64,000 bases of DNA from assembly GCF_006345805.1 (NCBI RefSeq), contig NC_043009.1, forward strand, positions 69,564,001 to 69,628,000, in the 5' to 3' direction. The notes under the pieces were generated by a model, which searched no databases, was not told the origin of the DNA, and worked only from the letters and a program-made list of their open reading frames with translations. A program made the position numbers and the translations under genes. The DNA comes from Octopus sinensis. Taxonomy: Eukaryota. Shown here piece after piece: positions 1 through 64,000 of the stretch (the stretch's first letter is position 1; every line of letters starts with the position of its first letter).

Positions 1-1350
1 TGGTGTTATGGGTTGGATGGTTTGACGGGAGTTGGCCATCTGGAGCGCTGCCTGGTTTCCATTTGTCTGGATATCCTTTGTAATGCTTCTATGTGGCATC
101 AGCATGAACGCTTTCTCATGGTGCCAACATGAATGCTTCCATGTAGGAGTACCAGCATAGGTATTTTATGTGACACCTGCATGGACACTTTTATGTGGCA
201 CTTATACAGGTGCTTTTATACTTGGCTGCTCGTATGCATGGGGAGTCATGAATTTACTTAGCGTGACGGGTGTTCTGAAGCACAAACCACCAGAAGTCTT
301 GGTCCCTAGACATCTCTTCTGTGAAGCCCAACGTCTGAAGATCCTTTCTCACTGCTTCGTCCCACATCTTTCTGGCTCTAAACCTTCCATACATTTACTC
401 TACAATTAGAGATCGGCACTTCTTGATACATCCGTCCTCATCCTTACGCATCACATGACCATACCAGTGCAATCTTCTCTCTTGCACACTATTCCTGATG
501 TCTCGTCTGCCCAATTTTTCTCTCAAATCACTCACATTCTGTCAAACATGCATATTACCCATCAAGCCTTTGCATGGTCCTCAGTAGTCACAGCACATGT
601 CTCACTGCCATGTAGCATAGCTGTTCGTACACAGGTATTATACAATCTACCTTTCACTCTGAGAAAGAGACCCTTTGTTATCAACAACGGTTGGATCACT
701 TTGGACTTTGCTATGTTTTGAGAAGCGTCTCTTCCACTGCTAAGTTGGTTACCTAAGTAACAGAAACTACCTATGATTTCTAAGAACCACCCCGGACATT
801 TGACGGAGTTTATTTTCTGTACGTTACTAGTGTTTTATATGTAGCACATCTTCCACATATGAAGACTACTTTCTCTGTTAACCTTCCAGTGATACTGCCA
901 AACACCACTTATGTATCCGTCACTTGCACTGGATACTCCGTGTGGTGTTTCTACCAAAACCATTTCTACATATCGATCAGGACCATCTAACTGAAGGGAT
1001 CAGTGATTTGTCTGTTTTCCTACTTTCTAGGATTTTGGTCATTCTTAAATTAAGTCTTGATTCCAGACCTTGGTTCTACACCTGAAATTTCTTCTCTACT
1101 CCTGTAAGTAAATAGAGCAAGGTTATCAGCACAGAGGAGCTCCCAAGGGATCCTGTTTTAAATTCCTCTGTTGTGGCCCGGAGGACTATAATAAACAGGA
1201 GGGAGCTGGAAACCAATCCAAGGTGAACTCTTACCTGTAAACTAAATTCCTTGCTCTACTCATTGCCCTCACCGACCATTCTTCTATCCTTAGCTTCTGT
1301 ATTGCTCACCAGATAAGAGAATGAGGGACCGTGACGAAGGCTTTCTCCAT
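1..1350 (-). mobile_element. Degenerate RTE-clade LINE, 3' part (RT C-terminus, Cys-rich insert, C-terminal domain, 3' tail)
   Basis: Minus-strand translation across frameshifts gives EFSLQVRVHLGLVSSSLLFIIVL..CADNL (degenerate PQG/YADD region), KGRLYNTCVRTAMLHGSET, ERRLHWYGHVMRKDEDGCIKK and RKMWDEAVRKDL, all typical of RTE ORF2. Stops and frameshifts are present. Confidence 0.85.
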
Positions 1351-2021
1351 GTTACACACATAGTTAACACATTATTCTAGATAAATAAGGCGACATATAC
1401 ATACATACATACATATGTGTGTGTGAATAGTAAAATAAAGAACATTAACTGCATCGAGTGTTGGTAGGATACGGTAGATATGCAAATACCATATCCAATT
1501 TAAACTGTAGATCCGACTCTTACTATAGATCCGTTGTGGCTTTTATAATTTGGGACAACTGTTTCGCTAGAATTTTATTGATTTAGTGCATTCCTAAAGG
1601 GTTACATCATCATATACAACCCACGTTCACCAGGTAATGTTTTAAACAGATCAGGCTTTAAACATCGACCCACACATAGCTAACATTAACTGGAGTGTAA
1701 TTCTTAACTTTTACATTCAAATGCAGAGGGTAATTAGGTGTGGCTTAAGACAGCAAATAAGAAACAAAGAGATCGTATAAATAATATACAACCTATATTC
1801 ACTTATCTAAATTGGTTTATGGTTTAACAATGACGCACAATTATCTAAGAATCAATAGCTATATTATCGCCATGAGTTGTAATTAAAATGCCTTGAAGAC
1901 CTTAGCATATATATTGTCAGTTAAAGGAGACGTGTCAAGAAGTTCACCGACCACCAGCATCAAACATCAGTCATCAAAGTTCATCCGCCCCTATTCATAA
2001 TATGTACAATAGATACACGCA

Positions 2022-2060
<39 letters not shown>

Positions 2061-2065
<5 letters not shown>

Positions 2066-2338
2066 CGTGATCACCGTGACCGACCAGGCTATCGCTGGTC
2101 ACAATGCGCTTCGCATTGTTTTAGCCTTCAAATGACGCCACCCCGCTGGCTAAGCGAGAAGGCAAACAGAAAAAAGAGTGAGAGAAAGTTGTGGTGAAAG
2201 AGTACAGCAGGGAACGCCACCCCCCTGCCGGAGACTCGTGGAGCTTTTTAGGTGTTTTCGCTCAATAAACACTCACAACGCCCGGTCTGGGAATCGAAAC
2301 CGCGAGTCCGCTGGCCTAACCAATGGGCCATTGCGCCT

Positions 2339-2340
<2 letters not shown>
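2061..2340 (-). mobile_element. tRNA-derived SINE, copy 1 of a tandem triplet
   Basis: Minus-strand head GGAGGCGCAATGGCCCATTGG (A box) and GGTTTCGATTCC (B box), with a CACGGTGAT repeat tail; homologous to the copy at 25534-25845. Confidence 0.85.
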
Positions 2341-2378
<38 letters not shown>

Positions 2379-2385
2379 TATATAT

Positions 2386-2674
2386 ATCACCGTGATCACC
2401 GTGATCACCGTGACCGACCAGGCTATCGCTGGTCACAATGCGCTTCGCATTGTTTTAGCCTTCAAATGACGCCACCCCGCTGGCTAAGCGAGAAGGCAAA
2501 CAGAAAAAAGAGTGAGAGAAAGTTGTGGTGAAAGAGTACAGCAGGGAACGCCACCCCCCTGCCGGAGACTCGTGGAGCTTTTTAGGTGTTTTCGCTCAAT
2601 AAACACTCACAACGCCCGGTCTGGGAATCGAAACCGCGAGTCCGCTGGCCTAACCAATGGGCCATTGCGCCTCC
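2386..2674 (-). mobile_element. tRNA-derived SINE, copy 2 of the triplet (one extra 9-bp tail unit)
   Basis: Identical by eye to copy 1 except for three rather than two ATCACCGTG units. Confidence 0.85.
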
Positions 2675-2688
2675 ATATATATATATAT

Positions 2689-2968
2689 ATCACCGTGATC
2701 ACCGTGACCGACCAGGCTATCGCTGGTCACAATGCGCTTCGCATTGTTTTAGCCTTCAAATGACGCCACCCCGCTGGCTAAGCGAGAAGGCAAACAGAAA
2801 AAAGAGTGAGAGAAAGTTGTGGTGAAAGAGTACAGCAGGGAACGCCACCCCCCTGCCGGAGACTCGTGGAGCTTTTTAGGTGTTTTCGCTCAATAAACAC
2901 TCACAACGCCCGGTCTGGGAATCGAAACCGCGAGTCCGCTGGCCTAACCAATGGGCCATTGCGCCTCC
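2689..2968 (-). mobile_element. tRNA-derived SINE, copy 3 of the triplet
   Basis: Identical by eye to copy 1. Confidence 0.85.
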
Positions 2969-3034
2969 ATATATATATATATACACACATACATACATAC
3001 ATACATACATACATACATACATACATACATACAT

Positions 3035-4030
3035 CTCAAGAAACACTCTTCTTGATGATATCCTATATATATCCCCAAAACAGCTGGGCTCTCTTATCTC
3101 AGAGAAGACCTGGATGGAAAGCACTCAGCATACAAGAAAAGGACCCTGCATGGGTATGTTATTTGGAAGCTCGAAAAAGACAGTAGAATTGGCACAAAGC
3201 GCAGCCCCACTTGAAGATAAGACCACTACATCACATCACACTTTGAAGGCTATGCTTTTGCAATCCAAGAACAGGAGATTGCCACAAAGTGCCTGGTGAG
3301 CAAGAGAGACAGTGACGTTCTTGTAATCCCGAGGTGCAACCGCATTTGTAGGCTACGTCATGTTTCTGTGGAAGACATCACGCATGTGATCAGCGGCTGT
3401 CCTAAAATGTCGTCACGATACTACTTCCCTATGCAGCACGATGTTGTTGCTAAAACAATTTACAATGCCATCCGCAAAAAAGACTGTCCTGAAATAAACT
3501 TAGAAAATCCCTTTGTTGTGGAAATACATTCATAAACATCAATTCAAAGAATATTCCCATCAAAACGTCTGTCAAATGTAAATATAACAGACCGGAGATT
3601 GTTGTTTCGGACAGAGGGGCAAATGTATGTACCATCATAGAGGTCAGCTGCCCTGTAGATATAAATATCTCTTTGAAAATCAAAGAAAAAAAGGATATCT
3701 ATGGACAACTACTTCGAAACCTCCAGCTTCTATATCCAGACTATGAATTCATATTCATACCAATAATAATTGGAGCACTAGGCTTTGTTAGGAAATGCTA
3801 AAAGGAGAATCTGGATAAACTGGGATGTTCAGAAAGAGAAATTGACCGGCTAATTCGTACATTAGAAGTTCAATCTGTGAGTGGAACAATAAAAATATGC
3901 AAGTCTTTTCTCAAATTCCAAATGTGAATTTGTCTGTGTTAACTATATTCCAAAGATGGAGCCTCGTATCTTTGTTGGAAACCGGTTCCCACCTCAGTCG
4001 AAGATTTATAATAATTAATTAAAAAAAAGA
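3035..4030 (+). mobile_element. 5'-truncated R4/Dong-clade non-LTR retrotransposon (CCHC knuckle plus restriction-like endonuclease)
   Basis: Translation gives FEGYAFAIQEQEIATK, CRLRHVSVEDITHVISGCPK (CCHC), HDVVAKTIY, KYNRPEIVV..IIEVSCP and PIIIGALG..KICKSFLKFQM* (stop at 3925-3927), followed by a short 3' UTR and A run; (CATA)n lies on both sides. Confidence 0.85.
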
Positions 4031-4394
4031 CACATACATACATACATACATACATACATACATACACATAAACCATACAATCAGTAATACCTTGTTGTTG
4101 ATGTAGAAAATCCAATGAAGGAGCCGTGGATCTAGTTTAGAAAACGGCTCTTTCTCTACTGGCAAAAAATCTTGAAATAAAATTAAACAATGGCACACAC
4201 AGACACAAACATACACAGATACACACAGACACACACAGACACACACTTTATTCACTTTCATGTGTGACTTTATGCCACGAATGCGAGAAATCAGTATTCT
4301 ACATAAAAATAAAAAGAATAAAGTTCCTTTATCCTGCAGAATCGTAGGGTCGGTTTCCCAGATGTTCCGGCGTATATACTGCTCGCTTTCCTGG

Positions 4395-4565
4395 AGGAGA
4401 CACCGGTTCATTATAGGGATATTTACTTTTGCTCGGGGAGTGGATTGGAGCTACAAGAAATGAAGTGTTATACTCAAGATTACAATCCATCGCCCGATCC
4501 AGGAATCGAAAACACAATCTTACGCACATGAGTCCAACACTCTAACCACTAAGCCATGCACCTCC
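4395..4565 (-). mobile_element. tRNA-derived SINE fragment
   Basis: Minus-strand head TGGAGGTGCATGGCTTAGTGGTTAGAGTGTTGG..TTTCGATTCCTGG with A/B-box-like motifs. Confidence 0.6.
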
Positions 4566-5476
4566 ATTGTACTCTATTTATCATTCAGTAAATGAGAAAT
4601 AAAGATGTATAAACTATTTCAGTGAAGTAAAAGGTTAATGCAGAATAGAATTTCTCAGCTGTAATAATATGAAGCATGTCAAAACAACGGATTGAGACTA
4701 CACTTGTTTCACACGACATGCTTGACATCAATCGTATAACCTTCGACGCTCACTTGTATGGCACCAGTAGTTCAGCCGGTGTCTTAATGTCTTTCATCGA
4801 TAACGAAACTGCTTGGACGGTTTTGTTTGAAGACACTTACATAGATGGTTAATTCACTAATCTCGCTAAACGAGCCAGAACACAGAGTCAGCAGATGAGC
4901 AACATTTATCCTATTGAACCTAAACTAGACAGTCGATGATTCGGAGAATTCGTTAGTTGAAAATCTTTAACGCCGGATCTCTGAAGTCATGTGGAAGATT
5001 TTGTTTCTAGAATTATTGTGCAATTTCTGCGTCAAAAGACATCATGCACTGCTGGTGCTGCTTATCCAATGTAAACTCGGTTTGCGGACTGAAGGATCCT
5101 AACCGACAAAATTACACAACGTGAAAATATCGTGACGAATTAGAACTTGGTTTCTAATGATGTGAGAAATGCTCGTATTTCCTTGTAATAGCTTTATGGC
5201 AGTGGAAAAAAACCCATGCAGGTATATGGCAAGTGCTGTCCGGCTTCCTTACTATGTAACAGACCAGTGCTATATAAAAGCACACATACAACGACATACT
5301 CTCAAAATATAAAAATTGATCAGATAATATCGTTAAAACAATGAAATTTGCCAGGAACCTATAAGAAATGATGTTAAGTGCGCAAAAAAACTGATAATAC
5401 AACACTTATTTTACTCATTACTTTCGACTATAACGTAAAATTAATGATTTCCAGGTGAAAAAGGAAGTTATCGTGA

Positions 5477-5508
<32 letters not shown>

Positions 5509-5559
5509 ACAACCGCTGAGGTTAACTAAACTACCGACACAGCGGACGATAGCGATTCA

Positions 5560-6660
5560 GCACTGGGATCTCTAGACCAAGTTGAGATAGAAAGAAATAC
5601 TGAAAAAATAAAACTGCAAAAGAGTCCAATTATTCCTGAGCAAAGCAAAAGCAGATGCTGAGGTGTGCATGAGAGGGAAAACGTCGCGAAAATCAAAATA
5701 CATGATGCTGCCCTGAAGTTAGTGCTAAGTGAAATCTTATAAGGACATATAGAGCAGGAAAGGGCAGGATTAGGAATTAAGATTAAGGAAAGCAAACCTA
5801 TTAAGCACAAAGTATCAGCATGGAAGGTTAAGATCCTAAAAGAAAATAGATGCTCTGAGAGAAGAACTCTCCTTCTTGGACGAATTAGCAAGAGGTGTCA
5901 ACGTTAAAAACAAAACCAGAAAAAATAGCGCTTAGGAAACTGAAACAAAAACAAATGCAACTAAAAACACATAGACTACGTAGATACAAACCACGTAGAG
6001 ATTCTATAAGCGAAATAAACTATTCCAGATTGATGCGAAGAAGTTTTACAGGAAGAAAGGAAAAACCAAAAACAGAGATTAAAATTCCTTCCTTGATTGA
6101 TGAATTCACAAATTTTGGGAAAAAATATAGCGTGAGTCAAAAGAGCAAAATAACACAGGAAAGGAAAAAAAAAGATGGAAAATATTCTATAGAAAATATA
6201 TAAAGACATCTTTGTGGAAGTTGAGCTACTCTTAAAAGAGCTGCAAATTGAAAGGCTCCAGGAGCAGATAAGATCTCAAATTTCTGGCTATCTAATCACT
6301 CAGCATCATATAAACCATCGTATAAATTATATAAACTACCACATAAACCATCAGCCAAAGCTAACCCCTGCAAGGCTAGTGAAAGACATAACTTATCTTC
6401 TTGCCCAAATCCAACGAGACTCATAGCGAAAGGATATGAAATTCTGAGAACAATTTTGAATCTTTTAAAATCGAAAATATTACAACGAACGCTTAACGGA
6501 ATCTTAATCTTCGGAATCTGGTCTCCTTTCTCTAAATATCATTGTTACTTATAAATAACAGCTCCAGTCAAACATCTAACTTGCTGTTTCTTAGGGTCAT
6601 GGGTGAGACTTGAAGCAGCTTGTGTAATGCGAAGCAACATAGTAAACATAACAATAAGAA
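5560..6660 (+). mobile_element. Internally deleted R4/Dong-like retrotransposon remnant (second family)
   Basis: THRLRRY..NKLFQIDAKKFYRK resembles the pre-RT region of R4-clade ORFs; the 3' end runs into (AAC/GAT)n. Confidence 0.55.
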
Positions 6661-6779
6661 CAACAACATAAATGATGATGATGACGATGATGATGATGAT
6701 GAATACGCTGTGATAGAACTAGGACTTACGTGTGTTGAACTTGAAGAAAAGAAAACATATTAAAGCAGGATAATTTGTG

Positions 6780-7520
6780 AAAGAAAGCACTCGAAGAAAT
6801 GCCGACACATGGATTATTCACAAGAGACTCCGATAATGTGGAAAATCCCAACTGAAAGCGGGAGTGGCTCCGGAGTGGAGATTTGAAGATAGAAACTTAG
6901 AGTTTGTTAATGGCTCTTCAAATTCAACCATCAAAATACCAGCTGAATAAAGATGTACTGTATACTCTACTGATTCAATGGACCAGTGCCAGCTAGGTTA
7001 TCAATGAATGAAAAAATATTGATCCCATTACAGCAGGCTGTAAAATGTTAGCTGAGGAGAAAAAAAAGCAAAAGACAAAAAAAATGACAAAAACAAGTAA
7101 CGCCATAAAAATGTACCCCACAATTTAAACTCGTCACTTTATGAAAGATGATTACAATAGAGCTGGAAAGCAATAGAAGCATGTATTAGAGATGGCTGTG
7201 AATGAATTTAATAGCTGAAACATCCTGTACGATATTAACATCCTGCGAGAACAACTAAACACGGTAGGCGAGATGTTATTATACAATGTTGTAAATATAG
7301 AAATGTCTGGTAATCACCATTGCTAAACCTTCAAACAAAAACGTTGCAAAGAATAGAAAATTCTCGAAATATGAATCGAAATGTAGGAATGAAATATGAA
7401 TCAAGACTGAAAGCAATGCCAGTTAATATCGAAGAATTACGTTCAATTCAACTCTGCTCCGCTGCCAGAAATCTCACAGACTTCGGACGACGACTGAGCG
7501 TCAAGACAAACAAGTGAGTG
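6780..7520 (+). mobile_element. Highly decayed RLE-type LINE C-terminal remnant
   Basis: Weak motifs only (ITAGCKMLAE resembling the CCHC H..GC part; terminal QLCSAARNL). Confidence 0.3.
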
Positions 7521-8147
7521 CAACCAAAATCAGTCCTCATTAGAGAAGCTCATATTCGTAGAAAGGTTCGTCTGTTTAAAAGCTTTTGTTAAGGCCTGAC
7601 AGCAGGAAGAAAAAGAGCACAACAATAATGAGTAGTTTATATTTTGCTTGTTTGTTCCTTTTCGAGTCATGCCTGGCTCATAAGGGCCGGTTTTCCGGTT
7701 TCCTTGGCGCATAGGTTCCCCATCTGGACGGGACGCCGGTCCGTCGCAGGTGAGTTGTGGTACTGAAAAAACATTTTTCCCGATGCTCTAAGATTCTGTA
7801 GAATAAAGCAGAGAATGGTTGCATGAATAATATTGAGGAAGACTTACTTTTTGAAAGGTGTCGGGAATGATGGCGTATGAAGATAGTTCTTTGTATGTCT
7901 TTGGGCAGTTAGCTGGCTACTGCCAATACATTCTTCCGCTGCAAAAACAAAAAACAAAAACAAAGGTTAAAATAGGTAAATATCTATGAGACATACTTTA
8001 TTGCTGTAGAGCCCTTAAATATATAACATACTGTATAAACCATCATCGTGCGCGCGCACAAGTGTGTGTGTGTGTGTGTGCACGCGCGAGCACGTGCGTG
8101 CATGTTCTCTCTTTCTTTCTTTCTCTCTCTCTCTGTGGACGAGTGTA

Positions 8148-9057
8148 TACGAAGGAGTACTTAAAAGAAGCCATAATTTTGCATCATTATTTTATTCACT
8201 TAGTTTTACAGGTTTACACTTTTATCGCCTTTCAAAATATTCTCCATTTAAAGCAATGCATCGGCCCAGATGTATTTTCCATTGTTGGAAGCAGCCCTGG
8301 AACTCTTGCTCAGCGATGCCTTTTAATACCTCCATCTTTTTTTTCTCCACCTCTTCTACATCAACAAATTCCGTAGCAACAGCTTTCGTCACTGGTGACG
8401 ACCTTCGGAAAAAGGTCCGAATCAACTTCCAGCCCTTCTTTCAGTTCACGAAACGCACTCACCCGTGACTGCTTTTGATCTTCTGTGAGCAAGCGAGGCA
8501 CAAAGTTTGCTGCAACTCTTTTCATTCACAATTCCTTGCTCAAAGTTCATTGGAAAAAGGTCCAGGACACACCTGTCATATCAAGTTCGTCAATTATTTG
8601 GTAACGGTCCTCCAAGATCAGTTCATGAGTTTTCCTGATGTTTTCATTGGTTCGGGAGGTCGACGCTCGCTCTGAACCAGATTGGTCTTCAAGCGACGAG
8701 TGACCGTTTCTAAAGCGTGAAAACCACTCGTAAACTTTTGTATTTTGCTCATGGCGGCGTCCTTGGAAACTGTTTGAAGAATGACAACTATTTCGGTTGG
8801 CGTTTTCCCCAGCAGAAAACAGAATTTCACGGAAACACGCTGTCCCTTCGTTTCAGACAGCAAAAAAATCAACTAACAGGGAAGAAGCACTGCAAAACAA
8901 AGATGCATCACGTGGCAGTAAGACCACAGTAGAGAACGCGGGTCGGCAGGCTGATGCCTGAGGATTGCATCAAGTGGCTTCTAACGGCAGAAGCTTGAAC
9001 TACAACGGGGTTATTACACAGAAAACGTTTCCGGTTACTTTTGGGTACCCCCTCGTA
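8148..9057 (-). mobile_element. Internally deleted mariner-type DNA transposon
   Basis: Imperfect TIRs (TACGAAGGAGTACTTAAAAG and TACGAGGGGGTACCCAAAAG) flanked by TA; N-terminal QRVSVKFCFLLGKTPTEIVVILQT and C-terminal QEFQGCFQQWKIHLGRCIALNGEYFE transposase motifs. Confidence 0.85.
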
Positions 9058-9623
9058 TATACACGCGCGCACTTACGCACATACATAATACACACACACA
9101 GGCACACACATACATACAAATGCTTCTATACCAGCAAACTAGAAAATATATACGCAAACATGTTACGTCGCGTTCTAAATTAGTTTCTGCGTGAAACAAT
9201 TTCGATGATGGAATTTTAGAAAAACAGGACATGAAACGGATATAAAGAGAAGATATTAGAGTAAAAGATGGGAACTGAAGAGAATGAAAGAGAGCAGAAT
9301 ATTAAGTTGAAACTGGCTTTTGATGCGTTTCAGAAAAAAAAACGAGAACCCACCGAAGGATTGGATGCTGGTGTCTTACGCGTGCTTACGTAAATACATC
9401 ACACGGATACATGGCAAAACACCGATCGTTTCCACCCAACCAGTATCGACCCCACGCGGTGAGATACTGTACGACTGGCTGTGGCGCATCCCTCGGTGCA
9501 AAGGCGTCTCGTCAGGTGATTTTACAAGGGTATCTCGTTAAATAAACCCTCGGCATTAATGGCGCATGTTGTTAGTGACTGAAGGTGTAAGCCGTTGGGC
9601 AGGAATGGCGAGCGACGAATTCC

Positions 9624-9688
<65 letters not shown>

Positions 9689-12600
9689 TATGAGTATTAC
9701 TGGAGATACCAATAACAGAACAATTGTAATGAAAAAGCATATTTAAGGCTCAGGTTTGGTGGGTGAAACATAGTCGGAGGAGCAATTAAAGAAAGAAAGC
9801 GGTAGGCTGGATGGGTTTCAATGTAACAGATTTGAACTTCAGGAGCAGCTGTTACGGTTTTACCTCTGCTCCACCTTGACTCAGTAGGCCTATGATCAAA
9901 AGGCTAACCGTGACCATCCTGTACTTTTCTAGAATCCAGAAAGCCCAGAAACATTTTGCTCAACAACCTTATTTTGTTCAAATCGGAAACTACACATCAA
10001 GTTAACGAAGATTCTCAATCGAATTCCAGTTCCCCCGCTGCACGCCACGGCGCTTCATTTCATGATGCAGCCTCGATATGCGGTAAGATGTTGGGAGATA
10101 CGTTGAGTGGTTATGGACACATTGCTAAGTCTGGGGTCAACAGGATGGCTCCCTATGTGGCTGTATGACGTAATAGAGTTAACAACAAAATCTCAAATTA
10201 AATTCCACCCTACCATCTTAATAAAGAACATGTTAGATAACGTGGCCCCAACTTCCTAACGACAAAACAAATAAAATTTAAAAAAAAAATCAGGACGGAA
10301 TGCTTTTATCACACGTCTGTTCGATTAGCGTTGAACTTGGGCTAAACAACAACGGCAACAACAACATTTTTATTTAAAATGATTCCAATTCCCAAACGCT
10401 TATCTTGTATTCTATCGACTCAGCTATTCTCGTTCGGAAATATCACACAAACGCACTCCTCCTTTAATCTCCTTTAGCTTCCCCCCTTTTTTACTAGTCT
10501 CTATTGTTATTTTCTCATTATATTTCATACTAATTACTTTCTATTTAGTTATCTTCATTCCATTACAAATTTTTAACTCATGACTTGTTTTCTTCTTTGT
10601 TGGCAAAATATTTATTTAAATGGCTACTTAAATTATCCAGCTGGTTGGAGTTTGGAACTCACAAAGTAGAAACAAAATTATGAAATCACTTTTCCAGAAA
10701 CTTTACAAAAGACATAGTAATACATTCCAATACGCGTGAAATATAAAATATGAATTTCTAAATATAATATCGAAACTCTATTAATAAACACAATAAACGC
10801 ATTTTTTACTCTTCAAAAAAGATCCCTGCTCTCAACTGTCAGACTTCCACCACTCTTTCATAATACATTATTATTATTTATTTTATGAATAATAATAGAT
10901 TACCATCAAGGATCTTGGCTGGTTCTGGTATATGACTCATAGGGCAAGCAAGCAAAATTGTAGCCGAGAAAGCCACCCACCATATTCTCCATTTCAACCG
11001 GAGGGGACATTACTTGACGAATAGACTATGTGGGCTACAATTTTCAGTCAGGGATATTTTTTAAGGATGTAGGCGTGGACGAGAGGTTGACATTTAATTT
11101 ACAATGAACCCCATTGTAGGAATACCTTAAGCAAGAGAATAGTTTTCTTACCCTAGCCTCAGATCAACCCGAGCCTTATGATTGAAAGTGGACTAGTGGA
11201 AACTGTGCAGAAAACTGTTGCTTACACTGTCCCTGACTGTGCAAAGGTCCAGCCTTGTTGCCCTGTATCATTGTTGATTCTACTGGATGATTACGAGCAT
11301 GGAACCTAACTCACGCTTTCGAGGGTTGGGCTGTGTAGTGATTCAACCAAGTAAAGCGCTTATACGTTGTTTTCGACGGTGGGAGCGGGGACCATTTTAA
11401 TTATTCAAAACATTTTTAAATGAGGGAAACAGGAACACTTCTATGCTTGACCTTTTAGCAATAGCGTTTCTTCCAATGAAATGCTATTGTTTCCTTAAAA
11501 AAGGAACAAGCATGGTCCTACACACTGTCAATAGAACGAAATGATGGGACAAATACCTTTGGTAAACAACAGTGACAAACCTTGAAATGGATGTCTGACT
11601 TTGGTGTAAAGGGTTTCAGCACAACGGAGTAAAGGGTCTCGGTTGTTTGGGTTTTATTGATGACAAATATCAACACGGTATATATTGAGAACAGAATGAG
11701 ACAATCATCTTTGCAGAGAGCAATCAATGCGGAGTGCATAGAAAAGGTGGAAAACTTGCTCAATCTTTCAATTTGATCAAAGCAGGTAGGGACAACAACT
11801 CTGTCTCTCTTTTTCATGAAGATATACGTTGAGTGTTCGATTAGATCACGATTGAGCAATATTGATTTTAGTATTTTATAATAGTAGCAATAGTGGTGGT
11901 GGTGGTGGTGGTGGCAGTAGTAGTAGTAGGAATTACTCTTGTTTTTATTATTCCGTCTCAGTTCATTTCACATCAAGCAATGCTATGTTCGAAGGAATGG
12001 CCCTCAAAACATTTCCCAAGCACAAGGAACCCCAAAAATATTACCCAACACATTGACAGGATGTGGTCTGAGAGCGATTTGGTTACTATTTCTAACCTCT
12101 AAATTGACCATGTTGAGGTTCCTTCATTGTCATGACGCCGCTTGGGTTGAGTCAATGGAAACAAACGTTAGTCATGATTAAATTGTCTTGTTTTCAGTAT
12201 TTTTGTATCGCTGCGTAGAAGTGTGTATATACGTGTATATACGCAGTTGTATGTGCATACATGGGTGTGTATGTATGCGAATGAAGTTGATTGTATTTGT
12301 ATAGTTTTGTTATTCCGTTTTGAAGTGTCTGTCAAAGAAATTGGAGAGCTACGCAGAGAGATGGAAGATTTTTTTTGTTAATGTTAGCAGAGCAACAAAC
12401 ATAACAAAGTTTATATTCGGCGCAAAAAAGAAATGAAACGAGTCGAGGTTTGATTGGAGAAAAGCTACAAAACTAATAACTGGGTGTAGGCAACCACTTA
12501 AAAACTTGTTTGTAAATAGAAAGTTGATTGATTAAATGCACGAATCGCAACGAAGCAAGACATGAAGTGTTACATTGTAAGGATTCAAAACAGCAGAGAG

Positions 12601-13525
12601 ATATTTGCTAATATTTGGTAAAATAAAGATCTTCGCTGACATTTGCTATTTAATAAGGTATTTGCTGTATTAAGGCAATGTTAAGAAGGAGAAAATGGTA
12701 AAAAAAAAAAAATCTAGTTTCAACTCAGCTGCCGGACAAATGTGAAAACAATAAAAAAGAAAAATCGTACGAAATCCGCCAAAAGAAGAAAACAATTGTT
12801 TTAATGAGAAAATTTCCTTTTTAGGGTAGGTTACGTTTTACTTTCACTTTCTTGTTGTTTCTAAGAATGGATTTCATTGACACATTATGGCATGAAGCTA
12901 AATCATAAAAGGATAAAAAAAAAAAACGTTTCTTCTGTCAATTCCTATTTGCTTTTACTCTTAAGCGGCCATAGATTCCGGATTTTACCATATTTGTAGA
13001 ACATAACCAAGTAAATTGGTAAAATACACTTCAAGCGGAAGGTTATATGGTAAAGGCAAAATGTTGAATTAATTGAATAGAAAAGTCAAAAGAATTACAC
13101 TGACATTATGTAGGCAAGAATGGAAACAACCATAAAAGACTTCTTTCAATGGAGGATATTATTTAATAACAACAACTCGCTTCCTCTTTCCCTCCGATCG
13201 ATCCTGCTGGCTCGGTTCTTACAGCTTACAAATAACATGCTTAGACTTTTAATTATTTCTTCCTATCTATGAACACGCTTGTCAGATTTGAAGTGAGACA
13301 ACTAGTTAACGCACGCATGCGTGCACAACGCAAAATGTATGCTCAGACGTAATTGCGTTTATTTACTGCGCTTTCTTTCTTTCTTTCTTCCCGTCTCTCT
13401 CAACTATATGTGTGTGTGTGTGTGTGTGCGTGTAGATATAAATATAAACGTAACTAGGCTGGTTGATTGATTTCTCTAGTCATGGTCTAAATTGTATGGA
13501 ATGAGGAGGGGGGAGAGAGTGAGTA

Positions 13526-13558
<33 letters not shown>

Positions 13559-13624
13559 AAGACAGCACTAATAGAAGTGATTGTCAGGAGGCTACACACA
13601 CACACACATACACACACACACACA

Positions 13625-14000
13625 CACATCATCATCATCATTGTTCGACCGTAGTCGAGACAATGGAATTTACTATGTTACGCCAGACTTCACGGTCCAT
13701 CATAGCATTACGGAGGTCCTGTTGCTGGATGCCTGTATCCCTGGAAATTACATCAGGGTAGGAGAGTGTGCGCCCTCTGGTATCGCGAGTAGATGGCCTC
13801 CAGAGGAGAGGAGTAGAAATTACCTCGTTTTCAGCTCTACAACAATGTCCAGCAAACTGGACTCTTCTACCTTTCACAAGAGATGACACAGGTGGTAGTT
13901 TCCCATATATTTGTACTTTGGTTGGATGACGCTTCCACGAGAGATTTTGAGCTCTCATAAGGAGGCGAGTGTAAGTTCCATCCAACCGCCTCTCAATATG
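13625..14000 (-). mobile_element. 5'-truncated RTE LINE 3' end with an uninterrupted ORF2 C-terminus
   Basis: ERRLDGTYTRLLMRAQNLSW..RRVQFAGHCCRAENE..DREVWRNIV*, followed by a (TGA)n tail. Confidence 0.85.
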
Positions 14001-14429
14001 CATGTAAGCGTGTATCTTAGCATTTATGATAAAGGTCCATGATTTTAAACACAGAATAAGGGTTTCCTGGTTGAGAATTCAGCGCGGATCTGTTACAATA
14101 TTTTCCTCTAGGAAGCTAATCGTTAAAATCAAAACGATATCGAAGTTATGCTTTCCCACTTAAGCAAAAATGACTCGCATGAAATTTAGCGAAAGCTTAA
14201 TTGCAAAAAAATAGCAGTATTGTGCGTGAGGATGGGGAATAGGAGCTGCGAGATGCTGCTGTTTTCAGGAGGTCAAATGCATGCTGCCATAAGATGAATG
14301 GAAACAGAACTAAGAAGACAATAAATGGATAAGACAATTAATGAAACAGAGATTCAATGAGAGACGTAGAGGAGGTTTATGAATGGGAAGAACTGAGGTC
14401 AGAAATATGTTAGGTACCAGCAGAGAAGA

Positions 14430-15500
14430 TCTGATGGGATATTTACGAGATTGGGAGGACATATTCAAGTGGGTGTAGTATCGGCTTCATGCAGTGTCGA
14501 CATGGGTGCAGTTTCATGTGAGTCTAAGAGTGGTGCAACGCTTGATTGCGTGTACACGAGAGTGCATATTCAAGTGCACCTGAATATGGTGCAGCCGTCA
14601 ACGTCGATTCGAAGTCGCTCATTCAGGGTGGTAGCCTCGGAAGATTTCCGGGAATGTGTATGCATGTGTGACAGGTGACTTAAAAGTAAGTGCGGAGACC
14701 AAGTGTGCTTGGTGCTGTGGTCGTCGGGTGTAATTTTCTATGGGTAAAGCAAATACGACAACCTAGAAAACGCATAGTGGATGCGCCGAGCCGAGTGAAT
14801 TCGAACTCGAAACACTGTGACCAGAGTGAGCTCATATTCAGAAAAGAATGGAAAATGTTTGAGAGTAAAGATGCAGAAATCATATTCTGTGTTCCTTATT
14901 GGCAATTCCAGGAAAATACAGCAGACAGTGTTAAGACATCTGGTCAAGTGAAATTGGAAAGCGACAATAGCAGCAGAAATGTAAAACAGTGCAATGCAAA
15001 CTGTTGCTAAATGCATCATCCGACAGACACAATGTTGGGAATTAGAGTTTAAGATTGATAGGATTCCCCCACCCCCCAGGCACAAACGCTGCGATGCATG
15101 TGTGCAATTAAGTGTATGCATGGCTGTATGCTGGAGCATCGTATTCGCCAAAGAAAAAAAAATCCCCGTATATTTGAAATAGAGCAGCAGAGTTAGTTTA
15201 TGGTAGAGTTGGGTAAATCACCAATGAAAGCAATGCAAAGTAGTTCGTTTCAGTTGGAGGAGTCGGGTGTGGCCTGATGTAGCTGGGGTGCATTGTTCAG
15301 CTCGGTCCGAGTCAGCAAATGTGATTGGTATGTCGGAGGTCGGAGTGTGGAGTGATATGCAACATGTAGGAAGCATCGGGGTTACTAATTGTAGCATGCT
15401 GGAAGTGCTCGGTTTACCAGTTGTAACTGATTCCATGCGTAACAGTTACCATGTAATATACATAGAGGTCACCAAGTGTAACAGCAGAATTGTAATTGGT
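14430..15500 (-). mobile_element. Possible very old L2/CR1-type endonuclease remnant
   Basis: Scattered motifs only (SNIRG, HMHR, TLGDLYV); their order is not cleanly collinear. Confidence 0.25.
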
Positions 15501-15908
15501 TTGGAGTGTGGGTCAGGCTGCGTGTAACGATTTGAGAAGACTACGTTTGAATTAAGGCTACGTGTTGCATAGTTGGTGTGTTCAGTATTCTTTTGAATAA
15601 TTAATACGAGAAATGGTTCATAATTGTCATAGATTTGTGTTCAACCGTTATAAAGTTTCACAACTGCGACGAGAATGCAAGTTAGACATATATAAATGGA
15701 GAAGCTCCCGTTGTAGATGCGGAGGTTTACTACTCGCAGTGTGGAAGGAATTGTATAAAGCTCGAGCAAGGTTTGCCATTGAGGACAAGTTAATTGTTTG
15801 TTAGTGGCGGGGAAAATAGGAAGTTAACTCTACGAAAGTTGCTGACTGAAAGAAGAGAGAGAGAGACAGGGAGAAATCGGTAAGGAAAGAGGTGTCTCGA
15901 ATTTATAC

Positions 15909-16050
15909 CTGGATCAAATGTTGAATGAAGTAACAATGAATCGGATGAATTATCCGAACTGAGCTCTTTATCTCCTGAGATTGTGGCGAATTTAACTGGT
16001 GACACTATTACAGTGTGAGTGTAGATTGCGAGAACAATGGAAACCAACAT
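15909..16050 (-). CDS. Candidate first coding exon of an unidentified gene (hydrophobic N-terminus)
   Basis: Open frame MLVSIVLAIYTHTVIVSPVKFATISGDKELSSDNSSDSLLLHSTFDP ending at CAG|GTATAA (phase 1). No downstream partner exon was found. Confidence 0.3.
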
Positions 16051-16686
16051 GCAGATCAAGGTTTCGATTGTTGGTTGCGAATTCAGTGTGTATCTACCAC
16101 ATACATATCTGGAGCTGTACCTACTCGCGCGTGCAGCCCGCTATATATATATATATATATATACACACACGTGTTAAGGAGAAAGTAAACAGTTTAGATT
16201 TTCAAAATAAAATAAAACGTTAAATTCATTTTGACATTTTACACGCAGGAACTAAGTTACGATGAATATACTCAGATCTGTTTATGGGAATCGAACCATG
16301 CAAATGCAGTAATCCAGACGAATATACCGCTATGCCCCCGGAACACTTCGTCCATTCTGATTACTGTGCATTAAGTGTTCGTAGCCAAGGTGGTTTGCAT
16401 TTATTTTTACCCATTTCGTCTCTCAAATGAGAATCCTGGATATTTGGTGGCTATTTCAAACTAGGCTGGAAGAAAAGCATTTCAATTCTCTTTTTTTTCA
16501 TTATTGATTAAGCATTTAACAGGAGGCGCACGGTGCAATGGTTAGCGTGGTCCAGATTATCACACATGCATTGTTCGACGACCGCAAAGGATACTATGCA
16601 AATGTTTTCGATCACGAGTTCGTATTTGTAAAATATCTAATGTTTATTTCATGCATACGTATATGCACACACACACACACACACAC

Positions 16687-16771
<85 letters not shown>

Positions 16772-16809
16772 GAAAGTCATATAGAGATACAAGGAGATAT
16801 AGAAGAGTG

Positions 16810-16868
<59 letters not shown>

Positions 16869-18081
16869 AATGATAACATGAAGCCCAAAGTAAGATATAT
16901 AGAAACAAGTGAAGTAAAGTGAGAACATCCAGTAAGATTTGTAAGTTTGCTGTGTCTAAATGACTAAATATCTCATAAGCGTTGTATGCATGATTTGATA
17001 TACGGATATGTGAACAATTTCCAAATGAGGCAAGCAGACGATAGATGGAAACAGAAGAAAGAGAACTGAAAAGATTGTGCGATAAATAATGCGCTGCTGT
17101 TAAGTTTTTAGAACTGGTAAGTATGAGTTAGTGAGGTGGAAGAGCGGATGAGAGAAGCAGAATTGAGAAAGGAGGAAATAAAAAGACAAGAGTTTAAACT
17201 GAACATAAGATGGAGTTTAGAACCGAAGAATGTAGCGAAAAAACCAAAAATTGCGGAGACTGTGTATAATGGAAGGAGAGACGTATGTGGTATGGGAGTA
17301 GGACAATCAGTTATAGAGAAAAGAAATATATATATATACGTATATACATACACACACACACCTATAAATAGATATCTAGCCACATGTGTGTACATAATGT
17401 AATCGAAGCATGGGTGAATAATCAAAAAAGTTCGTTTAGAATTTATGAGGTTCAGTTTCGATTCGGTCATGTGACATCTTGAGTAATTGCCATTTTCTCT
17501 AGCTTCAATTTGAACCGTGCATTAGGAGAGAAACTGGGGGAGACGGAAACTGTAGAGAAGCCAGAAAGGTGGATTGTATTTCATACAAGTAAAATCTCGT
17601 TACAGACGGTGTTTTGCTTATTCTTGTTGAAACTTACTTTAAGGGCGAATGTGTTTTCTGGAGCACCTCACCAATTAATCGTTAGTTCTGAAACTAGTCT
17701 TTCAGTTTGTTGATAAACTGGACAAAGATGGTGGTGCGACGGAGATCAACCATGCATACATACATACATACATACATACATACATACACACATACATACA
17801 TACATACATACATACATACATACACACACACACATACACACACACATACAAACATACATACATACACACATGCATACATACATACACACATACATACAAA
17901 CATACATACATACATTGCATATATGTGTGTGTGTGTGGAAAAATATGTAAAGTATTACACGTTGGATCAAATCTGAAAGCATGTGGAAGTTAAAAAACCT
18001 GCATAACCACACAGCCACATATCCATTATGGTTGCTGGTTTATTTTGTAAACACACGTTTGTAGGTATTTATGGATTAGAA

Positions 18082-18482
18082 GGCGGTGAGCTGGCCGAAT
18101 CGTTAGTACGCCGGGCGAAATGCTTAGCGGTATTTCGTCTGCTGTTACGTTCTGAGGTTCAAATTCCGCCGAGGTCGACTTTGCCTTTCATCCTTTTGGG
18201 GTCGATAAATTAATTACCAGTTACGCACTGGGGTTGATATAATCGACTTAATCCGTGTGTCTGTCCTTGTTCGTCCCCTCTGTGTTTAGCCCCTTGTGGG
18301 TAGTAAAGAAATAGGTATTTCGTCTGTTTTTATGTCCTGAGTTCAAATTCTGCCGAGGTCCACTTTGCCTTTCATCCTTTCGGGCGTTGATAAATTAAGT
18401 ACCAGTTACGTACTTGGGTCGATCTAATCGACTGGCCCCTATTCCCCAAACTTTTAGGGCCTGGTGCCTAGAGTAGGAAAGA
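18082..18482 (+). mobile_element. Abundant tRNA-derived SINE (family A), one full copy plus an adjacent partial copy
   Basis: GGCGGTGAGCTGG..GTTCAAATTCC head and CCTTTCATCCTTT..GGGTCGATAAATT..TACCAG core, repeated about 10 times in the window. Confidence 0.8.
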
Positions 18483-18843
18483 ATATTGCCCCCAAAACAT
18501 GACAAATATTTATTAAACGAAATAGCAGCTAAGCATGCAACAGTTATGAAAATCAGCCAATCCGATTTAACGAAGTCCTTAAAAAATAAAGCGAATTAGA
18601 TTCATCTGATCCTTCTTTTCCTGTCCACTGTGTTTATTTAAACTCCCTTTACGCACCCAGAGCCCGTTGAAATACATAGGAAAAAAAAGAAGAAAGAACC
18701 GCTAAGGCGCCTATAATATATGTGTATGGGTGTGTATGCTGGTATACACACACACATCTATATATGAACATGTGTTTGTAAGTATTTATGTATATATATG
18801 TATGCATCTCTCTCTTCACGCACACACACAGACATACATATAC

Positions 18844-18975
<132 letters not shown>

Positions 18976-18978
18976 GTA

Positions 18979-19014
<36 letters not shown>

Positions 19015-19025
19015 TATATGTATGT

Positions 19026-19065
<40 letters not shown>

Positions 19066-19597
19066 ACAAGCATGTATCTTATATATGAATGCGTATATGT
19101 GCGCGAGTGAACGCATGTGTTAGACACCTGCAAAGAGATCCGTAATTACAGTTGTAGGTGAGAGCTCGCTGAAGCATCTCCAGGGAAGATGCGGAGGAGA
19201 GGAAAACAAATGGAAAACAAATGATGGAGAGAGAGAGAGAGAGAGAGCAATTTCCTCTGCAGCTACACACGAACACGAATTTACGTCTGTATGTGCGTGT
19301 GTATGGATATATATATATATTTATATATGCATGCATGTATGTGATTATACACCCCACACACAGGCATAAATGCAAGACATACGTTCATATTTATTCTCTC
19401 TCTCTCTCTCTCTTTCCGTCTCACACACAAAAGCAGACTGGGCCACGTGTTTCGGTATAGTTCTGCTCACTCTCTCCTCCTCCTCCTCCTTCGTACAAAT
19501 ATAAACATGATGATAGCCTTCGGCTCTTCATCGAACATTATCATTGATGAGGATTGGTTTCCCTTTCGTAATGGCTGCGCGTGCGCGCGCGAGAGAG

Positions 19598-19628
<31 letters not shown>

Positions 19629-19809
19629 CAGAGAGAGATTAACGGCCCCTGCATATTGCCCTAAGCTTCTTCTCCCTCACCAAATCGCCAACTCCTCATT
19701 CCACAACAACTGACTTCCACAAAACAAAAACAAATTCATTAAAGTTTCTACAATATTCTTCCATCTTCTAGTTTTTCTTTTCTTTTCCTGTTTGTCTGTC
19801 ACAATATTT

Positions 19810-20010
19810 ATAATAACAACAACAACATCAATAATAATGATAATAATAATAATAACAATAATAATAATAATAGCAACAACAATAATAATAATAGTAATAA
19901 TAATAATAATAATAACAATAATAACAGTAAAAAAAAATAATAATGATAATAACAATAATGATAATAACAATGACAATAATAACAATAATAATAACAACAA
20001 CAATAATAAT
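19810..20010. repeat. Compound (AAT/AAC/GAT)n microsatellite
   Basis: Direct reading; explains the poly-Asn, poly-Ile and poly-Leu ORFs in the track. Confidence 0.95.
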
Positions 20011-21339
20011 AAAACTCGACGACATATCAAAGTAAAACATTACCTACTAGAATAAAAGTGCGAAACATTGTTTCACACGTTATGCATACACACACACATA
20101 CACATGCATGCACACACACACACACACACACACATGCACACACACACACATACATACAAGTGTATGTACATAGGTGTTCCAGTGTATGCATGTGTGTACA
20201 ATAATGTAGGCACAATAAATAACGTATGTGATATATATAAGACATTGTATATAGTTACGTATATGAATAATTATATCCTTATGTTATCGAATAAAGTTGC
20301 ACACACACACACACGCACATCAACAAAGTTTAGTTATGATTGTCTGCCAAACGTGGTGGTCATCAGAAATTGAATTAAAATTTATTGCAACAAGTAATTT
20401 CTTATGGCTTAGGAATATTTCGATGCGAATTACTTCCCTTGCGCTGGCTAAACCAGAGAAGGAGAAACTTTTACTGAAGATTTAAGTTTGTTGAAAGAAC
20501 TCTAACGAGGAGGAAACGGTACGAATACGATAAGTAATTCGTGTTTAGTAAGAAATAGTTTTGGCAATCAGAAAGGTTACTTAATGATCAGGGAGTTACA
20601 TTTGATATTAGATATCATATGAGAATATTGTTAAAAGTTGGAATTCTTAGGGGGAAATATCTCGCACTATAAGAATAAGAATTTAAAATTTTGAGTGAAT
20701 AAAATTGAGTCTTAGTCCGAGATTAACGGATATAATAAAGTAAAGATAATCTCGAGTTGGGAACTAAACAGTAAAGGTTTATGGTTGACACTTATTGCTG
20801 GTGTGGGGATGAATTAGGGAGATGTAAGTAGGTAGGGGCTTGTTTTAAATATCACGGATTTATTCACTAAACTGCTGGTAGACTTTTTAATTGTTGGTTT
20901 TCGAAGTGACAGCATTTATCGATGTCCTCTGATGTGACAAATCAGTCAACAGGTTGTTGAGGTTTATGCTCATACGCAAGATGAAGTAATCAAAAGCTTG
21001 CCAACCGTCACAACTCCAACTTTTTCAGATTACATTAGATAATTTCACATTCTATTTTCTAAAATGATAATAGACTGGAATTTGTAAGAGATTTGACTGC
21101 TATTTCATGTCCAAACCAGACACAGATCTCTTAGCTGCTTCATGTGTGTTGGTTTGAGGTGGGGCGGCGACTGTATAAGGGTTTCCTATGCTGTAGTCTG
21201 GTGTGGTTTGTTGCATTGAACAGCTATTTGCTATGTGCACTATGGTGCAGTATGATGAAGTTTGCAGTACCGTGCACCGAATTAGGCAACAACATCCACC
21301 TGGCCATAAATGATACCAGAAGATATATATTTCTTTACT

Positions 21340-21550
21340 GCCCACAGGGGGCTACACACAGAGAGGACAAACAAGGACAGACAAAGGGATTCAGTCGATT
21401 ACATCGACCCTAGTGCGTAACTGGTACTTAATTTATCGATCCCAAAAGGATGAAAGGCAAAGTCGACCTCGGCGGAATTTGAACTCAGAACGTAACGACA
21501 GACGAAATACCGCTAAGCATTTCGCCCGGCGTGCCAACGGTTCTGCCAGA
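21340..21550 (-). mobile_element. SINE family A
   Basis: Reverse complement of the 18082 copy. Confidence 0.8.
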
Positions 21551-21680
21551 AGATACAAAAAGAAAGGACAAAAGAAAATGTGACGATTTTAGTTCTCAAT
21601 TATTTCTAGATTCTGATCAATGATATTGTGCATTGGAAGGTCGATATCGAAAAAAAGAGGTTTGAGCAGTGAGCACTTGC

Positions 21681-21830
21681 CTTTTCTCTCGGAATAATAA
21701 GCTGCAAGAAATCGACCAGTTAAGTTTGTGTGTCCCTTTAGTAAAACCATCATTTGCTGTCCTGTCGATATGTAAGTTTTCGGTTCGTTCCCGCATACGA
21801 CTCCTAAAAGACCGTCTCTTCGGCTGTTAC
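21681..21830 (-). CDS. CUB-domain protein, exon E (third exon of the second CUB; 150 nt, phase 1-1, GC donor)
   Basis: Acceptor ACTTTCAG|, donor AAG|GCAAGT; encodes (G)NSRRDGLLGVVCGNEPKTYISTGQQMMVLLKGHTNLTGRFLAAYYSERK; in frame with exon D and paralogous to exon B. Confidence 0.88.
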
Positions 21831-21862
21831 CTGAAAGTGTAGAGGCAGATGAAGTTATAAAC

Positions 21863-21940
<78 letters not shown>

Positions 21941-22249
21941 TAGATAGATCGATAGACAGGTATAGATAGACAGACAGATAGATCGATAGACAGGTAGAGA
22001 TAGATAGATAGATAGATATGCAAGCAGATATGAAGGTAGATAAATAAGTGAGTAAATGTGTATGTTGTTAGATAAAGAGGTCGAAATATAGTAATAAATC
22101 AAAATGTAGAAGAAGCAGACACAATTGAATATACTTCCATAATCAGACGTAAATAGGTGATGGATATATATTGTCGTTAAGACAGAGACAACGAGATGCA
22201 TAAATATCTCGTTCATATCAATCAGCGCGCGCGCACACAGAGGAATGAG

Positions 22250-22690
22250 TGGAAGTCACGTGGTTGATCGACTTGCTAAAAACAGGTTACAAAAGGTGTG
22301 GTCACGGTGTCCAGGCGGGCTTCTCAAAGAAAGCCATTGCTTCTTGTGTTGGATCAGTTCTGGGTTCATTAAACGAAAATTGCCAAGAGTAGAATAAATG
22401 GATAGAAAACTAAACATGGAGGATTAACAGGTCATCTACAACCTCTGGAGATATCAATAAGCAAACCCTTCAAGGCCTATATGCGTGAGGAACAGCAACA
22501 GGTCGGATGAAGAAGTCTATAAGAGCTCGAGTTTGTGAATGAAAAATTCTTGGGATGAAGCTTTCACTGCATCCCAAGAATTCTCAATCTTTTAAAAGTT
22601 GTGGCATTAACAATTCGCTTGATGGCACAGAAGATGACCTTTTATATGAAAAATCAGGTGTCTCTGATTGATGGCACTAGTGACACCCGA
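22250..22690 (+). mobile_element. Degenerate pogo/Tigger-like transposase fragment
   Basis: VLDQFWVH, GGLTGHLQPLEISISKPFKAYMRE and FKSCGINNSLDGTEDDLLY match pogo DDE and C-terminal motifs. Confidence 0.65.
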
Positions 22691-23146
22691 GGGTGAAGGC
22701 ATGGATGAAGAAGATAACAGCAGTAGTGAATTTGGGGAGCGTTATGATGACCGCCCTCGCAAATACTAAACAGACACAGACTTTGTGTCATTGGCCAGCT
22801 GGAGGAGATATCTTCCTGGGGCTAAAAACAACAGTAACCTAGGACCGCCACATTTAGTTGGCAAATAGATTAGAATATGATACCAATTTTTCTGAAACAA
22901 CCACTTTTTGTTTGTACGTACGCATGTATGTATGTATGTATGTATGTATGTGTGAGTGTATGTATGTATGTATGTATGTATGTATGTATGTGTGAGTGTA
23001 TATATATATGTATATATGTATGTATGTGTGTGTGTATGTATGTATGAGTGTATGTATGTATGTGTGTATGTATGTATGTGTGTATATATGTATGTATATA
23101 TGTGCGTGTGCGTATGTGAGAGAAAAAGACAAAGAGGGAGAGATAG

Positions 23147-23199
<53 letters not shown>

Positions 23200-23618
23200 T
23201 ATATACATATAGGGGAGTGTACGAGTGCGTTAACATTTTTAATGAGTGTACTGATCACGTTTAAAGAATTGGCTTCAAATAATCGAAAATATTCCCAGTT
23301 AAGAATATCTGAAGGAAACAGATTATAACACACACACACACACACAGGTACAGATACATAAATATCAAAGGAGTATGTTATAATTAAAAACTAATTGGTG
23401 TGCAACAACCAAAGCATGAAACCAAATTACCTTTCGGAAAGTATAATGAAAAAAACTATGGCAGTCGGTCGTTTAGTTTCGTCATTTGGAGATTTTCTCT
23501 AAAAGCCTCGCCACTCACAAATTCTTCGCATTTGTCAGGGAAACTGACTAAAAGTTTATTTTCTCAATTCATACACAGATTTCAATTTCGCTGATTATTC
23601 CCGTTCTCTAATAGTTGT

Positions 23619-23663
<45 letters not shown>

Positions 23664-23914
23664 AGGACATTGCTTAAATTTCTAACATTCTTCTAAAGCC
23701 TTTTTTTACCCCCCCCTAAACTTTCTCTAAAACTATATTTATCGTTTGTTTAAGTGACAATAGATCCTTAATGGCTGGGATAAAGTTTCTTTTGCATTGC
23801 AAATAACACATAACACATATACACACACAGTCTAATATATACACACATTATTTTATTTGTATGTGTTAAATATATATGTGGGCATACGTACACACACACA
23901 CACATATGTATGTG

Positions 23915-23953
<39 letters not shown>

Positions 23954-24467
23954 TTATCTATATCAGTCAATCAAAAATGAATGGGGTTAAAAAAATATAA
24001 AAATTAAATAACAAAAAGCATAAGAGCAGCAGCAGCAGCAGATAAAACAGCATTTCCAAATATAAGATGAAAGAACTCTAATGGAGTAAAAGTAGAAAAA
24101 TGGTTGAAGAATTATATTAAAGAAGAAATCCTTTAAAAAAAAATAAAGAAATAGCAAATGGGAGATTGTAACATGAAAGATGGATCTCTGACAAAAATGA
24201 CTTTCGTTTCTTGTTGTTGAGATTTCGCTTTATTTTTTGCAACCGCTAAAATTGAAATAACGTTATGTACTCTCGCTTGTGTATATGAGTGCGTCACTGG
24301 CTTGTGTATGAGTGCGCCTGTTTGTATGTATGTGAAGCCACTATTTGCACTAGTATGTATGGCGGCCAAACATGTACAAATATGTATGTATACATATATA
24401 TCATATATCTACGTATATAAGTACATACATTTTCATATATTTGTGCATATAGGTATACGTGCACCTT

Positions 24468-24512
<45 letters not shown>

Positions 24513-24744
24513 GCATATACATATGTGTACAGAGGAAAAAGTATATATACACATATAGACACGCATCTATACCTATGTATAGGCAGAAAAGTATACGGGA
24601 TGCAGCAAAACGATTTTCCAGATGACTCAAAGATCGAAGAATAACCAATAAAATATATAAAATACTTGAATAAAAACTGCAGAGGCAAACTGAGGCAAAC
24701 ACACACACATAAAAATGCACTTATATAGAGATATATACATACAT

Positions 24745-24948
24745 ATTGCTCGACATTTTAAAACTGATGTAATACTTACAGTGTTTAATAAAAGGAAGTA
24801 GCATGAAACAATTGTACTACTCTACCTTGGACATCCTTGTTGCTTATTTTGATTATAATCACCCCGTTTGATTTATATGGATAACACGATACGAAATGCT
24901 GGTGCCTTTAACTTAAGTACCATATTCATCTGAATCTAAATTTTGCCG

Positions 24949-24950
<2 letters not shown>
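24745..24950 (+). mobile_element. Single-arm copy of the Penelope-like element seen as a palindrome at 31.6-31.9 kb
   Basis: Near-identical to the reverse complement of 31575-31780; flanked by (TA)n-rich tracts. Confidence 0.6.
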
Positions 24951-25006
<56 letters not shown>

Positions 25007-25533
25007 CTCACAATTGTACATGAATGCTTACTAACATACACTCTCACTCACTCACGCATACAAACAAACACAAACTCTCTCACACACACACACATACATG
25101 TTTACGCACATACACATACATGTGAATTAAAAAAAATCTACTGGAATCAGCTTTAACGATATGAATTTCTTAATCTTGGGGGATATTTTAAGTCGAGAAA
25201 TAAAGTAACATTTAAGAAAGTATCTTGAATCGTTGGAATAGGTGTAATGAAATGGCGGCAATGGAACAGGAAAAGATGTCTTGTGAAAAGGACACCTGAA
25301 GAGTTGTAAGGTCATTATCATTCCTGGGGGTGAAATATTTATATCTTAAAAAAATTTTACTGAAAAATTAGTTATGAGAAAACTCGGTTCTATGAAATTA
25401 TAGATATTAAAATTCAGTTTGTATCTGAATACTATCCTAGGGTTTTATGTATATTTAATACACACACATATACATACATGCATACATACATACATACATA
25501 CATGCATGCAAGCACACACACACATATATATGT

Positions 25534-25845
25534 GGAGTCGCAATGGCCTAGTGGTTAGGGCAACGGACTTACGATCGTAGGATCGCGGTTTCGATTCACG
25601 GACCGGGCGTTGTGAGTGTTTATTGAGCGAAAACACCTAAAAGCCCTACGAGGCTCCGGCAGGGGGTGGTGGCGATCCCTGCTGTACTCTTTCGTCACAA
25701 CTTTCTCTCACTCTTTCTTCTGTTGGCCTGCTCGCTTAGCCTGCGAGGTGGCGTTATTTGAAGGCTAAAACAATGCGAAGCGCATTGTGACCAGCGATGT
25801 GTAGCAACATCTGCTAGCCTGGTCGGTCACGGTGATCACGGTGAT
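25534..25845 (+). mobile_element. Full-length SINE of the family triplicated at 2.06-2.97 kb
   Basis: A/B boxes and CACGGTGAT tail; retains two segments deleted in the triplet. Confidence 0.85.
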
Positions 25846-26804
25846 ATATATATATATATAGATAGATAGATACACATACATATATAACTACCTATCCACC
25901 AATATATTTTATCATATCAAAGGGAAATGGAATTTAAAATTAAAAACATTCAATCAAAATTTACATTTCCAGTGGTCTAACGCGTAAAAAATTTTTAGTC
26001 AAAAAGACTATATATTAGTCATACGATATAGTGTATATTTAAACACATAGAGAATCCACTTACAGGGATTCTCTATATGTTTAAATATACACTATATCGT
26101 ATCCACCGATATAGGTAGGGGTGGGTCATTATGTTGCTGATAATAAGCGTGAATGACCATACAAATAAAAAGTTCAATACATTTAACTTTATTAATTGCT
26201 GACATCTGTACACAGGAGTATTTACATAATATTGAAGAACCCTTCTGTGTGTCTAACATACAAGATGTGAAGAGTGACCTCCTTAAATTTATGTTGCATG
26301 AATCTTTTGAGACAAAAAAGAGCAGGTAAAAAGGTAAAAGATGGATGACGTTTAAATACAAGAATAAATTAAACTTTCTTGAACATGTATTCTTAGAGTA
26401 TTATAAAAGCGCAGGTTGAAGGTGATGAAAGTATATTTGGCAGAACAAAGTAATACATTTCCGCCTGGGATTGGAGTTAAGACTGGCGTGTACCCGACTC
26501 ACTGCTTTATATAACCATGGGCAAAACCTTCAAGAACCTTCGAAATGCAAACTAACAGGAAGCTTACAGAAGTTTCTGCTGATATTCTTCGGTGTGAGTT
26601 GATTCAAACTAGAGAACATCAAAGCTGATTCGCCGGTGGACACTGACGAAGGTGTTTCATCTCTCGTGAGGTTGGGCATACCTTTTATGGGTGTATTTGT
26701 AGGTTGTGGTTAAACACACACGCACACACACGCACACGCACACCACACACACACACACTCACTCACTCACTCACTCACTCACTCACTCACTCACTCACTC
26801 ACTC

Positions 26805-26839
<35 letters not shown>

Positions 26840-27559
26840 GAGACATGCCCACACACCTTTATGTATTTTGTTTTGGCTGAGTCAGTCTGTTGCTACTCTG
26901 AGTTTCGTTCGTGGGTGCACAGGGTCTTTAGGCAAATTACGAGAGAAGAAATGATGGAATTTACATGAATATATATATAGAATTTCTGTCATATGGTAAA
27001 ATGATGGAGGGGAACTGAGATGCCTCAAAACAATATATATAACCATAAAATTATGCTGTATGACATTGTAAAATAAAAGGGAATAAAACTTGAGGATGTA
27101 TCAGCCTCCATATGCACTCTTGTTATAATTATTGCAAATATACACTCCATATAATGCTACCATCCTCAGAAATGCACACAGAATTACCCATCGGAGGAAT
27201 TTACAGCATGAGTGAGAACACCTAGAAGTCATGGACGTTAAATACTAATCGATGCAGTTAGCTATAACCTGGGACATGATTGAGAGCCACCACGACATCC
27301 GTCTGGATAATATATCCCTCTAAACCCCCCCCCCCCACAGATGCCGAATATGCATCTGTTGGAAAAGATGCTGAAATTAAAAGTCAAATCTCTCTGATAT
27401 CATACCCTAAAATCTAAAAACAGAGACACTAATTCTAGGTACACCATATTTAAGCCCCTTTCCACATAGACATGCTGGTCCAGGGTTGTTTTGTGGTTAC
27501 TAAGCAACACAAATGTTTCTGGCAAATGGTCTAAGTCCACCTCCACATGACAAGCATAA

Positions 27560-27790
27560 GCATAAACAATAATAGTTTTAAATTTTGGAGCAAAGCCAGC
27601 AATTTTAGAAGAGGGATAAATCGATTACATCGACCCCCCCCCACCAGTGTTAAACTGGAACTTATTTTATCGTTCCCCAAGGAATGAAAGGCAAAGTCGA
27701 CCTCGGTGGTATTTGAACTCAGAACGTAAAGTCGGGAGAAATGCCGCTAAGCAGTTTTTCCGGCAACGATGCCGTCAGCTTGCTTCCTTA
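27560..27790 (-). mobile_element. SINE family A-related copy
   Basis: Shared AAAGGCAAAGTCGACCTCGG..TTGAACTCAGAACG segment. Confidence 0.7.
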
Positions 27791-29014
27791 AAGTCTTAAA
27801 CAATGAACAAATTTAATTGGTAGCACAGTGAATAAGAAACGGGTTCTCCGAGTGCAAAAGTAGGAAACTTATGGCAAATTTGAGAGTAGATCGCTTTGTT
27901 TTTAGAGGAGCAGCATTTATTTAATTATTTTGTAAAGTTTAAAATCTAAACGGCGAATGATGTGATCTTGTCTACACGTAAACATTTGAAATCAATCGAA
28001 CTGATTTTTATTTTAAGTGTCCCTTTAGATGTATATTGAAAAAGATTAATTACAAGTGCTAATTATAGAGAGGCGCCATCCGCATGTAAACTACATTTAA
28101 AATTAACTTTTTTAATAAAGTGATGCTCAGTTCATTAAAGAAGAAAATTAGATTAAAAGCATAATTAGTCACAAGTATGCGATGAGGAAAAGAGAATATT
28201 AACTCAATGATGAGAAACATAATTATTGCTGCGGTTTAACGTGCACTCAAATTCCGCAGTACTTTTATGATTTTGTTGAAAATAATGAAGAAATACGGAG
28301 ATGTACTTGCATAGCAAGTGACCTGATCTGAGATCGTGTTTTGGAACGAAAACAATTGCAGCGTGGAAGGTGTTTACAAGCCATTTAAGAAACACACTAA
28401 AACCGTTAGATTCACTTCAACATTTTAATTTAATTTGTCAAATTATTTTCGTCGCCGTGAGACCGCGACCTGTTCACTGACAAAATTCCGTGCTGCATCT
28501 GAGAAAGTAACAGTTAGTTCATGATATATATGTACGTATGCATGAGTGCGTGTGTGTGCATGTGTATGTAGGTATGTATGTGTGTATGTATGCATGCATA
28601 TATGCATGTGCGTATGTATGTACATGTATGTGCGCATGCATGTGTGCATGCCTACACGCATGTATGTATGTATGTATGTATGTATGTATGCATGTATGCA
28701 TGCATGCATGTATGTATGTATGTACGTATGTACTTACGTATGTATGTGAGTATTTAGGAGAGTGTGTAGACGTGTCTGTGTGTGTGTGTACATGTGTATG
28801 TACATGTGAACGTATGTTTATGTACTGATATGTGTCAGTTCAAGTTGTATACATGACTGTTACTTTGTTGAAGGTTGTATATATACACACATATACATGT
28901 ATATAGACAAACACACACACATATATACGTGTATGTGTGTGTGTGCGTTTGTCCCATGAGTGCAGAAATGGTTTCACTTTTTGTACAATATTACTGGAAA
29001 CTAAAAATACTCAC

Positions 29015-29139
29015 CATCATAAACTGCCAGATATGCGTTTGACATGCATTGAGATTCTTGTGGAAAATCGGCGTACATGATTTCGAGTCGAATTACTTGG
29101 TTCTTAGACGTCGTAAGAAGCCAAGAACAAGATCGCATG
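29015..29139 (-). CDS. CUB-domain protein, exon D (middle exon of the second CUB; 125 nt, phase 2-1)
   Basis: Acceptor TTTCATTGCAG|, donor ATG|GTGAGT; encodes (S)MRSCSWLLTTSKNQVIRLEIMYADFPQESQCMSNAYLAVYD(G). Confidence 0.9.
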
Positions 29140-29464
29140 CTGCAATGAAATCGAAAGCGAAATGAATAACAGAAATCCTTTGTGAAGGGATCGACATGTA
29201 TCGAACGCTAATGAAAGATAATGGAATAACAGATTAAACGAATACACATCACACTCATGTGCTCTTTTTCACTTTGTTCCACTCTGGGTTTCTCTCTTTT
29301 AAAACCGCAAAACTTCCTGACTGTCATCTGAAATTACACTTCTTAACTATTCTGTCCATGTCAACAGATTTGTATATTTGAATGTAGTAATGATGATGAT
29401 GATGATGACGACAGAAACTATATGGATAGCCAGATGAGAAGGTGGGGATGTAAATTTTCACACA

Positions 29465-29501
<37 letters not shown>

Positions 29502-29544
29502 AGCAGATGAGATCCAGAGGTGCTCAATACAGAAAATACTTTAA

Positions 29545-29760
29545 GGTGGCGAAGTGGTAGAATCATTAACACGCCAGGCAAAAGGCTTTGCGGTATTTCG
29601 TCTGTTTTCATGTTCTGAGTTCAGATTCTCCACCGAGGTCGACTTCGCCTTTCATCCTTTTGCGGTTGATAAAATAAGTACGAGCTAAGCACTAGCATCA
29701 ACGTAATCGACTAGCTCGACTAGTTCAGAATTGCTGGTCTTGTGCCAAAATTTGAAACCA
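29545..29760 (+). mobile_element. SINE family A-related copy
   Basis: Head and core shared with the 18082 copy. Confidence 0.7.
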
Positions 29761-30276
29761 ATATAGAAAACACTTGGCGCTAGATATACAAAATATATAC
29801 ATGTAAATAGAGAGAAAACAAAGACTGAAAGTATTCAGGCGATGAAGTTTCATGTATAAAATTAAGGGGAGAAGGTGAGGTATTAGAAGCCCGACAGCTG
29901 TTTCTGGGGGCTCGGAATTACCTCATAATGTTGGTAGGTGTAGTTCGCATAAAGGTAAAGATATGCAGCCAGTAGTGGAAGCATATAAACATTGAGTCCA
30001 ACCTCCGTTTTCAAGGTGGAGGGATATCTAACGTTTAAATCATACTGCAGAGAAATTTAAAGGTAGAAAGGATGAAGAGGAAGGTCAACAGAAGTGGAGG
30101 AAGGGAGTAGGCGGCTCGAGATGTAGTTGTGGGGAGTGTTGAAGCAAGGAGAGTCGGGAGATGAGTGGGAAGGGGTGGGATGGATAGTATTTTGAAGGGT
30201 GGTCTTTATTGTTGGGTTTCATAGCAGATGTTAATAGTTGGGGATGGTGCCACTAAAGAACTGCGAAAGGGAAATT

Positions 30277-30312
<36 letters not shown>

Positions 30313-30314
<2 letters not shown>

Positions 30315-30547
30315 GGAGTAAACACATAAATGTGAAACAAGGTGGAAAAAAGAGTACTCAAATACCAGTGGTAGAGTAATATGCTTTATTTAAAGCAGCA
30401 GAAAATTCAACAAAACCTGTTACTCTGAGTTTCACGTTCCCGTTCGTCGGACACTTTTTGCTAGAATTCTAGCAAAACTGTTCGACGAACGGGAACGTGA
30501 AACTCAGAGTAACAGCTTTTGTTGAATTTTCTGCTGCTTTAACAAAG
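30313..30547. repeat. (TA)n-flanked element ending in a 152-bp palindrome that carries two head-to-head HHR-like motifs
   Basis: Arms 30391-30453 and 30478-30542; the centre TTTTGCTAGAATTCTAGCAAAA is itself palindromic. Confidence 0.85.
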
Positions 30548-30561
30548 TGTATATATATATA

Positions 30562-31422
30562 TATATAGTTTGTATCCAGTTAAAAGAAAAAAAAGCGAAG
30601 AAAGTTAAGGAAGTTGACAATTATTTATTATTAATAATTGGTCATCTTCGCTTCTTGTAGCCGTTTTAATTAATACTCAATAATTTAATTACAAATTTGT
30701 ACATTAAGTTTGCATTTGTGTGACATGAGTATAATTTCATCAGAGGAAAAAATAAGATGTACGTTGGGACGTTAGTTGTGGACCTGTCAATTCATTTCAG
30801 CAGAAACGGTCTGAATTGACAGGTCCGCATATAACCTCTAAATGTACATCTTTTTTCCCCTCTGATGAAATTATACTCATGTCACATAAATGCAAATTTA
30901 ATGTAGAAATTTGTAATTAAATTATTAAGTATTAATTGAAACGGCTATAAGAAGCGAAAATGGCCAATTTATTAATCTTTCTCTATATAAACGGCAGTTT
31001 GTCTGTGCGTGTTTCTGTGTGTCTGTTTGCTTGTACCCTCACCCTGACCACGGCTTTCAACCGATTCTGATGAAACTTGACACACACACAGCCCAATGTC
31101 ATAATTCAAAACTAACGCAGCGAAAATTTTGAAAAGTTTCCCCAGTTCTGAAAAAAATCAATAAATTCGACATGGGGTCGAGAATCAGAAACAGGAACCA
31201 CAAACTGTCTAGGGGACGCAACTCCACCTTTTTTTAATCTCAAAAAAAACTTACCATCATTTGTTTCCATTTTTTTGCTATTTTTTAGCTATAACTCTCT
31301 AAAAATGCTTTATAGTTATTTCCCTTACAAACCTGAGCAACGCCGGGCGATACTGCTAGTAATAAATAATTGTCAACTTCATTAACTTTCTTTTCTTCTT
31401 TTAACTGGATATAAACTATATA
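30562..31422. repeat. Long imperfect palindrome (arms of about 230 bp) interrupted in the right arm by a Helitron
   Basis: Left arm from 30562 is the reverse complement of 30815-30975 plus 31360-31422; centre GGACCTGTCAATTCA..TGAATTGACAGGTCC. Confidence 0.85.
30976..31359 (+). mobile_element. Non-autonomous Helitron
   Basis: A|TC..CTAG|T termini, subterminal hairpin CCTGAGCAACGCCGGG, no TSD; the empty site is reconstructed from the opposite palindrome arm. Confidence 0.85.
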
Positions 31423-31538
31423 CTGAATATATACCTATCGTTTTAAGGGAATTTCATTCCCCAGCAATACTAGGTATTGACCCAGTACTTACTTTGATGC
31501 AACCAGCCCTTCACGAGGTTGACATAGCCTCTAATTAA

Positions 31539-31572
<34 letters not shown>

Positions 31573-31575
<3 letters not shown>

Positions 31576-31903
31576 TTCAGCAAAATTTAGATTCAGATGA
31601 ATATGGTACTTAAGTTAAAGGCACTAGAATTTTGTATGGAATTATCCATATAAATCAAATGGTGTGATTATAACCAAAATAAGCAACAAAGATATCCAAG
31701 GTAGAGTAGTACAATTGTTTCATGCTACTTCATTTTATTAAACACTGTAAGTATTACATCAGTTTTAAAATGTGGAGCAATCTTCAGCCACATAGATTGC
31801 TCGACATTTTAAAACTGATGTAATATTTACAGTGTTTAATAAAATGAAGCAGCATGAAACAATTGTACTACTCTACTTTGGATATCTTTGTTGCTTATTT
31901 TGT
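31573..31903. repeat. (TA)n-flanked Penelope-like element with 107-bp inverted arms
   Basis: Arms 31677-31783 and 31794-31901, loop TCAGCCACAT. Confidence 0.85.
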
Positions 31904-31929
31904 TTATATATATATATATATATATATAT

Positions 31930-32455
31930 ATCACATCGGGGTCACCAGTGTTGCGAGGTTGGATGTAACGTGTTCGAAGGTAATAATGTCACAATATAAC
32001 GTGGAATAGAGTGTATTTAGAAATGAAGGCAATTTGTTAATTATACAGAGCAATTTTATTTGAATTGTTGACAAGTGCTGAGCAAAGTGGGCGAATGAAT
32101 GTAGGAGTCAGAGAATAGCGTTGTAAACTTCTATATTACACAAGTCGTTTAGAAGTTTGCAGTGCAAAGGATGTAAGAAATACAAACAGGCCATAACCGG
32201 GGTGGTAGGAAGGCTGGTATGAAATGTCAAGATCTGTCCGCTGCTGGTTGTGGAGCTCTGATCGCTGACGGTTGTGGCGTCGGGGTCTTCTACTGACTGA
32301 ATACAAAAAGGCACGCTCCTGCTGGGCAGATGACTGCTGCTTTTATAGGGACACGACCAGCCCTGGTTGGCTACAGTTGCCAAAACACAATTGTGCCAAT
32401 ACCTGACCTTCAAATACAGCTACCTCGACTCACTAAATATATATAAATAACGACA
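31930..32455 (-). mobile_element. LTR of about 507 bp followed by a tRNA-Trp primer-binding site (truncated LTR retrotransposon)
   Basis: Minus strand TGTCG..GCAACA with TATAAAA (about 32345) and AATAAA (about 32055), then C-TGGTGACCCCGATGTGAT, matching the complement of the tRNA-Trp 3' end (TGGTGACCCCGACGTGAT) with one mismatch. Confidence 0.65.
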
Positions 32456-32752
32456 CAAGAAATTTGAAATATTTTGGTATTATCTATTCATCATTACACG
32501 TGTTTCATTTGCTAATAGATATAATTTATACATGTAAGATAGACATGCAAGGGATTTCCTGTTAGACAGAGAAGTTGAATAATATTCAAATCAAATAATA
32601 CCAGTCTTATTTAATTCTTCTATCCGAAAAATTTCTAATAGCAAATCCCTTATATGCTTATCTTCCATGTAAAACTTAGCAATATCTATTAGTAAATGAA
32701 ACACGTGTAATGGTGGATAAATAATACCAAAATCCTAAATTTCTTGTGTTTA
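32453..32752. repeat. AT-rich MITE-like inverted repeat (diverged arms of about 110 bp)
   Basis: ACACAAGAAATTT..CATTACACGTGTTTCATTT.. mirrored by ..AAATGAAACACGTGTAATG..AAATTTCTTGTGT. Confidence 0.7.
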
Positions 32753-33021
32753 TATACAATAATTTTGCAAATAGTATTTGCATAATTCTCAGAATTAATA
32801 ATATATAATTTGAACTAATATAGAGCAACAGCTGGGACGACATATTGAATTTACCCTAACTACCTACATCATAGGTGTATGTGTGTATGTGTATTTGCAT
32901 GTGTGTATGTATGTATGTATGTATGTATGTATGTATGTATGTATGTGTGTGTGTGTATGTATGTATGTGTGTATGTATGTATGGAGGCATGCATGTATGT
33001 GTGTGCGTATGCCAGTGTGTG

Positions 33022-33228
33022 CACGCCGGACGAAATGCTTAGCGGTATTTCGTCTGCCGCCACGTTCCGAGTTCAAATTCCGCCGAGGTCGACTTTGCCT
33101 TTCACCCTTTGGGGGTCGATTAAATAAGTACCAGTTACGCACTGGGGTCGATATAATCGGCTTAATCCGTTTGTCTGTCCTTGTTTGTCCTCTCCGTGTT
33201 TAGCCCCTTGTGGGTAGTAAAGAAATAG
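33022..33228 (+). mobile_element. SINE family A
   Basis: Near-consensus copy. Confidence 0.8.
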
Positions 33229-33245
33229 GTGTGTGCGTCTCTCAG

Positions 33246-33393
<148 letters not shown>

Positions 33394-33578
33394 TCGAAAG
33401 ATAATGTTGTTGTTGTTCGCTGTTTTAGACGGAGTTTCGCTTATCTCCAACAGCTTCTTCCGCGCTTATGTAATATCGCTAGAGATTGTCCTCCACGCGA
33501 TCTATTCATCTTTGTCTCTTGCATGAAATATCTCCGTTTCAGTTTGTACGTAGTGTGCGCATGGCTATACTGCAATGT

Positions 33579-33661
<83 letters not shown>

Positions 33662-34062
33662 CACACACACACACACATAAATACATATATGTGTGTGTGT
33701 ATACATACACACGCACAAACACACACACATATAGACACAGCCCCATATTCGCACGGCTGTTGAAGATGTATGAACGTCCATCTATCGGATTCTCAAACGT
33801 CATTGCAAGGAAACATTCCAGATTCCACGATTAATGGCCTATCGCGCTGACGCCTGCCAAAATTACGATCTAGCATCGGTTTGTACAGAATTATTGTAAT
33901 TGCTTTATTTGACGTCGCTTGAAATTCATGCTTCGTTGAAATATTGTTATCATAAGAAATAGGATTAAATAACAAGTTTAAAATGTTGTCTCCATTCTTC
34001 ACCATCTATTCATGGCACATGTATCCATTATGAAGACCTACACTAATTATCTTGTTACACCG

Positions 34063-34121
<59 letters not shown>

Positions 34122-35529
34122 GCACTTACATCTGACCGCTGGAGCAAAACGATATAAACGTTGAAAACGAATAAAATGTGTAAAAGTTGAATGGAACGAT
34201 TTGGACGAAGGTGATTGTTACGTTTACAACCAAAGAGAAATCCCATACAAGAATAGTTTTAGAATTTACAAAAATAGAAGTGAAAGAGTTTCTGTCAGGA
34301 AAATAAAGGGCAATGCCGGAGAAAAAGAAAGTTAAGTAGGGAGTAAAGTATGGGCAGTTGCTAAGCTTTGATGGGAGAGGGTGCTGAAAAGTTCCTGGCT
34401 TCAGGGGTTTCGGGAAAGGCCAGGCTGGAGGTTCAATCTGAAGGACCGTTGCAAGAAGTGTGTGAACCTGAGAGTGGAATAGGTTGAATAAAATCATAGT
34501 TGACTGATCCTCTTGTATTTTTCTGTTACTGAAAGTCAGAACTTTGCAGCGCACCCTAACAGGCGTTTTAGCAAGATTCATGCATAAATTAGACTACTAA
34601 TTATATAGATACGTATACATAGGAGAGAAGGGTAATTAGAGTCTAGTAAAAAAAATAATGCATGTACTAGATAAAGAAATTAGAAAGAGATATCAGAAGT
34701 GGATGGCGAGGAGTAAAAAATTACTGCGTTAATTTCCCAGCTGTAATGAAAATGAAAGCAAAAGTACAAAAGTAACGGACGAAATACGATTTCAAAGATA
34801 GAAAAAAACATGGCCACAGATGCTCGAAAAAGTCTTTCCTCCGGAAAAGTATTTCGTTAAAACAGAAACAATATTGAGCTACGCTACACCATCACACCCG
34901 ACATGGCTAGTTATGCTGTTGTATCTAACAAGTTGAAACTTGCTAAATATAATACGTGGAGATGCTTTGGGGAAATTGTGGAGTGGAGAGCCACGCCTGG
35001 AAAAATATCCCAACCTACATCGCGCACACTCTGGTATCTACTTCAAGAATACTTGTAATGTGGGGGAACTGTCACAGGAAGGAGGAATTTCCGGCAATTC
35101 TACAGATCCAAGTAGATCTTTACTCGACAGCGTAAGTTACACCCCCCCGGGCATGCGTTCCACCACTCGCTACTGTATATAACTGACGAAACCGACCACC
35201 CAAAGTCCTCGCTCCTTGAATATAATTGTAGCACCACCCTGGCTGGGCAATGCATACATACAAACGTAGTATATAAAAGTTAGGAAGTTATAAGCCATAA
35301 CACACACACACACACACACGTAAAACCGCGGCGAGGAGAATGTATTAGTTAATAGTAAACACCTACTTAATAAACGTAAAGGTATAAGCATTCATTGCGC
35401 TCACTGAAAGATTAGAACGTTCCACAAGGCACGGACTGGAATCTACCCGAGCTACGAGGAGTTATGCTAAGATACACCCGTTCATATGATTGACACGGGT
35501 ATAATTGTCACACAATATTAGGTTCACAT

Positions 35530-35710
35530 TTTGGTACAAGGCCAGCAATTTTGGGAGAGGGCGTAAGTCGAATATATATGGACCTCAGTGTGCAACTGGT
35601 ACTTCTTTTATCGACCCCAAAATGATGAACGACATAGTCAATCTCAGCGGAATTTGAACTCAAAACGTAAGGACGGACGAAATGCCGCTAAGCATTTTGC
35701 TCCGCGTGCT
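35530..35710 (-). mobile_element. SINE family A-related copy
   Basis: Shared core and head in reverse orientation. Confidence 0.7.
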
Positions 35711-36110
35711 CGGCACTGAATACTATGTGTTTAGAAAATCTAATGATGTTCGTACACATGGTACGATTACGTAAAATCCTCTCGTTGTACACGCTTGCCT
35801 TTATGTCCATGCACGAATTCCTTCCTCATCCTGTCCAGCTACTTATATACACCGACTGTGCTTGTGTTGGTAACAGTTTAATAGAGTACCGGATAATGGC
35901 AGTAAATAGCAACAAAGAGATGCGTAAGAATGGATTACGTGATGTACCCTTCATCTTGAACATGGTCCGATAAGCAATACTCATTCTCGGAACGATTATC
36001 GAGATTTCACAAAATTATAACGACCTTCTGTAGAATGCATTGTGCGTCATCTGCCATTGGCGACGTAGGAGGCGCTATTAACTTCGAGGAGCGAATGGAT
36101 TCATTTAATA

Positions 36111-36471
36111 TTTCTCTCTATATATAAACGGCAACATGTCTGTGTCTTTTATACAAATCCACAATTTTTCAGTTAGAGGGCTCGCACTTTCTATGGTCAT
36201 TCAAAACCGTCCAAGGGTGGTCGTGCACATCTTTACATTTCCCCAGTCACCCTGCAAAGCCATTAAAAAAATCAATAGAAGTGACTTTTTTGTGAATTTT
36301 CTATCCAAAACCCAATCAAAATGCCCGAAATTTGATACGTCAATTGAATGCCAGCTAGCTGTACGTGATTGGTCGGAAATTTGGACAGTACTCGTGTGTA
36401 TGTGCACACGCATGCAGCTGTATATGCATGCACTTGCACTATGACCTGGTGTTGCCGGGTCATATTGCTAG
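36111..36471 (+). mobile_element. Non-autonomous Helitron (second family)
   Basis: 5' TCTCTCTATATATAAACGGCA resembles the 30976 copy; 3' hairpin GACCTGG/CCGGGTC then CTAG|T. Confidence 0.75.
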
Positions 36472-37036
36472 TACTTGGATAATCTAACATTTTTTGAATA
36501 CCTACGAACTTGTAGGCAAGGATGCGAAAGCGGGTGCAATGAGAAAGTGCAGTGGAACGTGTTTAGGTATCAGTATGTGCACCTAGATGCATTGGTGAAT
36601 GTATAGTTATGTGCGTATGTATCTATGTGTGCAAGCGTGTGGGTGTTTGTGTATGCGTGTTTGAGTGTATGTGTGTGTATGAGTGTGTGTGTTTGTGTGT
36701 GTGTGTGTGTGTATGTGAGAATGGTTAAATTTGGCGTTGTGTGCAAGAGTGCGTGTAGGTACGGTATAGTGGGTGTATATATGTGTGAGAGTGGTAAGGT
36801 GAAGGTGGTGGATAGACTACGTCTTGACCAACGTTGACCACTGATATTCCGATAAACAGGCGATTTGTCTGTAGACTATTTGCATTTCTGATACAATAAA
36901 GAGCCGCCGATTCCTTTCTTTACTTTTCCTTCATGAGTGGAGCAGCTCATGCTTCGGCTGTTATTCTTGCTATTTGAATTGTTATTGCCATTGTGGTGGT
37001 CTGTGTGTTAGTCTAACGTTCGGGAAGTGAGAAAGT

Positions 37037-37072
37037 CTTTTACGTTTCGAGCCTACGCTCTTCGACAGAAAG
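37037..37072 (-). ncRNA. Minimal type I hammerhead-like motif (Penelope type) with an A6U core change
   Basis: CTTT-CTGTCGA-A-GAGC(GTAG)GCTC-GAAAC-GTA-AAAG. Confidence 0.5.
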
Positions 37073-37931
37073 GAACACAGAAAGAAACAGAAAAGGTTTA
37101 GTGGCTAGCGATCTATACATGCACACCTACATATATAGATACATACATATATATATTTACATATATACATAATACATATACATACATGTAGACATACATA
37201 TATATATATGTACACGCGCACGCACATACAAACGCATATTTTCATATATGGGTTTGTGTGTGTGTATGTGCTTTGCAAACGATTAATGATACATGGCAGG
37301 GTAATTCGAAAGGTGTGGAAATGAAGCAAACATGTAGACATTTATTTAAAAAAGAAAATCAAAACATAAGGATTGCATTTCGTGGAAGTATAATGGTAGA
37401 GTTGTAGAGACGGTAAACAAAGTGAATAAAATCTCTGGAGATGATAATAATAATAATAACAATAATAATAGTAATAATAATACGACTTGTATCGGAAACA
37501 AAATTAATACTTTGCTAATGACGATAAAATAGGAGTTTAAAATCGCTTCATTCATCCGTATTGATTTTTTAACGAAAAGATTAGTAATAATTGACTTTTT
37601 GCACGGCGTAAAGAGAAATCTAAATATTAAAGTAAATAAATGAATATATAGAAGAAAAACAAATAAAAAATACACAATATATTGCCAATATGCCAAAAAG
37701 ATACAGAAAAATAGAAAGAAGAAACCGCTTTAAAACCCAGTTATATAACAACAACAAAACGAAAAGATTAAAATATAGTTTAATTAAGTTGGGGGATATT
37801 TTTATTATAATCGCGGAATTGTCGGGAATATTATTCTTGAGAGTGAGTGAGAAATTTGGCAAGAACATTGACGAAAAAATTAAGAATAGCACTATTAAAA
37901 GTATAGACACGCGTACACATACATACACACA

Positions 37932-37962
<31 letters not shown>

Positions 37963-38283
37963 CGTATATATCAACATAGATACAATGTCAGGAAAAATGT
38001 GAAATCTTAGTTATATCTGGAGTAGTCTCTAATAAAAGAAAACTAAATTAGATTCTAATATCCCATATGAATGAATATTGTATATTCATCGAGTCGGTGA
38101 TTCAAAGAAAGACTACAAGATAAAAAATCGCAAAGAAATTATAAAATAATGAGAATTACTCTTAGCATACGGAAAAATGTTGATTGTGCATAATTGGACT
38201 ATTTCTGAATTGAGGCAATCAATTTTTTCGATATAGATGCACATATGGATAGGTAAAACCCGCATATATATATATACATATGT

Positions 38284-38330
<47 letters not shown>

Positions 38331-41300
38331 CGTGTTTGTAAATGATATGTGTTCACGCGACGAGAAATAGAGTACTCGGTCCAAGTGTAAAGTGAAATAT
38401 TTATACAATATGATAGAGTAGATTAAATATAATACATCGTTCTTTCACTACTACTATCCAGTTTCTTATATATTTTAAAACTCACTCCTCCCTATGCAGG
38501 ACAGTGATTAATTATGTTTATATAGTTGTTTGGTATACAAATTATTTTATTTTCCTCAAATGTCATCTTGTGGCTCAGTAACATAACACTACAGAGTTTT
38601 TTGAGGATCCTGTTTATTTTTTTTTCCCAGAAAACGGTTTTCTTTATTTTTTGAAGATATGATACTTGACCTAGCGTTGTATTGTATTTAATGTACTATA
38701 CAATATCACACACATTTATGCACGCACACACATACACATACAAACGCACACATAAATATAAAAATCAAAATCGAAAAGGTACCGAAAGTTTGTATATATT
38801 TTGAAAATATATTATCAATTTAATGTTTACTCGTTGCAAGGTTCGACATACACAATCACCAGTATGTTGATTCAGGGGGTTTTCCTTGCCTATGATTGTC
38901 TTATATGCTGCAGTTCAGAATCACTCTTCTACATAGTGTTAGGCCAGTTTGACCAATATAATATTCTCTGCAGTCTTTGTATATCAAAATATATATTGAA
39001 TATTAGGAGCAACACGGAAAGTTACGTTTGAAATAGATTCTTCCTTGAAATGGAAATCGGAACTTTCTAATAGTTGCTTGCTTCAAAATTCGGTGAATAT
39101 ACTTCCTCACTTTTACATGCATAGTTTTCCAATGTAGCTTTGCTTGCATCAGTGTCGTTTTTAATTTCGCTTGTCTTTCAAAAGTTCTTTTCAGTGACCT
39201 TTTCATCTCCAGGTTTCGATGTAATATTGATAAGTTTTGATGAATGGTTGCAAAGACTTCACAGTTTTTGGAGTCAAAAGTATAACTTCCTTTTCACATT
39301 TCTCTTTTGCATTTCGAAGTACCTCAATATCAATTTGTTTCGCTCATTGAATTTCATTGTTGATTGAATTTAAGAAGTGCATTTCACTAAGTTGTTGGGA
39401 ATTTTAATGGCAATCAGCTGAAAGTATATGTCAGTTTATTTCTTTTTATTACTTATGTATCTAAAAAAGGAGTTTGTCATTTTCGTATTCCATAGCGAAT
39501 TAGATGAAAGAATTTTTTCTTGTTTACGATACATTGGCATTCATTTAACTATTAAAGATTTTCGCTCCATAACATATGAACCTGCACTGTCTTTAAAATG
39601 AGACAACTACACTGAAAGAAGAAAATTCCCTTGAATCAACATCCTGATTACCGTGGGGTGCAAACTCGAATTTCTTCTATAGCAGGGTAGCGATTCAACA
39701 ACAGAAGTGCCGCGAATAAATAAATAGAATTTATAAGCAAATATCGGCCATCAAAACTGAATGCCTTCTTCTGACCTCTTCCTTTACAGCGTCATTCGAC
39801 ATCGTTTACAAGAAGGGCTTCGAATATCCTAGTTCGAAAGCGATGTCTCTCAAGTGTCCCAGCTTATGTAACAGTGGCTGAAGAGTCAATACATAGAAAA
39901 GGATCAAGGGGTTTCTGGTAATTTCTGATCGATTAACCTTAACATCAATGGCTTCCAGGGCTACATTGTGATTACAAGATTCTACTCTAAAAAGAATTAA
40001 AAAAAATATCCCGTTTTATTTCTTTTTCTTTTTTTATGTTTCTCGTGAAAAACGCTGGTTATGATTTGAAGAAAACTGGACTGCTTTCTAGCAGGTCAAA
40101 TAACCACATAAAAACTTTCTGTTGTTGTTGTTGCTGTGTTTCAGTTTTAGGTAATCTCCGATCTTTAGCATCGCTGATAACACAATCGCGACCATTCCGC
40201 CTTCTTCATCGGACATGTTTATTGCTTAGAGGCTTTTTTCAGTAAAGTGTAAGCATACTGGATTTGTATGCACCAACCCCAGTTCTTATTTTACTCACTG
40301 GTACACATTTAATCGATTTGATAATGATAAAAAGTTGCACTCAGAACGAAATGAAAAAAAAATCTGTAAACGGAACGGAACTCGACGCAATAATCTTTCT
40401 ACCAACCACTGCTCCTTATCTGTGGTTGCATTAGCTAATGTGGCCCTTTTTATATTTAAGCTGTAATTTGAAGGGGATTTGGCTGTTTGTTTTCTAAATT
40501 ATCGAGCACCCAAGCAACATCACTCTCTCTTCGTCTCGTATTTCAAGGAATTTAATGTAGTTTCACGCCAAGTTTGCCCTGATCGACAAGCACTATGAGT
40601 CAAAGTATTCTTGTGGTCCCCATCTCATCTTCCTGTATGTAGGAAACCAATGAGAATATTATCCAATGTAATTTTTCTAAAGCGGAAGGCTAGCAGTGAG
40701 TTAAGTGAGATTTGACTTAGAGTTCCTAGCGCGTTAAGAGGCAACACGCACCCATCTTAGTTGGCTTGTATTTCAGAGAAGTAGAGTGACTTCAATATAA
40801 AACTTTGCAGAAAGAATAGCGCATCTATTAGTTACCGTAACTATCACCGAACCTCTCTGTTCCACAAACACCACCAACAATGGCAACAATGAAAATAGCA
40901 ACAGCACATTATTAGAGCTCGTACAACAAGCCTTACAACACCACCGTTCTTCGACACATGTGCAAAGGGGGTGGCATAGGGGCTGGTTCTGGTGAGTCGA
41001 TGCGATAAATTATCCATTCGACCATTATGATTTCCTCTGTGAATCGGTAAATCATAAGCAATAAAGATGAAAGAATTTCTTGAAGAAGTTACTGGAAGTT
41101 ACGACAAAGTAGTCTTTACTGAAATTACCATGATCTTGGTGGAGGAATAAAATAGAAAGAGACTAAAAAAAAAAAACGCGAGTGCGCGCACCCCACCCCC
41201 AAACGAACTCACACATGCACTCACACACACACACACACTCGCACGCACATACGAGATTACAAGTACATACAGCAGAAATTGGACTATAAAAAGCGACTGA

Positions 41301-41424
41301 GAGAGACAAAGAATAATTTTTTTGCGATCTATCTACAAGAAAAGAATCTTATTTTAACTCCCCTTTTCACGCTCATTTTCTTTATAATACACACACACAC
41401 ACATACATACATACACACACACAC

Positions 41425-41473
<49 letters not shown>

Positions 41474-41818
41474 TACTTATATATTCACGCACATACATAT
41501 GTTTATTAGATATTCTTAAACACTCACGTGTGTGTGCATATTTTTGCGTGTGTATATACATATATTTATACACACACACACACACACACACATATATACA
41601 TACATATACATATACGTACATACATGCATACTTGCATACACACATGCGTGTATACATATGTACATACATGGATACATATATATATATGAACGCAGTCGCA
41701 TGGCTGAAAGGTATAAAGGAATAAAAGAATCTATTTAAACACACATATATGAGTGAGTAGGAATATGTACATGCGTGTGTATATATATAAATGTATATAT
41801 ATAAATGTATATATATAA

Positions 41819-41890
<72 letters not shown>

Positions 41891-42156
41891 TATGCATACA
41901 TAAATATATACATATATACATATATATATATATTTATATATACATATATACATATACGCACATATGCATACATAAATACATATATACATACATATATATA
42001 TATATATATATACACACATATGCATACATAAATACATATATACATACATACATATATATATATACACACATATATGCACAAATACATACACTCACACACA
42101 CACACCTACACACATATATATGTTTGTAAATGTTTGAGAATATCTAAAATTCTTAC

Positions 42157-42247
42157 CTTCTGTATATTCGCGGGAATTCGGGAGAGGATATGTAGTTCTT
42201 CTGATCGGAAAAGCTTATTCGGTTATCGATATCCTTACACTGAGCCT
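42157..42247 (-). CDS. CUB-domain protein, exon C (first exon of the second CUB; 91 nt, phase 1-2)
   Basis: Acceptor TCATTTTGGCAG|, donor AAG|GTAAGA; encodes (E)AQCKDIDNRISFSDQKNYISSPEFPRIYR(S), carrying the CUB C..ISSPxFP motif. Confidence 0.9.
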
Positions 42248-42784
42248 CTGCCAAAATGAATGAGAAAATATCTTTGGATTACAGTCGATTCTGCGACATA
42301 AATTCTACATAAGAGACCATATTAAAAACTTGGCGGATAGAATAATGTTAAAGCTTCTATTCTTGTTCGTTCGCTTCGGTATTAACTGGTTCAGAATATT
42401 TGTGATTCGAAGTGGCTTAGCAACAAATATACAGAACCAACGAGAAAAAACGTAGTTGCTCCTCACGTCCCTGCTAGAAATGGCAGCGAAATATCTCTCA
42501 AACCATAGACTACTGTTCTGAAAAGAGAGGGCTATTTTGGATAACGTAGTCCTGGACACGCAATGTTCAAATATTGATTGGATAGTTGTAGATGGAATTC
42601 GAAAAACAACAACAACAACAGCAGCAGCAGCAGCAGTAACAACAACACCATAGTGAAAGTAATCTCCGCAGTTTCATCTGTTTGAGATGCTGAATCTAAT
42701 TCCTTTGTATGACAGACCCCTAAAAGAGGCTGTCAAAATTTCGGCTCTTGGCATGCAAATTATTTCCCTAAATACACTAAATAC

Positions 42785-43015
42785 CTATTTCTTTATTGCC
42801 CACAAGGGGCTAAACACAGAGGGGACAAACAAGGACAGACAAAGGGATTAAGACGATTACATCAACCCCAGTGCGAAACTGGTACTTTTTTTATAGACCC
42901 CGAAAGGATGAAAGGCAAAGTCGACCTCGGCGGAATTTGAACTCAGAACGTAACGACAGACTAATACCGCTAAGCATTTCGTCCGGCGCGCTAACGTTTC
43001 TAACAACTCGCCGCC
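42785..43015 (-). mobile_element. SINE family A
   Basis: Near-consensus reverse copy. Confidence 0.8.
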
Positions 43016-45779
43016 TTGTCAAATACACTAAATATATTTTAGAAACTAACTGAGCAGAATCTGTTCAGATCTATGTGGGTCAGTGTGCTTAGCGAATGAA
43101 TAGATAACCCAGCAACATGGTACAACCCTATATCTTGTACATCGTGTGTTCTGTAAGTCTTTGTATTCTTTTTATGGTTTTGTATATGAAATGCAGACTT
43201 CTTACTGACAATCACGTTGACCTCGAATGCATAATGAAATAATTGTTTAATACTTCTATGATTGCTTCTGAATTTAATGTAATTTTCCAATCTAGTAATA
43301 CTGCTAAATGCAGAAAACTTGAATAAGCATAAGCTGTTTGGGAGCTTTTATCGTTATAACTTTCCGATTAAAGAATGTATGCACTGGTCCGGGCAAAAGT
43401 TTGCGCGGAAGGCTGACAGTTGCCTGTGTCTGGACGTTTTTACTCACTGTTGGCTATCCACAGGAAAAACTGCCAACAGCCTGGCACCAATATTGTCACA
43501 GGTAATACTTTTAGAACACAAACAGCTGGAATAGATACTGCAGAGCCTCTGGCTCGAATATGTAATAGTTTCGTCAACCCGCTGCATCGTTTCCCAAAAC
43601 TGAATCGTTAAGTTGACCGCGACCGGATTTGAACCCAAATCATTGAGAGTCGGACCAAATCCTGCATCTATCCAATGGTCTAACGATTCTGTCAATTTGT
43701 TATCCTCCTTCATAACAATCCTTACAACTTATTAAAACTTGTATTTCCTTAATGAACTTTCTCTGGTTTATAAGATGGCGATTTGAATTTTATTATCGTA
43801 TCAGTTCTTCGTAACTTTTATCGCAGCACAATTCATTGGATAAAATACTAAACTACTAAAATAATTCAGTGTGCAAGTTATGACTACGTAAAGACAAACT
43901 TTGTCAGCTGAGTTTTATTCGTTATGGCTCAACACAGAGCGAACTAAGGTTAGAGCCTCGTCGTGATAAACTCGACCTGGAAGAGAGAGAGAGAGAGCAG
44001 GCAAACCTTCTTCAAATCATATCCAATATTGAATATAGTTTCCTTACATATAAGGAAAAAAAAAACGGGGTAGTTAAGGTTGGAATTGCTTTGTTGAAGG
44101 GCTGAGCCGGAACTAAACAAGAAAAACAACTCCGAACAGGGCACATTTTTATTCGTCGAGCTAATTGTTAAGATTAGTTTGTAAGCCTGAAGGTAATATT
44201 GCTTGAATCAGCCTGATGTCTCATTCGGTTGACTGATTTCTTTTTCATCCAGAAATAAGAAACAGACAATATCTGGAAACAGTTTAAACAATTTGAAAGA
44301 GAAAAAAACATTTCATTTTTAAAGTGAAAGCAAACGAAACAGCCAATTTATGTTGCTTATATATAATGTTGGTTATATCCAATTATTATTTATTTGTTTC
44401 AGACACTTTCTGTGTTTCACTTTTTTCTCACTCGAAAGAATGCTTTCAGTAGCTGCCCAGACTCAACAGACATTCAGATAGAGGCCCCCAGGAATATAAT
44501 CTGTATTATAGGTAAATGGGGGAATTAACAGAGTCGTTCGAGTGCTGGATGGAGCGATTTGTATTTATTCTAGGTTCAAACTCACCCAGCTTAACGTTGT
44601 CTTTCACCGTTGGAAATCTCCAGATAAAGGAGGTGTTCGAAGCAGTGGATCGGCGAAATTGTTAAAGTATTTGACGAAACAACTTACAATATCAGAGACA
44701 TTTCTTTCGTTTCGCTGAAATTCTTCTCATTATAGGCACCTCAGCAAAGGTGAGATCCTTGCAGCGGGATTGACGTCAGTGCCAATGTAAAATGCATTAA
44801 AAATGAAGGATACCTATAAAACAGCAGTAAATTCGCAAAACTAATGGAACAGGGGTACATACGAGCCTTATGAATCCGGATAAAAGCATCAGAATCCCTA
44901 TTTGTAATGTAGCACATGCTTTTATAACCACTCAACCTCTAGTAAACGCAATGGCGATGAGTCTGAATCTAATAGTGATGATGATGATAATGATATTGAA
45001 TATTTCTAATAAAAGCACAAGGACAATGATTTGGCGTCCTGAGTTAGTACTAAGGGTCCCTGGATTGATAAAAGGTAAGATGGACCTCAACGGGATTTGA
45101 ACTGAGAAATGGAAAGCGATGCTACTAACTACTTCATTTTTGTTCGGTAAATTAATGATTCAACAATCAATAACGACAACAACAGCAATAATACTACTAC
45201 TACTAATAAGAAATAATAATTAATTAAAGTCATTTGATTTAATTACGAAATAAAAGCGAAACAAATTACTGCTGTCGGATTATACACTTTAAAAAAAATC
45301 TTGATTAAAATCTATTTTTATCCTAGACGGCGCCACAGTGTTCATTAATAAAGAATGATTAATTCACAGATCCCCACGGGGGAAAACCAACGGTTAATGA
45401 ACATTATTTTGGTATAATTCATTATAATCCTTTGTTGCACCGCAACCTATCATAACGAGGCAACTATTATCATATTGATGATGACTGTTGTGATGACAAG
45501 CAAATATTATCTGCGGGAAAATCCATCAGACACAGTTTCGAATAACGCAGAAGCAGTCAGGGGACTTTCGAAACCACTTCACCGTATTTAGGCCTTTAAC
45601 GTACGTAACAATGATGCACGTGTATTGATTGGATTTGATGATTAAGGTATTGCACGTTTTTAAAGATGTCGCACGAACTTACACGTTGTGATATTCTGTG
45701 GTTTCGCCATACATGGACTACATCACACACACATATATACAAAACTTTATAATTAAGATATATACGTACATATTTACAC

Positions 45780-45960
45780 ACACACGTACGCACGCACACG
45801 CACGCACGCACACGCACGCACGCGCACTCACGCACGCACGCGCACGCACGCACGCACACGCACGCACGCACACGCACGCACACGCGCACGCACGCACACG
45901 CACGCACACGCGCACGCACGCACACGCACGCACGCACGCACACGCACGCACGCACACATA
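45780..45960. repeat. CpG-rich compound (CACG/CA/CG)n microsatellite
   Basis: Direct reading. Confidence 0.95.
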
Positions 45961-46664
45961 CGTAAATACATTCATATTTATGTGTATGTATACATATGAA
46001 TAATATACCACATATGTGATAAAGATTTGATAATGCGCGCCTCTCCTTCACCGTTTTCTATCTGTTTCTCTCTCTCTTTCTCCCTTTCTCTTTTTCTATC
46101 TCTCGTTGTTCACACGTGACCATCGTTCATCTTTCTTTTCCTTCAGGACTGTCCTAAGGACTGGACGTATCCCATCTCTCTCTTCTATCTTTTCTCTTTT
46201 CAAAGAAAATATTTCTCCAGCTATTTTACCCTCGTTCTGGTCTAACGGCCCTCCATGTTTGTTTGCGTTCGGTTTCCTTTATGTATCCACTGTCCTGTTT
46301 TTGTTCCCAACTTGGACCCTCCATAAATCTAAAATTTTATTTTGGTACTTATAGGAGCAACTGTCTTCGAAGGCTCATATTATCGTCCAATGCTCGAAAT
46401 GAGGAGTAGACAGACAGCCGACAACTGATGAAGGGTCGTTCTTTGTGTTACTTGTCCTATTTTCCATTTGTTTCTCTCATTGTTTGCGTAATGAATTCAT
46501 TTGTTTTCGTATTTCATGTTGTTTACTGTTGATGATATCCTGTACCCATATATGCATATTATGTATGTATATATATAATAAAAATATATTTGCATATATA
46601 AATTATATATGTATATATATATATATATTGTGTGTGTGGAATATGTGTGTGTATGCAAATATGT

Positions 46665-47035
46665 ACTCTTTTACTCGTTTCAGTTATTTGACTGCGGCCA
46701 TGCGGAAGCACTGCCTTTAGTCGAAGAAATCGACCCCTGGACTTATTCTTTGTAAGCCTAGTACTTATTCTATCTGTTTCTTTTGCCGAACCGCTAAGTT
46801 TCGGGGGCATAAATACACCAACATTGGTTGTCAAGAAATGATGAGGGGAAAAATACAGACACAACAAGCACACACACATACACACACACATGCATATATA
46901 TACAGGACGGGCTTCTTTCAGTTTCCGATTATCAAATCCACACACAAAGGTTTGGTCGACCCGAGGCTCTAGTAGAAGACACTCGCGCAGGATGCCATGC
47001 AGTGGGACTGAACCTGGAACCATGTGGTTGGGAAA
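46665..47035 (-). mobile_element. tRNA-derived SINE family B (bipartite, internal CA/TA tract)
   Basis: Homologous to 48625-49020 and 53675-54085. Confidence 0.75.
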
Positions 47036-47890
47036 CCTTAATTATAAAGCTTTTATGTGTGTGATGCAGCACAATCCATATATGCAGAAACCACTGAAAT
47101 CAGAACGTCGGGAGGGATGTAAATCAACAGACTTAATTAATTATTAATGCATATATATTATGAAATATAGGCACATTTCATTCTATATATTACGGATTCA
47201 TTGTTTACTTTTTATATTATATGAAATCAAATATCTTTCTACATTAATGTATGGAATATCTATGTTGTTAATAAGAGGCCAGTCATAGTTGGTGGGTAGG
47301 CTTATCATACATGTCCACGCTAGAACCAGGTCATTTTTACTGAGACGGCGAGCTTCAAAACATACAAACCGCGAAATCGTGATTTCAATTCCCAGCAAAG
47401 CACTTTATTTCGTGCTGCACCAGCCCACTCAGCGGTAAACGGGTAATGCTGCCCCTGCATCGTTAAAATAAACATCGGACGTACTAAACCCTTAAAGGCA
47501 GTGCCCCATCATGGAAGAACTGTATGCCTTTTTCGGTCACCGGAGCTACGGTTTTTCTCCATGTAGACTTAATAGTAAACTTTGTAAATGACTTTGTTTA
47601 GCAGGAGTTTCAGTCTGTTTGTAGTGGAAGAGTCAACTTTTTCCGAGAGATTAGCTTAATGACTGTTTTTTTTTCTGTATACAGTATTTGAAGGAGCAAT
47701 TTTCGGTAAACATAGTGGATATGAGTCATACCTTAGGCGAAGTTTTTTGGAATTGGTGGAGCACTTGACAAAAGGCTTTCTACCCTCTACATTCTGAGTC
47801 CAAATTATGCTGAGCCTCAATTTATCGTACAATCCTCCAGTAATACAAAATATCCAACGCTTACGATCACACACACACATGAACACTTAC

Positions 47891-48043
47891 CTTTTTTCTC
47901 TGAATAGAATGTCGCCAGCAACGCGTTGCTTCTGTTTGATTTCTTTAGTTGAAGCACTACATACACACTCCAGCTCGAAGATACAAACGTCAGAGTCTGA
48001 TTGCCACATTTTTTGCCCAAAAGTTTTGCATTAGTAGTTGCTC
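47891..48043 (-). CDS. CUB-domain protein, exon B (third exon of the first CUB; 153 nt, phase 1-1)
   Basis: Acceptor AAACTTACAG|, donor AAG|GTAAGT; encodes (G)ATTNAKLLGKKCGNQTLTFVSSSWSVYVVLQLKKSNRSNALLATFYSEKK. Confidence 0.9.
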
Positions 48044-48624
48044 CTGTAAGTTTGTAAAAGAAGAAAAATAAATAAAAATGGTATCAAAAAGGAATAAATG
48101 ATGCGTGCAAATATTACCAACAAATAATATTAAAAAGAATTATTTTATTAACGACTTCAGCTGTAATATTTTCCTTCTCTTGTACTATTTTCAGGTTCAC
48201 TTAATTAAGAATATTATCATTTTTCTCCAATCATTTTTTTCCTAATAGAACACTCCTTTTGTAGGCAACAGTTTTTATAGCGCAAAACATGATTAGTGAA
48301 CGAAATACAACTAAAAAAACACACACAAAAGATTTAAAAACGTGAAGTTATTTTCAAAATGTTTAATCTGGTAGCAAAATAGAAAATGTTGCAATTCAAC
48401 AAGTTGTAAAAATATATAAAAATGTTTCGCAAAGCAGAAAGGGGTGGGGAATGCCAATGAAGCAGCAGCAGCAGAGAAATTAAATGGTTACAAGTAGGGG
48501 CCGACCAGTTTGGGGCAACGACGACCTGGTCCCGTTCCCATTCTCGGGGAACACCTTGATCACTCTTCGAATTTCTTCATCGATTTCGTGTTGGACGAGT
48601 TTTAAATGCTTCCGATGATACTCT

Positions 48625-49020
48625 TTTACTTGTTTCAGTCATGTGACTGCGGCCATGCTGGAGCACCGCCTTTAGTCGAGCAGATCGACACCAAGACTTA
48701 TTCTTTGTAAGCCTAGTACTTATTCTGTCGGACTCTTTTGCCGAACCGCTAAGTTACGGGGACGTAAACACACCAGCATCGGTTGTGAAGCGATGTTGGG
48801 GGGACAAACACAGACACGCAAACATATACACACACACATACAAATATATATACATATATACGACGGGCTTCTTTCAGTTTCCGTCTATCAAATCCACTCA
48901 CAAGGCTTTAATCGGCCCGAGGCAATATATTAGAAGACACTTGCCCCAGGTGCCACGCAGTGGGACTGAACTCATACCCATGTAGTTGGTAAGCAATCTA
49001 CTTACCACACAGCCATTCCT
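48625..49020 (-). mobile_element. SINE family B
   Basis: Minus-strand head GGAATGGCTGTGTGGTAAG..GTTCAGTCCC (A/B-box-like). Confidence 0.8.
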
Positions 49021-49149
49021 ACGATGGTAATTTTAAAAATATATAACGATGTGTTCGCCACCTTTTTTAATCCCGACCTCACTTTTCATTTTACAATGTG
49101 TAATATATTGTGGATGTGAGGGGAGCGGGATATTGCCATATTTTTTTTT

Positions 49150-49900
49150 CTGTTACGATCATTTGAAACATTTAAGTCTTTGACGATGAAGAAATTTTAA
49201 ATCTGCTTCGCCTTCTCAAAATTTTGCCTATTTCGGTGTGGATTAGTTCCGAGGTGTGGAAGCAACTGTGCTAATGCGTTCCTTGTTTCTGTCGAGCGTC
49301 TGTCATTATGCCGGTACGCCATGGGAAAGGGAGTTGCCAGATCCAAAGTGCAAGGCTGATGGGGACCACTGACCAGCCCCAATTTCTTCATTTTTGATTA
49401 GTTCTTCAAGAAGTGAGTGATCATGCGTTGCCGTGGTAAATAAAAATCGTTTCCTGATCCTTGTCTTTTCTCTTTCTCTTAATGAATTTTCTAATTGTTT
49501 GACTGTGTAAATGAACCGTTCGCTTTTCAACGGTCAGCCAGGTTCCAAAACAGCAACAAGAATGCGTTCCTGTCATGTTTAAAAAAACAGTCGCAATGAC
49601 TTTCTGTGCGAATCGCTGATTCTTGAACTCTCTAAGCCCTGAAAAATGTGTCACCATTCCAGATGAGATGAGATTTCGTTTCTGGCACATAAAAATACGG
49701 CAACGTTGCATGATTTTCACATAATCGGAAAAACATGCTTTTATTGGTTTCAAACACTTTCAGCACCATAGAGGAAATGTCCATTCTTCTGTCCCTCGAA
49801 TCAAGTGCCAACGCCGGAGGTACTCACTTTGTACACATTTTCCGATATTCAAAAACTCCCGCCATCTCCTGTAATGTATTCTAACCACAGTGTAGTTGTG
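49150..49900 (-). mobile_element. Degenerate mariner transposase remnant
   Basis: FKNQRFAQKVIATVF and a flanking HGNA motif resemble mariner KVMATVFW and HDNA; multiple frameshifts. Confidence 0.6.
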
Positions 49901-50784
49901 CAGCAAGTTTAAAGCATGTGACTCGTATGTCCTCGCGGGCCATTTCGACTTTTCCTCTGGCAGTTCATGTCAGTGGTCGCATTCGATGGTCTAGCACAGT
50001 ATGGACTTTCTACAACACTAGTTGCCACTTTTTAAAATTTCACGTGTCTTCTATGCACATTGCTCTCGCCACTGGTGTCGTTTCTGCAACCTGAAGACTT
50101 CCATACTTGCCAAACACTCCTCGTTGCACGCTTCCTCTTCAACGACGCCACAATGCTTGGGCTTCGAACCTATTATTTTCTGCAAAGAGGAATACAAAAA
50201 GTCAAACTATACCAACCTCTTGCAATTTGAATGACCTATGTTATACCCGGCTTTCCATTACTTTCGGAACACATATTGTGTGTATGTGTGAATAGGTATA
50301 TTTAGAGTTCAGTCCTCGAGTGATCATCTTCAAATTTGATCACTTTTCGCCCCTATAAATTTTTTACTTGACCAATTTTGATGCAATTTTAAGTATTAAA
50401 TTGCTCTCCAGTAGATCTCTTCAGAAAACTGGACTCTGAAATTTTAACGACGTTACTTTGCTTTAAAGACGCCATCAGGCATTACTGTAGTTCCGATTGA
50501 TCATTCGTTTTTTGCCTAAAATATATTTTGTCTACAGAACTAATTTTGATAAGTTTTACAGAAAGATTCCTCTCATTGAAAGTTTTCATTTAAGTTCGAC
50601 TAAAAGCTGTAATGAAGACATGAGGCAACTATACTTCTAGAAGATGCATCTATGCGTTACTCTCCCGTTTTTGGACACAATGATTATCATAGCTTTCTTT
50701 TTTAAGGAACAAATTTGGTCAATAATTGTATTGGCCAGAGTGCATAGAAGTGGTCGGGAACAAGTCTGTCTATCTATCTATCTA

Positions 50785-50851
<67 letters not shown>

Positions 50852-51818
50852 GCCTGTCTGTCTACATACATACGTGTGTGTGTAGGTTTAGATTTCATTA
50901 AAAAACACGATTGCGTTCCGGTTTTATCAATTTACTTTAGACTTTAGAATTTTTCTTTATTTTTACACCTAATTGAAAACAGTAAAATCTCCTGGATCCG
51001 ACGTTTCTTGTCCTTTAAATCATTATTTTCGATAATTAGCAACCATCGACATTTGTGTTGCTTCTTATCTCCTGGTCGAATTTAGGTGGAGATTTCTTGC
51101 TAGATGACTTTTGACCGTTAAGTCCATGGGTTAGTGATCACATGTTGATTTGTTTGTTGTGACCAAACACTCAGCCAAGCAACGTTAGAGGAATGACGAC
51201 ATAATTTGTCGATTCTGTGCTCCCGAATGGGGGGAAACTGCACAAAACATAAACGGTAAGAGGGGAAATGATAGCAATTTATGTGTAAGCTATAAAGGAG
51301 GCACAAAGAAAGGATTGCAAAATGGATTTGAGAGGTGTTTAATGTCTGCTTTCTTTTTACTAGAATTACGTTAATTTTTTTGCACTTAGAAAAAATATAT
51401 ATACATAAAAAAAAATTCAGTCGGTTTTGCCAGCAGCCCTCGTCAAATATATCTTTTTCTGAATTCATCTCATTCCTGTTTCCATTTACTGTTTGTATTA
51501 ATGGTGTATACATGAATATATGTACCATGCCTTGAGGGGCAAATATCGTTTTCTATAGACGCGAATCAACCGAGGCCACAGAAATAGTTTGTTTGTGAGT
51601 GAATTGAGTCGATGCAAACAGTAAGAAAGCCAATTGAGTAGATTGCAGTTGTGTATATGCATGTACGTATGTATACATACATGTGTGCGTGTCTTTGCTT
51701 GTATGTATGTGTGTGTAGGTGTTTATATATATATATATATTATATATATATATATATATTGATAAAACGGTAAGATAACAAAAGAAAGAAAGAGACCTCA
51801 ATATTATGTAAATAGAGG

Positions 51819-51870
<52 letters not shown>

Positions 51871-53674
51871 AAATCTTCATTTCCCTTCCCTCTTTCTAAG
51901 AGTATTTTCCTTCTATCTTCTATATTTCCGTATTTGCGGTTACTTTTCTTCCTCGAAAACAAGAGTAGATATTTCGGGCTTATTGTCTTAAAAATTCCTA
52001 GCAAGACTTTTATGGATTATTTATCAATATTTTCTTTACTTGGTGTAAGGATTCGATTTCTTTAAAATTTGTTTCAGAGGAAAGAAAAGAAAGGATGAAA
52101 AACGAAGAGAAAGCAGAAGAAAGAAAAAGAAATAATAGGAAAATATGCTGAAAGGGAGGGAGATGAAGAAGAAAAAGGGTTACAAAGAGGGTAGTGGGAA
52201 GGGCATTTTATGTATCTTTTCTTTCTTCTTGACTTGAATTGAATTGCATGTCTGCTGAGCTATTGCACGATTTGTAAGCAGTAAAGCAGGAAAATTGGGC
52301 AGTTTCTATGAAAATCACTGCCATTTTTCTGACAAAGAGAAGCAGGAGCTGCTGTCAGGATTGCAAAAAGATGAGGATTCATTCAGCTTAATGTCTGCCG
52401 CTGCGCCATGAGGAACAATGCGTAATCATCTACACACGCAGCAATGGTATATATATACACATAGAATGACGTATACGTAGAATGACATAAACACGCAGCA
52501 ATGATATATACACATATGTTCTGCTACTGACATACCATTCACAGCTGCAGTAAAATTCACATTCCACGGAAACATAAATACACGTGCACATTAAACTATC
52601 GCACATCATAAATATATACACTTATAGAACAAAATCAACACCTATATATACCCCAATATAAATGCAATATATACACATGTATATATTGCACGTAAATCTA
52701 GAGATGTTAAGCTAAAATGTTCAATGAATCTACACAAATATAAAGCAAACACGCAAAAATGAAACGCACCATTAGAAACTATACACTCTCCGTTTGCTTT
52801 CTTTCTCTCTCTCACACTTGTATATAAACTTTGCACACACATTGTGCGCATGGGTGTGTATTATGGTTAAGAAAAGTGTTTATATTCATTAAAATAATTA
52901 GCATTTTCCTGGCACTCATAAGAATTTCTTGAAGTTTCTGAAACGCCATTTCTGGGCCGGCGAACAGATTAACAAAATATCGTAAAACTTCATCAGCCAC
53001 TACTGGAAACAAATCTCCAACACTAAACATTGGATATCACTTTCGGCTCAGAAACCACTCCTGCCATTAACTTCAGCTACTTCGTCTCCAACATTCACTA
53101 AGCAGACCAACCCGGCGGCTTTGTTGTCTCTGCTTCGAACTACCGAACTGAAATCTACGTGTACAGAGATAAATTACTATCACAAGCAGCACTTCTTTCT
53201 CTAGACATATTAAATATAGCAAATTTGGCGAAAATTTCTTCAACGCGTTCTCTTTCCACTTGGATAGACCAAACATCATTTCTCCATGGGGATTCCTCAA
53301 CATTGTCAATCCTCACAACGACGTCCTTTCAGCCTTCAAATACTTCCTCCGTTTGAGTGTGTGCCTTCGTGTCTGTGTTTGTACCCCACCACTGCTTGAC
53401 ATCCGGTGAGTTTACATCCAGGGAACCTAGCGGTTCGTCAAAGAAGAAACAAAAAAAGGCGAACTTCAAACACTCGTCAGAAGCAAAACAGCTGAGACAT
53501 AAGCCACGTCTTTCTATTTGAAACTTTTGAAAATCAGTTTAAACTGTGAAATATGTTAATAACAAATATTTTAACTCTTCTCAGCGCAGTTTCAACTTGG
53601 GTTTTTCCTATATTTCTACCCGTGTGGAATAAAATAACTTTGTTTTATATATTTATATTCTTTCTTTCTTTATC

Positions 53675-53873
53675 CTTTTACTTGTTTCAGTCATGTGACT
53701 GCAGCTATGCTGGAGCACCGTCTTTAGTCGAACAAATCGACCCCAAGACATATTCTTCGTAAGCCTAGTACTTATTTATTCGGTCTCTTTTGCCGAACCG
53801 CTAGGTTACGAGGACGTAAACACCCCAACATCAGTTGTCAAGCGATGGTGGGGGACAAAACACACACACACAC

Positions 53874-53927
<54 letters not shown>

Positions 53928-54085
53928 GATGGGCTTCTTTCAGTTTCCGTCTACCGAATCCACTCACAAGGCTTTGGTCGGTCCGAGTCTATAGTAGAAT
54001 AAACTTGCCCAAGGTTCCACGCAGTGGGACTGAACCCGGATCCATGTGGTTGGGAAGCGAGCTTTTTACCACAGACAGCCACGCT
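53675..54085 (-). mobile_element. SINE family B
   Basis: Homologous to the 48625 copy. Confidence 0.8.
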
Positions 54086-54167
54086 GCGCCTATATGCATA
54101 TATACATATATTAACATATGTAAATACACACACACATAAGTATATATATGTGTGCATATAATTGTGC

Positions 54168-54219
<52 letters not shown>

Positions 54220-54536
54220 TGTTATATTACGGGATGGTCATTTCATTTTTATTGCCAAACAAGCACATGCATTATATAATCGTTCTTCACTTGTTTATTA
54301 CTGACCATTGTTTGGAAATGTTTAATCACACACCTATGACCTCTTCTGTGACCTTCCATCCCACGCGTCTTCTGTTTTCTTTAGTCCATTCTGTCTTTCT
54401 ATGACATGTAACCTTATCTACGCAGATAAGAACACAGACCAGAGAAAAGTGGACCGACCCAAAATATAACAATATTTGTTACAACAGACGTTTTCACGAT
54501 TTCATATCAGGAAACTTGTAAAACAAATTCATAAAC

Positions 54537-54610
<74 letters not shown>

Positions 54611-54892
54611 AGCTTGGAGTTAACAGAAGATTATTCAGTATTGATTGCTGCCAGTTCCAGAGAATAGTGGCGAAGTAATGTAAACTCACTTTTTCTGGTT
54701 CTTTCTCTTAATTAATTCCGTGAGACGACTGAACAAAACTTTGTTAATAAGGAGGGCTGAAAAGCAAAGTAGGTTCTGAACTGAGAGCCCAAAGAGTGAG
54801 ATATAATATGTCGAAAATGATTTGATTTGATGTTCTAGCACATCTGCTTCATGGCAGCCTTAACTTCATTGACGAAAATCAAGAGCACTTAC

Positions 54893-55017
54893 CGTCGTAC
54901 ACAGCTATATAGTTGTCGTCACAGTTCGTTGAGTTATCTAAGGAGGAGAAAGCTACTTCAAGCTTTACGAGTTCATCGGCATTTTTGGTCGTTATCTGCC
55001 ATTCGCATTTCACAGTA
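54893..55017 (-). CDS. CUB-domain protein, exon A (middle exon of the first CUB; 125 nt, phase 2-1)
   Basis: Acceptor CTTTGTCCTTTTAG|, donor ACG|GTAAGT; encodes TVKCEWQITTKNADELVKLEVAFSSLDNSTNCDDNYIAVYD(G); same length and phases as exon D. Confidence 0.92.
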
Positions 55018-55129
55018 CTAAAAGGACAAAGGAAGTAAAAGATGGATATTGTTTTAATGTATTTATTTTATATTCTGCTTAGTGTCACTCACACACTCAC
55101 ACACGCACGCAGACAAGACAGTGAGTTGG

Positions 55130-55310
55130 CTGACAAAATGCAAAGTGGCGTTTCTCCCGGCTTTACGTTCTGAGTTCATCTACAACCGACGTCGACTTTC
55201 CCTTTCATTTTTCGGGGTCGAGGAAAGAAGTACCAGATGAAACCTGGGGCCTATGTAATTGGCTAGTCCACTACTTCTAATTTTCAGGGCCTGTGCCTAT
55301 TGTAGAAAAG
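55130..55310 (+). mobile_element. SINE family A-related diverged copy
   Basis: Shared GTCGACTTT.CCTTTCAT..GGGGTCGA core. Confidence 0.65.
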
Positions 55311-55334
55311 ATAAATATATATATATATATATAT

Positions 55335-55730
55335 ACGTGACGTATTTTTGCCATTTCAATATGGCTAACCCCTAAGGGTGGATGCTACTGTAGTTTTTAG
55401 CCCCAGGAGGACACACTCCTCGTGCTGGCCATAGACACACTTTCTGTGTCCTGTCAGTATTTGCAAAGGGAAGTCATCCTTCCCGTCTTCAACTTATGAT
55501 ACACACGGACTCGAGTTTCGAGGTATTGACCTCTCGTCAGCGTGTGACAATCATAGTTGTCGCCGAGAATTAGAATTCCTTCACAAATACTTATACTTTT
55601 TCCAGCGTCCACTGTCGCTGATATTGAAAAAGTGAAATCAAACAATGATAAATATCAATGTGAGTTATATACAGTAGCGGTAACACAACGTGACGTATTT
55701 TTGCCATTTCAATATGGCTAACCCCTAAGG
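55335..55730 (-). mobile_element. Retrozyme-like element: 353-bp monomer plus 43-bp terminal direct repeat, inside (TA)n
   Basis: ACGTGACGTATTTTTGCCATTTCAATATGGCTAACCCCTAAGG is identical at 55335-55377 and 55688-55730; the element contains a canonical HHR and has no credible coding capacity. Confidence 0.8.
55490..55559 (-). ncRNA. Type I hammerhead ribozyme
   Basis: CAACT-ATGAT-tgt-CACACG-CTGACGA-GAGGT(CAAT)ACCTC-GAAAC-TCGA-GTC-CGTGTG-t-ATCAT-a-AGTTG: complete core, GUC triplet, and all three stems pair. Predicted cut between 55508 and 55507. Confidence 0.92.
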
Positions 55731-55856
55731 TATATATATATATATACCAATAATAACAAAGGCTAAAATTAATTAATTAACTAGTAATCAATAATTTTAC
55801 CAAGTAGAATTCGGCATGAAAAGGGACTATTTCTCGGTAAACTTAAACAATATTTT

Positions 55857-56021
55857 ATAATTAGGGTTCAGCAAGATTTTCTTTACCACATATCGAAGTT
55901 TAGAAATAGCAGCCAAAGAACCTTAGCTCTTCTTAAAGTAGAAGAAATAGCTAAGGTTCTTTGGCTGCTATTTCTAAACTTCGGTATGTGGTAAAGCAAA
56001 TCTTTGCTGAACCCTAATTAT
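55857..56021. repeat. Palindrome with arms of about 72 bp at the end of a (TA)n-flanked element (about 55747-56021)
   Basis: ATAATTAGGGTTCAGC..CCTTAGCT mirrored by AGCTAAGG..GCTGAACCCTAATTAT. Confidence 0.85.
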
Positions 56022-56030
56022 GATATATAT

Positions 56031-56080
<50 letters not shown>

Positions 56081-56099
56081 TTCGTACTTAGGGTATTCA

Positions 56100-56368
56100 C
56101 TTCACGATTATAAGATCGTAAGCTCGATATCTTGCGACGCGTTGTATTCTTGAGCAAGACCCTTCATTTCACGTTGCTCTCCAATCCACTCAGCTGGCAA
56201 AAATAAGTAGTGTCTGTAATTTAAAGGGTCAGCTTTGTTACTTTTCGTATCACGCTGAATCTCCCTGGGAACTGCGTGGGCACGCGTGTCTGTTGAGTGC
56301 TCAACCAATTTTACGTTAATTTCTCGAGCAGACTATTTCGTTGATCGAATCAACTAGAACATCCGCTG

Positions 56369-56370
<2 letters not shown>
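56100..56370 (+). mobile_element. Diverged SINE (TTGAGCAAG..CCACTCAGCTGGCAAAAAT core family)
   Basis: Related segments at about 47290-47520 and 61230-61350. Confidence 0.55.
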
Positions 56371-56402
<32 letters not shown>

Positions 56403-57100
56403 CTAGAACGTGCTCACAGTGACTTCCAGCTAAGTCATCGTCCGACTGCAGATTGTAATTTTGTACTCTATTAAAGTATAGAGTAAACCATCTGATTAAT
56501 TTAAAATTGTCTTTATTATAACCGAACATAAAAGCAAACGCCAATATATGTATATAAATTTCTCCCCTTCTTCCTCCTTTCCTTCTTTTTCTTTAATATC
56601 CCTTTCAGACACACACACACACACACTCTCTCTCTCACTAGACAATGATAAAAAAGAAATCCAGACAATTTTTTGAAAAGTGACATCCCCCCCTTGGAGT
56701 AAACATCCTGACCAGCTACAAACAGACCAACAAAACAATTTTTCTTCTTTCTCTCCCTTTTCTTCCTTTCATTCTTTTTCTTTAACACTTCATTCAGATA
56801 CAAAAACACAAACACACACACACACACATGCTCTCTCTCACTTTCTCCCCATTCCTCACCCTCTTGTACTATCTTATATCCCTCCCCACCACTACACACT
56901 CAATAACACTATAAAAATAGTCAAATTTTCCCCAAGAACTTAGTTCAATTTGAAAACTCCACTAGAATGGACGAAAGCGCTAATATGTGATGTATAAAAA
57001 CATGTAATATACAAATAAATATCTGTAAATATAAAACCATCCGAATTTCTGAGTACCTCATTTCTTCTAATATAAAATACCTGTACATTATCTCCAAACC

Positions 57101-57189
<89 letters not shown>

Positions 57190-57840
57190 ACATAATGACT
57201 GTGCAAAGGAGAAAATAAAGTAATTAATGTAAAAATCTACAATGCATTTTAAATATTTTTGTACAAAAACTGTCAACTTATGTTCGGCGCTTTAATACTG
57301 TTTGATGATTGAATGGGAAACCCTGAGTAACAGTGGAGTTTTCAGATTATACACACGATCCGGGTACATTTTTAACCTTCGGGAAATGGGTATTCACTCA
57401 ATGCTTTCTTCTAAAACGCTTCCGACTTCAGACTTGGAACACTCCATTCGCTGAGTAGTTCCTCCACAGCTCCTTCGAATATCATGGCCGGAGCCGATGT
57501 AAAGGGGATAACCACATCACGGACAATTAGTTTTCGTTTACAAACCCTACTGACCGTTATGTACTTCTTCTTGTAGTTCAAGAGAGTTTATGTGGCTTTG
57601 GGTCTGACGAGTCACCTACATTGCTAAGTATTTACAGGTGCGAAACTAATGGTGGCTCTATGACCGGCCATAACTTTTAACTTCCTAATATGTATATATT
57701 TGAATTAAGGAAGTCTCGAAAATAGCTTAGAAGATCAGGTAAAAATGAGAAAAATACCCTTAAAAGACGGGGAAAAAATGACTAGCAATCCGCTACAGAG
57801 AATTGAACGATGTATAGAATTCCATTATCTGTAGCAGATT

Positions 57841-57960
57841 GCTGGTCTTTTAAGGGTATCTTTATTCAATTTCTGTCTTATAAGGGTATCTTTATTCAAT
57901 TTCTGTCTTATAAGGGTATCTTTATTCAATTTCTGTCTTATAAGGGTATCTTTATTCAAT
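57841..57960. repeat. 30-bp minisatellite, four copies
   Basis: Unit TTCTGTCTTATAAGGGTATCTTTATTCAAT; three exact copies and one 5'-variant copy. Confidence 0.95.
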
Positions 57961-58068
57961 TTTCTAAGTTGTTTTCACAGCTATTCTCCGGAGTTTCAGA
58001 TTTCCTTAATTTTTGTTTGTATGTATGTATGTATGTATGAATGTGTGTGTGTATATATGTATGTGTGC

Positions 58069-58106
<38 letters not shown>

Positions 58107-58475
58107 GCGTGTATGTGTGTGTGTATGTATGTGTGCGTGTATGTGTGTGTGTATGTATGTGGATGTGTGTGTATGTATGTGTGCGTGTATGTGTGTGTGT
58201 GTATGTATAATGTGAAATCGCCAGTAATCTTCTGACCCTTTGTATGATATAATCTGCAATATACTATTCGACAATATGAAGTATCATTGCTCAAGTTTCT
58301 CTTTAGAGCAAGCTTTTTATTCTAATTTACGGACAACTATCATTTTTGTAATGTATTTGCATATATATATATATATATATATATCTGCATATAACACATA
58401 GACACATACTCTTAAATATCATAAATTTTACGCACACATATACATTCATACACACGTACGAATGCATATATACAT

Positions 58476-58605
<130 letters not shown>

Positions 58606-58959
58606 TGTATGTATAAATACATACATATATATATATATACACACACACATATATACAATGAAATAGAGAGAGAAAGCAAGAAGGAAAGAGGGAGAGAAAG
58701 AATGGTGTGGGTGAGAGATATGATAGGAAATGGTTTACCATGAGCTATTAGACAAAAGAAAGATCACTCAGTATTTGTAAAGCGAGTCCAATTTTTACAT
58801 TATTCAGTAAAAACATTACTCTCTTTTTCATAGAAGCTCCAGTTAAAATTTGTATAGAATTGAATGAAATCTAGACTTTTACTAGCCTTAATGTCGCCAG
58901 ACATATTTTCATCAATAATTTTAAATTTCTTTTGTATTTTTTACTTCTTATTTTTCAAT

Positions 58960-59165
58960 GCAGAGAGTTTGCAGAATCGTTAGTCAGACAAAATGCTTAG
59001 CGGCGTTTATTCCGTCTCTTTACGTTCGGATTCTAAATTCCACCCAGGTCATCTTTGCCTTTTATCCTTCCAGGGTTCATTAAATAAATACCAGTTGGAC
59101 ACTGAGGTCGATCTACATGACTTAACCCCTCCCTTAAAATTGCCAGCCTTGGGCAAACATTTAAA
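58960..59165 (+). mobile_element. SINE family A-related diverged copy
   Basis: GCAGAATCGTTAG..AATGCTTAGCGG head and core. Confidence 0.65.
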
Positions 59166-59678
59166 AACCATTGTTTTTTTTTTTTAAATTCCCTATTATG
59201 CTTTGTGTTGTTTTCATGTTTGTAAATGTTTTTTTTTTTTAACGACTGCTTCTACTTCGCTTTCACCAAATATCTCTCCATATTTTTTCAGTTTATCTCC
59301 CAATTTCCACCACTTTCATTTTCTTTCCGACATAAATAATTACCTATCTCCATTTCTACTTCCATATTAACCATTTCTATCAAATTATTCTCCCAGTGTG
59401 CTAGTTGGGGTAAACCAGAATCCCTCTTCATTCATTAAGATTCGATTCTGGCATATCGAGATATTTAAAGCCTATATTAGATGTCACTCACTTCAATGTG
59501 AATTTTCTAACACGGAAAATGCTTTGGCAATTTTCTCTGTAATTTTCTGTATGAAGGAGGACGAATGGCCACACACTTGATAAGCTTTTGAAAAATCTAA
59601 CGTATACTCGGAATTCTTTTGATCTCAAGGTCACAATAGAAACCAATCTGAAGGCAGTTATTTATATATATATATATA

Positions 59679-59880
59679 TATCTGTAAATATAATATGTGA
59701 CAATTATTCGGTAGCCATGATAAAACTCCGAGTTTCGGATGTCGGGGCGGAAACCCACGCCGCCATCTCTTTAGTTATCTGGCCATCGGAAAAATGCGGC
59801 GTGGGTTTCCGCCCCGACATCCGAAACTCGGAGTTTTATCATGGCTACGGAATAATTGTCACATATTATATTTACAGATA
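59679..59880. repeat. Near-perfect palindrome (85-bp arms, one mismatch, 32-nt spacer) containing an HHR-like motif
   Basis: Arms 59679-59763 and 59796-59880; (TA)n on the left. Confidence 0.9.
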
Positions 59881-59985
59881 AATTCCTCTATTTACATAAT
59901 ATCGAGGTCTCTTTCATTCTTTTGTTGTCTTACCATTTCTATCAATACACACACACACACATATATAATCATACATATATATACA

Positions 59986-60380
59986 TTAGCAGTATCGCCC
60001 GGCGTTGCTCGGGTTGTAAGGGAAATAACTATATAAGCATTTTTAGAGAGTTATAGCCAAAAAATAGCAAAAAAATGCATTAAAAATTGAAAAAAAATTA
60101 AGGTAAATTTTTTTAAAAATCGTTGACACATCGTAGATATTTTTAGAGAGTTACTTCCCTTATATAAAAGCGAAAAAAATGCATTAAAATGGAAAAATAT
60201 GATGGTAAATTTTTTTTAAATCGTAGACTCATCGTAGACGCGCGCTAATACCCAGAAGGGCTCGATATGAATCACGACTATAAGATACCCGCTTTTGGTT
60301 AAACTGCACCGCAAAATGTGGGAGTAGTTACGAATCTAAATCGTAGGAGACAGACACACAACTTCACTCTTATATAAAGA
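59986..60380 (-). mobile_element. Non-autonomous Helitron sharing its 3' end with the 30976 element
   Basis: A|TCTTTATATAAG..CCCGAGCAACGCCGGGCGATACTGCTAA|T; internal duplication of about 65 bp. Confidence 0.75.
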
Positions 60381-60381
60381 T

Positions 60382-61160
60382 GCTTTTTTTTTTCAGTCAT
60401 AGAGTTAGATTTATGAAGGTCTTCAGTAGAAAATCCTTCGAATTCTGACTCGCTGCTTGATATAATGAAATTCGTATCCATTTTTTTGTCAGAATTACAA
60501 ATTTTGAAAACACAATAGGAACAAATTTCGGAAAAAAATCTCCCATAATTCACGGAATTAAAATTACACTTCGATTTTTGTACAAAACTGTATTTGAAGT
60601 GTTTACGAAGTATAATACGTGTTTTCACGAATGTACTAAAGAGATTTACTCTGATATTCTCATTTAAATATGAATAGGTAAATTCGGGCGGTTTGGTAAC
60701 GAAAGGGTTTATATAAGTGTTGTCTGTTATACATAAACACTGTTTCATACTTTCAGTTTAGTCTTCCTCAAATCACTCTGTCGCTATTTACTCTCTTCCA
60801 AGAACATTTTCACTCACTCTTATCTGTTAGCTTGCCATACATTTTACTCATGCATCTATCAGCGTGATAGACAGAAACAAATATTACATCTAGTTTCACT
60901 TTATTCGTTGCACACTGTGTGTGTGCGTTTGCGTGTGCTGTAAACCAGACTAAGAAAAGCATTTGACATACACACCAGAATGTGAGTTTTCTGTAAATTT
61001 TGCTTAATTGGAGTTTAAATTTTAAAAACTGGACCTGGCAAAACCCGATGCATTCTACTCTTTAAAATGCTAGGTAAATTGTAATTGAAGAAATCCTATA
61101 TTGTAGATTTCTATAACTGACAAAGGGAGGCAGATAAAATCTGCCTTTTATAATAAGAGA
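60382..61160 (-). mobile_element. Probable further Helitron-like element (only the 5' end recognised)
   Basis: A|TCTCTTATTATAAAAGGCAG start resembles the other Helitron 5' ends; no 3' CTRR end was located. Confidence 0.4.
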
Positions 61161-61169
61161 TAAATATAT

Positions 61170-61580
61170 ATCAGGTCATCCCATAAGTTCTGTCCGAATT
61201 TTGAATAAAGAAAACAAGTGATCAAATGTTAAGAGTACACGTGCCTGTGGAGTGCTCAGCCACTTCCACGTTAATTTTACGAGCAGACTGTTCCGTTGAT
61301 GGGATCAACTGGAACCCTCGTCGTCGTAACCGACGGAATGCCACCAATCATCAATGTACTTTCCCTGATTATCTATGACTTCCTTCCATCTATTTACAAG
61401 CTTTTTAATCCGTCAATGTAAAACTCTTGGTTTCAAAGCGAAGAACTCTGAAATGTCAATTTCGATCTCCTGGCTTGCGAAAGTTATGTCCCCCAAATAA
61501 TTCTGTAAACTACGAAACAAATGGTAATCTGAAGGAGCAAGGTCGAGAGAATAAGGTGGACAATGCATGGTGACCACAAT
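61170..61580 (-). mobile_element. Mariner 3' remnant interrupted by a SINE fragment
   Basis: HCPPYSLDLAPSDYHLFRSLQNYL matches the YSPDLAPxD motif. Confidence 0.8.
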
Positions 61581-61949
61581 TGAGAATAGTAGTCCAGATG
61601 TCCGAGTACAAATGTTCTCCATAGAACTAGTATAGTTTCCTGGTCCCTTGTTCAGACGGTTCTCAGAATCAGTCTGGTCCTTCACCTGCACACTGTCGCC
61701 ATCTTAGCGATGTACACATGAAACGAGGCATCGTTGCTCATATCAATCCTTAGATCACACGTTGTATGTGACTCTAGGATTGACGCTCCTTTTGGTCCAC
61801 AGTATCGTTGTTGCGGCTTCTGGGCACCAATTAGCTGGTAGCGGAGGGCTTGGAATTTGCCTGCATTAAATTACATATTGTTTTCCTCAGCCCATTTATA
61901 TATAGCATCTAGGTTTTTCTGTAAAAGATTATCATCAAAAGGTTCCTTG

Positions 61950-62720
61950 AATGCTTGTACTACTTTTTTGTCGTCGGCAGGGCTAGTTAAAGTGTGGCTG
62001 TCTGCATAACTGATGGCATATCTCAAAGAGCCATCAGGAACAACAGCGGCTCAATACAGTTTCCTGAGGCACTCCACTTTCTATTACTGTCTCCTTGGAA
62101 AGGGCTCTATTGGCTGCCAGACCCCGGCTTCTGTCTTTTAAGACGTCATGCAACTAATCTCCAAGTTTCACAGTTATGTCGACTCTCTGTAGCTTGTGAC
62201 ATATTATCCCATGATCAACCTTATCAAAGGACTTTGCTAAATTGAGATATATCACGTCCACGTTTGAGCGATTCGTTAATTGTAAGGTAGCTTCTTCCTG
62301 AGCGGAAGCTATGCTGGGTGTCGGGGAGCAAGTCATTATCTTAAAGGAACACAACCAGTCTCTTCCTGACAATGCTTTCCTTGACATTGCTGACATGGGT
62401 CGTGAAAGAGACAGGTCTATAATTTTTAACATCTACACTGCAAACTCCCTTATGGATAGAACGTATTATGCCTTCCTCTAACTTTTTGGAAAGTCTCCCA
62501 GTTGCGAGGAAGCTTTGGAAGAGAATCTAAAGTGGTCCTGCTAGAGTCCCTTTGCATTTCTTTAAGAGGGTTGCTGGGAATCCATCAGGGCCTGCGGCTG
62601 ATTTTGAGCTCACTTCATCAATGGCTGATGTTACACCTGTTTTCTCTATTTCAATGCTATCAATAACTGCCATTTTTTTTCCTGTACAAAGACGAACCCA
62701 TAAAAGAAACACAACACCAT
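61950..62720 (-). mobile_element. CR1/Jockey-like LINE reverse-transcriptase fragment
   Basis: SAAGPDGFPATLLKKC, NVDVIYLNLAKSFDKVDHGI and SGVPQETVL; contains stops and frameshifts. Confidence 0.8.
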
Positions 62721-63044
62721 TTCTAGCAACACACAATCCGCATCACCAAAACATTTTTAACATCATCAAAACAAATTTGCCACTCATAAAACAAAGGGAA
62801 AAATAAAAAAAAAAAGCTAATCAAACCCTGACTCTCATTGCATCTTCACAGTAGATGCTGAAGCAAATGGCTGAGATAAGACAACCTTAATTGTCATAAA
62901 ACTATTCTGTGTTCTTTCACCCTGGCGGTTGCATGTTATTTGTAGAAATTACAAATTACAGTGTAACGACTTTATCATTTACACCGATTCTTTTCATGGT
63001 AAGTCACAACGAAGTGAACGTATTTTTGCAGCTTATCAAGGCTT

Positions 63045-63175
63045 TCATTCACTCATTCATTAATTCATTCACTCATTCATTCACTCATTCATTCATTCAT
63101 TCACTCATTCATTCAATCACTCATTCACTCATTCATTTATTCTTTCATTCGCTCATTCATTCACTCATTTATTCA
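63045..63175. repeat. (TCAT/TCAC)n microsatellite
   Basis: Direct reading. Confidence 0.9.
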
Positions 63176-63389
63176 TACAAATATTATGAAAGGAAAAGTT
63201 TGTTCATACACAATAGAAAAACGTAACAAAAACAAAAAGTAGAACTGCGGCGTTGATTTTGAAAGACTAAAAATTAAGAATTGGTGTCTTCAGGGCCATT
63301 GGAAATATGGAATTTGTAGAATTAATTTGTGAAGTTTCATTCTCTCTCCCTCTCCCACCTATCTCTTTCTTTCTCCTCACTCTCTGTAT

Positions 63390-63438
<49 letters not shown>

Positions 63439-63559
63439 AACATACATACATATATACATATACATACATGCATATATATATATACATACATACATGCATA
63501 TATATATATACATACATACATGCATATATATATATACATACATACATGCATATATATAT

Positions 63560-63590
<31 letters not shown>

Positions 63591-63619
63591 CATATAAATA
63601 CATACATAATATATACATT

Positions 63620-63694
<75 letters not shown>

Positions 63695-64000
63695 TACATA
63701 TATGTGCATGTGTGCATATGCTTGCATATATGTGTGAATATCATTTAAGTTTACTATTTTACAAAATAAAAGAACTTAATGATATTAAATGATTATTTAA
63801 CTAGCTCTCTGTGTGTGTGTGTGCGTATATTTTGAGAAGTTTATGTTGGTTTTTAGCCTTGGATGTAATAGTTACCCGCCTGCGTGTTATCGTAGGCGCC
63901 TTTTTGGGTGTGTTTGTTGTGTGTTGCGGTGATCATTAGAACGTAAATAAAATATTCACAACTAGACACAAAATAAACTAATTCGTGTACAGAAAGCGAT

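What the first reader, a model, noticed from the sequence alone, without database searches (positions are those of the whole stretch)
55335..55730. Retrozyme-like element with a canonical hammerhead ribozyme, sense inside a CUB-gene intron
Seen: a 353-bp unit followed by an exact 43-bp repeat of its start, embedded in (TA)n. The minus strand holds a complete type I HHR (55490-55559) with CUGACGA and GAAA core, GUC triplet, 5-bp stem II with a CAAU loop, palindromic stem III (ACUCGAGU), and a stem I of about 16 bp with an internal loop 6 bp from the core. The rest of the monomer has further hairpins (GACACA/TGTGTC, GGAG/CTCC, GGAAG/CTTCC). Established: metazoan non-LTR retrozymes (Schistosoma Sm-alpha, newt satellite 2, coral and mussel repeats) are 150-400 nt type I HHR units that produce circular RNAs, and stem I internal loop to loop II contacts accelerate cleavage. 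Inference: monomer plus short redundancy is what reverse transcription slightly more than once around a 353-nt circle would leave, so this may be a cephalopod circRNA-based retrozyme family. It lies on the pre-mRNA strand about 320 bp (HHR about 470 bp) upstream of the exon A acceptor and could cut that intron.
Basis: partly seen in the sequence, partly recalled or inferred. Interest (0 to 1): 0.92.

Follow-up and report, generated by a model that had tools for sequence, protein, structure and literature searches.

The report
Hammerhead-ribozyme mini-retroelement inside a gene intron
A 396-bp mobile-element insertion carrying a complete self-cleaving hammerhead ribozyme sits in a (TA)n microsatellite within an intron of a CUB-domain gene; it is a genuine but expected new member of the animal "retrozyme"/Penelope-dependent element class, not a new kind of system.

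Summary
An exact 43-bp direct repeat at 353-bp spacing (55335-55377 = 55688-55730) bounds a 396-bp insert. Its two flanks join into one uninterrupted (TA)~18 tract. The minus strand carries a complete type I hammerhead (55559-55490, cut after C55508). Rfam Hammerhead_1 gives a full-length match of 32.2 bits, just under the gathering score of 34. My own structure-aware descriptor finds 1 site in the window and 0 in 300 shuffles. The 353-nt unit folds far better than shuffles (z = -6.2).

A second, old, 5'-truncated copy (22731-22867) keeps the 3' part, including the hairpin of the 43-bp segment. The 43-mer is therefore element sequence, not a target-site duplication, and the family has a fixed 3' end.

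Size, GC content, helix III design (2 bp plus a palindromic tetraloop, as in the mussel retrozyme), the (TA)n target, 5' truncation and a ~40-bp terminal extension all match published animal non-LTR retrozymes and non-autonomous Penelope-like derivatives. The redundancy needs a template longer than one unit, but a circle, a multimer, an inherited R-U-R structure and a collapsed array cannot be told apart here.

Sense intronic position is confirmed. The cephalopod origin, copy number, self-cleavage and circular RNA could not be tested. Verdict: new member of a known kind, moderate interest.

The parts
55335..55730 (-). Whole insertion: 396 bp, made of one 353-bp unit plus 43 bp of the next unit (1.12 units). 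The sense strand, which carries the ribozyme, is the minus strand. Sense position p = 55730 - coordinate + 1.
   Evidence: Direct repeat D2. The flanks join into one (TA)n tract. nhmmer self-match.
55688..55730 (-). 5' copy of the 43-nt terminal segment (sense positions 1-43).
   Evidence: 100% identical to 55335-55377.
55335..55377 (-). 3' copy of the 43-nt segment (sense 354-396), the 'tail' or partial second unit. It contains the hairpin GCCAU-AUUGAA-AUGGC (plus-strand 55350-55365) followed by AAAAAUACGUCACGU at the 3' end. I infer this is the site where reverse transcription starts.
   Evidence: The hairpin is conserved in copy 2 (15/19 identities, p = 0.022, colinear with the strong upstream match).
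55490..55559 (-). Type I hammerhead ribozyme with extended stem I (16 bp, with an internal loop 6 bp from the core). The Rfam core match covers 55502-55546.
55507..55508 (-). Predicted self-cleavage site: 3' of C17 (55508), leaving a new 5' end at 55507 (sense 223/224).
   Evidence: Position of GUC relative to the core, read from the sequence and the Rfam alignment. Cleavage itself was not tested.
55315..55334 (.). Left half of the (TA)n target microsatellite.
55731..55746 (.). Right half of the (TA)n target microsatellite.
22731..22867 (+). Second, older copy of the family. It is 5'-truncated, covers sense positions 238-386, is about 76-78% identical, and has no ribozyme. Its envelope is 22711-22885.
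   Evidence: blastn, nhmmer E = 5e-13, alignment. No hammerhead hit there.
54893..55017 (-). Host exon A, encoding an internal part of a CUB domain. The AG acceptor is at 55019-55018 and the GT donor at 54892-54891. The element's 3' end is 318 bp upstream of the acceptor, on the same strand.
   Evidence: Pfam PF00431 23.2 bits, above the 21.4 cut-off, profile positions 25-65. Splice signals read. A second CUB exon on the same strand lies at about 29010-29140.

Best explanation
This is a single, fairly young insertion of a short non-coding retroelement of the animal 'non-LTR retrozyme' type. It is a 353-nt, highly self-paired RNA unit with one canonical type I hammerhead, most likely mobilised in trans by a Penelope-like element (PLE) reverse transcriptase/GIY-YIG endonuclease.

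Proposed mechanism, with each step marked:
1. The family's RNA exists in a form longer than one unit, either a multimeric transcript or a ligated circle. This is inferred from the 1.12-unit insert, whose ends are not at the ribozyme cut site.
2. The endonuclease nicks a (TA)n microsatellite. The target is shown. The enzyme is inferred.
3. Reverse transcription starts at a fixed internal site next to a small hairpin, about 173 nt downstream of the ribozyme cut site. The fixed 3' end is supported by two copies. The start site itself is inferred.
4. Synthesis runs 396 nt towards the 5' end, once past the unit boundary. This leaves a unit plus a 43-bp extension, the same kind of partial tandem or 'tail' that PLE insertions show.
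5. Copy 2 is what 5' truncation gives. Alternatively it is a copy of a ribozyme-cleaved linear monomer.

At this locus the element is a passenger in an intron, transcribed in sense with the host pre-mRNA. With only one ribozyme, this locus cannot by itself release a unit-length RNA or a circle. The ribozyme could cleave the intron RNA between 55508 and 55507.
For: Ribozyme: a full-length Rfam Hammerhead_1 match with all core nucleotides. A structure-aware descriptor finds 1 site in the window against 0 in 300 shuffles.

Unit properties: 353 nt, GC 42.5%, circular MFE -115.3 against -81.7+-5.4 kcal/mol for shuffles, z = -6.2. These match the published retrozyme ranges: 170-400 nt, GC below 45%, stable self-paired circles, and ~350-390 bp units in mussel (PMC7229834).

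Helix III is 2 bp plus a palindromic tetraloop, the design described for invertebrate retrozyme hammerheads. The mussel construct has ACGCGCGU in the same place.

Insertion: the flanks rejoin into one (TA)~18 tract, while (TA)n covers only 2.6% of the window.

PLE signature from the literature: (TA)n or AT-rich targets, frequent 5' truncation, partial tandems, a 30-40 bp tail caused by two internal reverse-transcription start sites, and non-autonomous derivatives that form pLTRs (PMC8557442; PMC11167929). Animal retrozymes are phylogenetically nested with PLE pLTRs (bioRxiv 10.64898/2026.07.22.740005).

Second copy: it is 5'-truncated, keeps the 3' part through at least 33 nt of the 43-mer, and sits at an unrelated site.
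Against: No autonomous PLE, and no PLE sequence similar to this element, could be found or searched for in the source genome, so the partner is inferred from the literature alone.

The hammerhead is of the 'canonical' type rather than the minimal type found in most animal PLE pLTRs (PMC4209133).

The redundancy is 43 bp, slightly above the published 30-40 bp tail.

Only two copies are available, one of them decayed, so a fixed 3' end and the family's copy number are weakly supported.

The Rfam score is below the gathering threshold.

No sequence similarity exists to the mussel or coral retrozymes or to any public collection searched.

Tandem organisation, which defines retrozymes, is absent here.

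Self-cleavage, transcription and circular RNA are all untested.
Confidence: 0.65

Rival explanations
1. The insert is the direct cDNA of a covalently closed 353-nt circular RNA, copied 1.12 times around. The family would therefore spread through circles made by ribozyme cleavage and ligation.
For: The insert is longer than one unit, and its ends are not at the ribozyme cut site, so the template was intact across 55508/55507. The unit folds as a very stable circle. Circles are the dominant retrozyme RNA in coral, mussel and axolotl, and are the proposed templates (PMC7229834). This rival is compatible with PLE mobilisation and differs from the best explanation only in the form of the template.
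Against: An uncleaved multimeric transcript gives an identical product. For the one PLE studied in vitro, unprocessed RNA was the dominant substrate, and ribozyme mutants did not affect insertion (PMC11167929). One locus cannot show permuted start points or multi-turn products.
Confidence: 0.25
2. Assembly collapse. The real locus is a tandem array of n + 0.12 units, a classical retrozyme array, and the assembler reduced it to its shortest representation of 1.12 units.
For: 1.12 units is exactly the minimal path through a collapsed tandem repeat. The two 43-mers are 100% identical. Retrozymes normally occur as dimers to long multimers (PMC7229834).
Against: Nothing in the sequence itself points to collapse. 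Monomeric copies are common in vertebrate retrozyme families (proportion 0-1). The other copy in the window is also single. Read depth is not available.
Confidence: 0.1
3. A linear SINE-like element with built-in 43-nt terminal direct repeats (R-U-R). It would be transcribed from its own promoter and mobilised by a LINE, like Schistosoma Sm-alpha, with the hammerhead carried as cargo.
For: The element is short, non-coding and dispersed. The window is full of SINE and LINE fragments. Both copies share the 3' region, as SINEs do.
Against: No tRNA-like region was found. No A or B box was found within 2 mismatches, and a T5 run at sense position 100 would stop RNA polymerase III. There is no poly(A) or LINE-type 3' repeat. 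No target-site duplication is visible. The element has no similarity to the LINE fragments in the window.
Confidence: 0.08
4. The 43-bp repeats are a long target-site duplication around a 310-bp insert, or they arose by local duplication after insertion.
For: Direct repeats flank a unique core. PLE target-site duplications are variable in length.
Against: Copy 2, at an unrelated locus, contains the 43-mer's hairpin contiguous with the 3' part of the unit. The repeats abut the two halves of one (TA)n tract exactly. That fit is expected for an insert's own ends and not for a later duplication.
Confidence: 0.02

Closest known systems
Metazoan non-LTR retrozymes (Cervera & de la Pena 2020, PMC7229834), especially the ~350-390-nt units of the mussel Mytilus galloprovincialis
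   Same: A canonical type I hammerhead with a 6-bp proximal helix I, a short helix II, and a helix III of 2 bp plus a palindromic tetraloop. Unit length of 353 nt. GC below 45%. A strongly self-paired predicted circle. Non-coding and dispersed in an animal genome.
   Different: This locus has one unit plus 43 bp rather than a tandem array, so there is a single ribozyme. There is no sequence similarity outside the ribozyme design. Expression and circularity are unknown.
Penelope-like elements and their non-autonomous derivatives: pLTR, 30-40 bp 'tail', (TA)n targeting in the Neptune, Hydra and Naiad clades (PMC8557442, PMC11167929, PMC4209133)
   Same: Insertion into (TA)n. A partial-tandem or tail-type terminal redundancy of about 40 bp. 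5' truncation of copies. A hammerhead upstream of the inferred reverse-transcription start. A small hairpin at the 3' end.
   Different: No RT/GIY-YIG ORF is present. No demonstrated homology to any PLE pLTR. The hammerhead is the canonical type, not the minimal helix-III-less variant of most animal PLEs. Canonical hammerheads are, however, reported for the Hydra clade, which also occurs in molluscs.
Schistosoma Sm-alpha SINE-like hammerhead repeats (my own knowledge; cited within PMC4209133 and PMC7229834)
   Same: A unit of about 335-350 nt with a type I hammerhead, dispersed as well as clustered.
   Different: Sm-alpha is described as tRNA-related with RNA polymerase III boxes. No A or B boxes and no tRNA-like region were found here.
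Newt satellite 2 and axolotl retrozymes (330-353 nt)
   Same: Same size class. Type I hammerhead with a palindromic helix III.
   Different: The amphibian ribozymes have a weaker helix III or helix II and need dimers for cleavage. They form huge tandem arrays.
Plant LTR retrozymes (PMC4918200)
   Same: Non-autonomous, hammerhead-bearing, and spread through a circular RNA intermediate.
   Different: The plant elements have type III hammerheads inside ~350-bp LTRs, a primer-binding site and polypurine tract, 600-1000-nt units, GC above 55%, and are mobilised by Gypsy elements. None of these applies here.

Membership tests
Hammerhead ribozyme, type I (Rfam RF00163) | Conserved catalytic core: C3 U4 G5 A6 N7 G8 A9, G12 A13 A14, the A15.1-U16.1 pair, and H17 | tested here: met
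   CUGACGA at 55540-55534, GAAA at 55519-55516, U16.1 at 55509, C17 at 55508.
Hammerhead ribozyme, type I (Rfam RF00163) | Three helices around the core, with helix I open-ended (type I topology) | tested here: met
   Helix I is 6 bp and extends to 16 bp. Helix II is 5 bp with loop CAAU. Helix III is 2 bp plus the UCGA loop. The descriptor finds 1 site against 0 in 300 shuffles.
Hammerhead ribozyme, type I (Rfam RF00163) | Covariance-model score at or above Rfam's gathering score (34 bits) | tested here: not met
   32.2 bits with all 45 model positions matched, E = 4.6e-6 on 701 bp. The hit is not listed in either whole-window scan. It is a narrow miss; the core and all helices are intact.
Hammerhead ribozyme, type I (Rfam RF00163) | Site-specific self-cleavage | not testable with these tools
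   Needs in vitro transcription of monomer and dimer constructs.
Metazoan non-LTR retrozyme | Canonical type I hammerhead inside a short (about 170-400 bp), low-GC (below 45%) non-coding unit | tested here: met
   353 bp, GC 42.5%, only short chance ORFs.
Metazoan non-LTR retrozyme | Head-to-tail tandem organisation (dimer or more), so that two ribozymes flank a unit | tested here: not met
   Only 1.12 units and one ribozyme are present at this locus. Monomeric offspring copies are reported for known families. Array collapse cannot be excluded.
Metazoan non-LTR retrozyme | Unit RNA predicted to adopt a stable, highly self-paired structure | tested here: met
   Circular MFE -115.3 kcal/mol, z = -6.2, 0 of 200 shuffles as stable.
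Metazoan non-LTR retrozyme | [quoted passage not shown] | not testable with these tools
   No transcriptome data for the source organism could be reached.
Metazoan non-LTR retrozyme | Multi-copy family in the genome | tested here: inconclusive
   Two copies in 64 kb. The genome itself could not be searched.
Penelope-like element (autonomous) | ORF encoding a telomerase-like RT plus a GIY-YIG endonuclease | tested here: not met
   The 396-bp insert has no ORF longer than 63 aa, and its six-frame translation has no homologues.
Non-autonomous PLE derivative | PLE insertion signature: AT-rich or (TA)n target, partial tandem or a 30-40 bp tail, and 5' truncation | tested here: met
   The (TA)n target is restored when the flanks are joined, and (TA)n covers 2.6% of the window. 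The terminal extension is 43 bp. Copy 2 is 5'-truncated. The tail is 3 bp longer than the published range.
Non-autonomous PLE derivative | Sequence similarity of its 3' end or pLTR to an autonomous PLE of the same genome | not testable with these tools
   The source genome is unavailable. No similar sequence exists elsewhere in the window apart from copy 2. The coding remnant beside copy 2 is a pogo-like DDE_1 transposase, not an RT.
Sm-alpha-type or tRNA-derived SINE | Internal RNA polymerase III promoter (A and B boxes) or a tRNA-like head, and a LINE-type 3' tail | tested here: not met
   ARAGORN found nothing. No A or B box within 2 mismatches, and a T5 run lies inside the unit. There is no poly(A).

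The most novel reading that the evidence does not exclude
The two copies may be direct genomic footprints of how retrozyme RNA is reverse-transcribed. Both end at the same internal start site, about 173 nt downstream of the ribozyme cut. One copy (396 nt) was made from a template that was continuous across the cut site, so it was ligated or multimeric. The other begins within about 15 nt of the cut site, as expected for a ribozyme-cleaved linear monomer primed internally. Together with the (TA)n target and the ~40-bp tail, this would be insertion-level evidence that a PLE enzyme mobilises canonical-hammerhead retrozymes, in a mollusc or cephalopod lineage where such a family has not been described. 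It would also be evidence that the ribozyme cleaves in vivo.
Probability: 0.25. Interest if true: 0.6.

Novelty: new member of a known kind. Interest (0 to 1): 0.4.

Why it matters
Which enzyme mobilises animal retrozymes is still argued mostly from co-occurrence and phylogeny. A young single insertion with clean ends gives a concrete test: it has a (TA)n target, a fixed 3' end, a ~40-bp extension and a template longer than one unit. If this anatomy holds across the family, it points to PLE-type internal initiation on multimeric or circular RNA.

The locus is also a natural case of a probably active hammerhead transcribed in sense within a pre-mRNA intron, 490 nt upstream of an acceptor. That allows a test of whether such passengers affect host splicing, and whether introns are a disfavoured location, as reported for Xenopus.

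Otherwise it adds one more family to an already well-populated class.

Tried and rejected
1. Other copies through the protein database: a six-frame translation of the unit gave no hit.
2. Host protein and orthologous loci for an empty-site test: the CUB exons gave no hit. Exact look-ups of two window ORFs were not on record.
3. More DNA from the same genome through transposon proteins: RTE-type LINE relatives at 82-86% aa identity exist in ENA metagenomes (Tara Oceans and one other sample). Their contigs hold only the LINE and no copy of the element. The sample identifiers are not in the literature library.
4. DNA pattern scans. The family-specific 22-mer gave 0 hits in viral, JGI metagenome and GTDB genome collections. 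A hammerhead pattern with the same helix III gave 0 viral hits. It gave 17 metagenome contigs from other hosts that are unrelated outside the ribozyme and belong to a longer (at least 1 kb) permuted repeat. It also gave 2 prokaryotic hits that look like chance matches.
5. Homology to the published mussel Mg353 and coral Amil224 retrozymes: none.
6. Further decayed copies in the window, using single-sequence and two-sequence nhmmer profiles: none beyond copy 2.
7. The idea that the (TA)n is the tail of the adjacent SINE: rejected. Another copy of that SINE reaches the same end without a (TA)n run.
8. The idea that the coding remnant beside copy 2 is the autonomous partner: rejected. It is a weak DDE_1 pogo-like match.
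9. My initial expectation that the short helix III makes the lone ribozyme inactive: withdrawn. The retrozyme paper reports that invertebrate hammerheads of this design cleave efficiently as monomers.
10. A pooled-ORF Pfam scan of the whole window for PLE RT/EN: prepared but not run. The unit has no other similarity in the window, so the result could not change the conclusion.

Full report
OBSERVATION. The feature is in the sequence exactly as described. A 43-bp exact direct repeat (55335-55377 and 55688-55730, spacing 353) cannot be extended on either side. It is bounded by (TA)n runs at 55315-55335 and 55731-55746. Read on the minus strand, positions 55559-55490 form a type I hammerhead:
- Proximal stem I is CACACG/CGUGUG.
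- The core is CUGACGA (55540-55534).
- Helix II is GAGGU-CAAU-ACCUC.
- GAAA is at 55519-55516.
- Helix III is A-U and C-G closing a UCGA loop, which gives the palindrome ACUCGAGU.
- C17 is at 55508, so the predicted cut is 55508|55507.
- Stem I continues beyond a UGU/U internal loop to 16 bp.

Rfam's Hammerhead_1 model aligns over all 45 positions at 32.2 bits (E = 4.6e-6 for the 701 bases searched). This is 1.8 bits under the gathering score, so the default whole-window scan is empty. The permissive whole-window scan also fails to list the hit. Because the bit score does not depend on search size, I attribute that to the speed filters. I therefore made an independent test. A descriptor requiring the core plus helices I, II and III finds this one site in the window and none in 300 dinucleotide-preserving shuffles searched on both strands. 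The core-only pattern is expected 0.06 times per window. The 91-nt ribozyme region folds with z = -3.5.

THE UNIT. I permuted the 353-nt unit at the cut site and folded it as a circle. Its energy is -115.3 kcal/mol against -81.7 +- 5.4 for shuffles (z = -6.2, 0 of 200 as stable). GC is 42.5% against 37% for the window. No other Rfam family matches the unit. There is no tRNA-like region, no RNA polymerase III A or B box within two mismatches, and a T5 run lies inside the unit. The longest ORF is 63 aa, and the six-frame translation has no homologue among 5.8 billion proteins.

IT IS AN INSERTION, AND THE 43-MER BELONGS TO IT. Joining the flanks restores a single uninterrupted (TA)~18 tract. (TA)n runs of six or more units cover only 2.6% of the window, so landing inside one is unlikely by chance for a random insertion.

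The window holds a second family member at 22731-22867 on the plus strand. It matches sense positions 238-386 of the 396-nt element (nhmmer E = 5e-13, about 76-78% identity). It lacks the ribozyme. It lies directly after a decayed pogo-like DDE_1 transposase remnant, which therefore cannot be its partner.

This copy is 5'-truncated but runs through the unit boundary into the 43-mer. The 43-mer's hairpin (GCCAnAUU...UGGCAAA) is recognisable there, with 15/19 identities (p = 0.022 on its own, and colinear with the strong upstream match). Three conclusions follow:
- The 43-mer is element sequence, not a target-site duplication.
- The family has a defined 3' end and variable 5' ends, as retroelements do.
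- With two copies in 64 kb, the family is probably not rare.

The 5' limit of copy 2 (sense about 218-238) falls within about 15 nt of the ribozyme cut site (sense 223/224). This is suggestive only, at roughly 1 chance in 12 for a random truncation point.

WHAT THE REDUNDANCY MEANS. The insert is 1.12 units long, and its ends are not at the cut site. Its template was therefore continuous across 55508|55507 and longer than one unit. So does an uncleaved multimeric transcript. So does a master copy that already had the unit-plus-43 structure. So does an assembly that collapsed a longer array to its minimal representation. One locus cannot separate these.

The literature provides a close precedent. 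PLE insertions are typically 5'-truncated partial tandems, and they often carry a 30-40 bp 'tail' at one end (PMC8557442). For a purified PLE enzyme, the tail corresponds to two internal reverse-transcription start sites in a stem-loop downstream of the hammerhead. Unprocessed RNA was the main substrate for that enzyme (PMC11167929). Several PLE clades, including the hammerhead-bearing Hydra clade that occurs in molluscs, insert preferentially into (TA)n. Non-autonomous derivatives that form pLTRs are known. A 2026 preprint shows that vertebrate retrozyme families are sister to PLE pLTRs, and that monomeric copies are common.

COMPARISON WITH KNOWN RETROZYMES. Cervera and de la Pena describe animal retrozymes as 170-400-nt, low-GC, self-paired units with canonical type I hammerheads. 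Units are about 350-390 nt in mussel. Invertebrate ribozymes have a 2-bp helix III capped by a tetraloop and cleave efficiently as monomers, at about 0.8 per min in coral and about 0.1 per min in mussel. The mussel construct in their supplement has ACGCGCGU where this element has ACUCGAGU. So the ribozyme here is of the retrozyme type, not the minimal helix-III-less type of most animal PLE pLTRs, and activity as a lone monomer is plausible. There is no sequence similarity to the mussel or coral units.

The defining tandem arrangement is absent here. With a single ribozyme, this locus cannot itself release a unit-length RNA or a circle.

HOST CONTEXT. On the minus strand, an exon at 55017-54893 has a polypyrimidine tract and an AG acceptor, plus a GT donor. 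It encodes CUB profile positions 25-65 (23.2 bits, above Pfam's cut-off). A second CUB exon lies at about 29.1 kb on the same strand. Because exon A starts mid-domain, an upstream exon must exist. The 318 bp between the element and the acceptor is a SINE-like repeat, not an exon.

Whether cleavage occurs, and whether it matters for splicing, is untested. From my own knowledge, intronic ribozyme cleavage can be tolerated through exon tethering or can be harmful when fast. In Xenopus, retrozymes are under-represented in introns.

WHAT COULD NOT BE DONE. The source genome and its relatives were out of reach. Specifically:
- No protein hit for the CUB exons.
- No record of window ORFs.
- No match to a family-specific 22-mer in any DNA collection.
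- The closest LINE relatives come from marine or host-associated metagenome contigs that hold only the LINE.

'Cephalopod' therefore remains unverified. Copy number, arrays, permutation and the autonomous partner are open. The literature library holds no paper that links retrozymes with cephalopods. One giant-squid genome paper counts 235 Rfam Hammerhead_1 loci without analysing them.

VERDICT. This is a real, canonical hammerhead in a real mobile-element insertion. It is best read as a monomeric copy, with a PLE-type tail, of a retrozyme or non-autonomous PLE family. It is a new member of a known kind. The insertion anatomy is a useful lead on how such elements are copied, but it needs the genome-wide survey to carry weight.

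Noticed in passing
window 55850-56028: A foldback, MITE-like palindrome of about 180 bp. It has 59-nt arms that are 95% complementary, plus outer arms, and lies 120 bp from the hammerhead element. It abuts another (TA)n. Its outer end GCTGAACCCTAATTATGA(TA)n resembles the hammerhead element's end GCTAACCCCTAAGG(TA)n (74% over 39 nt). It also draws a spurious sub-threshold MIR6024 hit.
   Followed up: no
window 22711-22731 (5' limit of copy 2) compared with 55507/55508: The truncated second copy begins within about 15 nt of the position equivalent to the ribozyme cut site. This is what a cDNA of a ribozyme-cleaved linear monomer would look like. At 76-78% identity, the boundary cannot be resolved more finely.
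   Followed up: partly
window 55688-55730 (sense 5' end CCTTAGGGGTTAGCC): The 43-mer starts with a TTAGGG-like motif (TTAGGGGTTAG). Endonuclease-deficient PLEs carry telomere-repeat stretches next to their hammerheads. A single hexamer like this one is within chance expectation.
   Followed up: no
window 22400-22725 (+): A decayed, frameshifted pogo/Tigger-like transposase C-terminus (Pfam DDE_1, 17.9 bits, E = 0.0023, below the cut-off) lies directly upstream of copy 2.
   Followed up: yes
window 55125-55310, with about 8 other copies (e.g. 27644-27767, 42856-42953, 21398-21522, 33029-33162, 18329-18482, 35575-35699, 58987-59115): A SINE-like repeat family at 68-79% identity. One copy fills the space between the hammerhead element and exon A.
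   Followed up: partly
window 2154-3183, and 25448-25707 (-): Three tandem copies of another SINE-like unit, visible as the repeated artefactual ORF ARRQTEKRVRESCGERVQQGTPPP..., each followed by a microsatellite.
   Followed up: no
L001-L017 (JGI metagenome contigs, mostly Ga0126336): A dispersed repeat of at least 1 kb from another eukaryotic host carries a type I hammerhead with the identical ACUCGAGU helix III. It shows two classes of 5' boundary and permuted junctions, a PLE-like partial-tandem arrangement. L001 has two identical hammerheads 662 nt apart.
   Followed up: partly
window 13627-13996 (-), compared with L020 and L021: The window's RTE-type LINE fragment is 83% and 78% identical in DNA to contigs from an ENA metagenome (ERZ23489410) and a Tara Oceans assembly. 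Relatives of this host's transposons are therefore present in marine metagenomes.
   Followed up: partly
whole window: The permissive Rfam scan returns over 100 sub-threshold 'microRNA' hits (mir-297, mir-466, mir-3149 and others). All lie on TA/CA/TATG microsatellites and are low-complexity artefacts. The same scan silently misses the genuine 32-bit hammerhead.
   Followed up: yes
window 61416-61703 (-) and 61870-62750 (-): A mariner-like transposase C-terminus (..HCPPYSLDLAPSDYHLF..) lies next to LINE reverse-transcriptase fragments. Pfam gave no significant hit for the short pieces tested.
   Followed up: no
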